Shown here: piece by piece, positions 1-64,000 of the stretch | Layout of the letters: every line of letters begins with the position of its first letter | Position numbering within the stretch: position 1 is the stretch's first letter | Translations under genes and position numbers: made by a program | Notes under the pieces: model-generated | Told to the model about the DNA's origin: nothing | What the model saw: the letters and a program-made list of their open reading frames with translations, nothing else | The model's database searches: none | Assembly (NCBI GenBank): GCA_965204745.1 | Contig: OZ242010.1 | Coordinates: 5,418,116-5,482,115, forward strand | Source of the DNA: Candidatus Latescibacterota bacterium | GTDB taxonomy: Bacteria > Latescibacterota > UBA2968 | Length of the DNA: 64,000 nucleotides | Direction of reading: 5' to 3'

Positions 1-34
1 GACGCCTACGACAAAAATCGATACAAAAATTTAT

Positions 35-1453
35 GTGGTACAACCGGGGGATTCGCTGACGAAAATCGCCGATCAGTTTTCCATGAGCGTGATCGAACTC
101 AAGCAACTCAATGGCCTTACGTCGAATCGCATTCACCCCGGCCAACGCCTCCGAGTGCGCGCTTCTTCTACGCAACGACCACAGGCGCGCCCACCTTCTG
201 CCCAGATAAAAAATATAGAATACGTGGTGCAACCGGGGGATTCGCTGACGAAAATCGCCGATCAGTTTGACATGCACGTTGACGAACTCAAGCGACTCAA
301 TGGCCTTACGTCGAATCTCATTCGCCCCGGCCAACGCCTCCGCGTGCGCGACCTGTCTCCTGGCCGCTCATCTTCTGGGCGAGAAAATCGCGTTCAACCT
401 TCTTTTGGCGAAATGGAATATGTGGTAAAACCGGGGGATTCGCTTTCTAAAATCGCCACGCGGTTTGCCATTGATTTGGCGGCACTCAAACGCGCCAATG
501 GCCTCAGATCGGATCGCATTTATGTGGGGCAAAAGTTAAAGATCCGGACGCAGGCAAAAGAAATCGCGGCGCCCAATGGCCCGTATTATTTTTTTCAGCC
601 CAAAGCGACCGTGCAACGAAGCCGGAATTATCGGGAAGAACCGAAAACAAAGCCGATTGAAGATTATCGAAATGCCCACAATTTGCTACGCGGTTTCAAT
701 GCGGGGATCGATTTGCAAATGCGCCGAGAGGGGCGTAAATCACAGCCGTTAAAAGGATGGCGCGTTGTGCTTGACCCGGGGCACGGAGGGCGCGATCCGG
801 GCGCGATTGTTTCCAATGAAGATGGCAACAACAACCCGGTATATGTGGTTGAGGACGAATATGTGTACGATATTGGATTGCGGCTGTACCAAAAGCTGAG
901 ACTCGCCGGTGCCGCGGTGGAAATGACGGTGGTCAGTCCGAATCATCTCATTCGAGACAATGATCCTGCCGCGAAGACGTTCGTACACGAGCAAAATGAG
1001 GTCTATAACGATGAAGCCTACAATAGACGGAACAGTTTTTCAGTGCGCCCGGGGCTTAGCAACATCACGCAACGGGTCAAAATAGCCAACCGGTTTTTCC
1101 AGGGCGCAAGACCGGGACAGACCCTGTTTTTATCGCTCCATGCAGACAACAGCCCCGGTCGCCTCAAAGGGCCTATGGTTATTTATTGGGGGCGGCAGGG
1201 CAGAATCGATTCGCGGTCTCGAGCTTTTGCACGGGTTCTACAAAAAGCACTCGAGCGGTCGGGTGTACGCTCGCAAATTGGGGCGCGCAATCTGGCGGTG
1301 TTGCGGAACAATTCGGCGCACGCAGAAGTTCTGGTGGAAGTACGCAATGTACACGACACCGGCGAAGCCTATGCCTTGCGCTTCCACGACAAGCGCGAGG
1401 AGGATGTAGATCGCATTTTCCAGGGGATACTCAATTACGCAAAGCAACGGTAA
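35..1453 (+). CDS. LysM-repeat N-acetylmuramoyl-L-alanine amidase (Amidase_3); 5'-partial, frame open to the window edge
   Basis: Three LysM repeats (YVVQPGDSLTKIA...LN.L.S..I..GQ.L) followed by amidase motifs LDPGHGG, SLHAD and LVEV. Confidence 0.9.
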   Translation: MVQPGDSLTKIADQFSMSVIELKQLNGLTSNRIHPGQRLRVRASSTQRPQARPPSAQIKNIEYVVQPGDSLTKIADQFDMHVDELKRLNGLTSNLIRPGQRLRVRDLSPGRSSSGRENRVQPSFGEMEYVVKPGDSLSKIATRFAIDLAALKRANGLRSDRIYVGQKLKIRTQAKEIAAPNGPYYFFQPKATVQRSRNYREEPKTKPIEDYRNAHNLLRGFNAGIDLQMRREGRKSQPLKGWRVVLDPGHGGRDPGAIVSNEDGNNNPVYVVEDEYVYDIGLRLYQKLRLAGAAVEMTVVSPNHLIRDNDPAAKTFVHEQNEVYNDEAYNRRNSFSVRPGLSNITQRVKIANRFFQGARPGQTLFLSLHADNSPGRLKGPMVIYWGRQGRIDSRSRAFARVLQKALERSGVRSQIGARNLAVLRNNSAHAEVLVEVRNVHDTGEAYALRFHDKREEDVDRIFQGILNYAKQR

Positions 1454-1573
1454 GGTGAGACGGGAGAGGTAAGAGGTAAGATGGGATTTTAGCCATGAGC
1501 GGGGTACAACTGGCGATAGATAGTTCAAAGGCACAAAGCATATAGGGGTGCGGCTACTGGATTAAAATGTGCG

Positions 1574-1612
1574 AAAAAAAATAATAGCCCGAGTTCCTTG
1601 CGAACCCGGGCT
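1574..1612 (-). terminator. Rho-independent terminator between convergent genes
   Basis: Stem AGCCCGAGTTC/GAACCCGGGCT with an A-run on its left (U-tract on the minus strand). Confidence 0.6.
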
Positions 1613-1692
1613 TGTGCTTTATGTCGCGTCTAAAAAAAAAATAGAGAAGTATGTCTCCCGTGTAGGCTATGTCTGTGCGGGTAGGGGACGGG

Positions 1693-3270
1693 TTACATCC
1701 CCCACACCTCGATCTCCACTCCGCTGTCCAATGCTCGGCGATCTCGAAATATCTTGTCCCGCCAACGCCGATCCTCGCGGCGGTCAAAGATCACCAAGTG
1801 CCCCGCCTCTGCATCGCAGCGATCCATGTACTCGAAGGTCTGTTCCAGGCCCTCAGCGATGGTCCGTTCCAAAGTCTTGCGGAGCACTTTGCACTCGATG
1901 ACGAATTTGCGCTCTCGCTCGGCCTGGGGCCAGACGATGAGCAAATCAGTACGCAGACGGCCCAAGCCATACTCGCGCTCGATGCGCCCGCCGCTGTTCA
2001 TGATCCTTTGCAAAAACGCCTGCAACAGCAACTGGGGGCCGGCCTCTTGATACGCGAATCGCTTGACCCAATGCTCGGAGTGTTCGCGGAAGAAGGTTTG
2101 GAACGCGGTCAGCAATTTGACCACATCCAAACTGCCATCAGCGTTGACGTACCAGACCGTTTCCTGATTGAACTCCTCTTGTACCACCCATGTCAATTCG
2201 CGGGGAACGACTTCTGCGTAGATCGGGTTGGCGATGCGGATCGGACGATCTCGCGTCACGAGCCCGAGATCCTGTACATACTCCAAATCGCGATCCGTAA
2301 AATGGCGTTCCTCGCCACCGCTCAACAGCGGTTCAACCACGCGTTGCACCCGCTTCTCTTTGAGTTTATCGGTCAACTGGTCGAGATGTGTTTCGCGGCG
2401 CAAGATGAGTTGTTCTTGCGCTCCGCGGATGTCGTCCTCGGTGATCGGATCGATCCGCGCCTCTGTGGCTTCATCCTTGAAGCAGGTCTCGTAAGCCAGC
2501 GCGTTGACCAGCCATGGTTGCCCCTGTGTTTGTGTCCAGATCAATTCCATCGCCTCGGGCGTGAATACCTGACCCGTCTCCTCGGTGTGTTGCACGAGCA
2601 AGGCCCGCACCTCGTCTTGCGAAAAATCGCCCAAGCGCAACGATTGCGCCTTGATGTTAAATGCACTGCCCCCGGTAATGACCGCATTTTCTGTGGTGGA
2701 TTGGATGCGATAATCGCGCACGTCGCGCACCCCGCATAAGACGACGCTCTGCGGAAACCCCTTTGGGCGTAGGTCATAGCCGGCGCGCAACTGCCGCAAC
2801 ACCGCCAGCAACGAGTCGCCGATCAGCGAATCGATCTCGTCGATGAGCAACACCAAGGGCTTCGGATCAGCTTTTGCCCAGCGTGTCAATGTTGCATACA
2901 GCGCAGCACCCGGCCCGGTTTCGGCGAGAATGCCGGGCCAAACCTCGTGCAAAAATTCGTCGTCTAATATCAAACTGGCCCGAATTGCCAATGTCGCCAG
3001 AATGGTGCGCGTCACTTGTTCCACATCTTCGCGCATCGCCTGTCCGCTTTCGACATTGACGTACACGCAGCGGTAGCCATCCTCTTGGTTGAGCAAATCG
3101 CACAGGGCCAGTAGCGCAGACGTCTTGCCCGTTTGCCGGGGGGCGTGCAATACAAAATAGCGTTTGTCCCGGATGATTCGGCGCACCTCGGCGAGATTTA
3201 GCCGTTCCAAGGGCGGGATGCAGTAGTGGTCTTCAGCCACGACCGGGCCGGTGGTGTTGAAGAAGCGCAT
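1693..3270 (-). CDS. AAA-like ATPase with C-terminal PD-(D/E)XK-like nuclease domain
   Basis: MRFFNTTGP start, Walker A APRQTGKTS, Walker B LLIDEID, C-terminal RTDLLI...VIECK; RBS GAGGAG. Confidence 0.85.
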   Translation of the reverse strand: MRFFNTTGPVVAEDHYCIPPLERLNLAEVRRIIRDKRYFVLHAPRQTGKTSALLALCDLLNQEDGYRCVYVNVESGQAMREDVEQVTRTILATLAIRASLILDDEFLHEVWPGILAETGPGAALYATLTRWAKADPKPLVLLIDEIDSLIGDSLLAVLRQLRAGYDLRPKGFPQSVVLCGVRDVRDYRIQSTTENAVITGGSAFNIKAQSLRLGDFSQDEVRALLVQHTEETGQVFTPEAMELIWTQTQGQPWLVNALAYETCFKDEATEARIDPITEDDIRGAQEQLILRRETHLDQLTDKLKEKRVQRVVEPLLSGGEERHFTDRDLEYVQDLGLVTRDRPIRIANPIYAEVVPRELTWVVQEEFNQETVWYVNADGSLDVVKLLTAFQTFFREHSEHWVKRFAYQEAGPQLLLQAFLQRIMNSGGRIEREYGLGRLRTDLLIVWPQAERERKFVIECKVLRKTLERTIAEGLEQTFEYMDRCDAEAGHLVIFDRREDRRWRDKIFRDRRALDSGVEIEVWGM

Positions 3271-3283
3271 GGCGAGCGTCTCC

Positions 3284-4402
3284 TCATTTTAGATTCTCGG
3301 GATTGAGTCCCTGCAGGTCTTCGGCGATGAAACGGCCGTCTTTGCGAATGCACGCGTCGTCGAAGTGGATTTCCCCGCCGCCGTATTCCGGGGTTTGGAT
3401 GAAGACCATATCCCAATGTACGGAGGATCGGTTGCCGTTGTCCGCGTCGTCTTGATAGGCGTTGCCGGGCGTGAAGTGGAATGATCCCGCTATTTTTTCG
3501 TCGAAGAGAATGTCGAGCATGGGCGAGGTGATATAGGGGTTGAAGCCAATGGCAAATTCCCCGATGTAGCGCGCGCCTTCATCCGTGTTGAGAATCGCGT
3601 TGAGTTTGGCGGTGTCGCTCGCGGTCGCGTCTGTGATTTTGCCATCCCGAAAGGTCAACCGAATATCCGAAAACGGCGTGCCGTGATAAATGGTGGGCAC
3701 GTTGAACCGGATATGCCCATTGACAGAGGTTTTGACCGGGGCCGTGAAACACTCGCCGTCGGGAATGTTGCGCGAGCCAGTGCAGGTTCGCACCCCGATA
3801 TCTTTGATGCTAAACGACAAGTCCGTATCTACCCCCATGATATGCACGCGGTCCGTTTGTTCCATGCGCTTTTTTAAGGGCGCGACGGCCTGGGCCATTT
3901 TGCCGTAGTCGAGCGTACACACGTCAAAATAAAAATCCTCAAAGGCTTCGGTGCTTTGCCGCGCCTGTTGCGCCATCGAAGGCGTGGGCCATCGCAACAC
4001 CACCCATTTGGTTTTCGGCACGCGGATGGCAAAATGCACTGGGTTGAGCCAGTGCTTTTCGTACACATCCATTGCCGCGCTGGAGACATCCGAGAGTTCT
4101 GCGATGTTGCGACTGCCGCGCAACCCAATATAGACATGGGCGCGTTGCATGCGGTGGGCTTCATACGCGCCTATTTTTCGCATGGTGGTGACATCGCCTG
4201 CGCGGATGAGTTCGCGTTGGATGCGGGTGTTCTTGATGGACACCTGCGGGATGCCGCCCACATCGCGCACTTTGCGAATCAGCGCGATGAGCATATCTTC
4301 GGGCATGTCGTAGCCTTCGATGAGCACGGTTTCACCCGGTTGCACCTGCGTGGAATGATGAATCAAGACGTCGGCGAGTTTTTCCAATCGGGGGTCTTGC
4401 AT
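3284..4402 (-). CDS. Aminopeptidase, M29 (AmpS/aminopeptidase II) family
   Basis: MQDPRLEKLA start with RBS AAGGAG; motifs NIPDGECFTAP, GEFAIG, FDEKIAGSFH, SSVHWDMV. Confidence 0.93.
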   Translation of the reverse strand: MQDPRLEKLADVLIHHSTQVQPGETVLIEGYDMPEDMLIALIRKVRDVGGIPQVSIKNTRIQRELIRAGDVTTMRKIGAYEAHRMQRAHVYIGLRGSRNIAELSDVSSAAMDVYEKHWLNPVHFAIRVPKTKWVVLRWPTPSMAQQARQSTEAFEDFYFDVCTLDYGKMAQAVAPLKKRMEQTDRVHIMGVDTDLSFSIKDIGVRTCTGSRNIPDGECFTAPVKTSVNGHIRFNVPTIYHGTPFSDIRLTFRDGKITDATASDTAKLNAILNTDEGARYIGEFAIGFNPYITSPMLDILFDEKIAGSFHFTPGNAYQDDADNGNRSSVHWDMVFIQTPEYGGGEIHFDDACIRKDGRFIAEDLQGLNPENLK

Positions 4403-4837
4403 GGGGTCTCCTTTGCGACTATTGTTGGCGGTTAAAAAAAATAACACATGATAGACTTGCAAGCCATTCTTTTGTCACCCCACCTCCGGCCCCTCCCCGA
4501 GACGGAGAGAGGAGAAGTGATTCCCCATTCCTCTTATACTAAATTGATTTTCTGTTGACCTCATGCGATATGCTACCAGTCTGTGATCCCCTTGATGTAG
4601 GGAAATTTTGTGGTTATTGACGCGCATAATCACGTTTGTTATCGCGATTTGAATTGGGCATGGACACGGTATTTGCCGCCGAGTGAGCATATCGCACGCA
4701 ACTATCGCGTGGTTAATCCGGCCGATGCGTTGCGCTTGGTCCCTTTGGAAAGTCCGTGACATCGGGCAGTGTCACGGTTATTTTTAGATAGACTTTGACA
4801 GCCGTTCACATCAACCCCAAAACGAAAGGAGATCGCG

Positions 4838-5107
4838 ATGAGTGCAGAATTGATTGGCATTTTGACGGTGGGCGTTGCGATCATCGCCGTCGTTGCGGTG
4901 TTGTTTCAACGCCTTGACAGTCGCATTGACCTTTTGGAATCGCGGCTTGAAAAGCGTCTCGACCGGTTGGAAACGGGCATGGTGGATATACGCGAACGGC
5001 TGGTGCGCGGTGAAACCAAAGTCGATAGCCTCGAGCGATGGGCATTCCAGGGCATGCCCGAACCCCTGACTATACCACCCGCATCGCAGGCGGCGAAATC
5101 CTCTTAA
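4838..5107 (+). CDS. Small membrane-anchored coiled-coil protein
   Basis: RBS AAGGAG; N-terminal hydrophobic helix then heptad pattern RLDSRIDLLESRLEKRLDRLE. Confidence 0.75.
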   Translation: MSAELIGILTVGVAIIAVVAVLFQRLDSRIDLLESRLEKRLDRLETGMVDIRERLVRGETKVDSLERWAFQGMPEPLTIPPASQAAKSS

Positions 5108-5142
5108 AAAATATCCGGTCTGATCGATGAGGAGGTCATGAA

Positions 5143-5922
5143 ATGGCACTGTCCGACCACATGCACTGGTCGTTTCAATACGACGGGAGAAGCCAGAGGC
5201 CGCATTTTTGCAACCAGTTGATGGGTGTTTTGCGTCGGGCGGAGCGAGCGCGGGGTGGCGATAGGTACGCGATTTTGCCGAATTACTGGAAGGGGTACAA
5301 CCGCGCAACCGCGATGGCGAATGGGGTCGATCTGGCAATCGGCGAGGTCGCGATCAACAGAAGGCGCGAGGTGTCGGGGAACTGGCGTTACGACGTTCGG
5401 GTTTTGAATGCGACGAGTGGTGAAAATTTGCACTTTGACTTTTGTTGCGCGGACGATGACGTTCGCACCTTGTCGGACACCTGGCGCGTGCGGGCGATCA
5501 ATGGCGCGGGGGACGGCTATCGCACGTTCACCTGCGAGGGGCACATGACGGATCGACGAGAGGTCGCGCTCGTGGTCAATGGCGTCACATTGCCCGTCGG
5601 GCGTTTTGAGCTGTCGCAAGCCGTGACGTGTAACTGGGCGTTGTTCGACGCAATCCCCCATCTGGCCCATCGCCTAAAAGCGTTAGGCGAGCGGGTATCT
5701 CTGGGGATTTTAGAAGATTTGGAAAAAGTGCGCGCGCCCGCATCTATCGGCTTTTTGGAAGACTGGGTTATGCCACTTGACGACAGCGCGTTGGAACTCT
5801 CTGGTTTTTTCGTCTATGGCGCGGGCATGTTGCCATCGTATTGGTGGGTTGATCAGCAGGAGCGAGTGGTGATCGCCTCCACGACATTCCAAACCTTTGT
5901 GCTAGAAGGAGGCGCGGCATGA
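5143..5922 (+). CDS. Hypothetical protein, translationally coupled to a sulfatase
   Basis: RBS GAGGAGG, 259-aa ORF, ATGA overlap with the next gene. Confidence 0.75.
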   Translation: MALSDHMHWSFQYDGRSQRPHFCNQLMGVLRRAERARGGDRYAILPNYWKGYNRATAMANGVDLAIGEVAINRRREVSGNWRYDVRVLNATSGENLHFDFCCADDDVRTLSDTWRVRAINGAGDGYRTFTCEGHMTDRREVALVVNGVTLPVGRFELSQAVTCNWALFDAIPHLAHRLKALGERVSLGILEDLEKVRAPASIGFLEDWVMPLDDSALELSGFFVYGAGMLPSYWWVDQQERVVIASTTFQTFVLEGGAA

Positions 5923-7373
5923 GCGACCGCCCGAATATCCTGTTTATCAACACGGACCAACACACGTGGAATGCGATATCGGCGTATGGCAACGCGCATG
6001 TGCAAACGCCCAATATCGACCGCCTGCACGCCAATGGCATTTCGTTTATGCGCTCTTATTGCAGCGACCCGGTCTGCGCGCCTGCGCGGGCGAGTTGGAT
6101 GACGGGCCGTTTTACGTCGGAAGCGGGCACGCCGTTCAACGGGGGCTATTTGCACGACGATTTGCCGGATTTGGGACGAATTTTGAAAGCCGGCGGGTAT
6201 CGGGCGATTCACTGCGGCAAATGGCATGTGGATGGTCGAGATGTACACAGCAGTTTTGACGTGCTGTATTTCGGTCAACGCCCCATTGGCGCGGGCGGCG
6301 GCGAATATTACGATGCGGCGATGACGCACGCCGTGGTGGATTTTTTGACCGGTTGCAAAGATGCCGGCCCGTTTTACCTGCAAGTCGGGTACGTCAATCC
6401 CCACGACATTTGCGAGTATGGGCACAATTTTGAAACCAAAGAGATGCCCGACGCCATCCGCAGGGGGATGCTCAATGAAGCGGAGTTGCCGCCCCTGCCC
6501 GAGAATTTTGAGTACGATGAACGCGAGACGGTTTTGCACCGGGTGTGCAGGCGCGTGGATGAGTGCTTGATCCACTGGCCCATTTTGCGCGCGACGAGAA
6601 CGTGGGCCGAGCACCAATGGCGAACCTTTATTTGGCATCACCACCGGTTTGTGGAAAAGGTGGATGGCGAGATCGGCTTGATTTTGGCAGCGCTCGAACA
6701 AAGTGGGCACGCCGATGATACGCTGATCATTTTCAGTGTGGACCACGGCGAAGCCTTTGGGCAACACCAGATGTTCCAAAAATTTTCCCTGTACGAAGCG
6801 AGTATCCGCGTGCCGTTTATCGTAGCCACGCTCGGGCGCGGGTTGGATGTTCCAAAGGGGGTGTTCGATCAAACGCATTTTGTGTCCGGGGTCGATCTGT
6901 TGCCCACGGTTTGCGACTATGCCGGGATCGATCCGCCCGTGCATGTGCGGGGGATGAGCACGCGCCCCCTCGTTGAAGGCCGAGAGGTGGCGTGGCGCGA
7001 TTTTGCCTTTGTCGAGAGCAATTACTGGGGCCGCGCCCTGATTTTTGATCGGCATAAATACGTTTGTGAGTATATTCCCCAGGGAAATGAAAACGACCTG
7101 TTGCCGCCTGGCCCGGATCCCTATCGCATCGGCCTTGAGCAACTGTTCGATTTGCAGGCAGACCCGGCCGAGACGCGCAATCTCGCTTATGAGGCGGGCA
7201 ACCGCGCACTGCTGATGCACTGTCGCCAAACCATGCTGAATTTTGAATCCGGATTGGAACGGCGGCGCATTACCCATGCGCGGCCCGCGCAGCGAATCGG
7301 CGAATGGGCACAGCGGCTTCGGGCGCACTGGGATGCACATCCCGAGTTGAACGCGATGCGGATTCGGGGGTGA
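5919..7373 (+). CDS. Sulfatase (choline/aryl sulfatase-like)
   Basis: RPNILFINTDQ, formylglycine motif CAPARAS, GKWH, DHGE. Confidence 0.93.
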   Translation: MSDRPNILFINTDQHTWNAISAYGNAHVQTPNIDRLHANGISFMRSYCSDPVCAPARASWMTGRFTSEAGTPFNGGYLHDDLPDLGRILKAGGYRAIHCGKWHVDGRDVHSSFDVLYFGQRPIGAGGGEYYDAAMTHAVVDFLTGCKDAGPFYLQVGYVNPHDICEYGHNFETKEMPDAIRRGMLNEAELPPLPENFEYDERETVLHRVCRRVDECLIHWPILRATRTWAEHQWRTFIWHHHRFVEKVDGEIGLILAALEQSGHADDTLIIFSVDHGEAFGQHQMFQKFSLYEASIRVPFIVATLGRGLDVPKGVFDQTHFVSGVDLLPTVCDYAGIDPPVHVRGMSTRPLVEGREVAWRDFAFVESNYWGRALIFDRHKYVCEYIPQGNENDLLPPGPDPYRIGLEQLFDLQADPAETRNLAYEAGNRALLMHCRQTMLNFESGLERRRITHARPAQRIGEWAQRLRAHWDAHPELNAMRIRG

Positions 7374-7484
7374 GAGGGAAAACGGAGCAACCTTATACCA
7401 AATTGATTTTATATTTTCCGCATCCTGCTTCACATCAAAAATGAATGAGGAATAGACGGTCCGTAGGGATCATGCGGTGCTGAT

Positions 7485-7795
7485 TTAATGCGTTTGGTCC
7501 TACAGCCTCGGTTGTTGCTTTCGATGCCTTCGGCGACCTACTTTTTTTCAACAGCAAAAAAAAGTAGGCGAGCGGGGTACAACTGCCCCAGCAGTTCAAA
7601 AATGCCGCTCTCAAACGCCGAGGGGCTTGCACAGCGCAAAGCGCTTTTGTAATCGCACGACATGCGCCAGCCTGCAAGGTGGGTTGCCAGATGGATGTTG
7701 GTTGCGAAACGGCCTTGCGCGCTGTGCGTGATGGCTTTAGCTGATGGGCTTTTGCGATGGCAGGGGTGCCATGGCTTCGCTGAATGACTGTGGAA
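7485..7795 (+). repeat. Internal segment of MITE-like family A
   Basis: Closely matches 18130-18410 and the reverse complement of about 36885-37170; carries a 28-bp family-B insertion. Confidence 0.85.
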
Positions 7796-7886
7796 CCTCA
7801 AGAGGATCATGGACTCGGAGCAGATCGCATCACATCAAGACAACAGCAACTCAATTCGGTATTATTCTTTATGAAAGGACGACGCA

Positions 7887-9440
7887 ATGGACGCACCAGA
7901 CTACACGTCACTCGTGCCGCACTACGCGTTTCCAACCGCGCTGGCGAAACAGCGCGAGGCACTTGCGACCAATCCGTTGTTGCAGCGGATGAAGGACGCG
8001 CGGAAGGGATATGCGGGCGATCCGCACAGGCCCATCTATCACTACGTGAATCCCGAACACACGCTCAACGACCCCAATGGGCTTTGTTTTTGGCAGGGCC
8101 GATGGCATTTGTTTTATCAGGCGTATCCCCCCGAAGACCCGCGCCAGCACTGGGGCCATGCGATCAGCGATGATTTGATCCACTGGGAGGATTTGCCCTA
8201 CGCGATTTATCCGAATCCGGAGCGATGCTGTTTTTCGGGGGCAACGCTCGTGGAAGAAGACCGCGTGATCGCCATGTACCACGGCACAGAAGTCGGCAAT
8301 ATGGTGGCGGTGTCACATGATCCCCTGTTGTTGAACTGGGAGAAAGTGACCGGACGCGCCGTGATACCGATGAAGAATCCGGATGGCTCTGCGCCGCCCT
8401 ATCGGGTATTTGATCCGTGTATCTGGAAAAAGGGCGCGTTTTATTATTCGCTTTCCGGTGGCACATTGCCAGGACCGGGCGGCAAGCGCACGCGGGCAAA
8501 TTTTTTGCTCCGCTCGCCGGATTTGGCAACTTGGACGTATTTGCATCCGTTTGTGGAAGACGACCGCTTTACGCTGGTGGGCGACGATGGCGCGTGTCCC
8601 TATTTCTGGCCCATTGGCGACCGCCACATCTTGCTTTTTTATAGCCACATGAGCGGCGGGCAATATCTGCTCGGGGATTACGATACCGCCCGCGACAAGT
8701 TCGTCGTGACCGCGCATGACAAATGCAATTTCGGCCCCTCCGGCCCCTGCGGGGTCCACGCGCCTTCGGCAACGCCCGACAGCGAGGGCAATATCATCGC
8801 GATTTTCAACATGAACCCGGGAAAGCCGACAAAGAATTGGAATCAGATTATGACGTTGCCCCGCAAGTTGACGCTGGTGGGCGAAGAGGAGTTGCGGGTC
8901 GAGCCGGCAGGAGATGTGGCGTCGCTGAGGCGCGATCACCGTGAGGTGGCGGGGATGACGCTTGCGGCCAATCAGGAGGTGGTGCTCGACGGTATTCGGG
9001 GCAATGCCATGGAGATCGAAGCGGAGATCGATCCCAAAAACGCGCCGATGGTCGAGATGAATGTGTTGCGGTCGCCAAACGCGGAAGAGGTGACGCGCAT
9101 CCTGTTTTTCAAGGATCGCGGGTTTAGAAATCGGGCGTTGAACACGCAGAAGAGTTTGATCACCATCGACTCGTCTCGTTCTTCCATTTTGCCCGACGTG
9201 CGGACGCGCGCGCCCGAGACCGGGTCGGTTTCTATCGCGCCGGATGAGACCCTGAAGTTGCGCGTGTTCGTGGATAAGAGCGTGGTGGAGGTGTTCGTCA
9301 ATGGCAAACAATGCGTGGCCTTGCGCGTGTATCCCGGGCGTGAAGATAGCGTTGGCGTTTCCCTGCGGTCACAAGGCCAAGACAGCGAACTCATTTCGCT
9401 CGATGCGTGGCAGATGGAAGATATTTATGCGGGTCAGTAG
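7887..9440 (+). CDS. Glycoside hydrolase family 32 (beta-fructofuranosidase-like)
   Basis: LNDPNG, HLFYQ, WGHAISDDL, FSG, FDP and C-terminal VFVDKSVVEVFVNG. Confidence 0.93.
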   Translation: MDAPDYTSLVPHYAFPTALAKQREALATNPLLQRMKDARKGYAGDPHRPIYHYVNPEHTLNDPNGLCFWQGRWHLFYQAYPPEDPRQHWGHAISDDLIHWEDLPYAIYPNPERCCFSGATLVEEDRVIAMYHGTEVGNMVAVSHDPLLLNWEKVTGRAVIPMKNPDGSAPPYRVFDPCIWKKGAFYYSLSGGTLPGPGGKRTRANFLLRSPDLATWTYLHPFVEDDRFTLVGDDGACPYFWPIGDRHILLFYSHMSGGQYLLGDYDTARDKFVVTAHDKCNFGPSGPCGVHAPSATPDSEGNIIAIFNMNPGKPTKNWNQIMTLPRKLTLVGEEELRVEPAGDVASLRRDHREVAGMTLAANQEVVLDGIRGNAMEIEAEIDPKNAPMVEMNVLRSPNAEEVTRILFFKDRGFRNRALNTQKSLITIDSSRSSILPDVRTRAPETGSVSIAPDETLKLRVFVDKSVVEVFVNGKQCVALRVYPGREDSVGVSLRSQGQDSELISLDAWQMEDIYAGQ

Positions 9441-9498
9441 TCAGTCCCCGCGCCCAACCCCCTTCGGTGAGACGGGAGAGGTGAGACGGGAGAGGTGA
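9433..9498 (-). repeat. Family E composite element (heptamer tracts around a G-rich core)
   Basis: Reverse complement reads (CTCTCCCGTCTCAC)2-CGAAGGGGGTTGGGCGCGGGG-ACTGACTACTGAC; related copies near 21615, 25254, 25395, 32324, 38585 and 63130. Confidence 0.75.
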
Positions 9499-9544
9499 AG
9501 CAACCCCGCCACCGCCCAAGTGGTCAGCGAAATGAGTGGGTAAG

Positions 9545-10092
9545 TGTCTGAATCGCGGATTAAACGGATTACGCGGATGAACGCGGATTGGGTTGGCAGG
9601 TAGGGCGGAGGGTGCAGATGGCATAGACGCCGTAAGTGGGGTAAAGGAAGGACGCGGATTGGGTTGGCAGGTAGGGCGGAGGGTGCAGATGGCATAGACG
9701 CCGTAAGTGGGGTAAAGGAAGGACGCGGATTGGGGAGCGCAGATAGGGCGGAGGGTGCAGATGATACAGACGCCGCAAGTGGGCATGGTCTCTGTGTGCC
9801 TCGAGGCTTTACAGTTTGGGGGTGGCCTTGGCCTTGCAATCGCCACACAAAGGCGGTCAATCCCAAAGCGATGAGCAAGCGCAAGTGGGCAGAGGAAGCG
9901 GATGAAAAGCGAAAGGCACGGCTTTCAGCCCTCGTCAATCCGGTGGAAGCCGCTTTTGTTTTTTTGTCCAAAGATAAGCGGAGGACATAGCGGGTGCGAA
10001 GGTCGTAGGTGGTGCGAAGGACGCAGTAGGTGCGGGGTTGGTGCGGGGTAATCCGTGCAATCCCCAAATCCGCGTAATCCGCGATTCAGACA
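9545..10092. repeat. Family C TIR-bounded element with internal 71-bp tandem repeats
   Basis: Ends TGTCTGAATCGCGGATTA ... TAATCCGCGATTCAGACA; 71-bp units start at 9581, 9652 and 9723. Confidence 0.85.
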
Positions 10093-10104
10093 AATGGACC
10101 ATCC

Positions 10105-13100
10105 ATGAATAACAACATCAGAGAACAAATTGAGCATGCCTTGGGCGCGCTGGCGGATGGGGATTTTGTGGTGGGGGCGCGAGACATGCTCGCGGTGCTC
10201 GGTTATGAGAGCACGCGCACCTTAGACATCTCGGGCAAGGTGAATGAGTTTATTGCTCAATTCCCCGCGCCAAACGAGAACACGCAGACCGAGCAAGTGT
10301 TCCGCGAGAACGCCCGATCCATTCGGATTCTCTTTCAGGTGACGGATACTGAAATCGCAACGGTGCAAAGGACCGCTAGCTTTGACCGCGGCAATGCGCG
10401 GAGTTTCTTGTTCGCCGCCGTCGAACTAAACGGCAAAACCTATTCGCGTGGGCAATACGCCCAATTCACCCGCGAGATCAACAAGCGGATCAACATGCCG
10501 ACGGTGGTGCTGTTCAAGGCCGCAACCGATCTGCTGACCCTATCCTTTGTTCACCGCCGCGAACACAAGCGCGATTCCAACCGCGATGTGCTCGGTCATG
10601 TGTCGCTGATCCGAGAGATCGATCCCATCAAGCCGCATCGCGCTCACTTAGATATTTTGTCCGATTTGTCGCTACCGCAACGCTTGCAATGGATGAACGC
10701 CCATGACAAGCCGCACAATTTTGATGGCCTGTTAGCCGCTTGGCTCAACGCGCTGGATACCGAGGTGCTGAACAGGCGATTTTACGGGGATTTGTTCGGC
10801 TGGTTTGAACGCGCCATCCGCGAGGCCACCTTCCCGTCTCGTCAGAAGCGGACGTTGCCACCGGAAGAACATATCATCCGCTTGATCACTCGGTTGATGT
10901 TCGTTTGGTTCATCAAGGAGAAAAGGCTGATCGCAGAGGATCTGTTCATCGAGGAGCGAATCGCCAGGTTGCTGAAAAACTATGACCGCGACGCGGGCGA
11001 TTCGTATTATCGCGCTGTGTTGCAAAATCTGTTTTTCGCCACCCTGAACACCGAGCGCGACAGACGCGGTTTTAGCGCGGGGAGCAACGCCACGCACCGA
11101 GATTTCTCCCGCTATCGGTACGAGAACGAGATCGCTACTCCCGACCAGTTGCTCGCCCTGTTCGATCAAACGCCGTTCATCAATGGCGGCCTGTTCGATT
11201 GCCTCGACAGCGAGGAGGCCACCCGCGCTGGCGGCTATCGCATCGACTGTTTCACCGACACCCCCGGTCAACGTCGCGACTATTCTATCCCCAATCGCCT
11301 GTTCTTCGACGACGATGGGCTGATTCCCCTGTTCAACCGCTACAAGTTCACGGTGGAGGAGAACACGCCTGTCGAGCAAGAAGTCGCGCTTGACCCCGAG
11401 CTTCTCGGCAAGGTGTTTGAGAATCTCCTCGCCGCGTACAATCCAGAGACACGCGACACCGCCCGCAAGCAGACCGGCTCGTACTACACGCCGCGCCCTG
11501 TGGTGGATTACATGGTGGATGAGGCATTGGTCGCGGCATTGGCGCAGGCGTGTTCGCCAAGCGATAGCGACACAGATTTTTGGCAAGATCGATTGCGCTA
11601 TTTGCTGGACTACGAGGATGCGTTCAACGACGCCCATGAACTGTTTGAGGAAGGGGAAACCGCGGGCATTGTGCGGGCGATTTCCGAGATTAAAGTGCTC
11701 GATCCTGCGGTCGGTTCGGGCGCGTTTCCAATGGGCATGTTGCACAAGATGGCGATGGCCTTGCGTCGTCTTGATCCAGACAACCAACGCTGGGCCACCT
11801 TGCAAAAAGAACGCGCCCGCACAAAGGCAGACGCGGCGTTTGATACGAAAAATCAGCGAGAACGCGATGCCGAGTTGCTGGCGATCAGCGACACGTTTGA
11901 GCGGTATTCGGGCGACTTTGGGCGCAAGTTGTATCTGATTCAAAACAGCATTTTCGGCGTGGATATTCAGCCTATCGCCACGCAGATCGCCAAGCTGCGA
12001 TTTTTCATCTCCCTCGCCATCGAGCAAGAGCCGGACGAGACCGCGGACAACTTCGGCATCAAGCCCTTGCCCAATTTGGAAACGCGCTTTATCGCCGCGG
12101 ATACGCTGATGCAACTCAAGGCCGCAGATCAACTGGACTTGTTCCGCCAACAGATTGATGCCCTAAAAACAAAACTGACGGAGAACCGCGAGCGACATTT
12201 TCACGCGACCACGCGACGCAAAAAACTCGCATGCAGAGATGCGGACAACCAGTTGCGCCGCGCATTGGCAGACGAACTCAACGCTGCCGGCCTTCCCGAA
12301 GATGATGCGAAGAAAATCACGCATTGGGATCCCTACGACCAAAACGCCAAAGCCGACTGGTTCGACCCCGAGTATATGTTCGGCATCGCAGACGGGTTCG
12401 ACATCGTGATCGGCAATCCGCCGTACATCCAGTTGCAGAAAAACAGAGGGGAATTGCGCCGCCGTTACCAAACCGCTGATTTTGAAACCTTTGCCGCCAC
12501 CGGCGACATCTACCAACTGTTCTACGAGAAAGGTTGCCAACTGCTTATGCCACAGCACGGCCTGATCGCTTATATCACGTCCAACAGTTGGCTGAAGGCG
12601 CAATACGGCAAATCCACGCGCCGCTATTTCGCCGAGCAACACACGCCCCTGCAATTAGTGGAAATGGGCAAGGATGTTTTTGAAAACGCCATCGTTGACA
12701 CCAACATTCTGATAGCGCGCAGCGGCAAAAACGATGCGATCTGCAAGGCGGTGGACATAGATCGCCTTCCCGATAAAGCCTTCCCGCCGGCCGAAAACCT
12801 TTGGGGACAGTTGCGTCCGCGAAAGGACAGGCCATGGAGCGCGATGTCGGTCATAGAGCAGTCGATTATGGACGAGATGGAGGCGATTGAAACGCCGTTG
12901 AAAGAGTGGGATGTGGTTATCAACTATGGGATCAAGACTGGCTACAACAACGCCTTCATTATCGACGATGAGACCAAAGAGGAGTTGGTTGCCGCAGATC
13001 CGAAATCCGCCGAGATTATCAAGCCCGTGTTGCGTGGCAGGGACATTCAGCGATGGCGAGCGGAGTGGGCGGGCTTGTGGCTGGTTGATACACACAACGG

Positions 13101-14001
13101 ATATGACGATGTTTCCGCCATCAACATTGAGGACTACCCAACCATCAAAAACCATCTGGACGAATTCTATCCTCAACTGGAAAAGCGGCAGGACAAAGGC
13201 AAGACGCCGTACAATCTACGCAACTGCGCTTATCACGAGGATTTTCAAAAAGAAAAGCTGTTCTGGATGGACCTGACAGAGCAAGGAAGATTTGCGTATG
13301 ATGCGGGGGAAATGTTTTGCGTGAATACGGCTTTTATGATGTCTGGGCAAGCAATCAAGTATCTGTGTGCGATTCTTAACTCTCGGCTGATCACTTGGTT
13401 TATGCGGAATACGGCACTCAATTCTGGTATGGGCGTGCCCCGATGGATTCGCAGTTCGGTTGAAACCATCCCCATTCCCAAGATCACCGCTGATAGGGAC
13501 GCCCTCATCTCGACCATCGTCGATTATATCCTTTACCTCAAGAAGCAACCCTCTACGGATGGCAAAAATTTAGCGTATGCCCGCGACTACCTAATGGTCA
13601 AGTATTTTGAGCGAATAATCGACGGACTGGTTTATGAACTCTACCTGAGTGATGAACTGCATCGCGCTGGCAAGTACTTCTTCAAGCCGTTGCAGGACGA
13701 GCAGTTGCCCTCTATTGAGGAAATCACCGGCGATAAAATGTCTGCACTCCGCGCCATCTTTGAGCAGTTGTTTGACAGAAAACATCCCGTGCGGAAAAAC
13801 CTTTTCTTTTTGAATAGTTTGGAAATCATCCGCATCATTGAGGGGAAAGAGGAACTGAAAATCCAACGTCGGCCAGAACGCGACCCCCTACTGGCATTAG
13901 CAGGCACATTGACTTGTGATGTCACAGATATCGGCGAGAGACACGACGAATATATCGGGCAAGCGTTGCAAAAAGAAATGCGAGGCGTTGATAATGAATG
14001 A
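10105..14001 (+). CDS. Type IIG (Eco57I/TaqI_C-like) restriction-modification enzyme, m6A methyltransferase, with antitoxin-like C-terminal tail
   Basis: GSYYTP, VLDPAVGSGAF, FDIVIGNPPY, GIKTG and target-recognition region. Confidence 0.9.
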   Translation: MNNNIREQIEHALGALADGDFVVGARDMLAVLGYESTRTLDISGKVNEFIAQFPAPNENTQTEQVFRENARSIRILFQVTDTEIATVQRTASFDRGNARSFLFAAVELNGKTYSRGQYAQFTREINKRINMPTVVLFKAATDLLTLSFVHRREHKRDSNRDVLGHVSLIREIDPIKPHRAHLDILSDLSLPQRLQWMNAHDKPHNFDGLLAAWLNALDTEVLNRRFYGDLFGWFERAIREATFPSRQKRTLPPEEHIIRLITRLMFVWFIKEKRLIAEDLFIEERIARLLKNYDRDAGDSYYRAVLQNLFFATLNTERDRRGFSAGSNATHRDFSRYRYENEIATPDQLLALFDQTPFINGGLFDCLDSEEATRAGGYRIDCFTDTPGQRRDYSIPNRLFFDDDGLIPLFNRYKFTVEENTPVEQEVALDPELLGKVFENLLAAYNPETRDTARKQTGSYYTPRPVVDYMVDEALVAALAQACSPSDSDTDFWQDRLRYLLDYEDAFNDAHELFEEGETAGIVRAISEIKVLDPAVGSGAFPMGMLHKMAMALRRLDPDNQRWATLQKERARTKADAAFDTKNQRERDAELLAISDTFERYSGDFGRKLYLIQNSIFGVDIQPIATQIAKLRFFISLAIEQEPDETADNFGIKPLPNLETRFIAADTLMQLKAADQLDLFRQQIDALKTKLTENRERHFHATTRRKKLACRDADNQLRRALADELNAAGLPEDDAKKITHWDPYDQNAKADWFDPEYMFGIADGFDIVIGNPPYIQLQKNRGELRRRYQTADFETFAATGDIYQLFYEKGCQLLMPQHGLIAYITSNSWLKAQYGKSTRRYFAEQHTPLQLVEMGKDVFENAIVDTNILIARSGKNDAICKAVDIDRLPDKAFPPAENLWGQLRPRKDRPWSAMSVIEQSIMDEMEAIETPLKEWDVVINYGIKTGYNNAFIIDDETKEELVAADPKSAEIIKPVLRGRDIQRWRAEWAGLWLVDTHNGYDDVSAINIEDYPTIKNHLDEFYPQLEKRQDKGKTPYNLRNCAYHEDFQKEKLFWMDLTEQGRFAYDAGEMFCVNTAFMMSGQAIKYLCAILNSRLITWFMRNTALNSGMGVPRWIRSSVETIPIPKITADRDALISTIVDYILYLKKQPSTDGKNLAYARDYLMVKYFERIIDGLVYELYLSDELHRAGKYFFKPLQDEQLPSIEEITGDKMSALRAIFEQLFDRKHPVRKNLFFLNSLEIIRIIEGKEELKIQRRPERDPLLALAGTLTCDVTDIGERHDEYIGQALQKEMRGVDNE

Positions 14002-14409
14002 GGTATTCGTAGATACGTCGGGATGGGCTAGCTTTTTTGTCGTACTGAACCTCATCATGCGAAAGCCATCGAGTTGATGACGCAGTGGCAACAACAAAAC
14101 GGGCGCGTGGTCACGACAAACTACATCTTGAGTGAATTAGCCGCCCTCTTTACGAGTCCCTTACGTGTACCAAGGTCGACAATTCTGGATTGTATTCAGA
14201 CCATCTGCTCACGGCCTTGGGTCGAAGTTGTCCACATTGACCTGTCCTTAGACGAGGCGGCATGGAAGTTATTCGGAGACCGATTGGATAAAGAATGGAG
14301 CCTCGTGGATTGTGCGAGTTTTGTCGTGATGCAACAGCACGGCTTGACCGACGCCTTGACGGCGGATCACCACTTTGAACAAGCTGGCTTTGTCCGCCTG
14401 CTAAAATAA
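13994..14409 (+). pseudogene. vapC: VapC/PIN toxin, frameshifted near 14040
   Basis: MNEVFVDTSGWASFF in one frame continues as RTEPHHAKAIELM...VTTNYILSE...SLVDCASFVVM...ALTADHHFEQAGF in another frame. Confidence 0.8.
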
Positions 14410-14479
14410 TTCATCCATGAAGTCGCTCCCTACTCAACCCCAGCGCAAGAAGCCTACAACACCGCCGCCTATCCAACCC

Positions 14480-15300
14480 CTAAATCCTGCAAATCCTGAT
14501 CCAGACAAATGACGCAGAGATCGCGGATTGAGGAAGCGCAGGTGGGGCGGAGGGCGCGGGTAACTGTCTGAATCGCGGATTAAACGGATTACGCGGATGA
14601 ACGCGGATTGGGTTGGCAGGTAGGGCAGAGGGCGCAGATGACACAGACGCCGCAAGTAGGGCAGAGGATGTGGATTGGGGAAGCGCAGGTAGGACAAAGG
14701 TCGCAGGTGGTGCGAAGGACATAGCGGGGGCAGGGGGTAGCGGGGTAATCCGTGAAATCCCCAAATCCGCGTAATCCGCGATTCAGACAAATGACGCAGA
14801 GATCGCGAATTGAGGAAGCGCAGGTGGGGCGGAGGGCGCGGGTAACTGTCTGAATCGCGGATTAAACAGATTACGCGGATGAACGCGGATTGGGTTGGCA
14901 GATAGGACAGAGGATATAGCAGACACAGACGCCGCAAGTAGGGCAGAGGACGCGGATTGGGAAAGCGCAGGTAGGACGAAGAATGCAGAGGGCATGAAGG
15001 ACATAGCGGATGCGGGGAGTGATGGGTAATCCGCGTAATCTCCTAATCCGCGAAAATCCGTGATTCAGACAAGGGGTGGACGCAGATTGGACAGTGCAGG
15101 TGGCACGAAAGACACAGCGGGGGCAGGGGGGAGCGGGGTAATCTGTGAAATCCCCAAATCCGCGAAAATCCGCGATTCAGACAAGGGGCAGAGGACGCGG
15201 ATTGGACAGTGCAGGTGGTACGAAGGACACAGTGGTTGTGAAGGGCGGCGGGTTTTAATCCGCGTAACCCCCAAATCCGCGTAATCCGCGATTCAGACAA
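14480..15300. repeat. Family C repeat array
   Basis: Two TIR-bounded units (14565-14789 and 14847-15071, period 282 bp) plus two half-units ending AATCCGCGATTCAGACA at 15183 and 15299. Confidence 0.85.
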
Positions 15301-15325
15301 TAGGTTTTTTATATCGGAGGTCAGA

Positions 15326-16108
15326 ATGACATTGAACGAGCGACAGAAGCGATTTTTTTACGAACAGGGTTATCTCAAGGTCGCGGGCGCGGTGCCGCGC
15401 GTGATGGTGGATGCGGCGCGGCAGGCGATCAACGCCGAAATCGGCAAGGGGAATGCCAATCCGTTTGCCGAAATCAACACCGCGCCGGTCATTGCGGATT
15501 TGTTCAATGAAACGCCCGTGTTTTCCCTGCTCGAATCCGCATTGGGAACGGGCAATTTGCAACGTTGTCGAGCGGGCGGCATTAAGCTCAATTTTCCGCG
15601 TCCCCCCGGCAGTTCGGCAGATGTATTGACGCGAGAAATTGGATGGGGCAGAAGTGGTGGGCATCTCGATGGGATCAAGGCCGTGGGCGACCGGTTGCGC
15701 GGGTTGCGCGATGATGGGACGTATAACCGCAATTTTACGTCGTTTGCCGTGGTGTATTTGGACGATGTGCCGGTGCCCAATGGTGGCAATTTTACCGTGT
15801 GGCCCAAGTCGCATCACTTTTTTGAAGATTATTTTCGGGAACACGGGCATCGCGTTTTGGACGATCACATGCCCCATGTCACCTTGCCCGAAGGCCCGGT
15901 CTTCGTGACTGCCGAGGCAGGAGATGTGATTTTTGCCCATCACGCAATGGTGCATACGGGCGGCCCCAACACCTCGCCCAATATCCGGTACGCGGTGATT
16001 TTCAGGGCGAAACACGCGCGGATCGACGACATTGGATTCGACGCGTTCACGGATATATGGCGCGAGTGGGATGGGGTGCGCGAAGCCGCGGGCATTGGGA
16101 AAAGATAA
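15326..16108 (+). CDS. Phytanoyl-CoA dioxygenase (PhyH) family Fe/2OG oxygenase
   Basis: FYEQGYL, HLD, VYLDDV, GNFTVWPKSH, AGDVIFAH...H...N...R. Confidence 0.9.
   Translation: MTLNERQKRFFYEQGYLKVAGAVPRVMVDAARQAINAEIGKGNANPFAEINTAPVIADLFNETPVFSLLESALGTGNLQRCRAGGIKLNFPRPPGSSADVLTREIGWGRSGGHLDGIKAVGDRLRGLRDDGTYNRNFTSFAVVYLDDVPVPNGGNFTVWPKSHHFFEDYFREHGHRVLDDHMPHVTLPEGPVFVTAEAGDVIFAHHAMVHTGGPNTSPNIRYAVIFRAKHARIDDIGFDAFTDIWREWDGVREAAGIGKR
16057..16096 (+). repeat. Direct repeat copy 1 (3' end of PhyH gene)
   Basis: 40 bp, 1 mismatch to 16902-16941. Confidence 0.9.
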
Positions 16109-16111
16109 ACG

Positions 16112-16648
16112 ATGCCGCGAAAGATAAGGGCGTTAATCCGACAACTCGAAAAGGCTCAATTCATCAATCGGGGTGGTAAAGGTAGCCATAGAAATTGCGA
16201 AACATCCAAAAGGGTGAAAGTCTTGTCGTTAATTTGTTGGTCATTGTTGATTGTTTGGTGTATGTTTTGTGTCGTATTTGTTCTTTGAAAAGTGAATCGG
16301 GATAGGCCGTTGCTGATAAAGACATGTCTGCGACAGCGACAACCAAGCGGCAGACCTAAAATCTCCTATCAGCGTAAAATCCACAGGAAGAATAGGAAAT
16401 AATAGACTATTCACTTGCGCGGCTAGCTTGACCGAGCAAGTAAAAAACGGACGTGGAGGTGCTGTAAGACGGACAAGAGGTTGTATGTGCTTGGACGCTG
16501 ACCCGATGAAGCGTCAATTTCAGTTGGTCAACAATGATCAACAAGAAAGGAGCGGATGCGCGTCACAATTTCTGGCAAACTCGGTGATGATGCGAAACCC
16601 TACCAAGAAAAGGAAGTCAAAAGGAAAATTGAGGAGTCTCAACGATGA
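16112..16648 (+). pseudogene. hicA: HicA toxin interrupted by a 342-bp insertion
   Basis: MPRKIRALIRQLEKAQFINRGGKGSHR at 16112-16216 and RVTISGKLGDDAKPYQEKEVKRKIEESQR* at 16559-16648; directly upstream of hicB. Confidence 0.85.
16217..16558. mobile_element. Non-coding, highly base-paired insertion inside hicA (non-autonomous element or structured RNA)
   Basis: 19-bp closing stem 16234-16252/16526-16544 plus nested inner stems; no credible ORF. Confidence 0.6.
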
Positions 16649-16881
16649 CTGAAAGTGCCCAGTACATCAAAATTGTCGAATGGTCGGACGAAGACCGATG
16701 TTTTATTGGGTATTGTCCGGGCATTATCGGTCCGTGTTGCCACGGGGACAATGAAATCGAAGTCTATCGGGCACTGTGCCAGATTGTCGATGAGTGGTTG
16801 GAAATCGCCCGCCGAGAAAACAAGGCATTGCCGCCCCCAACGATTGGCAGAAACGTCGCCAAATTGTTAATGCCAGCCTAA
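16645..16881 (+). CDS. hicB: HicB-like antitoxin
   Basis: YIKIVEWSDED..FIGYCPG...CHGDNEIE...EWL..A.....LPPP; ATGA overlap with the hicA stop. Confidence 0.85.
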   Translation: MTESAQYIKIVEWSDEDRCFIGYCPGIIGPCCHGDNEIEVYRALCQIVDEWLEIARRENKALPPPTIGRNVAKLLMPA

Positions 16882-16901
16882 CCCAAAAGCCGTAGCGATT
16901 G

Positions 16902-16941
16902 ATGGCGCGAGTGGGATGGGGTGCGCGAAGCCGTGGGCATT
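16902..16941 (+). repeat. Direct repeat copy 2 (displaced PhyH 3' end)
   Basis: ATGGCGCGAGTGGGATGGGGTGCGCGAAGCCGTGGGCATT. Confidence 0.9.
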
Positions 16942-16971
16942 AATTGTGAACCCTACCAAAAGGAGATCAGC

Positions 16972-17859
16972 ATGAAATCGGCGTCTGAATTTGATCGGGA
17001 ACTGCTCGACCTTTACGACGAGTATGTGCATGGGCAAACGGATCGGCGGGGCTTTTTGAATCGCGCTGCGAAATTTGCCGTTGGCGGTGCGACAGCGGCT
17101 TCCATTCTGGACAGCTTGAAACCCAATTACGCGCTCGCCCAGCAAATCGCCACAGATGACGAGCGCATCAATGCGGACCATCGAGCCTATCCATCGCCAG
17201 ACGGACACGACGAGACGCGCGGGTATCTCGTCGCGCCGGCGGGAACCGAGGGCAAAGTGCCCGGGGTGGTCGTTCTGCACGAAAATCGGGGCTTGAATCC
17301 CTATATCGAGGATGTCGCGCGCCGCGTGGCCGTGGCCGGTTTTTTGGCCTTTGCCCCGGACGCGCTGGCGCCTTTGGGCGGATACCCCGGCACGGATGAC
17401 GAAGGGCGGCTCATGCAGCGGCAAGTGGATCGCGACAAGATGATGGCAGATTTTATCGCGGCTGCGCGTTTTGTGCATTCGCACCCCAAATGCACGGGCA
17501 AAGTCGGGGTGGTGGGGTTCTGCTTTGGCGGCGGCATGTCCAACGCGCTCGCGGTGAGCATCCCGGATATTATTGCCGCTGCCGTGCCCTTTTACGGGCG
17601 GCAACCCGCGGCTGAAGACGTGCCGAAAATCAAAGCCGCGTTGCTCATTCACTACGCGGAATTGGACAGGCGCATCAACCGGGGGTGGCCCGCGTACGAA
17701 GCCGCCCTCAAAGAAGCGGGCGTGACTTATACGGCGCACATTTACGAAGGCGTCAACCACGGGTTTCACAACGACACGACGCCGCGCTATGACGAGGCCG
17801 CTGCAAAATTGGCGTGGCAACGCACGATTGACTTTTTCAACGCGACATTGCGGGAGTAG
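16972..17859 (+). CDS. Dienelactone hydrolase family (YghX-like)
   Basis: RBS AAGGAG; [39 protein letters not shown]. Confidence 0.93.
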
Positions 17860-17876
17860 TGGATCTGAAAATCCGC

Positions 17877-17905
17877 TTGACAATCGCTTTGGATTCACAT
17901 AGCTT
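17877..17905 (+). promoter_or_regulatory. Sigma70-type promoter of tRNA-Val
   Basis: TTGACA-17 nt-TAGCTT upstream of the tRNA. Confidence 0.6.
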
Positions 17906-17931
17906 GTCCGCCACAAATACAGCGCGAGGGT

Positions 17932-18008
17932 GGGCGATTAGCTCAGGTGGTTAGAGTGCTTGCTTGACATGCAAGAGGTCACTGGTTCAAGTCCAGTATC
18001 GCCCACCA
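17932..18008 (+). tRNA. tRNA-Val(GAC)
   Basis: Acceptor stem GGGCGAT/ATCGCCC, anticodon arm CTTGC-TTGACAT-GCAAG, GGTTCAAGTCC T-arm, encoded CCA. Confidence 0.97.
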
Positions 18009-18018
18009 TTAAAACGAC

Positions 18019-18057
18019 AAAATGGGTTACGCTACTCAGCGTGACCCATTTTTTTTT
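18019..18057 (+). terminator. Rho-independent terminator of tRNA-Val
   Basis: AAAATGGGTTACGCT/AGCGTGACCCATTTT stem followed by a long T-run. Confidence 0.85.
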
Positions 18058-18566
18058 GGTCGTGTTGACATTTTATTTTTTTCACGTTACGCACAGATTA
18101 GCAAGATTAGCAAATGTGTTGCTTGCTCATTTAAGGCGTTTGGTCCTACAGCCTCGTTGGTTGCCTCCGATGCCTTCGGCGACCTACTTTTTTTCAACAG
18201 CAAAAAAAAGTAGGCAAAAAATGCCGCTCTCAAACGCCGAGAGGCTTGCACAGCGCAAATCGCTTTTGTAATAGGACGATATGCGCCAGCCTGCAAAGTG
18301 GGTTGCGAGATGGACGTTGGTTGCGAGACGGACTTGCGCGCTGTGCCTGATGGCTTTAGCTGATGGGCTTTTGCGATGGCATTTGTTGTGATGCCTTATT
18401 TGAACTGCGGAACGTCCGTGAATACGATGAGCGTGGTAGCAAAAGCGAGAGTGCTGAAGGAGCGACTGTCCGAATTTCTCAAACCGAGAGCATATTCTGC
18501 GATAGGGCTAATTTTTTTCATAAACCGCCCCATCTAGTTGCATTGCTCGTAAATGTCAACATACCC
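18058..18566. mobile_element. MITE-like family A, full-length copy
   Basis: TIRs GGTCGTGTTGACATTT ... AAATGTCAACATACCC; homologous to 36816-37234 (inverted), 7485-7795 and 50270-50353. Confidence 0.8.
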
Positions 18567-18660
18567 CCCTACACACGGCTCGCCTTTGAATTGGCTGTTG
18601 TACCCCGCTCGTGGCTAATCGCCTCGTGTGGCTCACTTCAGGTTGGGTGGTTGGGTGGGG

Positions 18661-18870
18661 ACTGACTACTGACTACTGACTACTGACTACTGACTACTGA
18701 CTACTGACTACTGACTACTGACTACTGACTACTGACTACTGACTACTGACTACTGACTACTGACTACTGACTACTGACTACTGACTACTGACTACTGACT
18801 ACTGACTACTGACTACTGACTACTGACTACTGACTACTGACTACTGACTACTGACTACTGACTACTGACT
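18661..18870 (+). repeat. Perfect tandem heptamer (ACTGACT)x30
   Basis: 210 bp of exact 7-mer, preceded by GGTTGGGTGGTTGGGTGGGG. Confidence 0.97.
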
Positions 18871-18926
18871 CTCCCGTATCGCCTTTCACCTCTTGCCTTT
18901 CACCTCTTGCGTCTCCCGTCTTACCC

Positions 18927-20873
18927 TCATTCTATCGCAAAGTGAATGTCGTCTGCCCATGGATCGACTCGCGTGAGGCGGGCGGTTATGTGGTCGCCGG
19001 GGCGAAGGGGCGAGGGTGGGCGGGCGTCAACTTGCAGGGCCAAGGTGAGGATTTCGATTCGGGCGCGTTGTTCCCGAACATCCAAAACGAGTGCGTCGAA
19101 TGTCTGGCCTTTGTGTTGCGCGAGGTGGTGATAGACCCAGTAGCGTTCGCGGCGGCGTTCCAAGCGGCTGATCAGGCGCAACCGTTCTTCGATTTCGGGC
19201 CGCAACGCGGTCAGTGCATCAAACGAATAGGGCGGGGCCTCGTCGTTGAGAATCGCCACGAGTTGCCGCTGTGAGACCAGATCGACAAATCGCCGCAGGG
19301 GGGAAGTGACCTGGCAATAGGGTTCGACGCCCAATCCCCCGTGAAGGCCCGGCTCTAATGACATGGCCGCAGCGCGCATGCGCGTCAAGACCCGATAGCG
19401 GTGCAACAACTCGTTGTGCGTGGGTTCTAAATCGGAGAGGTCGGGCATGTCTTGGATGCGAAAAATCGCCGGGGCATTTTGATCGACACACAATTTTGCG
19501 GCTTCGACATTGGCCTTGACCATCAACTCGCTGACCAGCACATCGGCCCGGGAATCGCGCGGTTTGACCGCGATATCCACCCTGCCATCGGCCGAGACCT
19601 GCACGCGGCGGGTGACTTGATCCACGGCGATGGCACCTGCTTCTACGCGCTGGATCAAAAGCGATTCTGCCGCGTGGAACAGGGCGGACAACATCGCGTG
19701 CCGCGGATGCGTCTCATCGTCGAGAATCGCATCCACATCCTCGTAACTCAATTTCTCGCAACACCGGATCGCGGACAGTGCCCAAGTCGGCGTTGTCGCG
19801 ACGCCATCGCGCCCCACATCCCACAACAAACTGACGGTCAACCGAGTTTCACGCGGCAACAGACTGCCCAGATTTTCCGAGAGATCGGGCGGCAGCATGG
19901 GAAAAGTCGCCTCGGGCAAGTACAGACTGGCCCCGCGGCTTTGGGCGGCTTCATCCAAGGCGGACCGCACCGGGATCAGCGCGGCAACGTCGGTAATATG
20001 CACCCCCACTTGAACCCCGCCATCTTCCCGAAATTGAATGGACACCGCGTCATCCATGTCGGTCGTGGATGCGTGGTCGATAGTCACGGCGTCCAAAAAC
20101 GTGAGGTCTTCGCGGTTTTCAAAAAGCGATTCGAGTTGTAGCGCGCCCGCTTCTTTGAGCACCACATCGGGGAAATCGAGATCGAAGTCCTCGCGCATCA
20201 GCTCGACAAAGGCGTGCTCGTCCCACAGACCTTCGGCGACGACGCGCAGGTATGCCCGCCGCGCAGAAATGGATTCGCCGGCCATGCGTTCAAGCCAAGG
20301 CGCGTACCGGCTTCGTCCGCCGTACAGTGCCACGTCTTTTAACCGATCCATCCAGTCGGCATCCCCTTGCCCAGAACCGTTCAGCCACGCCAAAAACCGC
20401 TCGCGCTCGGCCTCTCGCGCTTTGGCGAGGGCGGCCATTTTCAGCCTGCGATCCACCTCTACCCGATTCGCAGCGTGAAACTTGCACCCCGCGGCATCAA
20501 AATAAACACTTGTTTCCAAAGCGATTAAAAATGCCGACATTTGTTCGGGCGCGGGCGCGTGGGCGCAATACAATTCGGCCAATTCGCGCAAGTGCCAACC
20601 CTCGTCTTCTCCTACGATGAGTTCCCACAGTTCGCGGAGATCCATAGCCGCGCTGGCCCTTTCTGCGCGCTTGAACCACGCCTTGCCGGCGGATTTGTCC
20701 CGTCCGACGCGCCCTGTTGGTTGCAGGATGTTGTCGAGAGGCACATTGAGGGATGTTTTCGCAGAGACCGCAAATCTGGCTCTGGTATGCGAAATGTTGA
20801 CACACACCCCCGCCAGCAACCGATTGCGGTAGCGAAACAAGACGATTTCGTTTTCTGTGGGTCGCGCATTCAT
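18927..20873 (-). CDS. RNB-domain exoribonuclease (RNase II/R family)
   Basis: TIDHASTTDMDDAVS, VHITDV, SLYLP, ELMVKAN, HGGLG..YCQVTSPLRRFVDL. Confidence 0.92.
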   Translation of the reverse strand: MNARPTENEIVLFRYRNRLLAGVCVNISHTRARFAVSAKTSLNVPLDNILQPTGRVGRDKSAGKAWFKRAERASAAMDLRELWELIVGEDEGWHLRELAELYCAHAPAPEQMSAFLIALETSVYFDAAGCKFHAANRVEVDRRLKMAALAKAREAERERFLAWLNGSGQGDADWMDRLKDVALYGGRSRYAPWLERMAGESISARRAYLRVVAEGLWDEHAFVELMREDFDLDFPDVVLKEAGALQLESLFENREDLTFLDAVTIDHASTTDMDDAVSIQFREDGGVQVGVHITDVAALIPVRSALDEAAQSRGASLYLPEATFPMLPPDLSENLGSLLPRETRLTVSLLWDVGRDGVATTPTWALSAIRCCEKLSYEDVDAILDDETHPRHAMLSALFHAAESLLIQRVEAGAIAVDQVTRRVQVSADGRVDIAVKPRDSRADVLVSELMVKANVEAAKLCVDQNAPAIFRIQDMPDLSDLEPTHNELLHRYRVLTRMRAAAMSLEPGLHGGLGVEPYCQVTSPLRRFVDLVSQRQLVAILNDEAPPYSFDALTALRPEIEERLRLISRLERRRERYWVYHHLAQHKGQTFDALVLDVREQRARIEILTLALQVDARPPSPLRPGDHITARLTRVDPWADDIHFAIE

Positions 20874-20936
20874 AAATACTCCACAAAACAAAACAGCAGA
20901 CGAATGCCATCCGCCTGCCGCCGTGTCGAGACACCT

Positions 20937-21374
20937 CTAAAGGGTGGCTAACAACGCCTCTGGATGCGTGCGGGCATTGACATTGGCGTGTACTTGTGCG
21001 ATCACGCCATCGGGTGCAATGACGTAGGTCATGCGTTTGGCCGCGCGGTCAGATGTCGATTGGCACGCGCCATAAGTTAGACAGATTTCGCGTTTTGTGT
21101 CGCACAACAACGGGTAGCCAAAATTCTGTGCGGTTGCGAACTTGGCATTGGCAACACTATCGTCTGTGCTCACGCCCAAGAGTTGCACATTCTTGGCCGC
21201 ATAGTCTTGGATTCGCGCCTGGAATCCCTGGCCTTCAGCCGTTCAGCCACCCGTGCTCGCCCTCGGATAAAACCAGAGCACGACGGTCTTGCCGCGATAA
21301 TCGCTGAGCCTCACCTCATTGCCTGCGTGATCTTTGACCAAAAAATCAGGCGCGACATCACCAACAGCGAGCAT
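20937..21374 (-). CDS. bcp: BCP/PrxQ peroxiredoxin with in-frame UGA at the peroxidatic Cys (probable selenoprotein)
   Basis: RBS GAGGAGG, ATG at 21374; MLAVGDVAPDF...WFYPRASTGG-UGA-TAEG continues in frame into the 20937-21188 ORF (LGVSTD, YPLLCD, RMTYVI). Confidence 0.88.
21209..21227 (-). promoter_or_regulatory. Putative bacterial SECIS hairpin
   Basis: GGAUUC-CAGGCGC-GAAUCC stem-loop starting about 15 nt 3' of the UGA (21245-21243). Confidence 0.55.
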
Positions 21375-21709
21375 AGTTCCTCCTCAAAAAAATGAACGTC
21401 TTTGCAAACGCAACCAATATAGGCAAATGGGGTATGGAAAACCAGAGGGAAATAAGCGGTTGGCGATCAGCCCTCCCCGCACCACCCGGCCAAATGCGAC
21501 TTGTTTTTTGACCGCTTGTTTCGCTAACCGCTGAAACAAGCCTTTACACCTGCTCTATTTTGTGTATCTTGGGATTGACACTGACCACTTGAGGATGAAC
21601 TGAGACTGACCAACCCTCTTACCTCTCCCGTCTCACGTCTCACCGAAGGGCGGTTGGGCGGGGCGGTGAGGCGGGATTCGTCTATTCGCACTTTTTCCGA
21701 GGATAACCC

Positions 21710-22780
21710 ATGTTAATCATCGACAGCCATTTGGACCTCGCCTTTTGCGCCATTCAGGTCAACCGCGACCTCACGCAACCCGCGGCAACCGTGCGGGTTC
21801 ACGATTCAGACGCGACCACGCGCAGTTTTGGGTCGTGTACGACCACGTTTCCCGAGTTGCACAAAGGCCATGTGGGGATTGTGTTTGGCACGGTGATGTC
21901 GCGCATCGACCAAAAGGACCGCTGGACGCGCACGGGCATGTGGGATCAGACGCAGTGTTATGGCATTGGAATGGGGCATCTCGCGTTTTATCGGGCGATG
22001 GAACGGCGCGGGGTCATTCGGCAGATTCACACGGTTGCGGATTTGGACGCTTGTATCGCGGCGTGGGCACATCCCGCGGCAGATACGCCCATCGGCTTGG
22101 TGCTGGCGATGGAAAGCGCGGATCCGATTCTCGATCCGGATTGCGTCTCCGAATGGCGCGATTTGGGCTTGCGAATGGTGAGCCTGTCGCATTATGGCGT
22201 GAGTTCCTATTGCCACGGCACCGGCACCGAAGGCGGGTTGCTGGACAGGGGCAAGCCCTTGCTCGACGCGCTCAAAGCCGCGGGCATCATCGTGGATTTG
22301 ACCCATACGACTGATCAAGCATTTTGGGAAATCCTCGATTATTACGACGGCCCGGTCGCGGCGAGTCACCACAACTGCCGCGCACTCACGCCCGGTCAGC
22401 GGCAGTTGACAGATGAGATGATCGAGGCGATAATCGCACGCGGTGGGGTCATCGGCGCGGCATTCGATGCGTGGATGCTCGATCCGCACTGGCAACGCGA
22501 CATCCCCTGTTATGAACAAAGCACGCAGGCCACGCTCGAGACCGTGGTCGATCACATCGATCACGTCTGCCAACTCGCGGGCAATGCCAACCACGCGGGC
22601 ATCGGCAGCGATCTCGATGGCGGATTCGGGCAAGAACAATCCCCACGCGATCTCAATACCATCGCGGACCTGCAAAACCTGTTGCCCATCTTTGACCGAC
22701 GCGGATACGCCCAAGCCGATGTAGAACGGGTCATGTCCGGGAACTGGGTGCGGTTGTTGAAATCGGTTTGGGAGAGGTGA
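21710..22780 (+). CDS. Membrane dipeptidase (peptidase M19)
   Basis: IIDSHLD, LAMESAD, VDLTH, ASHHNCR, DHIDHV, IGSDLDGG. Confidence 0.92.
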   Translation: MLIIDSHLDLAFCAIQVNRDLTQPAATVRVHDSDATTRSFGSCTTTFPELHKGHVGIVFGTVMSRIDQKDRWTRTGMWDQTQCYGIGMGHLAFYRAMERRGVIRQIHTVADLDACIAAWAHPAADTPIGLVLAMESADPILDPDCVSEWRDLGLRMVSLSHYGVSSYCHGTGTEGGLLDRGKPLLDALKAAGIIVDLTHTTDQAFWEILDYYDGPVAASHHNCRALTPGQRQLTDEMIEAIIARGGVIGAAFDAWMLDPHWQRDIPCYEQSTQATLETVVDHIDHVCQLAGNANHAGIGSDLDGGFGQEQSPRDLNTIADLQNLLPIFDRRGYAQADVERVMSGNWVRLLKSVWER

Positions 22781-22861
22781 ACTGGTAACCACGGATGAAA
22801 GGCGAGGGTCGAGGCATGGCCCCCTGCTCGCCCAAAGAGGCGAGAGAAAGGAGATTTTGCA

Positions 22862-23143
22862 ATGCGCTTCATTCAGATAAGAGATCTGCGCCCATCCGAG
22901 GTTTGGGAGCAGTTGGCTGATGAGCGAGAAATGGTGATTACGGCTCGGGGAAAGCCCGTCGCTATTTTGTCCTCTGTTTCCGATGCGAATTGGGCAGAGA
23001 CCCTGGCGGCTGTTCGCCGCGTGCGTGCGATTCAAGCGGTTGATGAACTCCAAACGCAATCGGTTGTAAATGGTCTCGATGAGATGAGCGCAAAAAAAAT
23101 AGACCGCGAAATCCAAGCCGTGCGAAAACGGACTGACCACTGA
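22862..23143 (+). CDS. Phd/YefM-type antitoxin (orphan)
   Basis: MRFIQIRDLR...EMVITARGKPVAIL; RBS AAGGAG. Confidence 0.85.
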   Translation: MRFIQIRDLRPSEVWEQLADEREMVITARGKPVAILSSVSDANWAETLAAVRRVRAIQAVDELQTQSVVNGLDEMSAKKIDREIQAVRKRTDH

Positions 23144-23161
23144 CCACTGAAGGAGACAAAC

Positions 23162-24625
23162 ATGTCAGAGCGTCCGAATTTGTTGTTGATCACAACGGAT
23201 CAACAGCGCGGGGATTGTTTGGGATGCGACGGGCATCCGGTATTGGAGACGCCGTATCTCGACGAATTGGCCGAACAGGGGGCGCGTTTTCCCCATGCCT
23301 ATACGTCTGTGCCGTCGTGTACGCCTGCGCGAGCCGGGATTTTGACCGGCATGGATCAGTGGCACCACGGGCGGTTGACCATGACCGGGGCCGATCCATT
23401 GGAATATCCGGCGACCTTGCCTGGGGAACTCGCAAAGGCCGGGTATCACACGCAGGCCGTGGGCAAGATGCACCACGCGCCGCAGCGCAGGTTGTACGGG
23501 TTCCACCACATGGTGTTGGATGAAAGCGGGCGGCGCATGGGCGATTTCATCAGCGATTACCACCTCTTTTTTGAGCAACACAAACAGGGCGCGTACGGGT
23601 ACCGCGACCACAGCGTGGATTGGAATTCGTGGATGGCGCGGCCGAGTCACTTGCCCGAGCATCTGCACCCCACGCATTGGACCGCGAGCGAGGGGATCAA
23701 GTTTTTGCAACAACGCGACCCGACCAAGCCGTTCTTCATGTGGCTCTCGTTTGCGCGGCCGCATTCGCCCTACGACGCGCCCCAAGCGTATTGGGATATG
23801 TACATCCACAACGAGGACATCCCCAAAGCCGCAATCGGGGACTGGGCCGCGGAATTTGACCACGAGATCGCGGATGTCAACGCGCCGCGCACGCATCGCA
23901 CAGACGCGGAAACGCATCGCGCACGCGCGGGATACTACGGCAACATCACGTTTATCGATCACCAAATCGGGCGCGTGCTCTACGAGTTGCGTCGGCACGA
24001 CCCGAACACCTATCGCAATACCCTGATCATCTTCACCTCTGACCACGGCGATATGATGGGCGACCACCACCATTGGCGAAAGACCTACGCCTATGAGGGG
24101 TCGGCGCGCATTCCGTTTATCGTCAAATATCCGGATGCGTGGCGCGATGTGGCGCGGGGTGTGGCGTACGACCATCCCATAGAGTTGCGCGACGTCATGC
24201 CCACCATGCTCCACGCGGCCGGGGTGGATATACCCGCGTCTGTGGATGGACAGTCCCTGTTGGACATTGCACGCGGTCAGGCCGATAGCTGGCGCGAGTT
24301 TGTGCAGGGCGAGCATACGACGTGTTATACCCGAGAACACGGCATGCAATACGTCACGGACGGGCATGAAAAGTACATCTATTTTCACCACACCGGGGAA
24401 GAACAGTTTTTCAACTTGGATGACGATCCCCTAGAATGCTGCGAGTTGTCCAAAGACCCGGCCTGTGCGGACCGCGTGGCCCTGTGGCGCGGGCGATTGG
24501 CAGAGATAAATGAAAATCGCGGGGACCCACGCGGGCAAAATGGCGAACTCGTGCCGCAGGTGGATGGCGCGTTATCCCTGTCGCCGAATTATTACAAGTG
24601 GAAAGAAAGATGCGGTGAGACGTGA
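23162..24625 (+). CDS. Arylsulfatase
   Basis: RPNLLLITTDQ, CTPARAG, GKMH, PHSP, SDHGDM. Confidence 0.93.
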   Translation: MSERPNLLLITTDQQRGDCLGCDGHPVLETPYLDELAEQGARFPHAYTSVPSCTPARAGILTGMDQWHHGRLTMTGADPLEYPATLPGELAKAGYHTQAVGKMHHAPQRRLYGFHHMVLDESGRRMGDFISDYHLFFEQHKQGAYGYRDHSVDWNSWMARPSHLPEHLHPTHWTASEGIKFLQQRDPTKPFFMWLSFARPHSPYDAPQAYWDMYIHNEDIPKAAIGDWAAEFDHEIADVNAPRTHRTDAETHRARAGYYGNITFIDHQIGRVLYELRRHDPNTYRNTLIIFTSDHGDMMGDHHHWRKTYAYEGSARIPFIVKYPDAWRDVARGVAYDHPIELRDVMPTMLHAAGVDIPASVDGQSLLDIARGQADSWREFVQGEHTTCYTREHGMQYVTDGHEKYIYFHHTGEEQFFNLDDDPLECCELSKDPACADRVALWRGRLAEINENRGDPRGQNGELVPQVDGALSLSPNYYKWKERCGET

Positions 24626-24789
24626 GACGTAAGAGGGGAGACGGGAGAGGTAAGAGGCAAGAGGGGAGACGCAAACCGTAAGACGCGAGAGACCGGCCAT
24701 GTAGGGACGAGCCCCCGTGCCTGTCCGTGTAGCTGATCTCGAGACAATCCCCCATACAGGTGATCGCTGATCCAAGATGCGAGGATGCT

Positions 24790-25287
24790 ATGGCGCGAAA
24801 ATACTGGCTCGTCAAGTGCGAGTACGACGTGTGTTCTTTTGAAACACTGAGCAACCGGCCCGGGGGCAGGGGGTATTGGCGCGGGGTACGCAATTATCAG
24901 GCGCGCAATTTTATCCGCGACGACATGCAAAAAGGGGATTGGGCACTGTTCTACCAGTCGAATTGCAAAGACCCCGGCATTGCGGGCCTCGTGGAAATCG
25001 TGCGTGCGGGGTACCCCGATCCCTCGCAATTTGACGCCGATGACCCGTACTACGACCCGAAAGCCACAACGGACGACCCGCGCTGGTTTTCCTTTGACGT
25101 GCAATGGTCAACGGCGTTTGAGCCTTATGTGAGCCTGAAAGACCTCAAGAACAATCCCAAACTCGGGGATATGAAAGTGGTGCAACGCGGGCAACGCTTG
25201 TCCATCCAACCCGTGACAAAACGAGAGTTCGACATCGTCTGCGAAATGGGCGGACTGACTCCTCCCCGCCCAACCGCCCTTCGGTAA
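24790..25287 (+). CDS. EVE domain protein
   Basis: YWLVKCE, WRGVRNYQARNF, FYQS, YYDPK, RLSIQPV. Confidence 0.92.
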   Translation: MARKYWLVKCEYDVCSFETLSNRPGGRGYWRGVRNYQARNFIRDDMQKGDWALFYQSNCKDPGIAGLVEIVRAGYPDPSQFDADDPYYDPKATTDDPRWFSFDVQWSTAFEPYVSLKDLKNNPKLGDMKVVQRGQRLSIQPVTKREFDIVCEMGGLTPPRPTALR

Positions 25288-25475
25288 GACGGAAGACGGA
25301 AGATGGAAGTTTAGCCACAAAAGGCACAAAAGGTGAGCAGTGTGTAGGGGCGATGACCTCGTGCTCGCCCAAAGATACAAAGACGGTGGGCCTTCTCACC
25401 TCTCCCCTCTGCCCTCTTACGTCTGCGGCCGGGCGGGGCGGACTGACAACCGACAACCGACAACTGACAACTCCC

Positions 25476-26636
25476 ATGACCAAAACCATCATCATGCCCA
25501 AATACGGGCTTCAGCAAGACGAAGGCACGGTTGTTGAATGGCGCGTCAAAGAGGGCGACCACGTCAACAAGGGCGATGTGTTGCTCGACTTGGAAACGGA
25601 CAAAGCCCTGTTTGAATACGAATCGCCCGAAACCGGGTATGTCCGCAAACTCGTGGCGCGAGATGGCGACGTGGTGCCCGTGCTCTCGGTGATCGCGCTG
25701 ATTACCGATGAAGCCGACGAAGCCATCGAGCACACCGAGACGACAGAACAGGGCGCGAGCGAAGCGGCGGAAACAACCGCTGTGAGCCGAGAACCCGAAC
25801 CTGCGCGACGAGCTCCCGATCAGCGCGTCAAGCGGTCGCCTGCTGCACGGCGGCGCGCCCGCGAGCTCGAGATGGACCTCGCCACTATCGCGGGCACGGG
25901 GCCGGGCGGGCGCATCGTATTGGCCGATGTTGAACGCGCAGCCTCTGCCGCGCCGAGTTCGACCGTGCTTTCGCGCATGCGGCAGGCCATTGGCAAAACC
26001 ATGGCGTACAGCAAAAGCACCATCCCGCACTTTTATGTCGCTGCGGAAATCGACCTGACAGATGCGGAAGTCTGGCGAAAAAACCTCGCGGAGACAGATG
26101 GCATCGCGCTCTCGGTGACGGACCTCTTTGTCAAAGCCGCAGCCGATGCCCTCGCCCAATACCCGGCCCTGAATGCCAGTCTGGATGGCGAAACCGCAGT
26201 CATCCTGCACGACGCGGTCAACATCGGCCTCGCCGTTGGCACAGACGACGGCCTTGTGGTGCCGGTCATTCCAAACGCGGACAAGGCATTTTTGACCGAC
26301 TTGGCAGACGAGCGCGGTCAGCGCGTTGCCGAAGCCCGGCAGGGCAAATTGCGCGGCGACGCCCGTGCCACGTTCACCATCTCGAACCTGGGGATGTACG
26401 GGGTCACGTCGTTCACCGCCATTGTCAACCCGCCCGAAGCCGCGATTTTAGCTATCGGCGCGGCCATTCCCCGCGTTGTGCCCATCGGCGACGGCCTGAC
26501 CATTGGCATCCGCCGAATTGCCGAAGTCACTCTGTCTGCGGATCACCGCCTCGTGGATGGCGTGGTCGCAGCGCAATTCCTCCAAGCCCTCAAACGCAAT
26601 TTGGAAGATACCGACCAATTGGAGCGGTGGTTGTGA
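25476..26636 (+). CDS. Dihydrolipoamide acyltransferase E2 of a 2-oxoacid/acetoin dehydrogenase
   Basis: Lipoyl motif ETDKA, peripheral subunit-binding SPAARR...GTGPGGRI, TFTISNLG, DHRLVDG. Confidence 0.93.
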   Translation: MTKTIIMPKYGLQQDEGTVVEWRVKEGDHVNKGDVLLDLETDKALFEYESPETGYVRKLVARDGDVVPVLSVIALITDEADEAIEHTETTEQGASEAAETTAVSREPEPARRAPDQRVKRSPAARRRARELEMDLATIAGTGPGGRIVLADVERAASAAPSSTVLSRMRQAIGKTMAYSKSTIPHFYVAAEIDLTDAEVWRKNLAETDGIALSVTDLFVKAAADALAQYPALNASLDGETAVILHDAVNIGLAVGTDDGLVVPVIPNADKAFLTDLADERGQRVAEARQGKLRGDARATFTISNLGMYGVTSFTAIVNPPEAAILAIGAAIPRVVPIGDGLTIGIRRIAEVTLSADHRLVDGVVAAQFLQALKRNLEDTDQLERWL

Positions 26637-26920
26637 AATGCGGTAAGAGGTGAGACGGGAGAGGTGAGACGGGAGAGGTGAGACGGCCATCGCGCTATCC
26701 CGATCAAGTAGTCAGTAGTCAGTTGTCAGTCTCCGCCTCCGCCCTACCGCCATTCGTCATACGGACTAATAGTAGCACATGCTTTGACGAAAGCAGTCTC
26801 CGTGATCGCCTAAAGATACGAAGGGCCACCGGCCATTCTCCCAAAGCGATGTGTGGGCTAATCGCTCGTTTTGCTGACCGCTGATCGTTGATCGCTTAAA
26901 GCTCTCACCGAGGAGTTTCG

Positions 26921-27883
26921 ATGTCTCTATCCCCTGAAATTTTGATCAAAATGTACCGCACAATGCTCCGCATCCGCAGGTTTGAGGAGCAAATCTGGGA
27001 GGTCTATACCAGCGGCCTCATGCACGGATTGGCGCATCTCTACATCGGCGAGGAAGCCGTTGCCGTGGGGGTTTGCGCGGCCCTGCGCGATGACGATTTC
27101 ATCACCAGCACGCACCGCGGGCACGGGCATTGCGTTGCCAAAGGCGGGAATCTCGAAGCGATGATGGCCGAAGTGATGGGCCGGGTCACGGGGCATTGCC
27201 GGGGCAAGGGCGGGTCTATGCACATCGCGGACATGTCCGTTGGTATCCTCGGCGCGAACGGCATTGTCGGCGGGGGATTTGGCATTGCCACGGGCGCGGG
27301 TCTGTCTGCAAAACAGCGCGGCACAGACCAGGTGGCGGTCTGCTTTTTTGGCGACGGCGCGTCCAATCAGGGCATTTTTTTTGAGGTGATGAACTTCGCC
27401 GCGATCTGGAAACTCCCGGTCATCTACGTCTGCGAAAACAACCACTACGGGGAATACACGCCCACCGAAAGCGTCACCGCCGGACCGCGCATTGCGGACC
27501 GCGCCCTGCCCTTTGGCATTCCGAGCGCGACGGTGGATGGCAGCGACGCCATCGCCGTGTATCGGGCCACAGCCGAAGCGGTCGCGCGCGCGAGACAGGG
27601 CGAAGGGGCCACCCTCATCGAGTGCGACACGTATCGCTATCGCGGCCACCATGTGGGCGATCCGGGGGAAGGCTATCGGCCAAAAGAGGAAATTGAAGCG
27701 TGGATGGCAAAAGACCCCATCGAGCGGTTGCGGAAGAAAATCGTCGGGGACGATCTCGCGTCTGAAGCCGAACTCGACGCGGAAGTGCGCGAAGTGGAAC
27801 GGGAAATGGAAAACGCTTTGGAGGCGGCCAAAGCCGCGCCCTATCCCGAGGTTGCGGAGGTGAACCAGCATGTCTATGCGTGA
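26921..27883 (+). CDS. TPP-dependent dehydrogenase E1 alpha (AcoA/PdhA-like)
   Basis: HLYIGEEA, HRGHGH, GKGGSMH, FGDGA...ENN, TYRYRGH. Confidence 0.93.
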   Translation: MSLSPEILIKMYRTMLRIRRFEEQIWEVYTSGLMHGLAHLYIGEEAVAVGVCAALRDDDFITSTHRGHGHCVAKGGNLEAMMAEVMGRVTGHCRGKGGSMHIADMSVGILGANGIVGGGFGIATGAGLSAKQRGTDQVAVCFFGDGASNQGIFFEVMNFAAIWKLPVIYVCENNHYGEYTPTESVTAGPRIADRALPFGIPSATVDGSDAIAVYRATAEAVARARQGEGATLIECDTYRYRGHHVGDPGEGYRPKEEIEAWMAKDPIERLRKKIVGDDLASEAELDAEVREVEREMENALEAAKAAPYPEVAEVNQHVYA

Positions 27884-28859
27884 ACTGAATTATGGCGAAG
27901 CGGTCAAAGAAGCCATTGCCGAGGAAATGCGGCGCGATCCCACGGTGTTTCTGATGGGCGAAGACGTGGGCAGAGCGGGCACGGTGTTCAAAGTGCTTTC
28001 CGGGTTGCACGATGAATTTGGCGACGACCGGGTGATGGACACGCCCATTGCCGAAGCGGGTTTGGTGGGCTTGGGCGTTGGCGCGGCACTGACCGGGTCG
28101 CGGCCCATTGTGGATATCATGTTCGGCGATTTCATCACCTTGGCGATGGATCAAATCGTCAACCAAGCCGCCAAATTGCGCTATATGTCCGGAGGGCAGG
28201 CCCGCGTGCCCCTCACCATCCGCTCCACGATGGGCGCGGGGCGATCCTCTGCGGCGCAACATTCGCAGAGTTTGCACGCCTGGCTCGCGCACATTCCCGG
28301 GCTCAAAATCGCCATCCCATCCACGCCCGCAGACGCCAAGGGCCTCTTCAAATCCGCTGTGCGAGACGACAACCCAGTGGTCATCTACGAAGACAAAATG
28401 ATGTACGCGCTCAAGGGCATGGTGCCCACGCAAGACGATTATACCATTCCGTTTGGACAGGCGGACATCAAGCGCGAAGGGGACGACGTAACCCTGATCG
28501 CCACGTCGAGCATGGTTCACGTCGCATTAGAAGCTGCCGCCGAACTCGCGGAACAGGGCATCAGCGCAGAGGTCGTGGATCCGCGCACCCTCGTCCCCTT
28601 AGACAGCGAAACCCTCATCAACTCCGTGGTCAAAACCACCCGTGCGGTCATCATCGACGAAGGCCACAAGAGTTTTGGCATCACCGGAGAACTCGCCTCT
28701 ATGGTCTATCGCGGCGCGTTCGACTACATAGACGCGCCCATCGCCCGCCTCGGTGCGATGGACGTGCCCGTTCCCTTCAGCAAACCCCTCGAAGACGCCA
28801 CCATCCCCACAGCAACAGATGTAATCAACGCGGTGCGGGAGATGGGGATAAGCTCTTGA
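27876..28859 (+). CDS. TPP-dependent dehydrogenase E1 beta (AcoB/PdhB-like)
   Basis: MGEDV, DTPIAE, IMFGDF, AQHSQS, EVVDPRTLVPLD. Confidence 0.93.
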   Translation: MRELNYGEAVKEAIAEEMRRDPTVFLMGEDVGRAGTVFKVLSGLHDEFGDDRVMDTPIAEAGLVGLGVGAALTGSRPIVDIMFGDFITLAMDQIVNQAAKLRYMSGGQARVPLTIRSTMGAGRSSAAQHSQSLHAWLAHIPGLKIAIPSTPADAKGLFKSAVRDDNPVVIYEDKMMYALKGMVPTQDDYTIPFGQADIKREGDDVTLIATSSMVHVALEAAAELAEQGISAEVVDPRTLVPLDSETLINSVVKTTRAVIIDEGHKSFGITGELASMVYRGAFDYIDAPIARLGAMDVPVPFSKPLEDATIPTATDVINAVREMGISS

Positions 28860-28904
28860 AAGAAATCCTAGGTCGTAATGTGTTGCTTGATGGCTTATAG
28901 CTAA

Positions 28905-29175
28905 GGGACCTATCCCCCGGCCCCTTTCCTGCGAGGAAAGGGGAGTAAAGTTCCTTTGATGGCTTAGGTTGCTCTGATGGCGTTGTGCGAGGGGACCTAT
29001 CCCCCGGCCCCTTTCCTGCGAGGAAAGGGGAGTAGAGTTCCTTTGATGGCTTAGGTTGCTCTGATGGCGTTGACCGAGGGCATAAAGCGATTAAAAATCC
29101 CTCATCGATACCCTCGCAAAACCGCTCACAGTTCCCCCCTTCCTCGCAGGAAGGGGGGTTAGGGGGGTAGGTCCC
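28905..29175. repeat. Family D hairpin-ended element with an 87-bp internal tandem duplication
   Basis: GGGACCTATCCCCC ... GGGGGTAGGTCCC ends; CCCCTTTCCT-GCG-AGGAAAGGGG hairpins; related copies at 49921-50236 and 62888-63088. Confidence 0.85.
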
Positions 29176-29227
29176 GATAAGGAGCGATTCTTCTGTCAAC
29201 ACAACCTACTGACTACTGCCCCTCTCA

Positions 29228-29256
29228 TTGACTTTTCTATCCTGACGCGCTATATT
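29228..29256 (+). promoter_or_regulatory. Sigma70-type promoter
   Basis: TTGACT-17 nt-TATATT upstream of the ADH gene. Confidence 0.6.
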
Positions 29257-29332
29257 ACGCGGTCTTGCGAAGTGGGAAGCTGAAAGGATCACGGGGGATG
29301 GCGTAGCAAAGGCTCTAGACTGGGAGCGGAAT

Positions 29333-30376
29333 GTGAAAGCAGCGCAGATTGTCGCCCGCAGGCGCGTGGTGGTTGTCGATGCAGAGGAGCCGCAACTCAC
29401 GGCTGCCGGGCAAGTGAAAATTCGGTTGGAACGCGCGTGTTTGTGCGGGTCAGACGTGCCTTTGTGGAATTGCGATCACAATGAATTGGCCGAAGTCGCG
29501 CAGCGCGATCCGCGCCGGGCCAAGTGCGTGCCATTTGTCGATTACGTGCATGGAGATCCGTATCCCCTGCGCGTGGGCCTGTCGATTCACGAATGCTTGG
29601 GCACGGTGGTCGCATCCACATCCGACCGATTTCAGGAGGGCGATTTTGTGCTCGCATTGCCCGATAGCCAAACCGGGTTGTGCGAATATATGTGCGCGCC
29701 CGAGAGCCGAATCATTCCCCTGCCAAAAGGCGCTGTGCCAGACGAACAAATTTTGATGACGCAACCCTTGGGCACAGTGGTATGGGCGTGTCAACGGCTG
29801 GGCAATATCGTGGATGCGGATGTGGTCATCGTGGGGCAAGGGCCGATGGGCTTGCTGTTCACGCGCATGATCGGCAATTTGGGCGCACGAAGCGTGATTG
29901 GGATGGACGAGTTGGATTACCGCTTGCACGCGGCAAAAAAGATGGGCGCGACCCATGTGGTCAATGTCGATGAGACCGACGCGGAAGAAGCCGTGCGCGA
30001 GATCACCGGGGGCGAGATGGCGGATCTGGTCGTGGAGGTGGTCGGGCATCAGACCGAGACCTTGAATGCGTGCATGAAACTCCTGCGGCGGTTGGGCACT
30101 CTATTGTGCTTTGGGGTGCCGGACGATGTGTATTATCCCTTTGCGTACGCGGAGTTTTTCAGGCTCAATCTCAATCTGATTTCCACGGTGGGGCCGAATG
30201 TACAACCCAATTTTTCGCTCGCCCGCGACTTGATCGCGCAAGGACGGGTGGATGTGGCACCGCTGGTGACGCATGTATTGCCATTTGAGGACATTCAGCG
30301 CGGGTACGAGTTGTTCGCGGACCGCAGGGATGGCGCCATTAAAGTGGTGATGGATTACGATTCGTTGAGGACCTGA
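29333..30376 (+). CDS. Zinc-binding (MDR) alcohol/polyol dehydrogenase
   Basis: LCGSD, HECLG, VGQGPMGL, ADLVVEVVG, C-terminal IKVV. Confidence 0.9.
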   Translation: MKAAQIVARRRVVVVDAEEPQLTAAGQVKIRLERACLCGSDVPLWNCDHNELAEVAQRDPRRAKCVPFVDYVHGDPYPLRVGLSIHECLGTVVASTSDRFQEGDFVLALPDSQTGLCEYMCAPESRIIPLPKGAVPDEQILMTQPLGTVVWACQRLGNIVDADVVIVGQGPMGLLFTRMIGNLGARSVIGMDELDYRLHAAKKMGATHVVNVDETDAEEAVREITGGEMADLVVEVVGHQTETLNACMKLLRRLGTLLCFGVPDDVYYPFAYAEFFRLNLNLISTVGPNVQPNFSLARDLIAQGRVDVAPLVTHVLPFEDIQRGYELFADRRDGAIKVVMDYDSLRT

Positions 30377-30389
30377 CAAAAGGGGGTTT

Positions 30390-31982
30390 TTGCTCGTGGC
30401 AATGACGTTTGAAAACGGCGCAGTGGTCGGACAACCCGAGTCCGATTCTGCGGCTGTGAGTATCTTACAAAAAGGTGGCAATGCCGTGGATGCGGCTGTT
30501 GGCGCAGCCTTTCTCGCGTGCGTTGCAACGCCCAAGTCCTGCGGCATTGGCGGGTATGGCGGGGTGATGACCGCGTACATTGGCGGCGAAGTCGTCTGCG
30601 TCGATTTTAATACAGTCGCGCCGCGGGCGGCCCATGCGCGCCTGTTTCGCGTGACGCGCTCGGACGGGCGGTTTGGCTCTGTGGTCGGCGGGTATGCCAA
30701 TCAGGTGGGGTGCAAAGCCATTTCCGTGCCCGGAGTGCTGGCAGGCCTGGGCCTCGCGCTGGAGAAGTTCGGCAAGATGAGGTTGGCAGACGTGCTCGCG
30801 CCGGCGATTCGCGCGTGTCAAAGCGGGTTTCGGGTGTCGGCAAATTACGCGGCAGGCATTGCCCAAAGCGAGCGGCGCATCCGGGAATTTCCGGAAACCG
30901 AGCGGTTGTTGCTGATCGATGGCGAAGTGCCCAAAACCGGAGATCGGGTGAAAAACCCCGAGTTGGGCGACTTGCTCGGTCAGGTCGCGGACAAGGGCGT
31001 GCGCGAGTTTTACGAGGGAGACATCGCAGAGCGCGTCGCCAAGCACGTTCGGGACAATGGCGGGGTCTTATCGCGCAATGATTTGGCAAAGTACGAGGCG
31101 CGAGTGGTCGATCCCATCCACGAGGTGTGCATGGAATACGACGTGTACAGTTCGCCGCTTTGTAGCGCGGGCGTGAGCTTGGTGCAGATGTGTGCCATTG
31201 CCGACGTGGCCGAATTGGATCTGTACGCACGCGACGCGGCCCGCTTGGCCCATGGCATGGTCGAAACCATCCGTGCGGCGTGGATGGATCGGTACCGGCA
31301 TTTTGGCGATCCGAGGTTCGTCACTGTGCCCCTGGACATTCTGATGTCGGATGTCCACTTGGGCGCGACCGCAAAAGAGGTCGCCGCCTATATTGCCGAG
31401 GGCAAACGCGGTCAATCCCTGTTGCGGCCATTTTACACGGGCGGCACCACGCATATTTGCACCGCAGACGCGCAAAACAATCTGGTCGCGCTGACCCTCA
31501 CGCACGGGCCGAGCTTTGGGTCTTTTGTCACCATCCCCGGCATGGGCTTGCTGATGAACGCGGGCATGTCGCGGTTCGATCCCGGTTCCGGGTTGAAAAA
31601 CTCCATTGGCCCCGGCAAAGCGCCGATTATGAACATGTGCCCGGCCATCGTGTTGCGCGATGGCGAACCCGTGCTGACCATTGGCGCGTCCGGGGGCACG
31701 CGCATCCCGTCGTCCGTGTTTCAGGTGTTGGCGCGCAGGCTAGTGCTCGACGAAGACCCCGAATGGTCGATCTCCGCGCCGCGCGTGCATTCAGAGGGCA
31801 ATGAGTGGGTGCGTTTGGAAGAAGAGTTCGGCGAGGCCGCGCCGGACTATCTCCAGTCCATTGGGTACAAGGTCCATACCAAAGGCGCGGTAGCCGCCCA
31901 TGTGCGGATGATCGAAGTCGCAGAAGACGGCCTGCTGGCAATGTACGACCCACGCATGAAAGCACGGGAGAAGGGGTACTGA
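30390..31982 (+). CDS. Gamma-glutamyltransferase family protein
   Basis: GGNAVDAAV, GIGGYGG, SVPG, nucleophile GTTHI, GASGGTRI, PRVH. Confidence 0.9.
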   Translation: MLVAMTFENGAVVGQPESDSAAVSILQKGGNAVDAAVGAAFLACVATPKSCGIGGYGGVMTAYIGGEVVCVDFNTVAPRAAHARLFRVTRSDGRFGSVVGGYANQVGCKAISVPGVLAGLGLALEKFGKMRLADVLAPAIRACQSGFRVSANYAAGIAQSERRIREFPETERLLLIDGEVPKTGDRVKNPELGDLLGQVADKGVREFYEGDIAERVAKHVRDNGGVLSRNDLAKYEARVVDPIHEVCMEYDVYSSPLCSAGVSLVQMCAIADVAELDLYARDAARLAHGMVETIRAAWMDRYRHFGDPRFVTVPLDILMSDVHLGATAKEVAAYIAEGKRGQSLLRPFYTGGTTHICTADAQNNLVALTLTHGPSFGSFVTIPGMGLLMNAGMSRFDPGSGLKNSIGPGKAPIMNMCPAIVLRDGEPVLTIGASGGTRIPSSVFQVLARRLVLDEDPEWSISAPRVHSEGNEWVRLEEEFGEAAPDYLQSIGYKVHTKGAVAAHVRMIEVAEDGLLAMYDPRMKAREKGY

Positions 31983-32390
31983 GGGGAGAGGCAAGACGGG
32001 AGAGGCAAGAGGCAAGAGGCAAGACGTAAGAGGCAAGACGTAAGAGGTAAGACGTAAGAGGCAAGAGGGGAGTTTAGCCACAAAAGGCACAAAAGGGGTA
32101 CAACTGGCGATAGCCCGTTCAAAGGTGAGCAGTATATATCGCCCAAAGAGGCAAGACGTAAGAGGCAAGAGGGCAGGCCACCGTCATTCCGGCGAAAGCC
32201 TGCCCCTATATGCTTTTGGCTGACCGCTAGGTATGCGGACAAGCACAGGGGCCTGTCCCTACGGGGCTTGGGGATGGGTGGACTGACAACTGACTACTGA
32301 CAACTTGGGCGGTGGCGGGGTTGCCTCACCTCTCCCGTCTTACGTCTCACTGAAGGGGGTTGGGCAGGGTGGGAACTGACAACTGATTTT
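31983..32390. repeat. Mosaic of heptamer tracts (AAGAGGC/AAGACGT), family B, a GTAG-type REP and family E
   Basis: Motifs shared with other intergenic regions of the window. Confidence 0.8.
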
Positions 32391-32403
32391 AGGAGATGAG
32401 TCC

Positions 32404-33522
32404 ATGGAAAATTATCCCTTTGGCAGTGGGCGGCCCGATCCGGGGTCGTTTCCCAACCGCGAATTGGGCGAGGCGGCCATGCGTATTTTGCCCGAGATGG
32501 GCGATGAGTTGGCCCTGTATCCCGGCACATTGGGGTATCGGCCCCTGCGACAGGTGATGGCGGATCGCTTGTCACATCGCGAGGGCGTCGCCCCCCCGAT
32601 TGACGAGATCGCATTGACTAATGGCTCGATGCAAGCCGTGACCCTGATGGCGCAGGTGTTTGTCGATCAGCCCGGCGATGGGGTGGTGATGGAGGAATTT
32701 TGTTATTCGGGTACGATTGGCGCGTATCAAAAAGAGGGCGCGGAATTGGTGGGCATTCCGGTGGATGAACACGGCATGCGGATGGACGCGCTGTCCGATG
32801 AACTAAAAAAACGGGCCGCGAAGGGCAAGTTGCCCAAGTTCATTTACGTGCTGGCGACGTTTCAAAATCCCACGGGCGCGATTATGCCCCTCGAGCGGCG
32901 CAAGGAATTGCTGCAAATCGCCGCGCAGTACGCGCTCCCGGTTGTGGAAGATCACTGTTATGCCGATACGGTGTACGAAGACGATTATTACGTGCCCGCG
33001 CTCTATACCCTGCCTGCGGAGGTGCCGGTGGTGCATATCGAATCGCTGTCCAAAATTTTGGGGCCGGGCGTGCGCTTGGGGTGCTTTTTTGCCGAGCAAC
33101 CCCTGTTGGGCAAAATTTTGCAAATTCGCCGGGACGGGGGAACGAGTTCGCTGGCCGCGGCGGTCGTGTACGAGTATTTCCGCGAGCACCTGTGGACGCA
33201 CGTCAATCGCATCAATGCGATAGTGAAGCAAAAGCGCGATGCGATGTTTGAGATGCTCGGGCAATTTCCCGATGCGTTTGAGTGGTTTAGCCGACCCAAG
33301 GGCGGGTTGTTCATCTGGGTCAAATTGCCCGATGCCACCGATGTGGTCAAGTGCGAACAAGTCGCCGAGTCCCGCGGGATCGATTACGCCACGGGCAAGG
33401 CGTTTCACGTCTTCCGCCGCGATGTGCCCTACCTGCGCCTCGCGTTTGGGTACGCGTCGCTGGCACAAATTCGAGAAGGCATTCCAAAGTTGGCCGAATG
33501 CGTGATTGAGACGCAAAGTTGA
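32404..33522 (+). CDS. PLP-dependent class I aminotransferase (MocR/LysN-like, no HTH)
   Basis: TNGSMQA, FQNPTG, VVEDHCY, SLSKILGPGVRLG, GGLFIW, LRLAF. Confidence 0.92.
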   Translation: MENYPFGSGRPDPGSFPNRELGEAAMRILPEMGDELALYPGTLGYRPLRQVMADRLSHREGVAPPIDEIALTNGSMQAVTLMAQVFVDQPGDGVVMEEFCYSGTIGAYQKEGAELVGIPVDEHGMRMDALSDELKKRAAKGKLPKFIYVLATFQNPTGAIMPLERRKELLQIAAQYALPVVEDHCYADTVYEDDYYVPALYTLPAEVPVVHIESLSKILGPGVRLGCFFAEQPLLGKILQIRRDGGTSSLAAAVVYEYFREHLWTHVNRINAIVKQKRDAMFEMLGQFPDAFEWFSRPKGGLFIWVKLPDATDVVKCEQVAESRGIDYATGKAFHVFRRDVPYLRLAFGYASLAQIREGIPKLAECVIETQS

Positions 33523-33524
33523 GG
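33427..33524 (+). repeat. Direct repeat copy 1 (3' end of aminotransferase)
   Basis: 98 bp, 4 mismatches to 34963-35060. Confidence 0.93.
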
Positions 33525-33580
33525 TGGCGGTTTGGTCGCTGATCGGTTTTACGCGAACGCATCATTGAGGAGATTCAGCC

Positions 33581-33781
33581 ATGGCGGATTCACCTATCGC
33601 ATTGATTTCTGACCCTGATCGCACAATGGGCCTGCCTTCAAAGACCGCTACCATCTGGCGAGCATGGACGCGCAAACGCGCACAACACGCGCCCACGCTC
33701 GAACAGGTCCAAGAGATCACAAAAAAAGTGCAACTCAATGTCACACAGACCATCTTGGAAGAACGCAGGAAAACCTCGTGA
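33581..33781 (+). CDS. Small hypothetical protein (possible antitoxin remnant)
   Basis: RBS GAGGAG, 66-aa ORF. Confidence 0.55.
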   Translation: MADSPIALISDPDRTMGLPSKTATIWRAWTRKRAQHAPTLEQVQEITKKVQLNVTQTILEERRKTS

Positions 33782-33877
33782 GCGCAGATATCGACTTAAA
33801 CGCATTGGCCCGGCAAGTCAACATTTTGACATTTGATCCTGAAAATCCTTTTTCATTCCTCTAAAAATGGGTTCGCT

Positions 33878-34843
33878 ATGGCACTTGATGATCTGACAGC
33901 CACTATCGAAAAATTGCAAGACAAAATTAGGACACATCACCCGTACCTTTCTGGTAATGAGACAGCCACGCGGCAAGTGCTGATCGATCCCCTGTTGCTG
34001 GCGTTGGGATGGGATGTGTCGGATCCGGCACAAGTTGCGTTGGAGTATTCAGCAGGAGGGGGACGAGTTGATTACGCGCTGATGTCAAACGATGCCCCTG
34101 TCGCTGTAATTGAAGCGAAAAATTTGGGTACCTCATTGGAAGAGCGCGAGACCAGGCAGACTCTCAACTACGCAAATTCTGATGGCATCCCATATATGGT
34201 CGTTACCAACGGCAACGATTGGCGAATGTACGACGTTTTCACCCAGCAAACCATTGAGAAACGCATACTCATGCAGTTTTCGATAACTCAAACACCAGCT
34301 CATGAGAGTGCGTTGCAAGCGTTGTGGATGTGGCGGTCAAATCTCGCTTCGTCTGGGAATCCCATGCCGGCAAGAGAGCCAGTATTGCAGTCCGATGAGA
34401 AAGAACTGCCTCCTGCTGATGAGCAAGAAGGGGAAACGCCGCCGCAACCGATTATCGAATCCGACACAGAATCCGGATGGATTGCACTGACAGATTTATC
34501 AGGAATAAATAAAACCAGTCCAAAGCCAAAGTGTATCAAACTCCCGGATGGACAGACTGAATCGTTTCGAGTTTCTGCGGTAGGCGTGCTAAGAGAAACT
34601 GCGAAATGGCTTGCTAACAGCGGGAAACTGACACCCAAAAACGCTCGGATAGAACATCCGAAATATCAAAACCGTTGTGTTTCGTCCGACACAGAGCAAA
34701 CTCTCCAAAAACCAGAAAAAATCTGTGACGGTGTGTACTTCGACAAGAATTGGGGGGCTCAAGATACCATAGAGGGCACAATAGCACTTCTCAAACACTG
34801 TGGAGAGGATCCGAGCAAAATCCATGTCAAGCTCAACCGATGA
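33878..34843 (+). CDS. Stand-alone HsdR_N-type (type I restriction R N-terminal) nuclease domain protein
   Basis: NETATRQVLIDPLLLALGWD, RVDYAL, IEAK, Q...Y, VTNGNDWRMY. Confidence 0.85.
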   Translation: MALDDLTATIEKLQDKIRTHHPYLSGNETATRQVLIDPLLLALGWDVSDPAQVALEYSAGGGRVDYALMSNDAPVAVIEAKNLGTSLEERETRQTLNYANSDGIPYMVVTNGNDWRMYDVFTQQTIEKRILMQFSITQTPAHESALQALWMWRSNLASSGNPMPAREPVLQSDEKELPPADEQEGETPPQPIIESDTESGWIALTDLSGINKTSPKPKCIKLPDGQTESFRVSAVGVLRETAKWLANSGKLTPKNARIEHPKYQNRCVSSDTEQTLQKPEKICDGVYFDKNWGAQDTIEGTIALLKHCGEDPSKIHVKLNR

Positions 34844-35058
34844 ATACTCGAGAGATGACGACTGAAGAACTGCTTCGGATGGGGGATCAAGAGATCGATT
34901 TTTCTCTCATTCCCGAATCGGAAGCAGATTTTTTTCCTAGCTGTTTTAAGACGAAATATGACCCCTACCTGCGCCTCGCGTTTGGGTACGCGTCGCTGGA
35001 ACAAATCCGAGAAGGCATTCCAAAGCTGGCCGAATGCGTGATGGAGACGCAAAGTTGA
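34840..35058 (+). pseudogene. Truncated BrnA-like antitoxin N-terminus fused to the duplicated aminotransferase C-terminus
   Basis: MTTEELLRMGDQEIDFSLIPE...FF then PYLRLAFGYASLEQIREGIPKLAECVMETQS. Confidence 0.65.
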
Positions 35059-35060
35059 GG
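34963..35060 (+). repeat. Direct repeat copy 2 (displaced aminotransferase 3' end)
   Basis: Near-identical to 33427-33524, including the stop codon. Confidence 0.93.
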
Positions 35061-35108
35061 GGTCGGTTTTGGCAAGTGTGATGCCTCGAGGTATCCGCAA
35101 GGGGAATC

Positions 35109-35315
35109 ATGAACGGAAGGGAATTTGTCAGATATGCCAGACGCTACGCGAGAAAGACAGGGGTGGAGTTCCGCTTTGATCCGCGCCGCGGCAAGGGTAG
35201 CCATGGGACTCTTTATGTGGGCAACCGCTACACAGTGGTCAAGCATGGCGAGATTTCCAAGGGCCTGTTGACAACCATGCTCGAGCAACTCGGAATTGAC
35301 AGGAAGGAGTTCTGA
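35109..35315 (+). CDS. hicA: HicA toxin
   Basis: GKGSHGTLY...TVV...EI.KGLL..ML.QLGI. Confidence 0.88.
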   Translation: MNGREFVRYARRYARKTGVEFRFDPRRGKGSHGTLYVGNRYTVVKHGEISKGLLTTMLEQLGIDRKEF

Positions 35316-35318
35316 ATC

Positions 35319-35753
35319 GTGCAATACGCTTACCCGTGCAATTTGATGCCCGACCCCGAAGAAAGGGAGGGTTTTATCGTGACCTTTCCCGACGTGCCCG
35401 AAGCGATAACAGGGGCGCGAACCAGGGCAGAGTCTCTTTTTTATGCCGAAGACGCCCTCGTCGCCATCCTCGCTGTGTACGTCCAAGAGAAACGGGAAAT
35501 CCCAACGCCAAGCCCTGTGGCTACCGGTCAGGAACTCGTCGCTGTCCCGCCTGTGGCCGCCGCTAAGTTGGCCCTCTATACAGCCATGTGTAAGCAGGGG
35601 ATCACCAGGGACGCGCTCGCTGACCGCCTGGGTTTGAGCGAGTCGGTCATCCGCAAATTGATCGACCCGGATTGCTACTCTCACATCAGCCAGATCATGA
35701 AAGCACTCAAAACCGTCGGGCGCAATCTGGTCGTAGAAGACAGGGCGGCATAA
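35319..35753 (+). CDS. hicB: HicB antitoxin with C-terminal HTH
   Basis: FIVTFPDVPEAITG...AEDAL...IPTPS...LADRLGLSESVIRKLID. Confidence 0.9.
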   Translation: MQYAYPCNLMPDPEEREGFIVTFPDVPEAITGARTRAESLFYAEDALVAILAVYVQEKREIPTPSPVATGQELVAVPPVAAAKLALYTAMCKQGITRDALADRLGLSESVIRKLIDPDCYSHISQIMKALKTVGRNLVVEDRAA

Positions 35754-35773
35754 AATAAAAATGGGAGTGCGAT

Positions 35774-36562
35774 GTGAATGCACCGACTTTAGAACGCCCG
35801 CCCATTCCGGGCGTCAAATACATTGTTGCTATCGCCAGCGGCAAGGGTGGGGTGGGCAAATCCACGACAGCGGCTAATTTGGCTGTGGCTCTGGCGATGA
35901 TGGGGCACGCGGTGGGGCTGATGGATGCGGATATTTACGGCCCGAATGTGCCGATTATGATGGGCACCAAAGCGCAGCCACAGATGACGCCCGAGCGCGA
36001 AATTGAACCCATTGAGCGGCATGGCGTCAAACTGGTGTCGTTGGGATTGATCGCGGGCGATGGCGTGCCGATTATCTGGCGCGGCCCCATGCTGGCGAAA
36101 ATGGTGACGCAATTTGTGCGCGGCGTGGCATGGGCACCGCTCGATTGTCTGGTGATCGACTTGCCACCGGGCACTGGGGATGTGCAGTTGACGTTGACCC
36201 AAACGACCCCGTTGGATGGGGCCTTGATCGTGACCACGCCCCCGTTGGTGGCGCAAGAAGACGTGCGGCGCGGGGTCGAAATGTTTCGCACGGTTGACGT
36301 GCCCGTGCTCGGGGTGATCGAAAATATGAGCACTTACATCTGTAGCAGTTGCGGCACAGAGACTCCGATTTTTGGACGGGGCGGGGGACAGCGCACCGCA
36401 GATGCGTATCGCGTGCCGTTCTTGGGCGCGATACCGTTGCATCGTCAAGTGCAATTAGGCAGCGATGCGGGCGAGCCAATCGCGGCGGCTGATCCCGACG
36501 CGCCACTGGCAAAAATGTACCGCGCCATCGCCGAGCGCGTCTGGCGATCTTTGGCGCGGTGA
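35774..36562 (+). CDS. mrp: Mrp/ApbC/NBP35 iron-sulfur cluster carrier ATPase
   Basis: ASGKGGVGKST, DADIYGP, IIWRGPM, DLPPGTGD, ENMS...CSSC. Confidence 0.93.
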   Translation: MNAPTLERPPIPGVKYIVAIASGKGGVGKSTTAANLAVALAMMGHAVGLMDADIYGPNVPIMMGTKAQPQMTPEREIEPIERHGVKLVSLGLIAGDGVPIIWRGPMLAKMVTQFVRGVAWAPLDCLVIDLPPGTGDVQLTLTQTTPLDGALIVTTPPLVAQEDVRRGVEMFRTVDVPVLGVIENMSTYICSSCGTETPIFGRGGGQRTADAYRVPFLGAIPLHRQVQLGSDAGEPIAAADPDAPLAKMYRAIAERVWRSLAR

Positions 36563-36595
36563 AGTACTTATGCAAGAAATCATGCCTCTTTTGAA

Positions 36596-36631
36596 CAGGC
36601 GGTCGTTCTGCGGTCGCCTTTTTTATTTTTT
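36596..36631 (+). terminator. Rho-independent terminator
   Basis: AGGCGGTCG/CGGTCGCCT stem followed by a T-run. Confidence 0.55.
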
Positions 36632-36815
36632 GGCAACTATACATTCGTTTAGTATATTGTGTTGGTAGGCAAAAAAAGTGTATCTTTTTAGGCGGTTGTG
36701 GGTTTATTTAGAGTACAATTTGGGATTGGGGGTAGGGAGCCACTGGATTACTTACGTTGTGCTTGCGCGTGCGCCTTTGAACGGGTTGTCGCCAGTTGTA
36801 CCCCGCTCGTGGCTA

Positions 36816-37234
36816 GGTTGTGTTAACATTTACGAGCCATGCAACGGCTTGAGTGGTTTATCGAGAAAATCAAGCCCTCCCTGACGTTCCGCAGTTCAAA
36901 GAAGGCATCACAATAAGTGCCATCGCAAAACACCCTCAGATCAAGCCATCACGCACAGCGCGCAAGGCCGTCTCGCAACCCACATCCATGTTGCAACCCA
37001 CTTTGCAGGCTGACGCATATCGTGCGATTACAAAAGCGCTTTGCGCTGTGCAAGCCTCTCGGCGTTTGAGAGCGGCATTTTTTGCTTACTTTTTTTTGCT
37101 GTTGAAAAAAAGTAAGTCGCCGAAGGCATCAAAGGCAACCAACGAGGCTGTAGGACCAAACGTCTTAAATGAGCAAGCAACGCATTTGCTACTCTGTGCG
37201 GAACGTCAAAAAAAAATAAAATGTCAACACGACC
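36816..37234. mobile_element. MITE-like family A, inverted copy flanked by TA on both sides
   Basis: TA|GGTTGTGTTAACATTT ... AAATGTCAACACGACC|TA. Confidence 0.82.
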
Positions 37235-37335
37235 TAAACTTCCATCTACCTTTTTTCCGCTTTTCCCAAAACCAATTTTCTCATTGGTGCGTCTAATGTC
37301 TTGCAAACTTTGGGCCATGTAACTTGCGAGGGCGA

Positions 37336-38550
37336 ATGATGTTGCAACGTATATCGAATGTGCTGGGGATTTTGATCGTTCTGTGGATGTTTTCGGGATG
37401 CAGCGACGAAGCTGAAACGGACAAGGCGTCGTCTGATGGTGCGGCAAAGGCCGATTCCACGAAGGTGGATTCTGCCAAAGTCGCCAAAAATCAGAAGCGC
37501 AAACGACCACCGAAGCCGAAAGAGACGAACAAGAACCAAAGGAAGAAAGTCGTCGAAGGCGTTCCCGTGAAGGTGTCTGTCGTGGAGACGGGCGAGATTT
37601 CCGATCATGTGTTGTACAGCGCGACCGTGGAAGCCGAAGAGACCATCGACATTTACGCGCGAGGGGCCGGGCTGGTGCGGCGCGTGCTGGTCGAAGAGGG
37701 CACGCAGGTGCGCGAGGGGCAGGTGCTGATCGAACTGGTTGACGACGAGTTGAAGCTCAACGAGGCCGAAGCGCACTTGGCGTATCAAAAATTGGCGAGC
37801 CAACTCAAGCGCAAAGAGGAGTTGTTCAACCGACAACTGCTCGCCAAAGAGGAATACGAAGACCTCAAGATCAATGTCGAACAGAGCAAAATTCGGTGGG
37901 AACGCTCGCGCTTGGCTCTGGATTACGCTCGCGTGCGCGCGCCTGTCAGCGGGATCATCGCGCGGCGGTTGGTCAAATTGGGCGACCGCGTTGGGGGCAA
38001 TTCCAAGCTGTACGAGATGGTGAATTTGAGCCGCCTGATCGCACACGTACACGTGCCCGGGCAGGGCATGCACAATTTGGCAATCGGGCAACCCGCGTTG
38101 GTGACGACCGATTTTCTGCCCGACACAAAATTCGAGGGCAAGATATTGCGGATCAGCCCAGTGGTCGATCCCAATTCGGGCACGTTCAAGGTGACGCTGG
38201 AACTCGACACGCGGAACCGGCTGTTGCGGCCGGGCATGTTCGTCAATGCACACATCGTCACCGCGACTCATCCCCAAGCCGTGCTCGTGCCCAAGCGGGC
38301 CGTGGTGTACGACGATGGCATGCCGCACGTTTTTGTGGTGTCGGACAGCACGGTCAAGAAGGTGCGCTTTGAAATGGGGTTTGACGACACGGAATTTGTC
38401 GAAGTGTTGTCCGGCGTGAAAAAGGGCGATCAGATCGTGGTGGTCGGGCAGAACGGGTTGAAGGACAAGGCCAAGGTGCGGATCATCAAAGGCGAGGGCC
38501 TGCGGATTCCCGCGAAGCCCGATTCGACTGAACAGACCGAAAAGACGTGA
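37336..38550 (+). CDS. RND efflux periplasmic adaptor (MFP) lipoprotein
   Basis: Lipobox FSGC; VEEGTQVREGQVL, RAPVSGII, ISPVVDPNSGT, LRPGMF. Confidence 0.93.
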   Translation: MMLQRISNVLGILIVLWMFSGCSDEAETDKASSDGAAKADSTKVDSAKVAKNQKRKRPPKPKETNKNQRKKVVEGVPVKVSVVETGEISDHVLYSATVEAEETIDIYARGAGLVRRVLVEEGTQVREGQVLIELVDDELKLNEAEAHLAYQKLASQLKRKEELFNRQLLAKEEYEDLKINVEQSKIRWERSRLALDYARVRAPVSGIIARRLVKLGDRVGGNSKLYEMVNLSRLIAHVHVPGQGMHNLAIGQPALVTTDFLPDTKFEGKILRISPVVDPNSGTFKVTLELDTRNRLLRPGMFVNAHIVTATHPQAVLVPKRAVVYDDGMPHVFVVSDSTVKKVRFEMGFDDTEFVEVLSGVKKGDQIVVVGQNGLKDKAKVRIIKGEGLRIPAKPDSTEQTEKT

Positions 38551-38728
38551 TGCGGAATCGGCAGTTCATCGAAGTTCGCCACGGTTGAGGGGTTGGGTGG
38601 GGACTGACTACTGACCACTGACTACTGACCACTGATTTTGATATTGGGCGAGCACGGGGGCATCGCCCCTACACACTGCTCGCCTTTTGTGCCTTTTGTG
38701 GCTATCCATCTCACCTGTGGAGAAGAGT

Positions 38729-41700
38729 ATGGCATCGGATGATCGGGATTTTTCTCGCACGTTTGAGATAACGACTCGGCGGCCCGTGGCGATTTTTATG
38801 GTAGTGCTCGCGGTCGCCGTATTCGGGTACGTGTCGTATCAGCAGTTGCCGCTGAATATGATGCCCGATATTTCGTATCCCACCTTGACCGTGCGGACGG
38901 AATATCCCGATACCGCGCCCGAAGAAGTTGAAAATTTGATCTCGAGGCCGATTGAACAGCGCCTTGGGGTGGTGAGCAATCTGGTGGGCATTACGTCGAT
39001 TTCTAGGCCCGGCCTGTCCGATGTGATTTTGGAGTTCGGCTGGGATACGGATATGAATGACGCGGTGCAAACCGTGCGCGAAAATCTCGACCGCCTCAAT
39101 TTGCCGCGCGGGGTCAATCGGCCATTGATTTTGCGCTACGACCCCACGCAAGACCCGATTATGCGCGTGGGGATTTACGGCAAGAGAAATATGTACGTGT
39201 TGCGCCACATCGCCGAAGAGGAAATCAAGCAGGAATTGGAGGCCCTCAAGGGCGTGGCCGCGGCCCGCGTCAAAGGCGGGCTGGAAGAGGAAATTCGAGT
39301 CGAGATCAGCGAGCGGCAGTTGGCGATGATGGGCCTGAATATCAACACCATCAACCGGCGGTTGCAAGAGGAAAACGTCAACCTCGCGGGCGGCAGTTTG
39401 CTGGACGGACAAACGCAGTACCTCGTGCGGACCCTGAATGAATTTCGCACCATTGACGAGATCGCCAATTTGGTGGTGGGCAGCCGCGGGGACGTGGAAA
39501 TTCGCGTGAAAGACGTGGGGCGGGTGTATCGCACGCACAAAGAGCGGGAGATCATCACCCGGGTCAATGGCACGGAAAGCGTGGAGATCGAGATTTTTAA
39601 GGAGGCGGACGCCAATATCGTGGCGACAGCGCAGCGCGTGCGCGACCGCCTCTTTGGCACGCCCGAGCAACTGGCGTACGTCGCCAAGCTCAGAGGCGGC
39701 GAGATCGAACGGGCCGCTGCCAGTGACCGGCGCGAGCAGGTGCGGCAATTCGTGCAGATGAAGGAGATGACGAGTTTTATCGCCTTTACACTGCCCGAAG
39801 GCGTGGCGATGGAGTTGTTGTCCGATCAATCCACGTTCATCGAATCGTCTGTGAACGAGGTCAAGCAAACCGCGCTGTTGGGCGGTGGATTGGCGATTTT
39901 GGTCTTGTACATTTTTCTTCGCAACCCATCGCACACCGCAATCGTGGGCCTGGCCATCCCCATTTCCATCGTGGCGACATTCGCGCCGATGAACATTTTT
40001 GGCGTGTCCCTCAATATCATGTCCTTGGGCGGGCTCGCGCTCGGCATTGGGATGTTGGTCGATAATGCCATCGTGGTCTTGGAGAGCATTTTCCGATGCC
40101 GCGAAGAAGGCGACGATATGATCGCGGCCACCATCCGAGGCACCGGGGAAGTCGGCGGCGCCGTGGTTGCCTCCACCCTGACGACTGTGGCGGTGTTTTT
40201 CCCCATCGTGTTTGTCGAGGGCGTGGCCGGGCAGATTTTTGGCGATATGGCCCTCACGGTCGTGTTTTCGCTCGTGGCGTCTTTGGGGGTGGCGCTGTTT
40301 TTTATTCCCATGCTGGCTTCGCGGCAGGTGCATCTATGGCGCGGCGACGGGCAAGGCGATTCCACGCGGTTGACGGGTTCGGCCATTTTGCAACTGCGTT
40401 CTGTCGCGTGGTTGAGCGAGGGCATGGGGCTTCGGAAAAGGGGCGAGGACGCGCTCAAGTACCACGCCGCGAATTTGGGCGCGCTGGTGGGCCGCGTGCC
40501 CCTCGGCTTTGTCTATGTGGTGGGCGAATACGGCGGCCGGGCCTTGTGGATCGCCGCTGCGCTAGGCGTGGTCGCGCTCAAAGCCACGGTCGCGCTTTTG
40601 GCGGTGGCGCTCTTTCCGATCATCTATCCCGGCTGGTGGTTCTATTGCTGGTTGAGTTCCGGGCCCACGTGGCGCGAGGATGCGCGCAGGCTGTGGGCCG
40701 GGCTATGCGCGTGGGCACAGGGCCGCGATCTGTTCGGCAGTGCTTGGGTGCGCCTGATTTGGGACGATTTGTTGGCCTTTGTGGCGCCGCAAAATTTGGG
40801 GCGCGACCTCGGCGTGCAAATGCGATGGACCGCGCGTGCGATCAAGCAGATGTTCCAATGGGCTTTGCGCGGGGCCATGGGGTTGCGCGTTTTGAAAATC
40901 GCGCCGGCCCTGGTGGGCGCGGTGGGCGTTTCGCTGCTGGTCGCGCTCGGCCCGGTGTATTTTATTTCTCGGTTTCTGATTTTTATGACGCTCATGATGC
41001 TCGGCAAACTGCTGGTGCTCGCGCTCTTGTTTGTGTTTTTGACAGGCCTGGTCGCGCTGGTGGTGCTCGCGCTCATCGCACTGCCCATTCTCGCGCCGGT
41101 GCTGTTTTTGTTTGAACGCGGGTTTGACGCCATTCGCCGCGCGTACACGCCGTTTATCCGCTGGGCACTGCACAACCGATTGAGCATCGTGGCGGGCGCG
41201 GTGTTGCCGTTTGCAATCTGCTGGCTGGTACTGTTGCCCCGGTTGGGCAACGAATTGATCCCGCAGGTGCATCAGGGGGAATTTAATGTGGATGTGGCCC
41301 TGCCCGTGGGCACGCCCCTCGAGACGACCGACGAGACCCTCGCGCTCATCGAATCGCGGGTGATGGCTACGGCTGATGTCGGCGCGATTTCCGCGACTGT
41401 GGGCGTGGATAAAACCGATATCTCATCGTCTGACCAGGGCGAGCACACCGGGGTGATTTCCGTGGTGCTCAAAGAGATCGAATCCGATGAAGGGGAAAGC
41501 GCGCCGGCGCGTTGGGCGCAGTATTTCGCGGCATTGCCCGGCCGGATCTGGGGCGGCATCCGAGGCGAGAGCGTTTTGGCACAGCGCGAAGACGCATTGA
41601 TGGCCGAGTTGCGGAGCAGGCTGTCGGATTTGCCGCAGATCAAGGCGGATTTTTCCCGGCCCGCGCTGTTCAGTTTTAAGACCCCGGTGGAGGTGGAAAT

Positions 41701-42739
41701 TCGCGGGTACGATTTGCCGACCCTGACGCGATTGGGCCGCGAGGCCGAGCGCGTGTTGACCGAGATTCCCATGCTCTACGATGTGAAATCGAGTCTCCAG
41801 CGCGGCAACCCCGAGGTGCAGATCGTGTACAACCGAGATGTTTTGGCAAAGTACAATTTGAACGTGCGATCCGTGGCGTCGCTAGTGCGCGAGAAGGTGC
41901 AGGGCAATGTGGTCACGCGCTTTCGGGAAGCGGACAGGCGCATCGACGTGCTGGTGCGCGTGGATGAGGCGGACCGCACAGGGGTGTCGGATTTGCGGCG
42001 GCTGGTGGTGAACCCGGGCCGGCGAGTACCCATTCGCCTCTCCTCGGTAGCCGATATCGAGGTTCACGAAGGCCCGAGTGAAATTCGGCGGATCGATCAA
42101 CAGCGCGCGGTGCTGATTTCGGCCAATGTGAGCGGCATAGATTTGGGCACGATGACCGCGATGATTCAGCAGGGGTTAGAGACCATAGACGTGCCCCCGG
42201 ATGTGTCGATGGTGATCGGCGGACAAAACAAGGAGATGGAGACCTCGCTGGACAGTTTGACGTTCGCGCTGGGCTTGGCGATTTTCTTGGTGTACATTGT
42301 GATGGCTTCGCAATTTGAGTCCTTTCTCCACCCGTTTGTGATTATGTTCAGCATTCCGCTCGCGCTCATCGGCGTGATTGTCATGTTGTATGTCATCGGC
42401 ATTCCCCTCTCGGTGGTGGTCTTTTTGGGCATTATTATGCTGGCGGGCATCGTGGTGAACAACGCCATTGTGCTCGTGGATTATATCAACCACCTGCGGC
42501 GCAGTGGCTCGTCCAAGATCGAGGCGATTGTGCAGGCCGGCGAAGTGCGGTTGCGCCCGATTTTGATGACCACGTCGACCACGGTGCTGGGCCTGTTGCC
42601 GATGGCACTCGGCTTGGGCGATGGCGCGGAAATCCGCACGCCCATGGCGATTACCGTCGTGGCCGGGCTGATCAGTTCCACGATTTTAACGCTGGTGATC
42701 ATCCCAACGGTGTATTCCCTGATGGACCGCGGGGAGTGA
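38729..42739 (+). CDS. RND efflux permease (AcrB/AcrD/AcrF family) with a large central hydrophobic insertion
   Basis: GMLVDNAIVVLE, GIVVNNAIVLVD, RLRPILMT; about 1336 aa. Confidence 0.93.
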   Translation: MASDDRDFSRTFEITTRRPVAIFMVVLAVAVFGYVSYQQLPLNMMPDISYPTLTVRTEYPDTAPEEVENLISRPIEQRLGVVSNLVGITSISRPGLSDVILEFGWDTDMNDAVQTVRENLDRLNLPRGVNRPLILRYDPTQDPIMRVGIYGKRNMYVLRHIAEEEIKQELEALKGVAAARVKGGLEEEIRVEISERQLAMMGLNINTINRRLQEENVNLAGGSLLDGQTQYLVRTLNEFRTIDEIANLVVGSRGDVEIRVKDVGRVYRTHKEREIITRVNGTESVEIEIFKEADANIVATAQRVRDRLFGTPEQLAYVAKLRGGEIERAAASDRREQVRQFVQMKEMTSFIAFTLPEGVAMELLSDQSTFIESSVNEVKQTALLGGGLAILVLYIFLRNPSHTAIVGLAIPISIVATFAPMNIFGVSLNIMSLGGLALGIGMLVDNAIVVLESIFRCREEGDDMIAATIRGTGEVGGAVVASTLTTVAVFFPIVFVEGVAGQIFGDMALTVVFSLVASLGVALFFIPMLASRQVHLWRGDGQGDSTRLTGSAILQLRSVAWLSEGMGLRKRGEDALKYHAANLGALVGRVPLGFVYVVGEYGGRALWIAAALGVVALKATVALLAVALFPIIYPGWWFYCWLSSGPTWREDARRLWAGLCAWAQGRDLFGSAWVRLIWDDLLAFVAPQNLGRDLGVQMRWTARAIKQMFQWALRGAMGLRVLKIAPALVGAVGVSLLVALGPVYFISRFLIFMTLMMLGKLLVLALLFVFLTGLVALVVLALIALPILAPVLFLFERGFDAIRRAYTPFIRWALHNRLSIVAGAVLPFAICWLVLLPRLGNELIPQVHQGEFNVDVALPVGTPLETTDETLALIESRVMATADVGAISATVGVDKTDISSSDQGEHTGVISVVLKEIESDEGESAPARWAQYFAALPGRIWGGIRGESVLAQREDALMAELRSRLSDLPQIKADFSRPALFSFKTPVEVEIRGYDLPTLTRLGREAERVLTEIPMLYDVKSSLQRGNPEVQIVYNRDVLAKYNLNVRSVASLVREKVQGNVVTRFREADRRIDVLVRVDEADRTGVSDLRRLVVNPGRRVPIRLSSVADIEVHEGPSEIRRIDQQRAVLISANVSGIDLGTMTAMIQQGLETIDVPPDVSMVIGGQNKEMETSLDSLTFALGLAIFLVYIVMASQFESFLHPFVIMFSIPLALIGVIVMLYVIGIPLSVVVFLGIIMLAGIVVNNAIVLVDYINHLRRSGSSKIEAIVQAGEVRLRPILMTTSTTVLGLLPMALGLGDGAEIRTPMAITVVAGLISSTILTLVIIPTVYSLMDRGE

Positions 42740-42922
42740 GCGCGCCCCTCTGTTGTTAGATGCGGCGTCCTTTTTTTGTCGAATTTTCGCAATTTTCCGT
42801 CTGACTCAATTTTTTTGTGGCAACACAAGCAGATACTTGGTAACTTTTTGGGCGTTTTTTCGTCTAATCGTTTTAGAGAATTGGTTGGACATCATTTTGT
42901 TGGAAATTATGGAGATTGAACA

Positions 42923-44299
42923 ATGGGATTTGTGAGACATATCGCAGTGTTGGCAATCGCGGTTATGGGTGTACAGGCAAGCGCCCAAGAGCCACAGCGG
43001 GAGATGCGCCTGACCTTGGGCGAATGCGTGGAGATCGCGTTGACGAATAATGCACAGATCGAGCAGGATAGGTACACGGTTGCGATTTCCGAGACCCAAG
43101 TCGATAATGTGCGGAATGGGTTTTTTCCATCGACTTCCACTGTGTCGTGGGGAATCAGCAGGGGGGTGCAGGGGCCGCGCGAAGGCCAAGTTTTAGATCA
43201 GACGACGGGCACGCTGGTGCAGTTGTTGGGGGAAGACCGCATTACGGGCGGGCAGAATGTCCGGGTCGGCGGCTTGTCCATGCCGATTTACAACGGGCAA
43301 CTCATCTCCCAACTTTCGGGCGCGAAGAAATCCCTGATGCAGGCGCAAATGCAGCAAATCGGCAACCGCAAGGACATTGTTTTCCAAACCAAACAGCGGT
43401 ACTTTCAGTTGTTGCAAGCCATCAAACTCTTGGAATTGCAACAAGAGCGCGTGCGGGTTTCCGAAGAAAGCCTGCGCCGTGCAGAGACCCTGTACGAGAT
43501 CGGCTCCGCTGCCATCTTGCAGGTGGCGAACGCAAAGTCGAATTTGGCTGTTACGCGCGCGATTCTGATTCAGCGAGAAAACGATGTGAGTCTCGCGCGG
43601 TTGAATTTGGCATTTACAATGGGCCTGGGCACGGATGTGGATGTGATTCCAGCCGAAGAAGAGTTTGAGTTGTTGCCGCTGAAGTATTCTTATCGGGACG
43701 CGCTGAATCTCGCGCTCAAAGAACACCCCGACATTCTGGACAGCAAGTACGGGATGCTGGCGGCCCGAGACAATTACAATGCGACTCGGAAGGGGTTGTA
43801 CCATCCCCGAATTACGATGAGCACGAGTGCGTATAGCTGGAGCATTGGCAGGGATGAGGAATTTGGCGGTTTGGAAGACCTGTTCCTCAAGAACTACAAC
43901 TATAGCTTCAGTATCAACGCGAGCATTCCCCTGTTCAATTTTAATACGAGCAATACCCTCAGGCGGCAAAAGCTCCAGTATTTGCGAAGCCAAGAGCAGT
44001 TGGATCAGACCAAACGGCTGCGGGCATTGAATATCCGCCAGCGGTACCTCAACTTGGAGCGGTATCGGCGTTTGGTCGAAGCCAGTGAAGTGGCTGTGGA
44101 GGCGGCTGAGGAGAATTTTAAGTTGGAAGAAGAGCGGTATAATTTTGGTGGCGGGACCTTTCTCGAGCGGTTGACTGCACAACGCGATTTGTTCGATTCG
44201 CGCAATGATTTGGTGCAGTCAAAATACAACTATTTGATCGAGATGGCGAATTTGGAAAATCAAGTCGGCACGGCTGTTGCCGGAACAGTTAAAAAATAA
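42923..44299 (+). CDS. TolC-family outer membrane efflux protein
   Basis: Signal peptide, LTLGECVEIAL.NN, two OEP-like repeats; follows the MFP and RND genes. Confidence 0.88.
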   Translation: MGFVRHIAVLAIAVMGVQASAQEPQREMRLTLGECVEIALTNNAQIEQDRYTVAISETQVDNVRNGFFPSTSTVSWGISRGVQGPREGQVLDQTTGTLVQLLGEDRITGGQNVRVGGLSMPIYNGQLISQLSGAKKSLMQAQMQQIGNRKDIVFQTKQRYFQLLQAIKLLELQQERVRVSEESLRRAETLYEIGSAAILQVANAKSNLAVTRAILIQRENDVSLARLNLAFTMGLGTDVDVIPAEEEFELLPLKYSYRDALNLALKEHPDILDSKYGMLAARDNYNATRKGLYHPRITMSTSAYSWSIGRDEEFGGLEDLFLKNYNYSFSINASIPLFNFNTSNTLRRQKLQYLRSQEQLDQTKRLRALNIRQRYLNLERYRRLVEASEVAVEAAEENFKLEEERYNFGGGTFLERLTAQRDLFDSRNDLVQSKYNYLIEMANLENQVGTAVAGTVKK

Positions 44300-44311
44300 A
44301 TGGAGGCGGTT

Positions 44312-44767
44312 ATGGGTATGTTTTTTCGAATCGGTACCGGATTGGTTGCGATGGCCTTGCTCCTGAGCGTGGCAGTGCCCGCTCAAGCCGTAGGGAGGGA
44401 TTTTTTGTTGCGGTCAAAATTCCACGGCGCGCTGATGTTGGGGTTGGGCGGTCTTCTGATTAAAGAAGCGGTTGACGCAAAAAAGGAGGCCAATGACACC
44501 TACGATCTGTACAAGCAGGCAGGCACTGCTACCTCAGCGCGCGATCTGTACGATAGTTCCAAGCGTCACGACACCCGCGCTGCTGTGTTGGGCGTTTTGG
44601 GCGGTGCAGCGATTCTCTATTCCGTGCATTTGTTCATCAAAGAGGACGCGGATTTGCCACCGCCCAAGCTGAACCGGGGACTCGTCAATATCAAGGGCGT
44701 GGCATTGGATGTGAAGGGCGATGTGTTCCAACGAAAGATGCAGGTGCAGTTAAAAAAAGGGTTCTGA
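44312..44767 (+). CDS. Hypothetical exported/membrane protein
   Basis: RBS GGAGG, signal peptide, hydrophobic segments, terminal Phe. Confidence 0.75.
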   Translation: MGMFFRIGTGLVAMALLLSVAVPAQAVGRDFLLRSKFHGALMLGLGGLLIKEAVDAKKEANDTYDLYKQAGTATSARDLYDSSKRHDTRAAVLGVLGGAAILYSVHLFIKEDADLPPPKLNRGLVNIKGVALDVKGDVFQRKMQVQLKKGF

Positions 44768-44792
44768 TGGTTGCAACAAAAGGACGAAAAGC

Positions 44793-44832
44793 AAAAGGAC
44801 GATACGGATGAGGTATCGTCCTTTTTTGTTTT
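44793..44832 (+). terminator. Rho-independent terminator
   Basis: AAAAGGACGATAC/GTATCGTCCTTTT stem with T-tail. Confidence 0.8.
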
Positions 44833-44923
44833 TTTCTGAAAAAGTGGACACGGGTAACAAAACACCTTATACTCGATAGCGGTAGCGAGGGCGGATCAGC
44901 GGGCATTTGTGGAGGGTTGAGGG

Positions 44924-45418
44924 ATGCCATCGGGCAAGACGCATACGCGAATCGATCTGTGTTGTCTCGCGGTGATTCTGGGGACAGGTGCTGTTTTTTG
45001 GGGGCATCTCGTCCGATTTTTTGGGCGCGATGCAATGGTCGAATACGCGGTTGTTTTTGTGGCGGCCTATTTGTTCGGCACGTTTTTGCTGTCGCCCGAT
45101 CTGGATTTGAAGAAGAGCGATCCACTGAAAAACTGGGGGATTTTGCGCTGGCTGTGGCGGCCCTATGCCCGTTTTTTTAAGCACCGGGGGATTTCCCACA
45201 TGCCGCTTGTGGGAATGATGACCCGGGTGATTTATCTGCTCGCGGTGGTGGGCGTGCTCGCCATTGCGGCCAACGCATTTTTGAATTTAGGCTGGACGCT
45301 ATCGTCGGACGATTTGAAGCAGATCGATCTCATGATGGTTTTGTGGGCATTTGCCGGGCTGTGTTTGCCGGACCTGTTTCACATCGCGGCGGATCACACG
45401 CTCAAAAACCCCCGGTGA
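44924..45418 (+). CDS. DUF2227 putative metal-binding membrane protein
   Basis: MPSGKTH, LSPDLDL, W.PY..F.HRG.SH, H..AD. Confidence 0.88.
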   Translation: MPSGKTHTRIDLCCLAVILGTGAVFWGHLVRFFGRDAMVEYAVVFVAAYLFGTFLLSPDLDLKKSDPLKNWGILRWLWRPYARFFKHRGISHMPLVGMMTRVIYLLAVVGVLAIAANAFLNLGWTLSSDDLKQIDLMMVLWAFAGLCLPDLFHIAADHTLKNPR

Positions 45419-45438
45419 TTTTGGCAGAGGAAATTGAA

Positions 45439-46224
45439 TTGGCAAAGAAACGCAAAAAGTTTTCCGTGCTGGTCATTCCAGACGACGGTTCAAAGAGCTT
45501 CGAGTTTCAATTCAGTTATTCCCTGCTGTGGGTGATGGGCGTCGTCTTGGTCTTTTCGCTGTATATGGTCTTTGCCGGCTTTGGGTTTTTCTTACAAGCC
45601 AGATCTTGGGAACACGCCGCACAAACTCGTGAACGGGACAATGCACGCCTGCGTGCCGATGTTGCCCGCGTGGATGAATTGGCACAACTGGTGACGCACA
45701 TGAAGGCCGGAGAGCAACAACTGCGTTCCGTGTTGGCGAGCCACATCAACTTGCCGCCCGCGCCTTATGAAACGCGATCTGCGGAGGTCGCAACGCTGTT
45801 AGAACGACCGTCTGTTAGACGAGACAGCCATTGGCGCCCCGCGATCTGGCCCATATCGCCTGCGGTGGGATGGATAATGCGCGGGTTTGAGTTGGCAGAG
45901 GGCATCGTCCAAACGCGCCATTTCGGGATCGATATCGCCGCGGTTGTGGGAACGCCCGTGCGGGCCACCGCCGACGGGCAGGTAAAATTCGCAGGTGCGG
46001 ACCCGGCGTTGGGCTATCTGTTGGTTATCGATCACGGGGGGATTTATACGACTCGGTACGGCAACAATGGCATACTGCTGGTCAAGGCGGGCACGCGGGT
46101 TCGGCAAGGGCAATACATCGCGCTGGTGGGCAGTTCCGGGCGCGGTACGCCGCCCCATTTGCACTACGAGGTGATTGAATCGGGCAGGGCACGCGATCCG
46201 CGAGATTTTCTGCCAGAGGAATGA
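45439..46224 (+). CDS. M23 family peptidase with N-terminal TM and coiled coil
   Basis: HFGIDIA, PVRATADG, GSSGR.T.PHLHYEV; the usual YxH motif reads YGN. Confidence 0.88.
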   Translation: MAKKRKKFSVLVIPDDGSKSFEFQFSYSLLWVMGVVLVFSLYMVFAGFGFFLQARSWEHAAQTRERDNARLRADVARVDELAQLVTHMKAGEQQLRSVLASHINLPPAPYETRSAEVATLLERPSVRRDSHWRPAIWPISPAVGWIMRGFELAEGIVQTRHFGIDIAAVVGTPVRATADGQVKFAGADPALGYLLVIDHGGIYTTRYGNNGILLVKAGTRVRQGQYIALVGSSGRGTPPHLHYEVIESGRARDPRDFLPEE

Positions 46225-46264
46225 AGCGGGAGAAGGGAAGCGCGCGTTGATGACGCGCGTTTTT

Positions 46265-47566
46265 TTATTTCAAAACAGAGGCCTGATACCGCCCGCGAGG
46301 CAAGAGGCGGCGGGCATTGTGGTGGCTGAGTTTGACTTCCATGCACACGTCATTGCCTTTGTAGTCCGTGTGCAAAATTTCGCCGATGCGGTAGAGTTCG
46401 GACAGGAGTTTGCCCTCGCGTTGCGGGATTTGAACTTGGAGGGTCAGGCGGTCGCCCTCGAGGTGGTTGTAGATGGCCCAGCGCAGGTCGTCGAGGCCGT
46501 CGCCCGTTTCAGCGGAGATCCACACCGCGTCTGGATAGGTCGTTGCGAGGTGTTCGCGTCTGACCGAGTCGTGCAACAAGTCGCTTTTGTTGAACACCAT
46601 CATGGTCGGCAGGGCCGCCACGTCGAGTTCGCAGAGCACGTCGATGACCGTGGCGATGTGTTCTTCACAGGCCGGATGGCTGGCATCGACGAGGTGGATC
46701 AGCAGGTCCGCGCCGATAGCCTCTTCAAGCGTGCTGCGAAATGAGGCGACCAAATGGTGGGGGAGTTTTTTGATGAATCCGACCGTGTCGGAGAGGAGCA
46801 TCTCCCGGTTGTAGCCGAGGGAGACGCGCCGCGTGGTGGAGTCCAGCGTGGCAAAGAGGCGGTTTTCGATGGGGACATCGGCGCCGGAGAGGGCGCGCAT
46901 CAGGGTGGATTTGCCCGCGTTGGTATAGCCGACGAGGGCTACGCGAAAGAGGTCCGCGCGTTGTTTGCGGGCAATTTCGCGCTGTTTGGCGATGCGGCCG
47001 AGGGCGCGTTTGAGAACCGTGATGCGGCGATGCGTTGCGCGTCTATCCACTTCGAGCTGGGTTTCGCCCGGCCCGCGCGTGCCCACGCCGCCCGTGCCTC
47101 CGGTGCCGCCTGCTTGGCGCGACAGGTGCGTCCATTGCCGGGTCAATCGGGGCAACATGTAGATGAGTTGGGCCAACTCGACTTGGGTTTGCGCTTCGCG
47201 GGTCTTGGCGCGGCTGGCAAAGATGTCGAGGATGAGCCGGCTGCGGTCGATGATTTTGACTTCTATCAGGGTTTCGAGATTGCGGGTTTGCGCGGGCGAG
47301 AGGTCTTCGTCAAAGATGACGACCTGGGCGCGGTGTTCTGCGACTCGCTGGACGAGTTCTTCGGCTTTGCCGCGGCCAATGAGATAGGCGGGGTCCTTGT
47401 GCTGGCGTTCCTGAAGCACTTTTTCGGCGACCACAACCCCTGCGGTGTCCGCCAAGAGCGCGAGTTCGTCGAGGGTGTCTCGCGCTTCGCCGAGTGAGAC
47501 GCCGGGCAGTGCGAGGCCGACGAGGATGCCCCGCTCAGGAGCGCGTTCCTTTTTCAAGTCGTGCAT
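46265..47566 (-). CDS. hflX: GTPase HflX
   Basis: GPGETQLEVDRR, GYTNAGKST, LFATLD, DTVGFI, NKSD. Confidence 0.96.
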   Translation of the reverse strand: MHDLKKERAPERGILVGLALPGVSLGEARDTLDELALLADTAGVVVAEKVLQERQHKDPAYLIGRGKAEELVQRVAEHRAQVVIFDEDLSPAQTRNLETLIEVKIIDRSRLILDIFASRAKTREAQTQVELAQLIYMLPRLTRQWTHLSRQAGGTGGTGGVGTRGPGETQLEVDRRATHRRITVLKRALGRIAKQREIARKQRADLFRVALVGYTNAGKSTLMRALSGADVPIENRLFATLDSTTRRVSLGYNREMLLSDTVGFIKKLPHHLVASFRSTLEEAIGADLLIHLVDASHPACEEHIATVIDVLCELDVAALPTMMVFNKSDLLHDSVRREHLATTYPDAVWISAETGDGLDDLRWAIYNHLEGDRLTLQVQIPQREGKLLSELYRIGEILHTDYKGNDVCMEVKLSHHNARRLLPRGRYQASVLK

Positions 47567-47594
47567 AGCAAAAGTCTCTCAAAGTTGCAATGAA

Positions 47595-47804
47595 CATTGA
47601 AGTGAATCGAGGCAACCAAGCGGTACTTGTTACCGGCGATATTGAACACGACAAATTCTCCGACTTTGTCAGCCGAAGGAAAGGTGCGGCGCAATCGTGC
47701 AAAACTGTGAAATTGAGTCTGTCGCATGATCTTGAACCAGCGACTCAACGGCTCCTGACTGGCGGGATGCTGTGCCCAAAACACCCGGAGGGCATGATGT
47801 GCAT
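47595..47804 (-). pseudogene. higB: HigB toxin remnant (frameshifted N-terminus, truncated C-terminus)
   Basis: MHI... then FWAQHP...W...LRRTFPSADKVGEFVVFNIAGNKYRLVASIHFN; lacks the usual TH.EY tail and has no higA. Confidence 0.75.
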
Positions 47805-47923
47805 TTATTCAATACGCTTTCGTTGCCGATGGCGAGATCAGAGTATTGGGTCTTGATTTTCAGTCACGGCCTCTTATATTTTAATAGCAAATGGATATGA
47901 CCTTAAGCACAAGGATATTTGTT

Positions 47924-48148
47924 ATGGGGATCGCTAACTTGAAAGTCGAACTTCCCTTCAGTCTTTCTGGAGAGGAGGCAAAAGTTTTTCTCGCCATCAA
48001 ACTCTATGAAGTTGGCAAAGTGTCGCTTGGTCAGGCAGCAAAAATCGCTGGACATTCCAAACGCACCTTCATGGAGATGCTCGGACGCCATCGCGTTCCC
48101 GTCTTTGATTATTCTCCCGAAGAATTGCGGCAGGAGATCTGCCCGTGA
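47924..48148 (+). CDS. UPF0175 family protein (putative antitoxin)
   Basis: LAIKLYEVGKVSLGQAAKIAG.S...F.E.L. Confidence 0.87.
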   Translation: MGIANLKVELPFSLSGEEAKVFLAIKLYEVGKVSLGQAAKIAGHSKRTFMEMLGRHRVPVFDYSPEELRQEICP

Positions 48149-48594
48149 ACGAGCGCATCGCAACAGATAGCACATGTTTGATTGCGCTTGAACGAATCGG
48201 CCATCTCGAGATTCTGCCAGCCCTTTTTGAGCATGTCTTAATCCCACCGGCTGTGGCACGAGAATTTGGCATCTCCTTCCCGTGGTTAAGGGTAGAGAGC
48301 GTTTCTGATCAAACGCTAATTGTCGCATTGAAAATGATGATTGATGATGGCGAAGCAGAGGCCATTGCCTTGGCCCAAGATCAGAAATGCCGAATTATCT
48401 TGGATGACCGACAGGCACGCAGTGTGGGCAGAAACATGGGGCTTAGGGTGATTGGCACAGTCGGTATTTTGATTCTCGCTAAGAAAATGAAAATTCTATC
48501 CGCCATCAAGCCCGCGCTTCAAAATTTGGATGATACCGGATTCTATATCAGTGTTGCTTTGAAGAAAGAAGCTCTGCGCCTCACAAAAGAATAA
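48145..48594 (+). CDS. DUF3368 PIN-domain protein (putative toxin)
   Basis: DSTCLIAL, IPPAV, DGEAEAIALA, LDDRQAR, GTVGIL. Confidence 0.88.
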   Translation: MNERIATDSTCLIALERIGHLEILPALFEHVLIPPAVAREFGISFPWLRVESVSDQTLIVALKMMIDDGEAEAIALAQDQKCRIILDDRQARSVGRNMGLRVIGTVGILILAKKMKILSAIKPALQNLDDTGFYISVALKKEALRLTKE

Positions 48595-48667
48595 ACATAG
48601 AGAAGGTAAAACTCATATTTGTTTTAGGTGCTATACATTTTGCTATACATTTTAAGATGCAGAAACC

Positions 48668-48721
48668 AATGGGCGAACTGTTTTGGGGTTTTGCGAAGTT
48701 TAACAGTTCGCCCATTTTTTG
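48668..48721. terminator. Inverted repeat / bidirectional terminator between convergent genes
   Basis: AATGGGCGAACTGTT ... AACAGTTCGCCCATT followed by a T-run. Confidence 0.65.
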
Positions 48722-48757
48722 TTTGTCGAACACATTGAGGCAAAACTGCCCTGTGGA

Positions 48758-49507
48758 TCAAATTTCGGTTTTGCCTTGGAGGGAGAGGAGTTGATCGCGC
48801 AACTCGGCGGCGCGCTCGAAGTCTTCATGGCCCACGGCTTCGCGGATTTGGTCGTGCAAATCCTGTGACCGGGATTTGGGGCGGTCGCGGCGAATCTCGT
48901 CTGCCCACTCTTGGAGGAAGGCGATTTCTTCGCTGTCTTCGATGAGGTCGTGCCGATCAAATTCCTCGAAAAAGGATTGGAGCTCGTCAATGCCCGCGTC
49001 GATTTTTGACAGGGCCATGTCGTAGGATTCGCGCTCGAGGTGCATCAACACTTCGGCGCGCACGCGATGCCCAATGACAAAGGGACGGTAGTGTTCAAAG
49101 GCCAGCCGGTCTTCCTCCTCCTCTGCGTATTCTTTGACAAAGTCGAAGAGTTCGAGGTTTCTTTCAGCGTCCTTTTTCGCGTTGCGGTAGTCGCCGATTT
49201 CGAGAAAGCTGATGCGGCGATGGTAGTACTGAAGGGCTTCCATTTGCAGGGCCATGCAGGTTTCCGTATCGAGCGAGAAGTTTTTCGCCCTCGCTTTTCG
49301 CGCCTGAGCTTGGTAATAGTGCAAGAGCGATTCATAGCCATAGGGATTTTGACCGTCAGGGCGACCGATAACATCCATTTGCAAGATGCCCATTTCAATG
49401 CGGAGTTGGATTTTTTTTCGTCCGTCCAGTCCCGTGATTTTGCGAACACACAGTTGACCTGGCTCACAGGGCCAGGTGTCCAGAAGAGGCTGAATGTCCT
49501 TATTCAT
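48758..49507 (-). CDS. UvrB/UvrC-motif (UVR) containing protein
   Basis: IQLRIEMGILQM..GRPDG; C-terminal AV.HEDFERAAELRDQL. Confidence 0.88.
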   Translation of the reverse strand: MNKDIQPLLDTWPCEPGQLCVRKITGLDGRKKIQLRIEMGILQMDVIGRPDGQNPYGYESLLHYYQAQARKARAKNFSLDTETCMALQMEALQYYHRRISFLEIGDYRNAKKDAERNLELFDFVKEYAEEEEDRLAFEHYRPFVIGHRVRAEVLMHLERESYDMALSKIDAGIDELQSFFEEFDRHDLIEDSEEIAFLQEWADEIRRDRPKSRSQDLHDQIREAVGHEDFERAAELRDQLLSLQGKTEI

Positions 49508-49592
49508 CGGTGTGTATCCTCCGTTTGCGGATTGGCTGCAACAACTAAGCTCAAATCAGTTTACGCTAATCGCTCGTCATTGTCAAGGGATT

Positions 49593-49717
49593 AGAGGGGA
49601 GAGGGAAGAGGGGAGAGGGGAGAGGCGAGAGGCGAGAGGCGAGAGGCGAGAGGCGAGAGGCGAGAGGCGAGAGGCGAGAGGCGAGAGGCGAGAGGCGAGA
49701 GGCGAGAGGCGAGAGGC
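49593..49717 (+). repeat. Tandem heptamer (GAGAGGC)x14 plus degenerate units
   Basis: Exact 7-mers at 49620-49717. Confidence 0.95.
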
Positions 49718-50402
49718 GAGATAGCCACAAAAGGCACGAGCGGGGTACAACTGGCGACAGCCAGTTCAAAGGCACAAAAGGGGTACAACTGGCGACAGCT
49801 AGCTCAAAGGCACAAAAGGTGAGACGTAAGACGGGAGACCGCCCTGCCCAACCGCCCGTGCGTGACCATCACCGCTCCACCGTGTCTGAATCGCGGATTA
49901 CCCCACACCGCCCTACCGCAGACCTATCCCCCCGGCCCCCTTTCCTACAAGGAAAGGGGGAGTGCATGGCTTTTTGAAGGTTTGTATCCCTAGCTGTTCT
50001 GATGGCTTTGAGCGAATGGATCAAGCCATGAAAATGCGACCTATCCCCCCGGCCCCCTTTCCTACAAGGAAAGGGGGAGCGCATGGCTTTTTGAGGGTTT
50101 GTCTCCCTGGCTGTTCTGATGGCTTTGAGCGAATGGATCAAGCCATGAACCCCCAAAAAACCTCTCGCCATTCCCCTCGGAAGACCGCTCACCGTTCCCC
50201 CTTCCTGTTAGGAAGGGGGTTAGGGGGTAGGTCCCCATCAGAGCAACCATCGCTAGAAGCCATCAAAGGAAACGCCTTAAATGAGCAAGCAACACATTTG
50301 CTAATCTTGCTAATCTGTGCGTAACGTCAAAAAAATAAAATGTCAACACGACCTACTGACCACTGACCACTGACCACTGACTACTGACCACCGACCACTG
50401 AC
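49718..50402. repeat. Mosaic of families B, E, C, D (117-bp tandem), the end of A, and (CTGACCA)n
   Basis: Each block matches copies elsewhere in the window. Confidence 0.85.
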
Positions 50403-51427
50403 ACCCCCAACTCATTCGCGGTTTCGACTGTGTTGTTCCACGTCTCGTCTTCGATGAAGATGCCTTCGGCTTCGCGTTTGGCGCGGGTGTCGTATTCGAT
50501 TTCGCCGGGGAGGTAGATTTTGTCCGTACCTGGTTGGGTTCGAGAGGATTTGATCCAGTCGATGAGCCGCCCGATTTCGTCGAGATAGTCGTCGAGGTCG
50601 ATGAAACTGTCGATTTTGATGGCAAGGGCGATGTAACCGCTGCCGCCGCGGGTGGGTTGTTCTGAACTGCATCCCGCCCATGATAGGCCGCCCGCAATGG
50701 CATCGATCATCATGCCCAAGCCGTATCCCTTGTGCCCTTGGGGTCCGCCTAAGGGCAGCATCGCCACGTCGTGGCTTTTGAAGCGATTGGGGTCGTTTAT
50801 GGCGTTGCCGTCTGCGTCGATGAGCCAGCCATCGGGCGTTTGTTGCCCGCGTGCGCGGTACACATCCACTTTGCCGCCGGCAGACATGCTGGTGGTGATG
50901 TCGAGCATGAGCGGCGGGCCATGGGGCGTGGGTGCAGCAAAGGCGAGGGGATTGGGAGGCAGGCGCCGGCTCGTGCCGCCAAAAGGCGCGGTAAAACGCC
51001 CGCCGCCGTTGAGCATCAGCAGGCCAATGCAGTCGCGCTCCGCGGCTTTGGGGGGATAATCGCCCAAGCGACCGATATGGCTGGAGCGGTGAACGGCCAC
51101 GGCGCCGAGGGTGTGTTCAAGGGCGCGATCAGTCGCCATTTGCATGGCTTTGTGGGCGACGACAATGCCGATGGTGCGCTCCGCGTCGATGACCGCAGAG
51201 ACGGGCGTTTCCCGAATGATTTTAAGCGCGCGCACGGGTTTGATGTTGCCGGCGCAGATGCCGCGAATATAGCCCGGCGTGCGGATGACGCCGTGCGAGT
51301 CGTGCCCGTAGAGGTTGGCATCTACGAGGTGATCCGCGACGATGTTGGCCTGATCTTCGGGAAATCCCGCGGCGCGGTACAGTTCGCGTTGCAGGGTTCT
51401 AAGCTGAGTCGCGTCGATGATGGGCAT
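50381..51427 (-). CDS. Ldh_2 family (malate/L-lactate/ureidoglycolate dehydrogenase-like) oxidoreductase
   Basis: GHDSHGV, HIGRLG, NPLAFA, LDITTS, GHKGYGL, YLPGE. Confidence 0.92.
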   Translation of the reverse strand: MPIIDATQLRTLQRELYRAAGFPEDQANIVADHLVDANLYGHDSHGVIRTPGYIRGICAGNIKPVRALKIIRETPVSAVIDAERTIGIVVAHKAMQMATDRALEHTLGAVAVHRSSHIGRLGDYPPKAAERDCIGLLMLNGGGRFTAPFGGTSRRLPPNPLAFAAPTPHGPPLMLDITTSMSAGGKVDVYRARGQQTPDGWLIDADGNAINDPNRFKSHDVAMLPLGGPQGHKGYGLGMMIDAIAGGLSWAGCSSEQPTRGGSGYIALAIKIDSFIDLDDYLDEIGRLIDWIKSSRTQPGTDKIYLPGEIEYDTRAKREAEGIFIEDETWNNTVETANELGVSVVGGQ

Positions 51428-51632
51428 GCTGTGATGTCCTTTCGGTGAATGATGATCCCGTCTAATTTCCGCGAATTGCGCCATGGTATTTCCGTTTTGG
51501 AGAATTGCAAAGCGATTTTTGAACCGGGCGGAAACGGAATTGACTTTTTGCGTAAAATGTGGTAAGTACCCGAAGTTTCGCGGGTGGAGAATCGGTTTGT
51601 TTTGCTAAGGGACTGACAACTGAGAGGGACAC

Positions 51633-52673
51633 ATGACAAAACTCGGATTAGGCGTCATTGGATGCGGCAACATGGGCGCGAGTCTGGCGACCGGGGCGCG
51701 GGATTTGGCTTGCGCGGAGGTGGTTTGCGTCAGCGATGTGGATGGCGAAAAGGGCCGCGCACTGGCCGAGAAAATGGGTTGCGATTACGAGGCCGATTAT
51801 CAAGCGATGCTCGCGCGCGAAGATGTGCAGGCCGCGTTGATCGCCACGCCGCCGTTTTTGCACGTCGATCCCACATTGGCGGCAGCGCGGGCAGGGGTAC
51901 ACGTGTTTTGCGAAAAGCCCATGGTGCCCACGCTCGCGGGGTGCGATGCGATGATTGAGGCGTGTGAAGCGGGCCGCGTCAAGTTGGGCATTGGGCTGGT
52001 GTGCCGGTTTCACGCGGTGCATCGCAAGGTGCGCGATTTGGCGCATGGGGGCGATTTGGGCACGCCCATGTGTTTGACCGTGCATCGCTTGGGCGGGGGA
52101 TGGGGCGGCATTTGGGCCGCGTCGTGGCGCGACCTGCGGGCCGAAAGCGGGGGAACGCTGATGGAGGTGAATGCCCATGAAATTGATTTTATGCGCTTTG
52201 TCATGGGCGAGGCCGAATCGGTTTATGCCGTGGGCGGACAATACGTGCAGACAGAGACGGATTATCCAGATGTCGCGCTCGTGTCTATCCGATTCAAAAA
52301 CGGCGGGGTCGGGGTTCTGCATTCGAGTCAGGCGAGCGCGATTGGGGGATATGGCGGGCGGTTGGATTGCATCGCGGGTTCCGTGGTTTTTCCATCGTTT
52401 TGGGGGCAGGACGGTGGCTTGCGCTACAAGCGGTACGACGGCGATGAGACCGCGGTTGCCGCCGCAGAGTTGGCGCAGGATGAGAGTCCGGTAAGCCAAG
52501 AGATTCGCGCGTTTTGCGAGGCCGTGCTCCGCGGGGACGACCCGCCCGTGTGCGGCGCAGATGGCCGCGCAGCCGTAGAGATCGCACTGGCCGCATATCG
52601 GTCTATTGAAACGGGTGAGTCCGTCCGCTTGCCTTTGTCTGAAAGCGGGGCGAATAACGGGGTTAGGGGATAG
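51633..52673 (+). CDS. Gfo/Idh/MocA family oxidoreductase
   Basis: GVIGCGNMG, ATPPFLH, HVFCEKP, GGTLME..AHEID. Confidence 0.92.
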   Translation: MTKLGLGVIGCGNMGASLATGARDLACAEVVCVSDVDGEKGRALAEKMGCDYEADYQAMLAREDVQAALIATPPFLHVDPTLAAARAGVHVFCEKPMVPTLAGCDAMIEACEAGRVKLGIGLVCRFHAVHRKVRDLAHGGDLGTPMCLTVHRLGGGWGGIWAASWRDLRAESGGTLMEVNAHEIDFMRFVMGEAESVYAVGGQYVQTETDYPDVALVSIRFKNGGVGVLHSSQASAIGGYGGRLDCIAGSVVFPSFWGQDGGLRYKRYDGDETAVAAAELAQDESPVSQEIRAFCEAVLRGDDPPVCGADGRAAVEIALAAYRSIETGESVRLPLSESGANNGVRG

Positions 52674-52698
52674 GGCTTAATCATTTTTGGAAAATGCC

Positions 52699-53955
52699 AT
52701 GGCCAGAAAATTTGATATTCCAGTCTTTTACAAGAGCCAGATCATTTCCCGCGTGAAAAGGGCGCGGCAGTTGGCGGACCCCAAAAAGCGCGATTTGCAA
52801 CCGTCCGTGCTGGATTTTGGGCCTGTGCGGTTTTTGTTGGCGCGGCATTTTGGGTTTTGTTTTGGCGTGGAAAATGCCATTGAAATCGCGTATCAGACCT
52901 TGGATGCGTGCGCGGATCGGCGCGTGTTTTTCCTCAGCGAGATGATTCACAACCCCCAGGTGAATGCGGATTTGCAAGCGCGCGGGGTGCGATTTATGTT
53001 CACGCCTTCGGGGGAACAACTCGTTCCATGGGACGTGCTCAAGCCCGACGACATCGTGGTGGTGCCCGCATTTGGTACGACAGTGGAAATTCAAGCGGAG
53101 TTGGACAGGCGGTGCATCGACCCGTATCAGTACAATACCACCTGTCCATTTGTGGAAAAGGTGTGGAAGCGCGGCGCGCAACTCGGGGCGGGAGATTATA
53201 CAGTGGTCATCCACGGGAAGGCCGCGCACGAGGAGACGCGGGCCACGTTTTCGCACACGGTTCAGAATGCGCGAGTCGTGGTGGTGCTCAATGTGGAAGA
53301 GGCACGTCTGTTGGCAGATCTGATTCGGGGCACATGCGACCTCGGGGTTTTTGAGCGGCATTTTCGGCACAAGTGCTCAGCGGGGTTTGACCCTGCGCGG
53401 CATTTGGCTCGCATTGGCGTGGTGAATCAGACGACGATGCTGGCCGCCGAGACGCACGAGATTGCGCGGGTCATCCGCCGCGCCCTCGTCGACCGGTACG
53501 GGGAAGACCACATCGCGGATCATTTTGCCGATACATCGGACACGCTTTGTTATGCGACCAATGAAAATCAAAACGCGACCTACGCGCTGATCGAGCGAGC
53601 CGCGGACCTCGCGCTGGTGGTGGGCGGGTACAATTCTTCCAATACGTCTCATATCGTAGAGTTGTGCGAAGAAGCCATGCCCACGTTTTTTGTGAAGGAC
53701 GCGGAGGAGTTGATTTCAGAACGCGAGATTCGACACTTTTCCCCGGCGTCTCAAGCGGTGGCGACATCCGCGCATTGGTTGCCCGATAAGCCGCGCGTGG
53801 ATATCGCCCTGACCTGCGGGGCCTCGTGTCCGGATGCAGTGGTGGATGGCGTGTTGCTGCGCGTGCTGTCATTTTTCTCCGATGTGCGGGAGGTGGATGA
53901 GGTGCTAGCCCCTTATGTTGCCGACCCGCTCCCGGCCCTTAAACCGTCAATTTGA
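52699..53955 (+). CDS. ispH: 4-hydroxy-3-methylbut-2-enyl diphosphate reductase
   Basis: FGFCFGV, IHNP, PAFG, TTCPFV, HEET, NQTTM, TLCYAT.ENQ, SSNT, GASCP. Confidence 0.95.
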   Translation: MARKFDIPVFYKSQIISRVKRARQLADPKKRDLQPSVLDFGPVRFLLARHFGFCFGVENAIEIAYQTLDACADRRVFFLSEMIHNPQVNADLQARGVRFMFTPSGEQLVPWDVLKPDDIVVVPAFGTTVEIQAELDRRCIDPYQYNTTCPFVEKVWKRGAQLGAGDYTVVIHGKAAHEETRATFSHTVQNARVVVVLNVEEARLLADLIRGTCDLGVFERHFRHKCSAGFDPARHLARIGVVNQTTMLAAETHEIARVIRRALVDRYGEDHIADHFADTSDTLCYATNENQNATYALIERAADLALVVGGYNSSNTSHIVELCEEAMPTFFVKDAEELISEREIRHFSPASQAVATSAHWLPDKPRVDIALTCGASCPDAVVDGVLLRVLSFFSDVREVDEVLAPYVADPLPALKPSI

Positions 53956-54153
53956 TTCGCGCTCGGTTGCAGACCGAGAATTTATTGGGCAAGCATGGTT
54001 TAAGGGGTTAAATGAATAAGTTTTGTCGTGTAGCATGGGATTTCTGGAAAAAATAAGGAAGGATAAATAGAAATCAATTTGGTATTAGGTACTATCGTAG
54101 GGGGGACAACGCAAACGCAATGCAGATCACAAAAACGATATGTGAGGCGAAAA

Positions 54154-56334
54154 ATGAATAATTTGTTAAATCAGGAAGTAGCAGACTTGAAAGAAGAAGC
54201 CGCTGAAGAAGCGGGAGGAGAATTGTCGTCCTATATTGACGAGACGACCATGGTCGGCGATTTGTTGTCTCTTGACTATTTGGAGGCAACAGTTCTTGTC
54301 CATGATGCGCTGAGACAGGAGGTGGGAGGTCTACCAATGGGGTGTTTCCTGTTTGCTACCCGGATAGACCCGGAAACCAAGCCTAGCGCAGACAAAGAAG
54401 ACACAGCACTCATCTTGCTTCGCGTTATTGGACATGCGCCTTTGCCTAATCAACAGGAGACAGACGCTTGGCGATATGATGCAGCGCAACGTTCTATTGA
54501 TTCTCCTGCACAATGGGATGCTGACAACAAGACGGACCAGTTCACGCTCAACCAACTGCGCCATGCAGGGGTGCGTTGTAGCGTGTTGGGCACTTTTCGC
54601 TATGTCCAAGAGGACGATAAGTGGAAGCCTACTTTTGGTGCTGATATTTCCAATTTCTATTCTGGGCAAGGAATGAAAGTGTACAAACCTATGGGCAAGG
54701 CATTAGAAACCATTGTCAACTTTACCAAGCAGATGGGCAACAAACATCCGCTTGCAGGAAAGTCCGTTCCAGTTGGGAGGGTTCGCTATGCCTCCAGTGA
54801 GATTGCTGTTGACGCTAAACGTGAAAATGTCCTGGTCCATATCGAGCCGACAGATATGTTGGCGCGGCGCACTGCGCTTTTTGGAATGAGCAGGAGCGGC
54901 AAGTCAAACACCATCAAAACGGTAGCCTCTGCCATATTCGATTTGCGTAATAAAATTGAATCGAAAAAGGGGCGTGTCGGTCAACTGATTTTTGATGTGA
55001 ATGGAGAATACGCGAATGACAATCCACAAGATGAAGGATGTTTGCGTAATATTGGATTGGACGATGTTGTAACCTATGGACTTTTTGAGCATCCCAACGA
55101 TGAAGGACGACGCTTAATCAAACTGAACTTCTTTGGTGAAAATATCAGAGACTGGAAAAAAGAAAATGATGTTAGAGTTTCGCTTGATATGCTTTTCGCA
55201 GGGAAAGAAGTAATTAACGAACATCTCCAAAGGTCAGCTAATGTTCCGCAATACGTCAGTAGATTTATCAATACGAATATAGAACCGCCGTCGGATAATT
55301 GGACCTGGAGCACTCAAACTCGCTATCGCCGTAATATCACAGTGTATAGGGCTATCCTTGCCGCATCTAATTTCAGCATACCATCCAATCTACCAGAGGC
55401 GGATATTCAGGGACTTTTTAGGAAAGAATTAATAGAGAGCATGAAATCCACTGAAGATCCCAAATACATAAGTGCGGCCAACAAACTACAAAAAACAACC
55501 GTTTCTTGGAATGAATTGTACCAAGCGATAACGGTTTTGCAAGAATTTGTTATCGGTGGTAGTAGGCAAGGGACAGGGCATGCGGAATTTCAGAAATTCA
55601 ATCAGTGGTATCAAAACAAAGATGGATCTGGTGATCCCTGGAATGATGATACATTGAACGGTTTGCTATCCCTTGTGAGTTGGGGAGGTGGGGTTGGCAG
55701 AGTACGCGAGTTACAAGAGCGGCACGATCCGAATGTAGGATCCGATTATTCAACCCAGATAGTTGATGAACTCGTTGATGGCAAACTGGTTATTGTTGAT
55801 CAATCAATTGGTTCGCCGACTGAAATTGAGCACACTTCTGAACGCATCATGTGGGAAATCTTTAATCGTCAAAGGCAAGTATTCACGGATCCGCCGCGTA
55901 GCCAAAGTGGTGAACTTCTGCGGGATGAAGATGGCAACATTATACCACCGCCTGATGTCATTGTGTATGTGGAGGAAGCACATAATTTGCTTCCCTCGCA
56001 AAATGCCAAACTGGACTCGATATGGGCGCGTGTAGCCAAAGAAGGCTCCAAGTTTCATATCGGACTGGTGTACTCCACTCAGGAGCCAAGTTCTATTTTG
56101 GCGAATATCCTAAAAAACACCGACAACTGGTTTGTGGCGCATTTGAACAATCAGGACGAGACGCGAGAACTCAGGAAATACTACGATTTTGAGATGTTCG
56201 TCGACCAGATTCTCAAAGTGCCGGACACCGGCTTTTTGAGAATGCGCTGTTTATCCAATCCCTACATCGTACCCGTTCAGATCGACAAGTTTACAGCAAA
56301 GCCACCGAAGGACAGAGAAGGAAGGACGACATAG
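54154..56334 (+). CDS. herA: HerA/DUF87 family ATPase-helicase
   Basis: HAS-barrel-like N-terminus, Walker A GMSRSGKS, IFDVNGEY, Walker B YVEEAHN, AKEGSKF, STQEPS. Confidence 0.9.
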   Translation: MNNLLNQEVADLKEEAAEEAGGELSSYIDETTMVGDLLSLDYLEATVLVHDALRQEVGGLPMGCFLFATRIDPETKPSADKEDTALILLRVIGHAPLPNQQETDAWRYDAAQRSIDSPAQWDADNKTDQFTLNQLRHAGVRCSVLGTFRYVQEDDKWKPTFGADISNFYSGQGMKVYKPMGKALETIVNFTKQMGNKHPLAGKSVPVGRVRYASSEIAVDAKRENVLVHIEPTDMLARRTALFGMSRSGKSNTIKTVASAIFDLRNKIESKKGRVGQLIFDVNGEYANDNPQDEGCLRNIGLDDVVTYGLFEHPNDEGRRLIKLNFFGENIRDWKKENDVRVSLDMLFAGKEVINEHLQRSANVPQYVSRFINTNIEPPSDNWTWSTQTRYRRNITVYRAILAASNFSIPSNLPEADIQGLFRKELIESMKSTEDPKYISAANKLQKTTVSWNELYQAITVLQEFVIGGSRQGTGHAEFQKFNQWYQNKDGSGDPWNDDTLNGLLSLVSWGGGVGRVRELQERHDPNVGSDYSTQIVDELVDGKLVIVDQSIGSPTEIEHTSERIMWEIFNRQRQVFTDPPRSQSGELLRDEDGNIIPPPDVIVYVEEAHNLLPSQNAKLDSIWARVAKEGSKFHIGLVYSTQEPSSILANILKNTDNWFVAHLNNQDETRELRKYYDFEMFVDQILKVPDTGFLRMRCLSNPYIVPVQIDKFTAKPPKDREGRTT

Positions 56335-57663
56335 ATGCCCTACGAAAATGAGAGAGCCAGCGGAGACAGCTTGATATGGCTGGAAAACAGCCAAGCCTTG
56401 AAGGAGTTTGAGGGCACCATCCTTGTGAAGGCAGAGGATACGCCCGTAGAACCGCCGATACTTCAAGTGCCTCGCCGCAACTGGTATCCAAGGCGCGTCA
56501 TTGCCATTGATGGCTCTAATCTCATGCACCGCGTCAAAAATGGATTTCCCGGTGCAGCGGCTGGGTTGCTAATGACGTCGGTGGTGGCGATCAAACTTGA
56601 CCAACTGAAGAGCTTGGATGCGAATACTATTCCTCGCCCATCATTTTTTCGAGACATCGAAAAGGCTCATACTCTGGAAGCCGCAATGCCGGGGATAGGC
56701 GTTTTTCGCAAGGGTGTTGTTGATGATACTCCAATAAATTACTTCAGACACGAGACTTACGACACGCTGGCAAATGCTGCTATTGCAGACAATCACGAGA
56801 CATTGCTGGAAACCATGCGTGCCATTTGTAAAAATGTTGATTTCCAGTCACGAATTGATTGTCCTGCTGTAGGTTGTAAAAAAAAATATGAGCGCAAAGA
56901 AGCGGAATACACCTGTCATTGTGAACAGCGGGAGAAGATGTTTGAAACCGATATACTGCGTCTGCACGAATACTTTGACGGTGTTAGTACGGGAGGCGAG
57001 GCATTGGGAAGATTGTGTTCTGTCTTGGAAATTTTGATCCTGCTGAACATTTTGCGTTTCTTTGTAAAAAAATATCCCAAGTATCTTGAAGATTGTGCTT
57101 TTGTTTTAGATGGCCCCTTAGCCATCTTTGGTACGCCTGCTTCTATACTGCGTCCAATCCGCGAAGAATTAAAAAAATTAAACAGGGAAGCGCGTAAAGC
57201 CAATGGGACAGATATTGTCGTATTTGGCGTAGAAAAAACCGGGCGTTTTAAGGAACATTGGATACAACTGGATTGGCAGGATGGCGTGGGGCCGGGTGCG
57301 CGCTTTCCCGATCAAACTGTGATAGCCCTAGATGACGAGTATATCAAAAACAACATCGTTCCTAGCGATAAAAAGGGGAAACCTTTTGGTGAGGATACCC
57401 ATTTTGGTCGAGCCATTCTCTATAAAACCAATAAAGGAAAGCACATTGTCATTCATGTTGCTATGCTGAACGAACTTGCGGGAGATTTCAGCAACAACTC
57501 TCTAGAATGTTATCCCCGATTGAATGATATTCTCGATGTCACGGACCAGTTGGCAACCTATATGTATGAGGGCGGCTTCATGCCTTTGGTACGTGCCCAT
57601 GCCCATGCAGCTATCCCCTTAAAACGAGGAACAGACATCATCAAGAGTCTGCTGGAAGATTAA
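56335..57663 (+). CDS. nurA: NurA-domain nuclease with a Cys-rich insertion
   Basis: VIAIDGS, VLDGPL, GVEKTG, C-terminal AHAHA; starts immediately after the herA stop. Confidence 0.8.
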   Translation: MPYENERASGDSLIWLENSQALKEFEGTILVKAEDTPVEPPILQVPRRNWYPRRVIAIDGSNLMHRVKNGFPGAAAGLLMTSVVAIKLDQLKSLDANTIPRPSFFRDIEKAHTLEAAMPGIGVFRKGVVDDTPINYFRHETYDTLANAAIADNHETLLETMRAICKNVDFQSRIDCPAVGCKKKYERKEAEYTCHCEQREKMFETDILRLHEYFDGVSTGGEALGRLCSVLEILILLNILRFFVKKYPKYLEDCAFVLDGPLAIFGTPASILRPIREELKKLNREARKANGTDIVVFGVEKTGRFKEHWIQLDWQDGVGPGARFPDQTVIALDDEYIKNNIVPSDKKGKPFGEDTHFGRAILYKTNKGKHIVIHVAMLNELAGDFSNNSLECYPRLNDILDVTDQLATYMYEGGFMPLVRAHAHAAIPLKRGTDIIKSLLED

Positions 57664-58814
57664 TGAGCCGACAGGAATGGAAATTCAGTAACGCCCCCGG
57701 ACGTTGGGCTGGCTTCGGGCCATATTACGCGATGTTTCCCGTCAACTTTGCCAGGGATGTTGTAGAGACGATGTCGCCTAAAGGAGGACGTATCTTGGAT
57801 CCGTTTTGCGGACGCGGAACGGCCCCTTTTGTCGCTCAGGCTACTGGCCGCGCTTCGCTGGGCATTGATATAAACCCAGTCGCTTGGGTTTTCGCCAAAG
57901 TCAAAACTTCTCCTGAACCAGATACAGAAAAATTGTTGAATCGTTTGGAAAGTTTGAGACATGCAGTGCGCTCTGAAGATAAAAAGGCAGAAGTGGAATT
58001 TCAAAAATGGGCGTGGGCTGAAAAGATTTTGGGATTTCTGAACTGTGCTCAACGTGAATTGGACTGGCGAGAAAACATAACAGACAGAACATTGATGGGG
58101 TTTATTCTCGTACACCTTCACGACAGAGCTAGCTGTGGCATTAGCAATCAAATGCAAAAGTCGCGGGCAATGGGACCAGATTACGCTGTTCGATGGTGGA
58201 AAAAGAGAGAAATGTCCCCACCAGATATAGATCCTTATGAGTACTTTCTCAAGAGAATTCGTTGGCGTTACACCCATGGGGTCATAGACAACAGGCAAGC
58301 GACAGAGATAGCACGAGGCGACGCAGCGCAGATCCTTTCTGATTACCAAGCAGGTACTGAAACGATGTCAAAAAAAGAAAAAAGTTTTAGTCTTCTGTTC
58401 ACCTCACCGCCATACTTTAGCGTCACCGACTATCGCCAAGATAGCTGGATTCGACTGTGGATGCTCGGCGAGGGTCCGTCCTTACCTGACTGGAAAAAGG
58501 ACAAAACAATCGTCCGACAAGAATTTTATCACCAAATGCTATATGACGTTTTTTTTCAAGCGAGCAAACTACTCAAACCTTCTGGCGTTGTCTGGATACG
58601 GACTGATGCCAGAGCGTTCACAAAAAATACAACCCTGCAAATAATTCGCACGCTTTGGCCAAGAAGGAAATTGTTTATGAGATACGACCGGCCAGAAAAG
58701 CTCACCCAAACAGCGCACTTCGGAAATACATCTACCAAACCAGGGGAGATTGATTTTTTGCTTCCAGGTAGAATGCCCTTACCTCCCACCGCTTCACCTT
58801 GGGAACAGTTGTAA
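57663..58814 (+). CDS. DNA amino-methyltransferase (SPPY motif, probably N4-cytosine)
   Basis: PYYAMFP, motif I LDPFCGRGT, motif IV FTSPPY; TAATG overlap with nurA. Confidence 0.87.
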   Translation: MSRQEWKFSNAPGRWAGFGPYYAMFPVNFARDVVETMSPKGGRILDPFCGRGTAPFVAQATGRASLGIDINPVAWVFAKVKTSPEPDTEKLLNRLESLRHAVRSEDKKAEVEFQKWAWAEKILGFLNCAQRELDWRENITDRTLMGFILVHLHDRASCGISNQMQKSRAMGPDYAVRWWKKREMSPPDIDPYEYFLKRIRWRYTHGVIDNRQATEIARGDAAQILSDYQAGTETMSKKEKSFSLLFTSPPYFSVTDYRQDSWIRLWMLGEGPSLPDWKKDKTIVRQEFYHQMLYDVFFQASKLLKPSGVVWIRTDARAFTKNTTLQIIRTLWPRRKLFMRYDRPEKLTQTAHFGNTSTKPGEIDFLLPGRMPLPPTASPWEQL

Positions 58815-58953
58815 ATGCGAATTAGCAGAGTAGAAAGCGAGTAGGAAGCAAATGGCACACAGAGCCGCGTTCCCATATTGCTATCTCCCGCATTTTGCAT
58901 CTCAATTCCAGTCATCCTTTCACCCTGTAAATCCCGATCAAAACCCCGATTTC

Positions 58954-58982
58954 TTGACGCGACAGAGACGGGATGTTATATT
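58954..58982 (+). promoter_or_regulatory. Sigma70-type promoter of tgt-yajC-fmt
   Basis: TTGACG-17 nt-TATATT. Confidence 0.65.
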
Positions 58983-59012
58983 GGGCGGCGTTTCAGTTGG
59001 CGGTTGTTTTAA

Positions 59013-60576
<1,564 letters not shown>

Positions 60577-60577
60577 A

Positions 60578-61513
60578 ATGCGCGTGGTATTTATGGGCAC
60601 GCCCGATTTTGCCGTGCCGTCGCTGGCGGGTGTGGCTCAAAGCGGACACGACCTAGTAGGCGTGGTGACGCGGGCAGACCGGCCTCGCGGCCGGGGGCAA
60701 AAGATGCAGGCGACTGACGTAAAAGCCGCGGTTGCGTCGCTGGGTCTCGACGTGCCGGTTTTGCAACCCGAGTCCCTGAAAGACGCGCAGTTTCACGCGC
60801 AGTTGCAGGCTCTAAAACCGGACTTGTTCGCGGTGGTGGCCTTTTCGATTTTGCCGCGGCCCGTGCTGGCGATTCCCAACTGGGGGTCTGTGAATGTGCA
60901 TCCCTCACTGTTGCCCAAGTACCGGGGCGCAGCGCCGATTCAATGGGCCATCATCCATGGCGAGACCGAGACGGGCGTGACCGTTTTTCAACTGTTGCCC
61001 CGCGTGGATGCCGGCGATATTTTAATGCAAAAAAAGGTGGCGATAGGACGCGATGAGACCGCGGGCGAACTCTATGCACGCTTAAAAGCAAAGGGCGCAA
61101 CATTGCTCGTTCAGGCCATAGATGGCATTGCCGATGGCTCTGTCACCCCAAGGCCGCAAACCGATGAAGGCGTGACCCACGCGCCCAAGTTGCAAAAAGC
61201 GGACGGCGGGATCGACTGGTCGAAAAGCGCGTGCGAGATTCGCAATCTCATTCGGGGGACCAACCCCTTTCCCGGCGCGTTCACGCTCTGGCGAGACGCG
61301 GTGCTCAAAATTCACAGGGCAACGCTCAACGCAGGGCGAGGCGAGGCGGGCGTGGTGATCCGCGCAGATGGCAAACGCGGCCTCATCGTGGGAACGGGAG
61401 AGGGTTGTCTCGCGTTGAATGAAGTGCAAGCCGCGGGCAAAAAGCGCGTGTCTGGCCCTGAATTTGTGCGGGGATACCGCATTGAGATCGGCGAGAAATT
61501 GGGCAACGACTAA
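60578..61513 (+). CDS. fmt: Methionyl-tRNA formyltransferase
   Basis: MRVVFMGTPDFA, NVHPSLLPKYRGAAPI, DAGDI. Confidence 0.96.
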   Translation: MRVVFMGTPDFAVPSLAGVAQSGHDLVGVVTRADRPRGRGQKMQATDVKAAVASLGLDVPVLQPESLKDAQFHAQLQALKPDLFAVVAFSILPRPVLAIPNWGSVNVHPSLLPKYRGAAPIQWAIIHGETETGVTVFQLLPRVDAGDILMQKKVAIGRDETAGELYARLKAKGATLLVQAIDGIADGSVTPRPQTDEGVTHAPKLQKADGGIDWSKSACEIRNLIRGTNPFPGAFTLWRDAVLKIHRATLNAGRGEAGVVIRADGKRGLIVGTGEGCLALNEVQAAGKKRVSGPEFVRGYRIEIGEKLGND

Positions 61514-61535
61514 CCAAAAGAAATGCACGGGATCG

Positions 61536-61944
61536 ATGAACTCAATATTCGACTTTGCACAGCGCACCTACGAGATGGAGATCGAGCGCAAGGATAGAAT
61601 CAATGCAAGCCTATCGTTTCCCGCTGGCGTAGTCGCTCGCCTATCTCAACAAGGCAAAGAGGTCTATAACATTTGGATTGATAGCACTTTTGGTTTCGGT
61701 AGTACCTTATTATGTTTTGACTCGTAATGAGAAAATCCATCGTGTTCACGTAACAAATCTCAAGGAGATCAACACCATGACAAAGCAACGAGACAATACT
61801 CAGCAGTCCTCTCAGCGCAGTATGCCCGAGACGCAAGCCGGTGGTGAGACAAGCCGCGAAAAGCCCGCTGATCTCGAACCTCGTGTCCTCAAAGAAAGCG
61901 ACACATCCAAGTTCAGCATCATACACGACAAAAAGCGCGAATAA
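61536..61944 (+). pseudogene. Internally deleted/frameshifted membrane protein remnant
   Basis: MNSIFDFAQRTYEMEIERKDRINASLSFPAGVV joins out of frame to LAYLNKAKRSITFGLIALLVSVVPYY...; AT-richer than its flanks. Confidence 0.5.
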
Positions 61945-62041
61945 ACAAAAAATCAGTGCCGGCGATCAGAAGATTGGGGCCCTACCACCCATCTTAAGAA
62001 GATGAACTCATCAGCCCGAAGTAAACCAACTTCACAAGGAG

Positions 62042-62725
62042 ATGACGATGGAAGGTTTGTTCGTGATGTTTATTGGAATTGGCATTTCGCTGTGGGCGCA
62101 ATTCAAGGTGAAGCGCACCTTTCGCAAATACGATGGCTTTGTCGCGCGAAGCGGCGCCACCGCGGATCAAGTTGCGCGAGATATTTTGCGCCGAGGCGGT
62201 TTGGATGTGGGCGTGGAACCCGTTCGGGGTCATTTGACGGATCACTACGATCCCCAAGATCGCATGTTGCGCTTGTCTGAAAGTGTGTATGGCAATCGCT
62301 CATTGGCTGCAATTGGCGTGGCCGCACACGAAGCCGGGCATGCGTTTCAACACGCGCAAGGCTATGTTCCCCTGTCCCTTCGCTCCAGTTTGGTTCCCGT
62401 GGCAAATTTGGGGTCGAAGTTGTCGTGGGTTTTCATCATCGCCGGGTTTCTGTTCAGCATCTTTGAATTGCTCTTTCTCGGCATCGCGTTCTTTTCTGCG
62501 GCCGTCATCTTCAGCATCGTCACCCTGCCCGTTGAATTTAACGCGAGCAATCGCGCCATTCATATCCTGGCGGCTGGCGGATATTTGACCGATGAGGAAA
62601 TCCCCGCGTCGCGCACGGTCTTAAATGCCGCCGCGCTGACCTACCTCGCGTCGGCACTGGTGGCGATTTTGGAACTGGCGCGCCTGCTGTGGATGGCGGG
62701 TTTTCTCGGTGGCTCGGATGAGTAA
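62042..62725 (+). CDS. Neutral zinc metallopeptidase (YugP-like membrane protease)
   Basis: LTDHYDP, VAAHEAGHA, TLPVEFNAS.RA, LNAAALTY. Confidence 0.93.
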   Translation: MTMEGLFVMFIGIGISLWAQFKVKRTFRKYDGFVARSGATADQVARDILRRGGLDVGVEPVRGHLTDHYDPQDRMLRLSESVYGNRSLAAIGVAAHEAGHAFQHAQGYVPLSLRSSLVPVANLGSKLSWVFIIAGFLFSIFELLFLGIAFFSAAVIFSIVTLPVEFNASNRAIHILAAGGYLTDEEIPASRTVLNAAALTYLASALVAILELARLLWMAGFLGGSDE

Positions 62726-62726
62726 A

Positions 62727-63190
62727 TCGCGGATATCCCCCACCCTTTCGCCCTGCCGCCCGTGCGTGCCCATCCGCTCCCTCCAACCACCCGTGCATGC
62801 CCATCCTCTCCACCCATCCGTGTCTGAATCGCGGATTAAACGGATTAGGGGATTGCGCGGATTACCCCCCACATCCCTACCGCCATAGACCTATCCCCCC
62901 GGCCCCCTTTCCTACGAGGAAAGGGGGAGCGCATGGCTTTTTGACGGTTTGTATCCATGGCTGTTTTGATGGCTTTGAGCGAACTCGCGCAATCCCTCGG
63001 AAAACCACTCACAGTTCCCCCTTCCTCGCAGGCACAGGCGTAGCCTATAACGAAGCGTAGCGAGTAACGGGGTTAGGGGGTAGGTCCCCCTCGCAAAACC
63101 TCTCGCCTTTGGGCGGCTGGGCGGCCTTCTTCCCTCTCGCGTCTCACCTCTTACCGCTTTGGGCGGCTGGGCGGGGACTGACCACTGGTT
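62727..63190. repeat. Mosaic of families C, D and E
   Basis: Same block order as 49840-50236. Confidence 0.8.
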
Positions 63191-63194
63191 TTTG

Positions 63195-64000
63195 CTATTC
63201 GTCCATTCGCATTTTTTGCTCGAATTTCTCAACTGTCGTCAAACGCTTGCGCCGGTGCAATTCAACGTGTTCGGGCCAAACGCCCGTATCTCGATCAGAA
63301 CCGGTTTCGCGGTCTAAAAAAAGTGGAAATTCACTGGACGCGGGCTTGGTGCGCGCATAGCCGCTGTTGTAACTCCGCATCAAGATGCGCTGTTCGCGGT
63401 TGAGCGTGGCGAGCCAATCGGGCGAACATCGGTGTCGGTCGGCTTCGCAAACCCACGACGGACAATAGGCCAAAAAGATGTTCTTCCGCACAGCGTCCGT
63501 ATTGTTGGGCGCGACGCGATGCCACGTATTGCAGTGCATAAACGTCATGGTGCCGCGCTTCGGACACAGGATTTTTTCTCCGGGCACGCTGTCGTGCGTG
63601 TCGTAAAAATCAAAGTACTGCCCCTTGTGACTGCCGGGCATATAGACGAAATTGCCCATGTCCGGTTCGGGCAGGTCCGTCAGCCAATACGCGACTTTGA
63701 TTTGAATGGGCAAAAAGGGCGAGAAAACCCCATAAGGCACGGCGCGAGCGCCATCGGGATGCCACTTGTTGCGGCTCGTATCCCGAGGGCGCAGAAAAAA
63801 TTGCGAGATGTGGAGCTTGAGCAACTCGCCGTACACGTCGTACATAAAGCCGATGTGCCGCGGGTGATCGATCAACTCGGCAAATTCCGGATACCGCTCC
63901 ACGATGTTGTTCGGCCCAAAGAAGTTGGCGGGATCGTATTTTTCACTGCGAGCCGCAACCGCGTCGATCATCTCGATGTAGCGGTCGCATTCCGCGTCGG
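63195..64000 (-). CDS. PhyH family dioxygenase (5'-partial)
   Basis: WHPD, YWLTD, GNFVYMPGSH, H...WH...N...R. Confidence 0.88.
   Translation of the reverse strand, partial: DAECDRYIEMIDAVAARSEKYDPANFFGPNNIVERYPEFAELIDHPRHIGFMYDVYGELLKLHISQFFLRPRDTSRNKWHPDGARAVPYGVFSPFLPIQIKVAYWLTDLPEPDMGNFVYMPGSHKGQYFDFYDTHDSVPGEKILCPKRGTMTFMHCNTWHRVAPNNTDAVRKNIFLAYCPSWVCEADRHRCSPDWLATLNREQRILMRSYNSGYARTKPASSEFPLFLDRETGSDRDTGVWPEHVELHRRKRLTTVEKFEQKMRMDE

Follow-up and report, generated by a model that had tools for sequence, protein, structure and literature searches.

A mobile HerA-NurA-methyltransferase cassette in a Latescibacterota bacterium: a probable methylation-based relative of TdpABC phage defence

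The window analysed here, a stretch of 64,000 nucleotides from a Candidatus Latescibacterota bacterium, carries at positions 54154-58814 three coupled genes for a HerA-like ATPase, a NurA-fold nuclease and an SPPY amino-methyltransferase. The trio is a foreign, accessory and horizontally mobile cassette that occurs as a self-contained unit across many phyla. Among solved structures, TdpA is nearest to the ATPase and TdpB to the nuclease, both nearer than the HerA and NurA of DNA repair, and the cassette probably works as a methylation-based counterpart of TdpABC, a phage-defence system. On comparative data only, we consider it reasonably likely that it operates as a methylation-gated motor-nuclease restriction system. 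The features of the locus, in window positions, are as follows.

52687 to 53955: LytB/ispH, flank of the cassette
54105 to 54153, forward strand: conserved leader in front of the herA-like ATG (about 49 nt), part of the mobile unit, with a GAGG-like ribosome-binding stretch
54154 to 56334, forward strand: TdpA-like ring ATPase of the HerA/FtsK family, 726 amino acids
56335 to 57663, forward strand: TdpB-like NurA-fold nuclease with a Cys-rich insert, 442 amino acids
57663 to 58814, forward strand: amino (N6-A/N4-C) DNA methyltransferase, 383 amino acids
59058 to 60185: TGT (tgt), the other flank of the cassette

The ATG at 54154 is preferred as the start of the ATPase gene over a TTG at 54079, which would give a protein of 751 residues, because homologues align from residue 3-5. 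The coupling of the genes is as tight as the original prediction had it, with the nurA ATG directly following the herA stop codon TAG and the methyltransferase start overlapping the nurA stop as TAATG. The claim that the cassette is AT-richer than its host is likewise correct: its GC content is 0.461 compared with 0.563 in the remaining window, and the GC3 of its genes is 0.45-0.46, against 0.68 for ispH and 0.72 for tgt. Its boundaries are sharp. In blastn comparisons with the closest cassettes, similarity in the leader begins at 54105 (L001, L009) or 54113 (L004), at 76-80% identity, and stops exactly at the methyltransferase stop codon, 58814, which defines a unit of 4.7 kb (54105-58814) with edges that match the three genes. 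Host-like DNA has its edges at around 53909 and 58939. The neighbours in the window are ispH, tgt, fmt and oxidoreductases. Two absences that had been claimed for this site between ispH and tgt were confirmed, as no integrase was found in the 10 larger ORFs scanned (47.9-64 kb) and no Mre11/Rad50-type gene among the scanned ORFs beside the cassette. In the four relatives checked, mocA-ispH is kept and tgt lies hundreds of kilobases away; none of the four offered a clean pre-insertion site. A search for flanking direct or inverted repeats gave nothing above chance-size matches. Neither the promoter scan (10 versus 6.6 ± 2.9 in shuffles) nor the terminator scan (9 versus 6.2 ± 2.4) rose above shuffled sequence, and Rfam had nothing at E ≤ 0.1 in 53800-59200.

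The distribution of the cassette is that of a mobile element. Loci with the trio span 17 phylum labels and also reach into the archaea, and 26 label changes are found among the 17 labels on the NurA tree, where the copy in the window groups with those of Latescibacterota, Caldilineaceae and Thermodesulfobacteriota at 77-88% protein identity. Of 18 further genomes in the genus, only five were found to have the nuclease, which sits at other sites there and belongs to two subfamilies, and in 13 of 16 loci checked the GC content of the cassette lies at least 0.04 below that of its flanks. A nuclease profile retrieved 955 representative clusters (50% identity) at E ≤ 0.001, 371 of them at ≤ 1e-30. 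The hosts of the cassette are mostly records of non-thermophile lineages. More distant relatives (23-26% identity) are carried by plasmids and, next to the integrase, by two Vibrio prophages, and a DNA methyltransferase adjoins such relatives in three of four neighbourhoods inspected. Relatives without a linked methyltransferase occur too: after the one at locus L080 come genes for an AAA_15/21 ATPase and an HNH protein, and after the one on a Nostoc plasmid a gene for an AbiTii protein. The motor and nuclease are thus able to act with partners of other kinds.

That the three genes belong together is evident from 80 loci of other genomes, all found through the nuclease. The methyltransferase is present in 79 and the ATPase in 77; the latter is missing from one locus that has decayed and from two that lie at the end of a contig. 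Where the trio is complete, in 76 loci, the order HerA-NurA-methyltransferase is kept in all but one. No conserved fourth gene emerged, as no cluster among the 389 flanking ORFs of the 80 loci had more than four members. The three proteins co-diversify, with Mantel r values (60 rows) of 0.94 for HerA-NurA, 0.81 for HerA-methyltransferase and 0.82 for NurA-methyltransferase, none of which was reached in 999 permutations. As a check, the original prediction had proposed a search for the three-gene unit in defence islands. The unit is strictly conserved; the genes directly beside it are mostly housekeeping, and no defence family matched more than 1-2 of 139 flank ORFs. A further pattern concerns decay, for which genes were assigned as intact or broken by hand after tblastn. 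Three of the four loci with a broken methyltransferase also have a broken HerA, compared with 11 of the 75 with an intact methyltransferase in which HerA or NurA is broken, an association (Fisher one-sided p 0.016) that rests on small counts and is confounded by error-prone assemblies. Breakage per gene (14/5/4) is no different from the expectation based on gene length (p 0.40). At one locus (L099, genome G010), the methyltransferase is frameshifted near residue 302 as assembled and HerA and NurA are intact.

The ATPase has intact catalytic motifs, namely a Walker A GMSRSGKSN (244-252), a Walker B VEEAH (606-610) and a sensor TQ (642-643), within which GKS (250-251), EE (607-608) and TQ are invariant in 32 sequences. 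It matches Pfam DUF87 (PF01935; 1.9e-7, 31.8 bits, cut-off 23.2) and the HerA model of PADLOC (4.7e-19), and gives a partial match to NCBIfam HerA_antiphage (1.9e-14) that lies far under the 800-bit cut-off. Among PDB sequences, TdpA is its best match both by phmmer (8.4e-18) and with a profile (2.5e-31, the next match being at 2.1e-16). Structure comparison points the same way. The AlphaFold2 model (pLDDT 86.9) retrieves TdpA with Foldseek at E 6.9e-27 (TMt 0.73) and aligns to it in VIA-align with a Z of 30.0 over 510 residues at 24% identity. Other HerA proteins of defence systems follow, with 8xau at Z 28.7 and Sir2-HerA and DUF4297-HerA entries at Z 25-27; the trigger-type HerA partner aligns over 439 residues. 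The cassette ATPase and TdpA also have in common an EEAHN Walker B and an AKEGxKYxIG block.

The nuclease of the window has no Pfam match at E ≤ 0.1, so that its designation as NurA in the original prediction finds no backing from Pfam itself; the designation stands through homologues of 46-53% identity that are annotated PF09376 and through the predicted fold. The AlphaFold2 model (pLDDT 84.2, pTM 0.85) is of the RNase H-like NurA type, and its best Foldseek match is TdpB (8wfd_G, E 4.6e-8), to which VIA-align fits 306 of 358 residues with a Z of 20.4. The NurA structures 2ygk, 9x1m, 3taz and 7f6d give Z values of 11.5-13.2, the S. solfataricus protein standing at 13.2. A sequence profile of the nuclease searched against the PDB left TdpB undetected and returned only chance matches to apical membrane antigen (E 0.43-0.59). 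Residues D59, E232, D259, K301, H308 and H422 are present in 30 of 30 sequences, and by analogy D59, E232, D259 and H422 are candidate catalytic residues. The Cys cluster noted earlier (CPAVGC...CHC) is there too, and is mostly conserved: C176 in 24, C181 in 21, C194 in 29 and C196 in 23 of the 30 sequences.

In the methyltransferase, motif I (DPFCGRGT, 46-53) precedes motif IV (TSPPY, 247-251), with about 195 residues between them. The protein matches Pfam N6_N4_Mtase (PF01555) at 1.4e-16 (61.6 bits, cut-off 26.7) and the MTase_II model of PADLOC at 1.3e-20, and both DPFxGR and TSPPY are invariant in 31 of 31 family members. The SPPY motif is taken as a sign of N4-methylcytosine, and from its invariance and this rule the mark is probably N4-methylcytosine. 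The stretch between motifs I and IV is where a target-recognition domain would lie. It is conserved like the catalytic core, with 17 of 41 columns invariant; unlike classical restriction-modification (RM) systems, with their diversifying specificity, the cassette methyltransferase gives no sign of such diversification.

TdpABC, the closest characterised analogue, did not figure in the original prediction. It is reportedly a phosphorothioate-based, R-M-like system of thermophiles, in which phosphorothioate marks are said to stop TdpAB, the restriction half; the structures of TdpAB are 8wet, 8wfd and 8y1k. The mark itself is made by tdpC alone, according to PMC12914056. Like the cassette, TdpABC is built from three genes, which provide a ring ATPase of the HerA family, a nuclease with the NurA fold and one enzyme that modifies DNA. 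The two also differ. The modification gene of the cassette encodes a PF01555 amino-methyltransferase and not the phosphorothioate-forming TdpC; its ATPase has 726 residues compared with 586 in TdpA; its nuclease has 442 compared with 358 in TdpB, carries a Cys-rich insert and has no detectable sequence-profile similarity to it; and its hosts are mostly of non-thermophile lineages. Because the third gene is a PF01555 methyltransferase and no other gene is conserved in the flanks of the 80 loci, the cassette is not a member of TdpABC, although it may work like it.

Kinship with other systems is looser. The HerA-NurA end-resection complexes of S. solfataricus, P. furiosus, T. kodakarensis and D. 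radiodurans have both folds and probably the ring-plus-nuclease architecture in common with the cassette, and their genes are adjacent and coupled as well; in contrast to them, the cassette is accessory, mobile, linked to a methylase and without Mre11/Rad50 context, and they match it structurally less well than TdpAB does. Sir2-HerA (Nezha/Gao19) and DUF4297-HerA also pair a defensive HerA hexamer with an effector (fold Z 25-29), but the effector of the cassette has a NurA fold, and its unit includes a methylase where theirs contain no modification gene. Type I/III RM and Dnd/Ssp systems combine a modification enzyme with an ATP-driven translocating restriction machine, whereas the cassette lacks an REase-fold endonuclease, a specificity subunit and an SF2 helicase. 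DndH has a HerA/FtsK domain, as stated in PMC10853773. The view that the trio is an unnamed and uncharacterised system has held up. Against PADLOC-DB v2.0.0 it matches only the generic HerA and MTase_II models and no named system, and a search of the full-text literature, which did not extend to the original TdpABC description and its supplements, found no paper on it. PMC10853773, PMC12839542, PMC11514479, PMC3417536 and bioRxiv 10.1101/2024.10.22.618286 deal with HerA systems other than the trio. Three further PADLOC-DB v2.0.0 matches were rejected: mad8 (2.4e-13), which covers scattered P-loop segments only; HEC-08, at chance level (E 0.0081); and DndH, with weak matches of 7e-4 or weaker.

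The restriction reading draws on the intact motifs, the three-gene linkage, co-diversification, mobility and the structural kinship with TdpA and TdpB. In essence, and in line with the original prediction, the methyltransferase would mark host DNA, the mark probably being N4-methylcytosine; the HerA-like ATPase would form a ring and thread DNA with ATP; and this ring together with the NurA-fold nuclease would, as in TdpAB, degrade unmarked DNA of phages or plasmids. Methyl marks on host DNA would stall or silence the motor-nuclease, as phosphorothioate reportedly stops TdpAB. How a ring that grips the backbone could sense a methyl group on a base finds no explanation within this reading. Several observations were counted against it, namely the broken methyltransferase beside intact HerA and NurA at L099, the relatives without a methyltransferase, the housekeeping neighbours and the conserved inter-motif region of the methyltransferase. 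A bolder version, which we put forward tentatively and hold to be possible but doubtful, is a new type of RM without a sequence-specific endonuclease. A single, family-wide and non-diversifying methyl mark would be read during translocation by the HerA ring or the Cys-rich insert of NurA, and DNA would be judged by the density of marks, not by site.

Defence could also be triggered by infection instead of gated by modification. A HerA-like ring would then hold the nuclease in check and release it on a phage cue, as in Sir2-HerA and DUF4297-HerA, in a response of the abortive-infection type. The methyltransferase would not define self but have a secondary task, for instance in regulation or in keeping self-damage low. 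The nearness of the other defence HerA folds is in keeping with this, as are the abortive-infection-type genes (AbiTii; AAA_15/21 with HNH) adjoining the methyltransferase-less relatives, and the conserved inter-motif region speaks against sequence-specific arms-race diversification. We nevertheless regard it as unlikely, given a methyltransferase that accompanies the nuclease in 79 of 80 loci and has diversified in step with both partners, and an ATPase to which modification-gated TdpA/TdpB is nearer than trigger-type HerA, both in profile E value and in aligned length.

Two other accounts do away with phage defence as the main function. In one, quite improbable in our judgement, the cassette is a selfish addiction or exclusion module: loss of the methyltransferase would expose the chromosome to HerA-NurA, any protection from phages would be a by-product, and the chief target could be competing plasmids or conjugative DNA. 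A compact, self-contained unit that spans phyla without a mobility gene of its own would suit such a module, as would the relatives on plasmids and a decay pattern suggesting that methyltransferase loss is tolerated mainly with a broken HerA; carriage beside the integrase of two prophages, however, fits superinfection defence. The addiction and restriction readings use the same biochemistry and are therefore inseparable by sequence. The other account, housekeeping repair by an end-resection machine as in Deinococcus and archaea with a methyltransferase co-transcribed by chance, we consider very improbable. Fold matches do include T. kodakarensis 9x1m, D. radiodurans 7f6d and S. solfataricus 2ygk and 4d2i, and homologues are publicly annotated 'DNA double-strand break repair nuclease NurA'. 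Against it stand the patchy occurrence at different sites within the genus, the foreign composition, the mixing of phyla on the tree, the obligatory methyltransferase linkage, the lack of Mre11/Rad50-type genes among the ORFs scanned beside the cassette and the poorer match of the nuclease to classic NurA than to TdpB.

In public annotation the three genes go by the names 'double-strand break repair nuclease NurA', 'DUF87 protein' and, as an orphan, 'DNA methyltransferase', which conceals what is probably a defence system from the tools that search for such systems. As a compact three-gene unit of 4.7 kb, the cassette is easily tested in E. coli. If the restriction reading is right, the TdpAB motor-nuclease would be no curiosity of thermophiles but would drive restriction throughout a widespread family, in which ordinary base methylation replaces phosphorothioation, and a mechanistically distinct class would join restriction-modification, raising the question of how a ring translocase senses a methylated base. 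Should the mark-density reading also prove true, motor-nucleases of the TdpAB type would serve generally to read DNA marks of different chemistry, sulfur in the backbone in thermophiles and methylated bases elsewhere, in no fewer than 17 phylum labels and in archaea.

The interval 54154-58814 is filled by three ORFs on one strand, arranged with their neighbors as follows.

First in 54154-58814, + strand: HerA-like ATPase ORF (Protein 1), 726 aa
Second, + strand: NurA-like nuclease ORF (Protein 2), 442 aa, its start being the base right after the TAG stop of the ATPase
Third, + strand: methyltransferase (MTase) ORF (Protein 3), 383 aa, its start overlapping the nuclease stop as TAATG
Upstream neighbors: Ldh_2, a MocA-type oxidoreductase and LytB/ispH
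Downstream neighbors: TGT, Fmt and a Zn-peptidase

The tight coupling described in the original prediction, with its 1-nt herA-nurA spacing and overlapping MTase start, is borne out by this reading of the ORFs. The description of an AT-rich island between ispH and tgt also stands: GC content is 0.461 in the cassette versus 0.563 in the remainder of the window, GC3 is 0.45-0.46 in the cassette genes, 0.68 in ispH and 0.72 in tgt, and no integrase was found among the flanking ORFs scanned around the cassette. A second low-GC stretch of the window (0.48-0.49, 47500-49000) holds two overlapping ORFs at 47891-48594, encoding UPF0175 (85 aa) and DUF3368 (149 aa) proteins, which together resemble a toxin-antitoxin module.

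Judged from its sequence, Protein 1 is a HerA/FtsK-family ATPase, with a Pfam DUF87 match above the cut-off, matches to PADLOC HerA models (E 4.7e-19 and weaker) and partial matches only to the NCBIfam HerA models. Invariant across a 32-member alignment are the Walker A residues Gly-244, Lys-250, and Ser-251, the Walker B pair Glu-607-Glu-608, Arg-626, and the sensor Thr-642-Gln-643. A Pfam search of the window's own Protein 2 gave no match; its relatives, of which the database holds 412 at ∼50% identity, in many cases have PF09376 (NurA) or are called NurA in the source annotation. The AlphaFold model (pLDDT 84.2, pTM 0.85) predicts a NurA fold, and Asp-59, Glu-232, Asp-259, Lys-301, His-308, and His-422 are kept in all 30 aligned members. 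The cysteine cluster previously noted in this protein is real but not universal, its four cysteines occurring in 24, 21, 29, and 23 of the 30 members. Protein 3 is an amino-methyltransferase by its match to PF01555 (E 1.4e-16). Motif I (DPFxGR) lies near the N terminus and motif IV (TSPPY) ∼195 residues further on, both being invariant in 31 of 31 members; as a general rule, an SPPY motif favors N4-cytosine methylation, which would be the probable mark here. The interval between these motifs contains 17 of the 41 invariant columns, and the family therefore gives no sign of the specificity turnover that belongs to classical R-M systems. Rare, single-cluster fusions are found among the database entries, namely a nuclease-MTase of 787 aa (P0271, equivalent to L013:7001-9361 in one of the cassette-bearing loci) and an ATPase-nuclease of 1159 aa (P0272); these may be true fusions or products of lost stop codons in error-prone assemblies.

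The three genes form a conserved unit. A genome scan with the nuclease alignment, using one genome per species, yielded 98 confirmed stretches, and 80 loci were retained from them. By tblastn, the MTase is present in 79 of these (it is absent from L080) and the ATPase in 77, the misses being one decayed copy (L007) and two contig ends (L048 and L064). The order ATPase-nuclease-MTase holds in 75 of 76 full-trio loci, with the MTase coming first in the exception, L052. At the most distant genome locus (L080:4611-10355, 27% nuclease identity), genes for an AAA_15/AAA_21 ATPase and a zf-BED/HNH protein come after those for the ATPase and nuclease. The 389 flanking ORFs (up to three per side, 80 loci) yield no cluster of more than four, and the unit therefore has no fourth conserved gene. 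Housekeeping genes predominate among the first neighbors across the 80 loci, and defense families (Type III MTase, PtuA, ZorA, capP, PDC-S05, and others) each have one or two matches among 139 neighbor ORFs. DNA similarity between the window and its closest cassettes (L001, L004, and L009; 76-80%) runs from 54105-54113 to exactly the MTase stop at 58814, and host-like DNA ends at around 53909 upstream and restarts at around 58939 downstream.

The cassette moves between lineages. A FastTree nuclease tree was built from 60 rows, the window and 59 loci, leaving out 25 loci that were broken, contig-cut, MTase-less, or duplicate (L007, L011, L013, L015, L016, L018, L022, L025, L028, L030, L036, L043, L047, L048, L050, L051, L061-L066, L080, L097, and L099). 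It requires 26 changes for 17 phylum labels and nests two archaeal copies among bacterial ones; the window's nuclease clusters with Latescibacterota, Caldilineaceae, and Thermodesulfobacteriota copies, as judged by record title. Patristic distances among the three proteins are correlated (r 0.94, 0.81, and 0.82; 0 of 999 permutations as high), and the three genes thus travel and diverge together, as would be expected of linked genes whatever their function. Cassette GC is at least 0.04 below that of the flanks in 13 of 16 loci checked. The nuclease occurs in 5 of 18 other genomes of the window's genus, and ATPase and MTase homologues adjoin it in the four of these that were examined (G001, G010, G014, and G018). 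One copy, with 88% nuclease identity, occupies another site, 145 kb away from that genome's ispH; the other four (L098 in G018, L099 in G010, L100 in G014, and that of G011) share 34-35% nuclease identity with the window's and constitute a second subfamily, which suggests independent acquisitions.

In all four relatives checked (G001, G016, G017, and G018), tgt lies hundreds of kilobases from ispH, and mocA-ispH is kept, so that the site occupied by the cassette is a synteny breakpoint rather than a simple insertion site. The 36 bases directly 3' of the MTase stop (58814-58849) are a dispersed repeat, which gave no match in an Rfam search. It has at least 39 further copies, 92-95% identical, on the two strands of the host genome (40 listed matches among 94 candidates) and is also present in G018. 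Its position immediately beyond the transferred unit makes it the host's own, and it may mark a recombination-prone spot. On the other side, a stretch of ∼50 nt 3' of ispH (53954-54016, with a stem-loop at 53962-53978) is multi-copy in some relatives' genomes, with 11 extra matches in each of G018 and G015, seven in G002, and six in G004; the window's own genome has one further copy.

Distant relatives (23-26% identity) turned up in five plasmid records (72,556 searched) and two phage records (50,697 searched). The order ATPase-nuclease-MTase is kept on a haloarchaeal plasmid, a Deferribacter megaplasmid has MTase-ATPase-nuclease, and on a Nostoc plasmid, an AbiTii protein stands in place of the MTase. 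In two Vibrio prophages, the ATPase-nuclease pair lies beside an integrase and adjoins a D12-class MTase. One of these (PQ189371.1; L103, 1-5750) has the HerA/NurA-like pair between integrase and excisionase, with the Dam-type (D12) MTase on the opposite strand; the MTase alone is flagged in the notes of the record, as 'RM_Type_II__Type_II_MTases'. Several cassette copies with insertions of ∼1 kb were also seen (L022:4385-5377 and 8320-9382; L066:5815-7001; L104:3347-5126); on the Deferribacter megaplasmid, the insertion is an annotated IS200/IS605 tnpA-tnpB pair that splits the ATPase gene.

The closest solved relatives of the cassette ATPase and nuclease are TdpA and TdpB. Among solved structures, TdpA is the best phmmer match to the ATPase (E 8.4e-18), and the family profile places it at 2.5e-31, with the next match at 2.1e-16; EEAHN and AKEGxKYxIG blocks are common to both proteins. 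Foldseek gives TdpA 6.9e-27 and TMt 0.73, versus 4e-19 and TMt 0.60. VIA-align superimposes TdpA with Z 30.0, rmsd 3.7, and 24% identity over 510 aligned residues; other HerA structures come within ∼1.5 Z units of this, with 343-473 residues aligned at 13-19% identity. TdpB was undetectable from the nuclease sequence profile; its structural match has Z 20.4 and rmsd 4.0 (306 of 358 aligned), versus Z 13.2, 12.4, and 11.5 for the repair NurAs of S. solfataricus, T. kodakarensis, and D. radiodurans. TdpABC appears in a table of PMC13223576 as a phosphorothioate-based R-M system, and, according to PMC12914056, tdpC alone suffices for the mark. The third gene of the cassette encodes a methylase instead of TdpC, and the cassette is therefore not a member of TdpABC.

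The cassette nevertheless most plausibly works like TdpABC. We infer a mechanism in which the MTase would mark self DNA and the ATPase ring and nuclease would degrade DNA that is unmarked, a mechanism for which little speaks apart from the linkage of the genes. The sulfur mark is reportedly a block to TdpAB translocation and cutting, a result attributed to An et al. in 2025, and the conserved motif I-IV region of the MTase is consistent with a shared mark that is read as a roadblock. The main unexplained point is how a base methyl group would be sensed by a ring that grips the backbone. Gene integrity was reviewed by hand in 83 loci. The MTase is broken in four, in three of which HerA is also broken, and the ATPase or nuclease is broken in 11 of 75 loci with an intact MTase, an asymmetry (one-sided Fisher p 0.016, or 0.020 counting the uncertain L011) that is confounded by error-prone assemblies. 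The exception is L099, where a frameshift near residue 302 disrupts the MTase and both other genes are intact. How often each gene is broken is in keeping with its length (p 0.40).

Searches of a full-text library with few subscription journals found no paper on the trio, in agreement with the original prediction, which knew of no experimental characterization; An et al. 2025 or newer defense catalogues may already mention it. The trio is a real, ordinary-looking, uncharacterized system.
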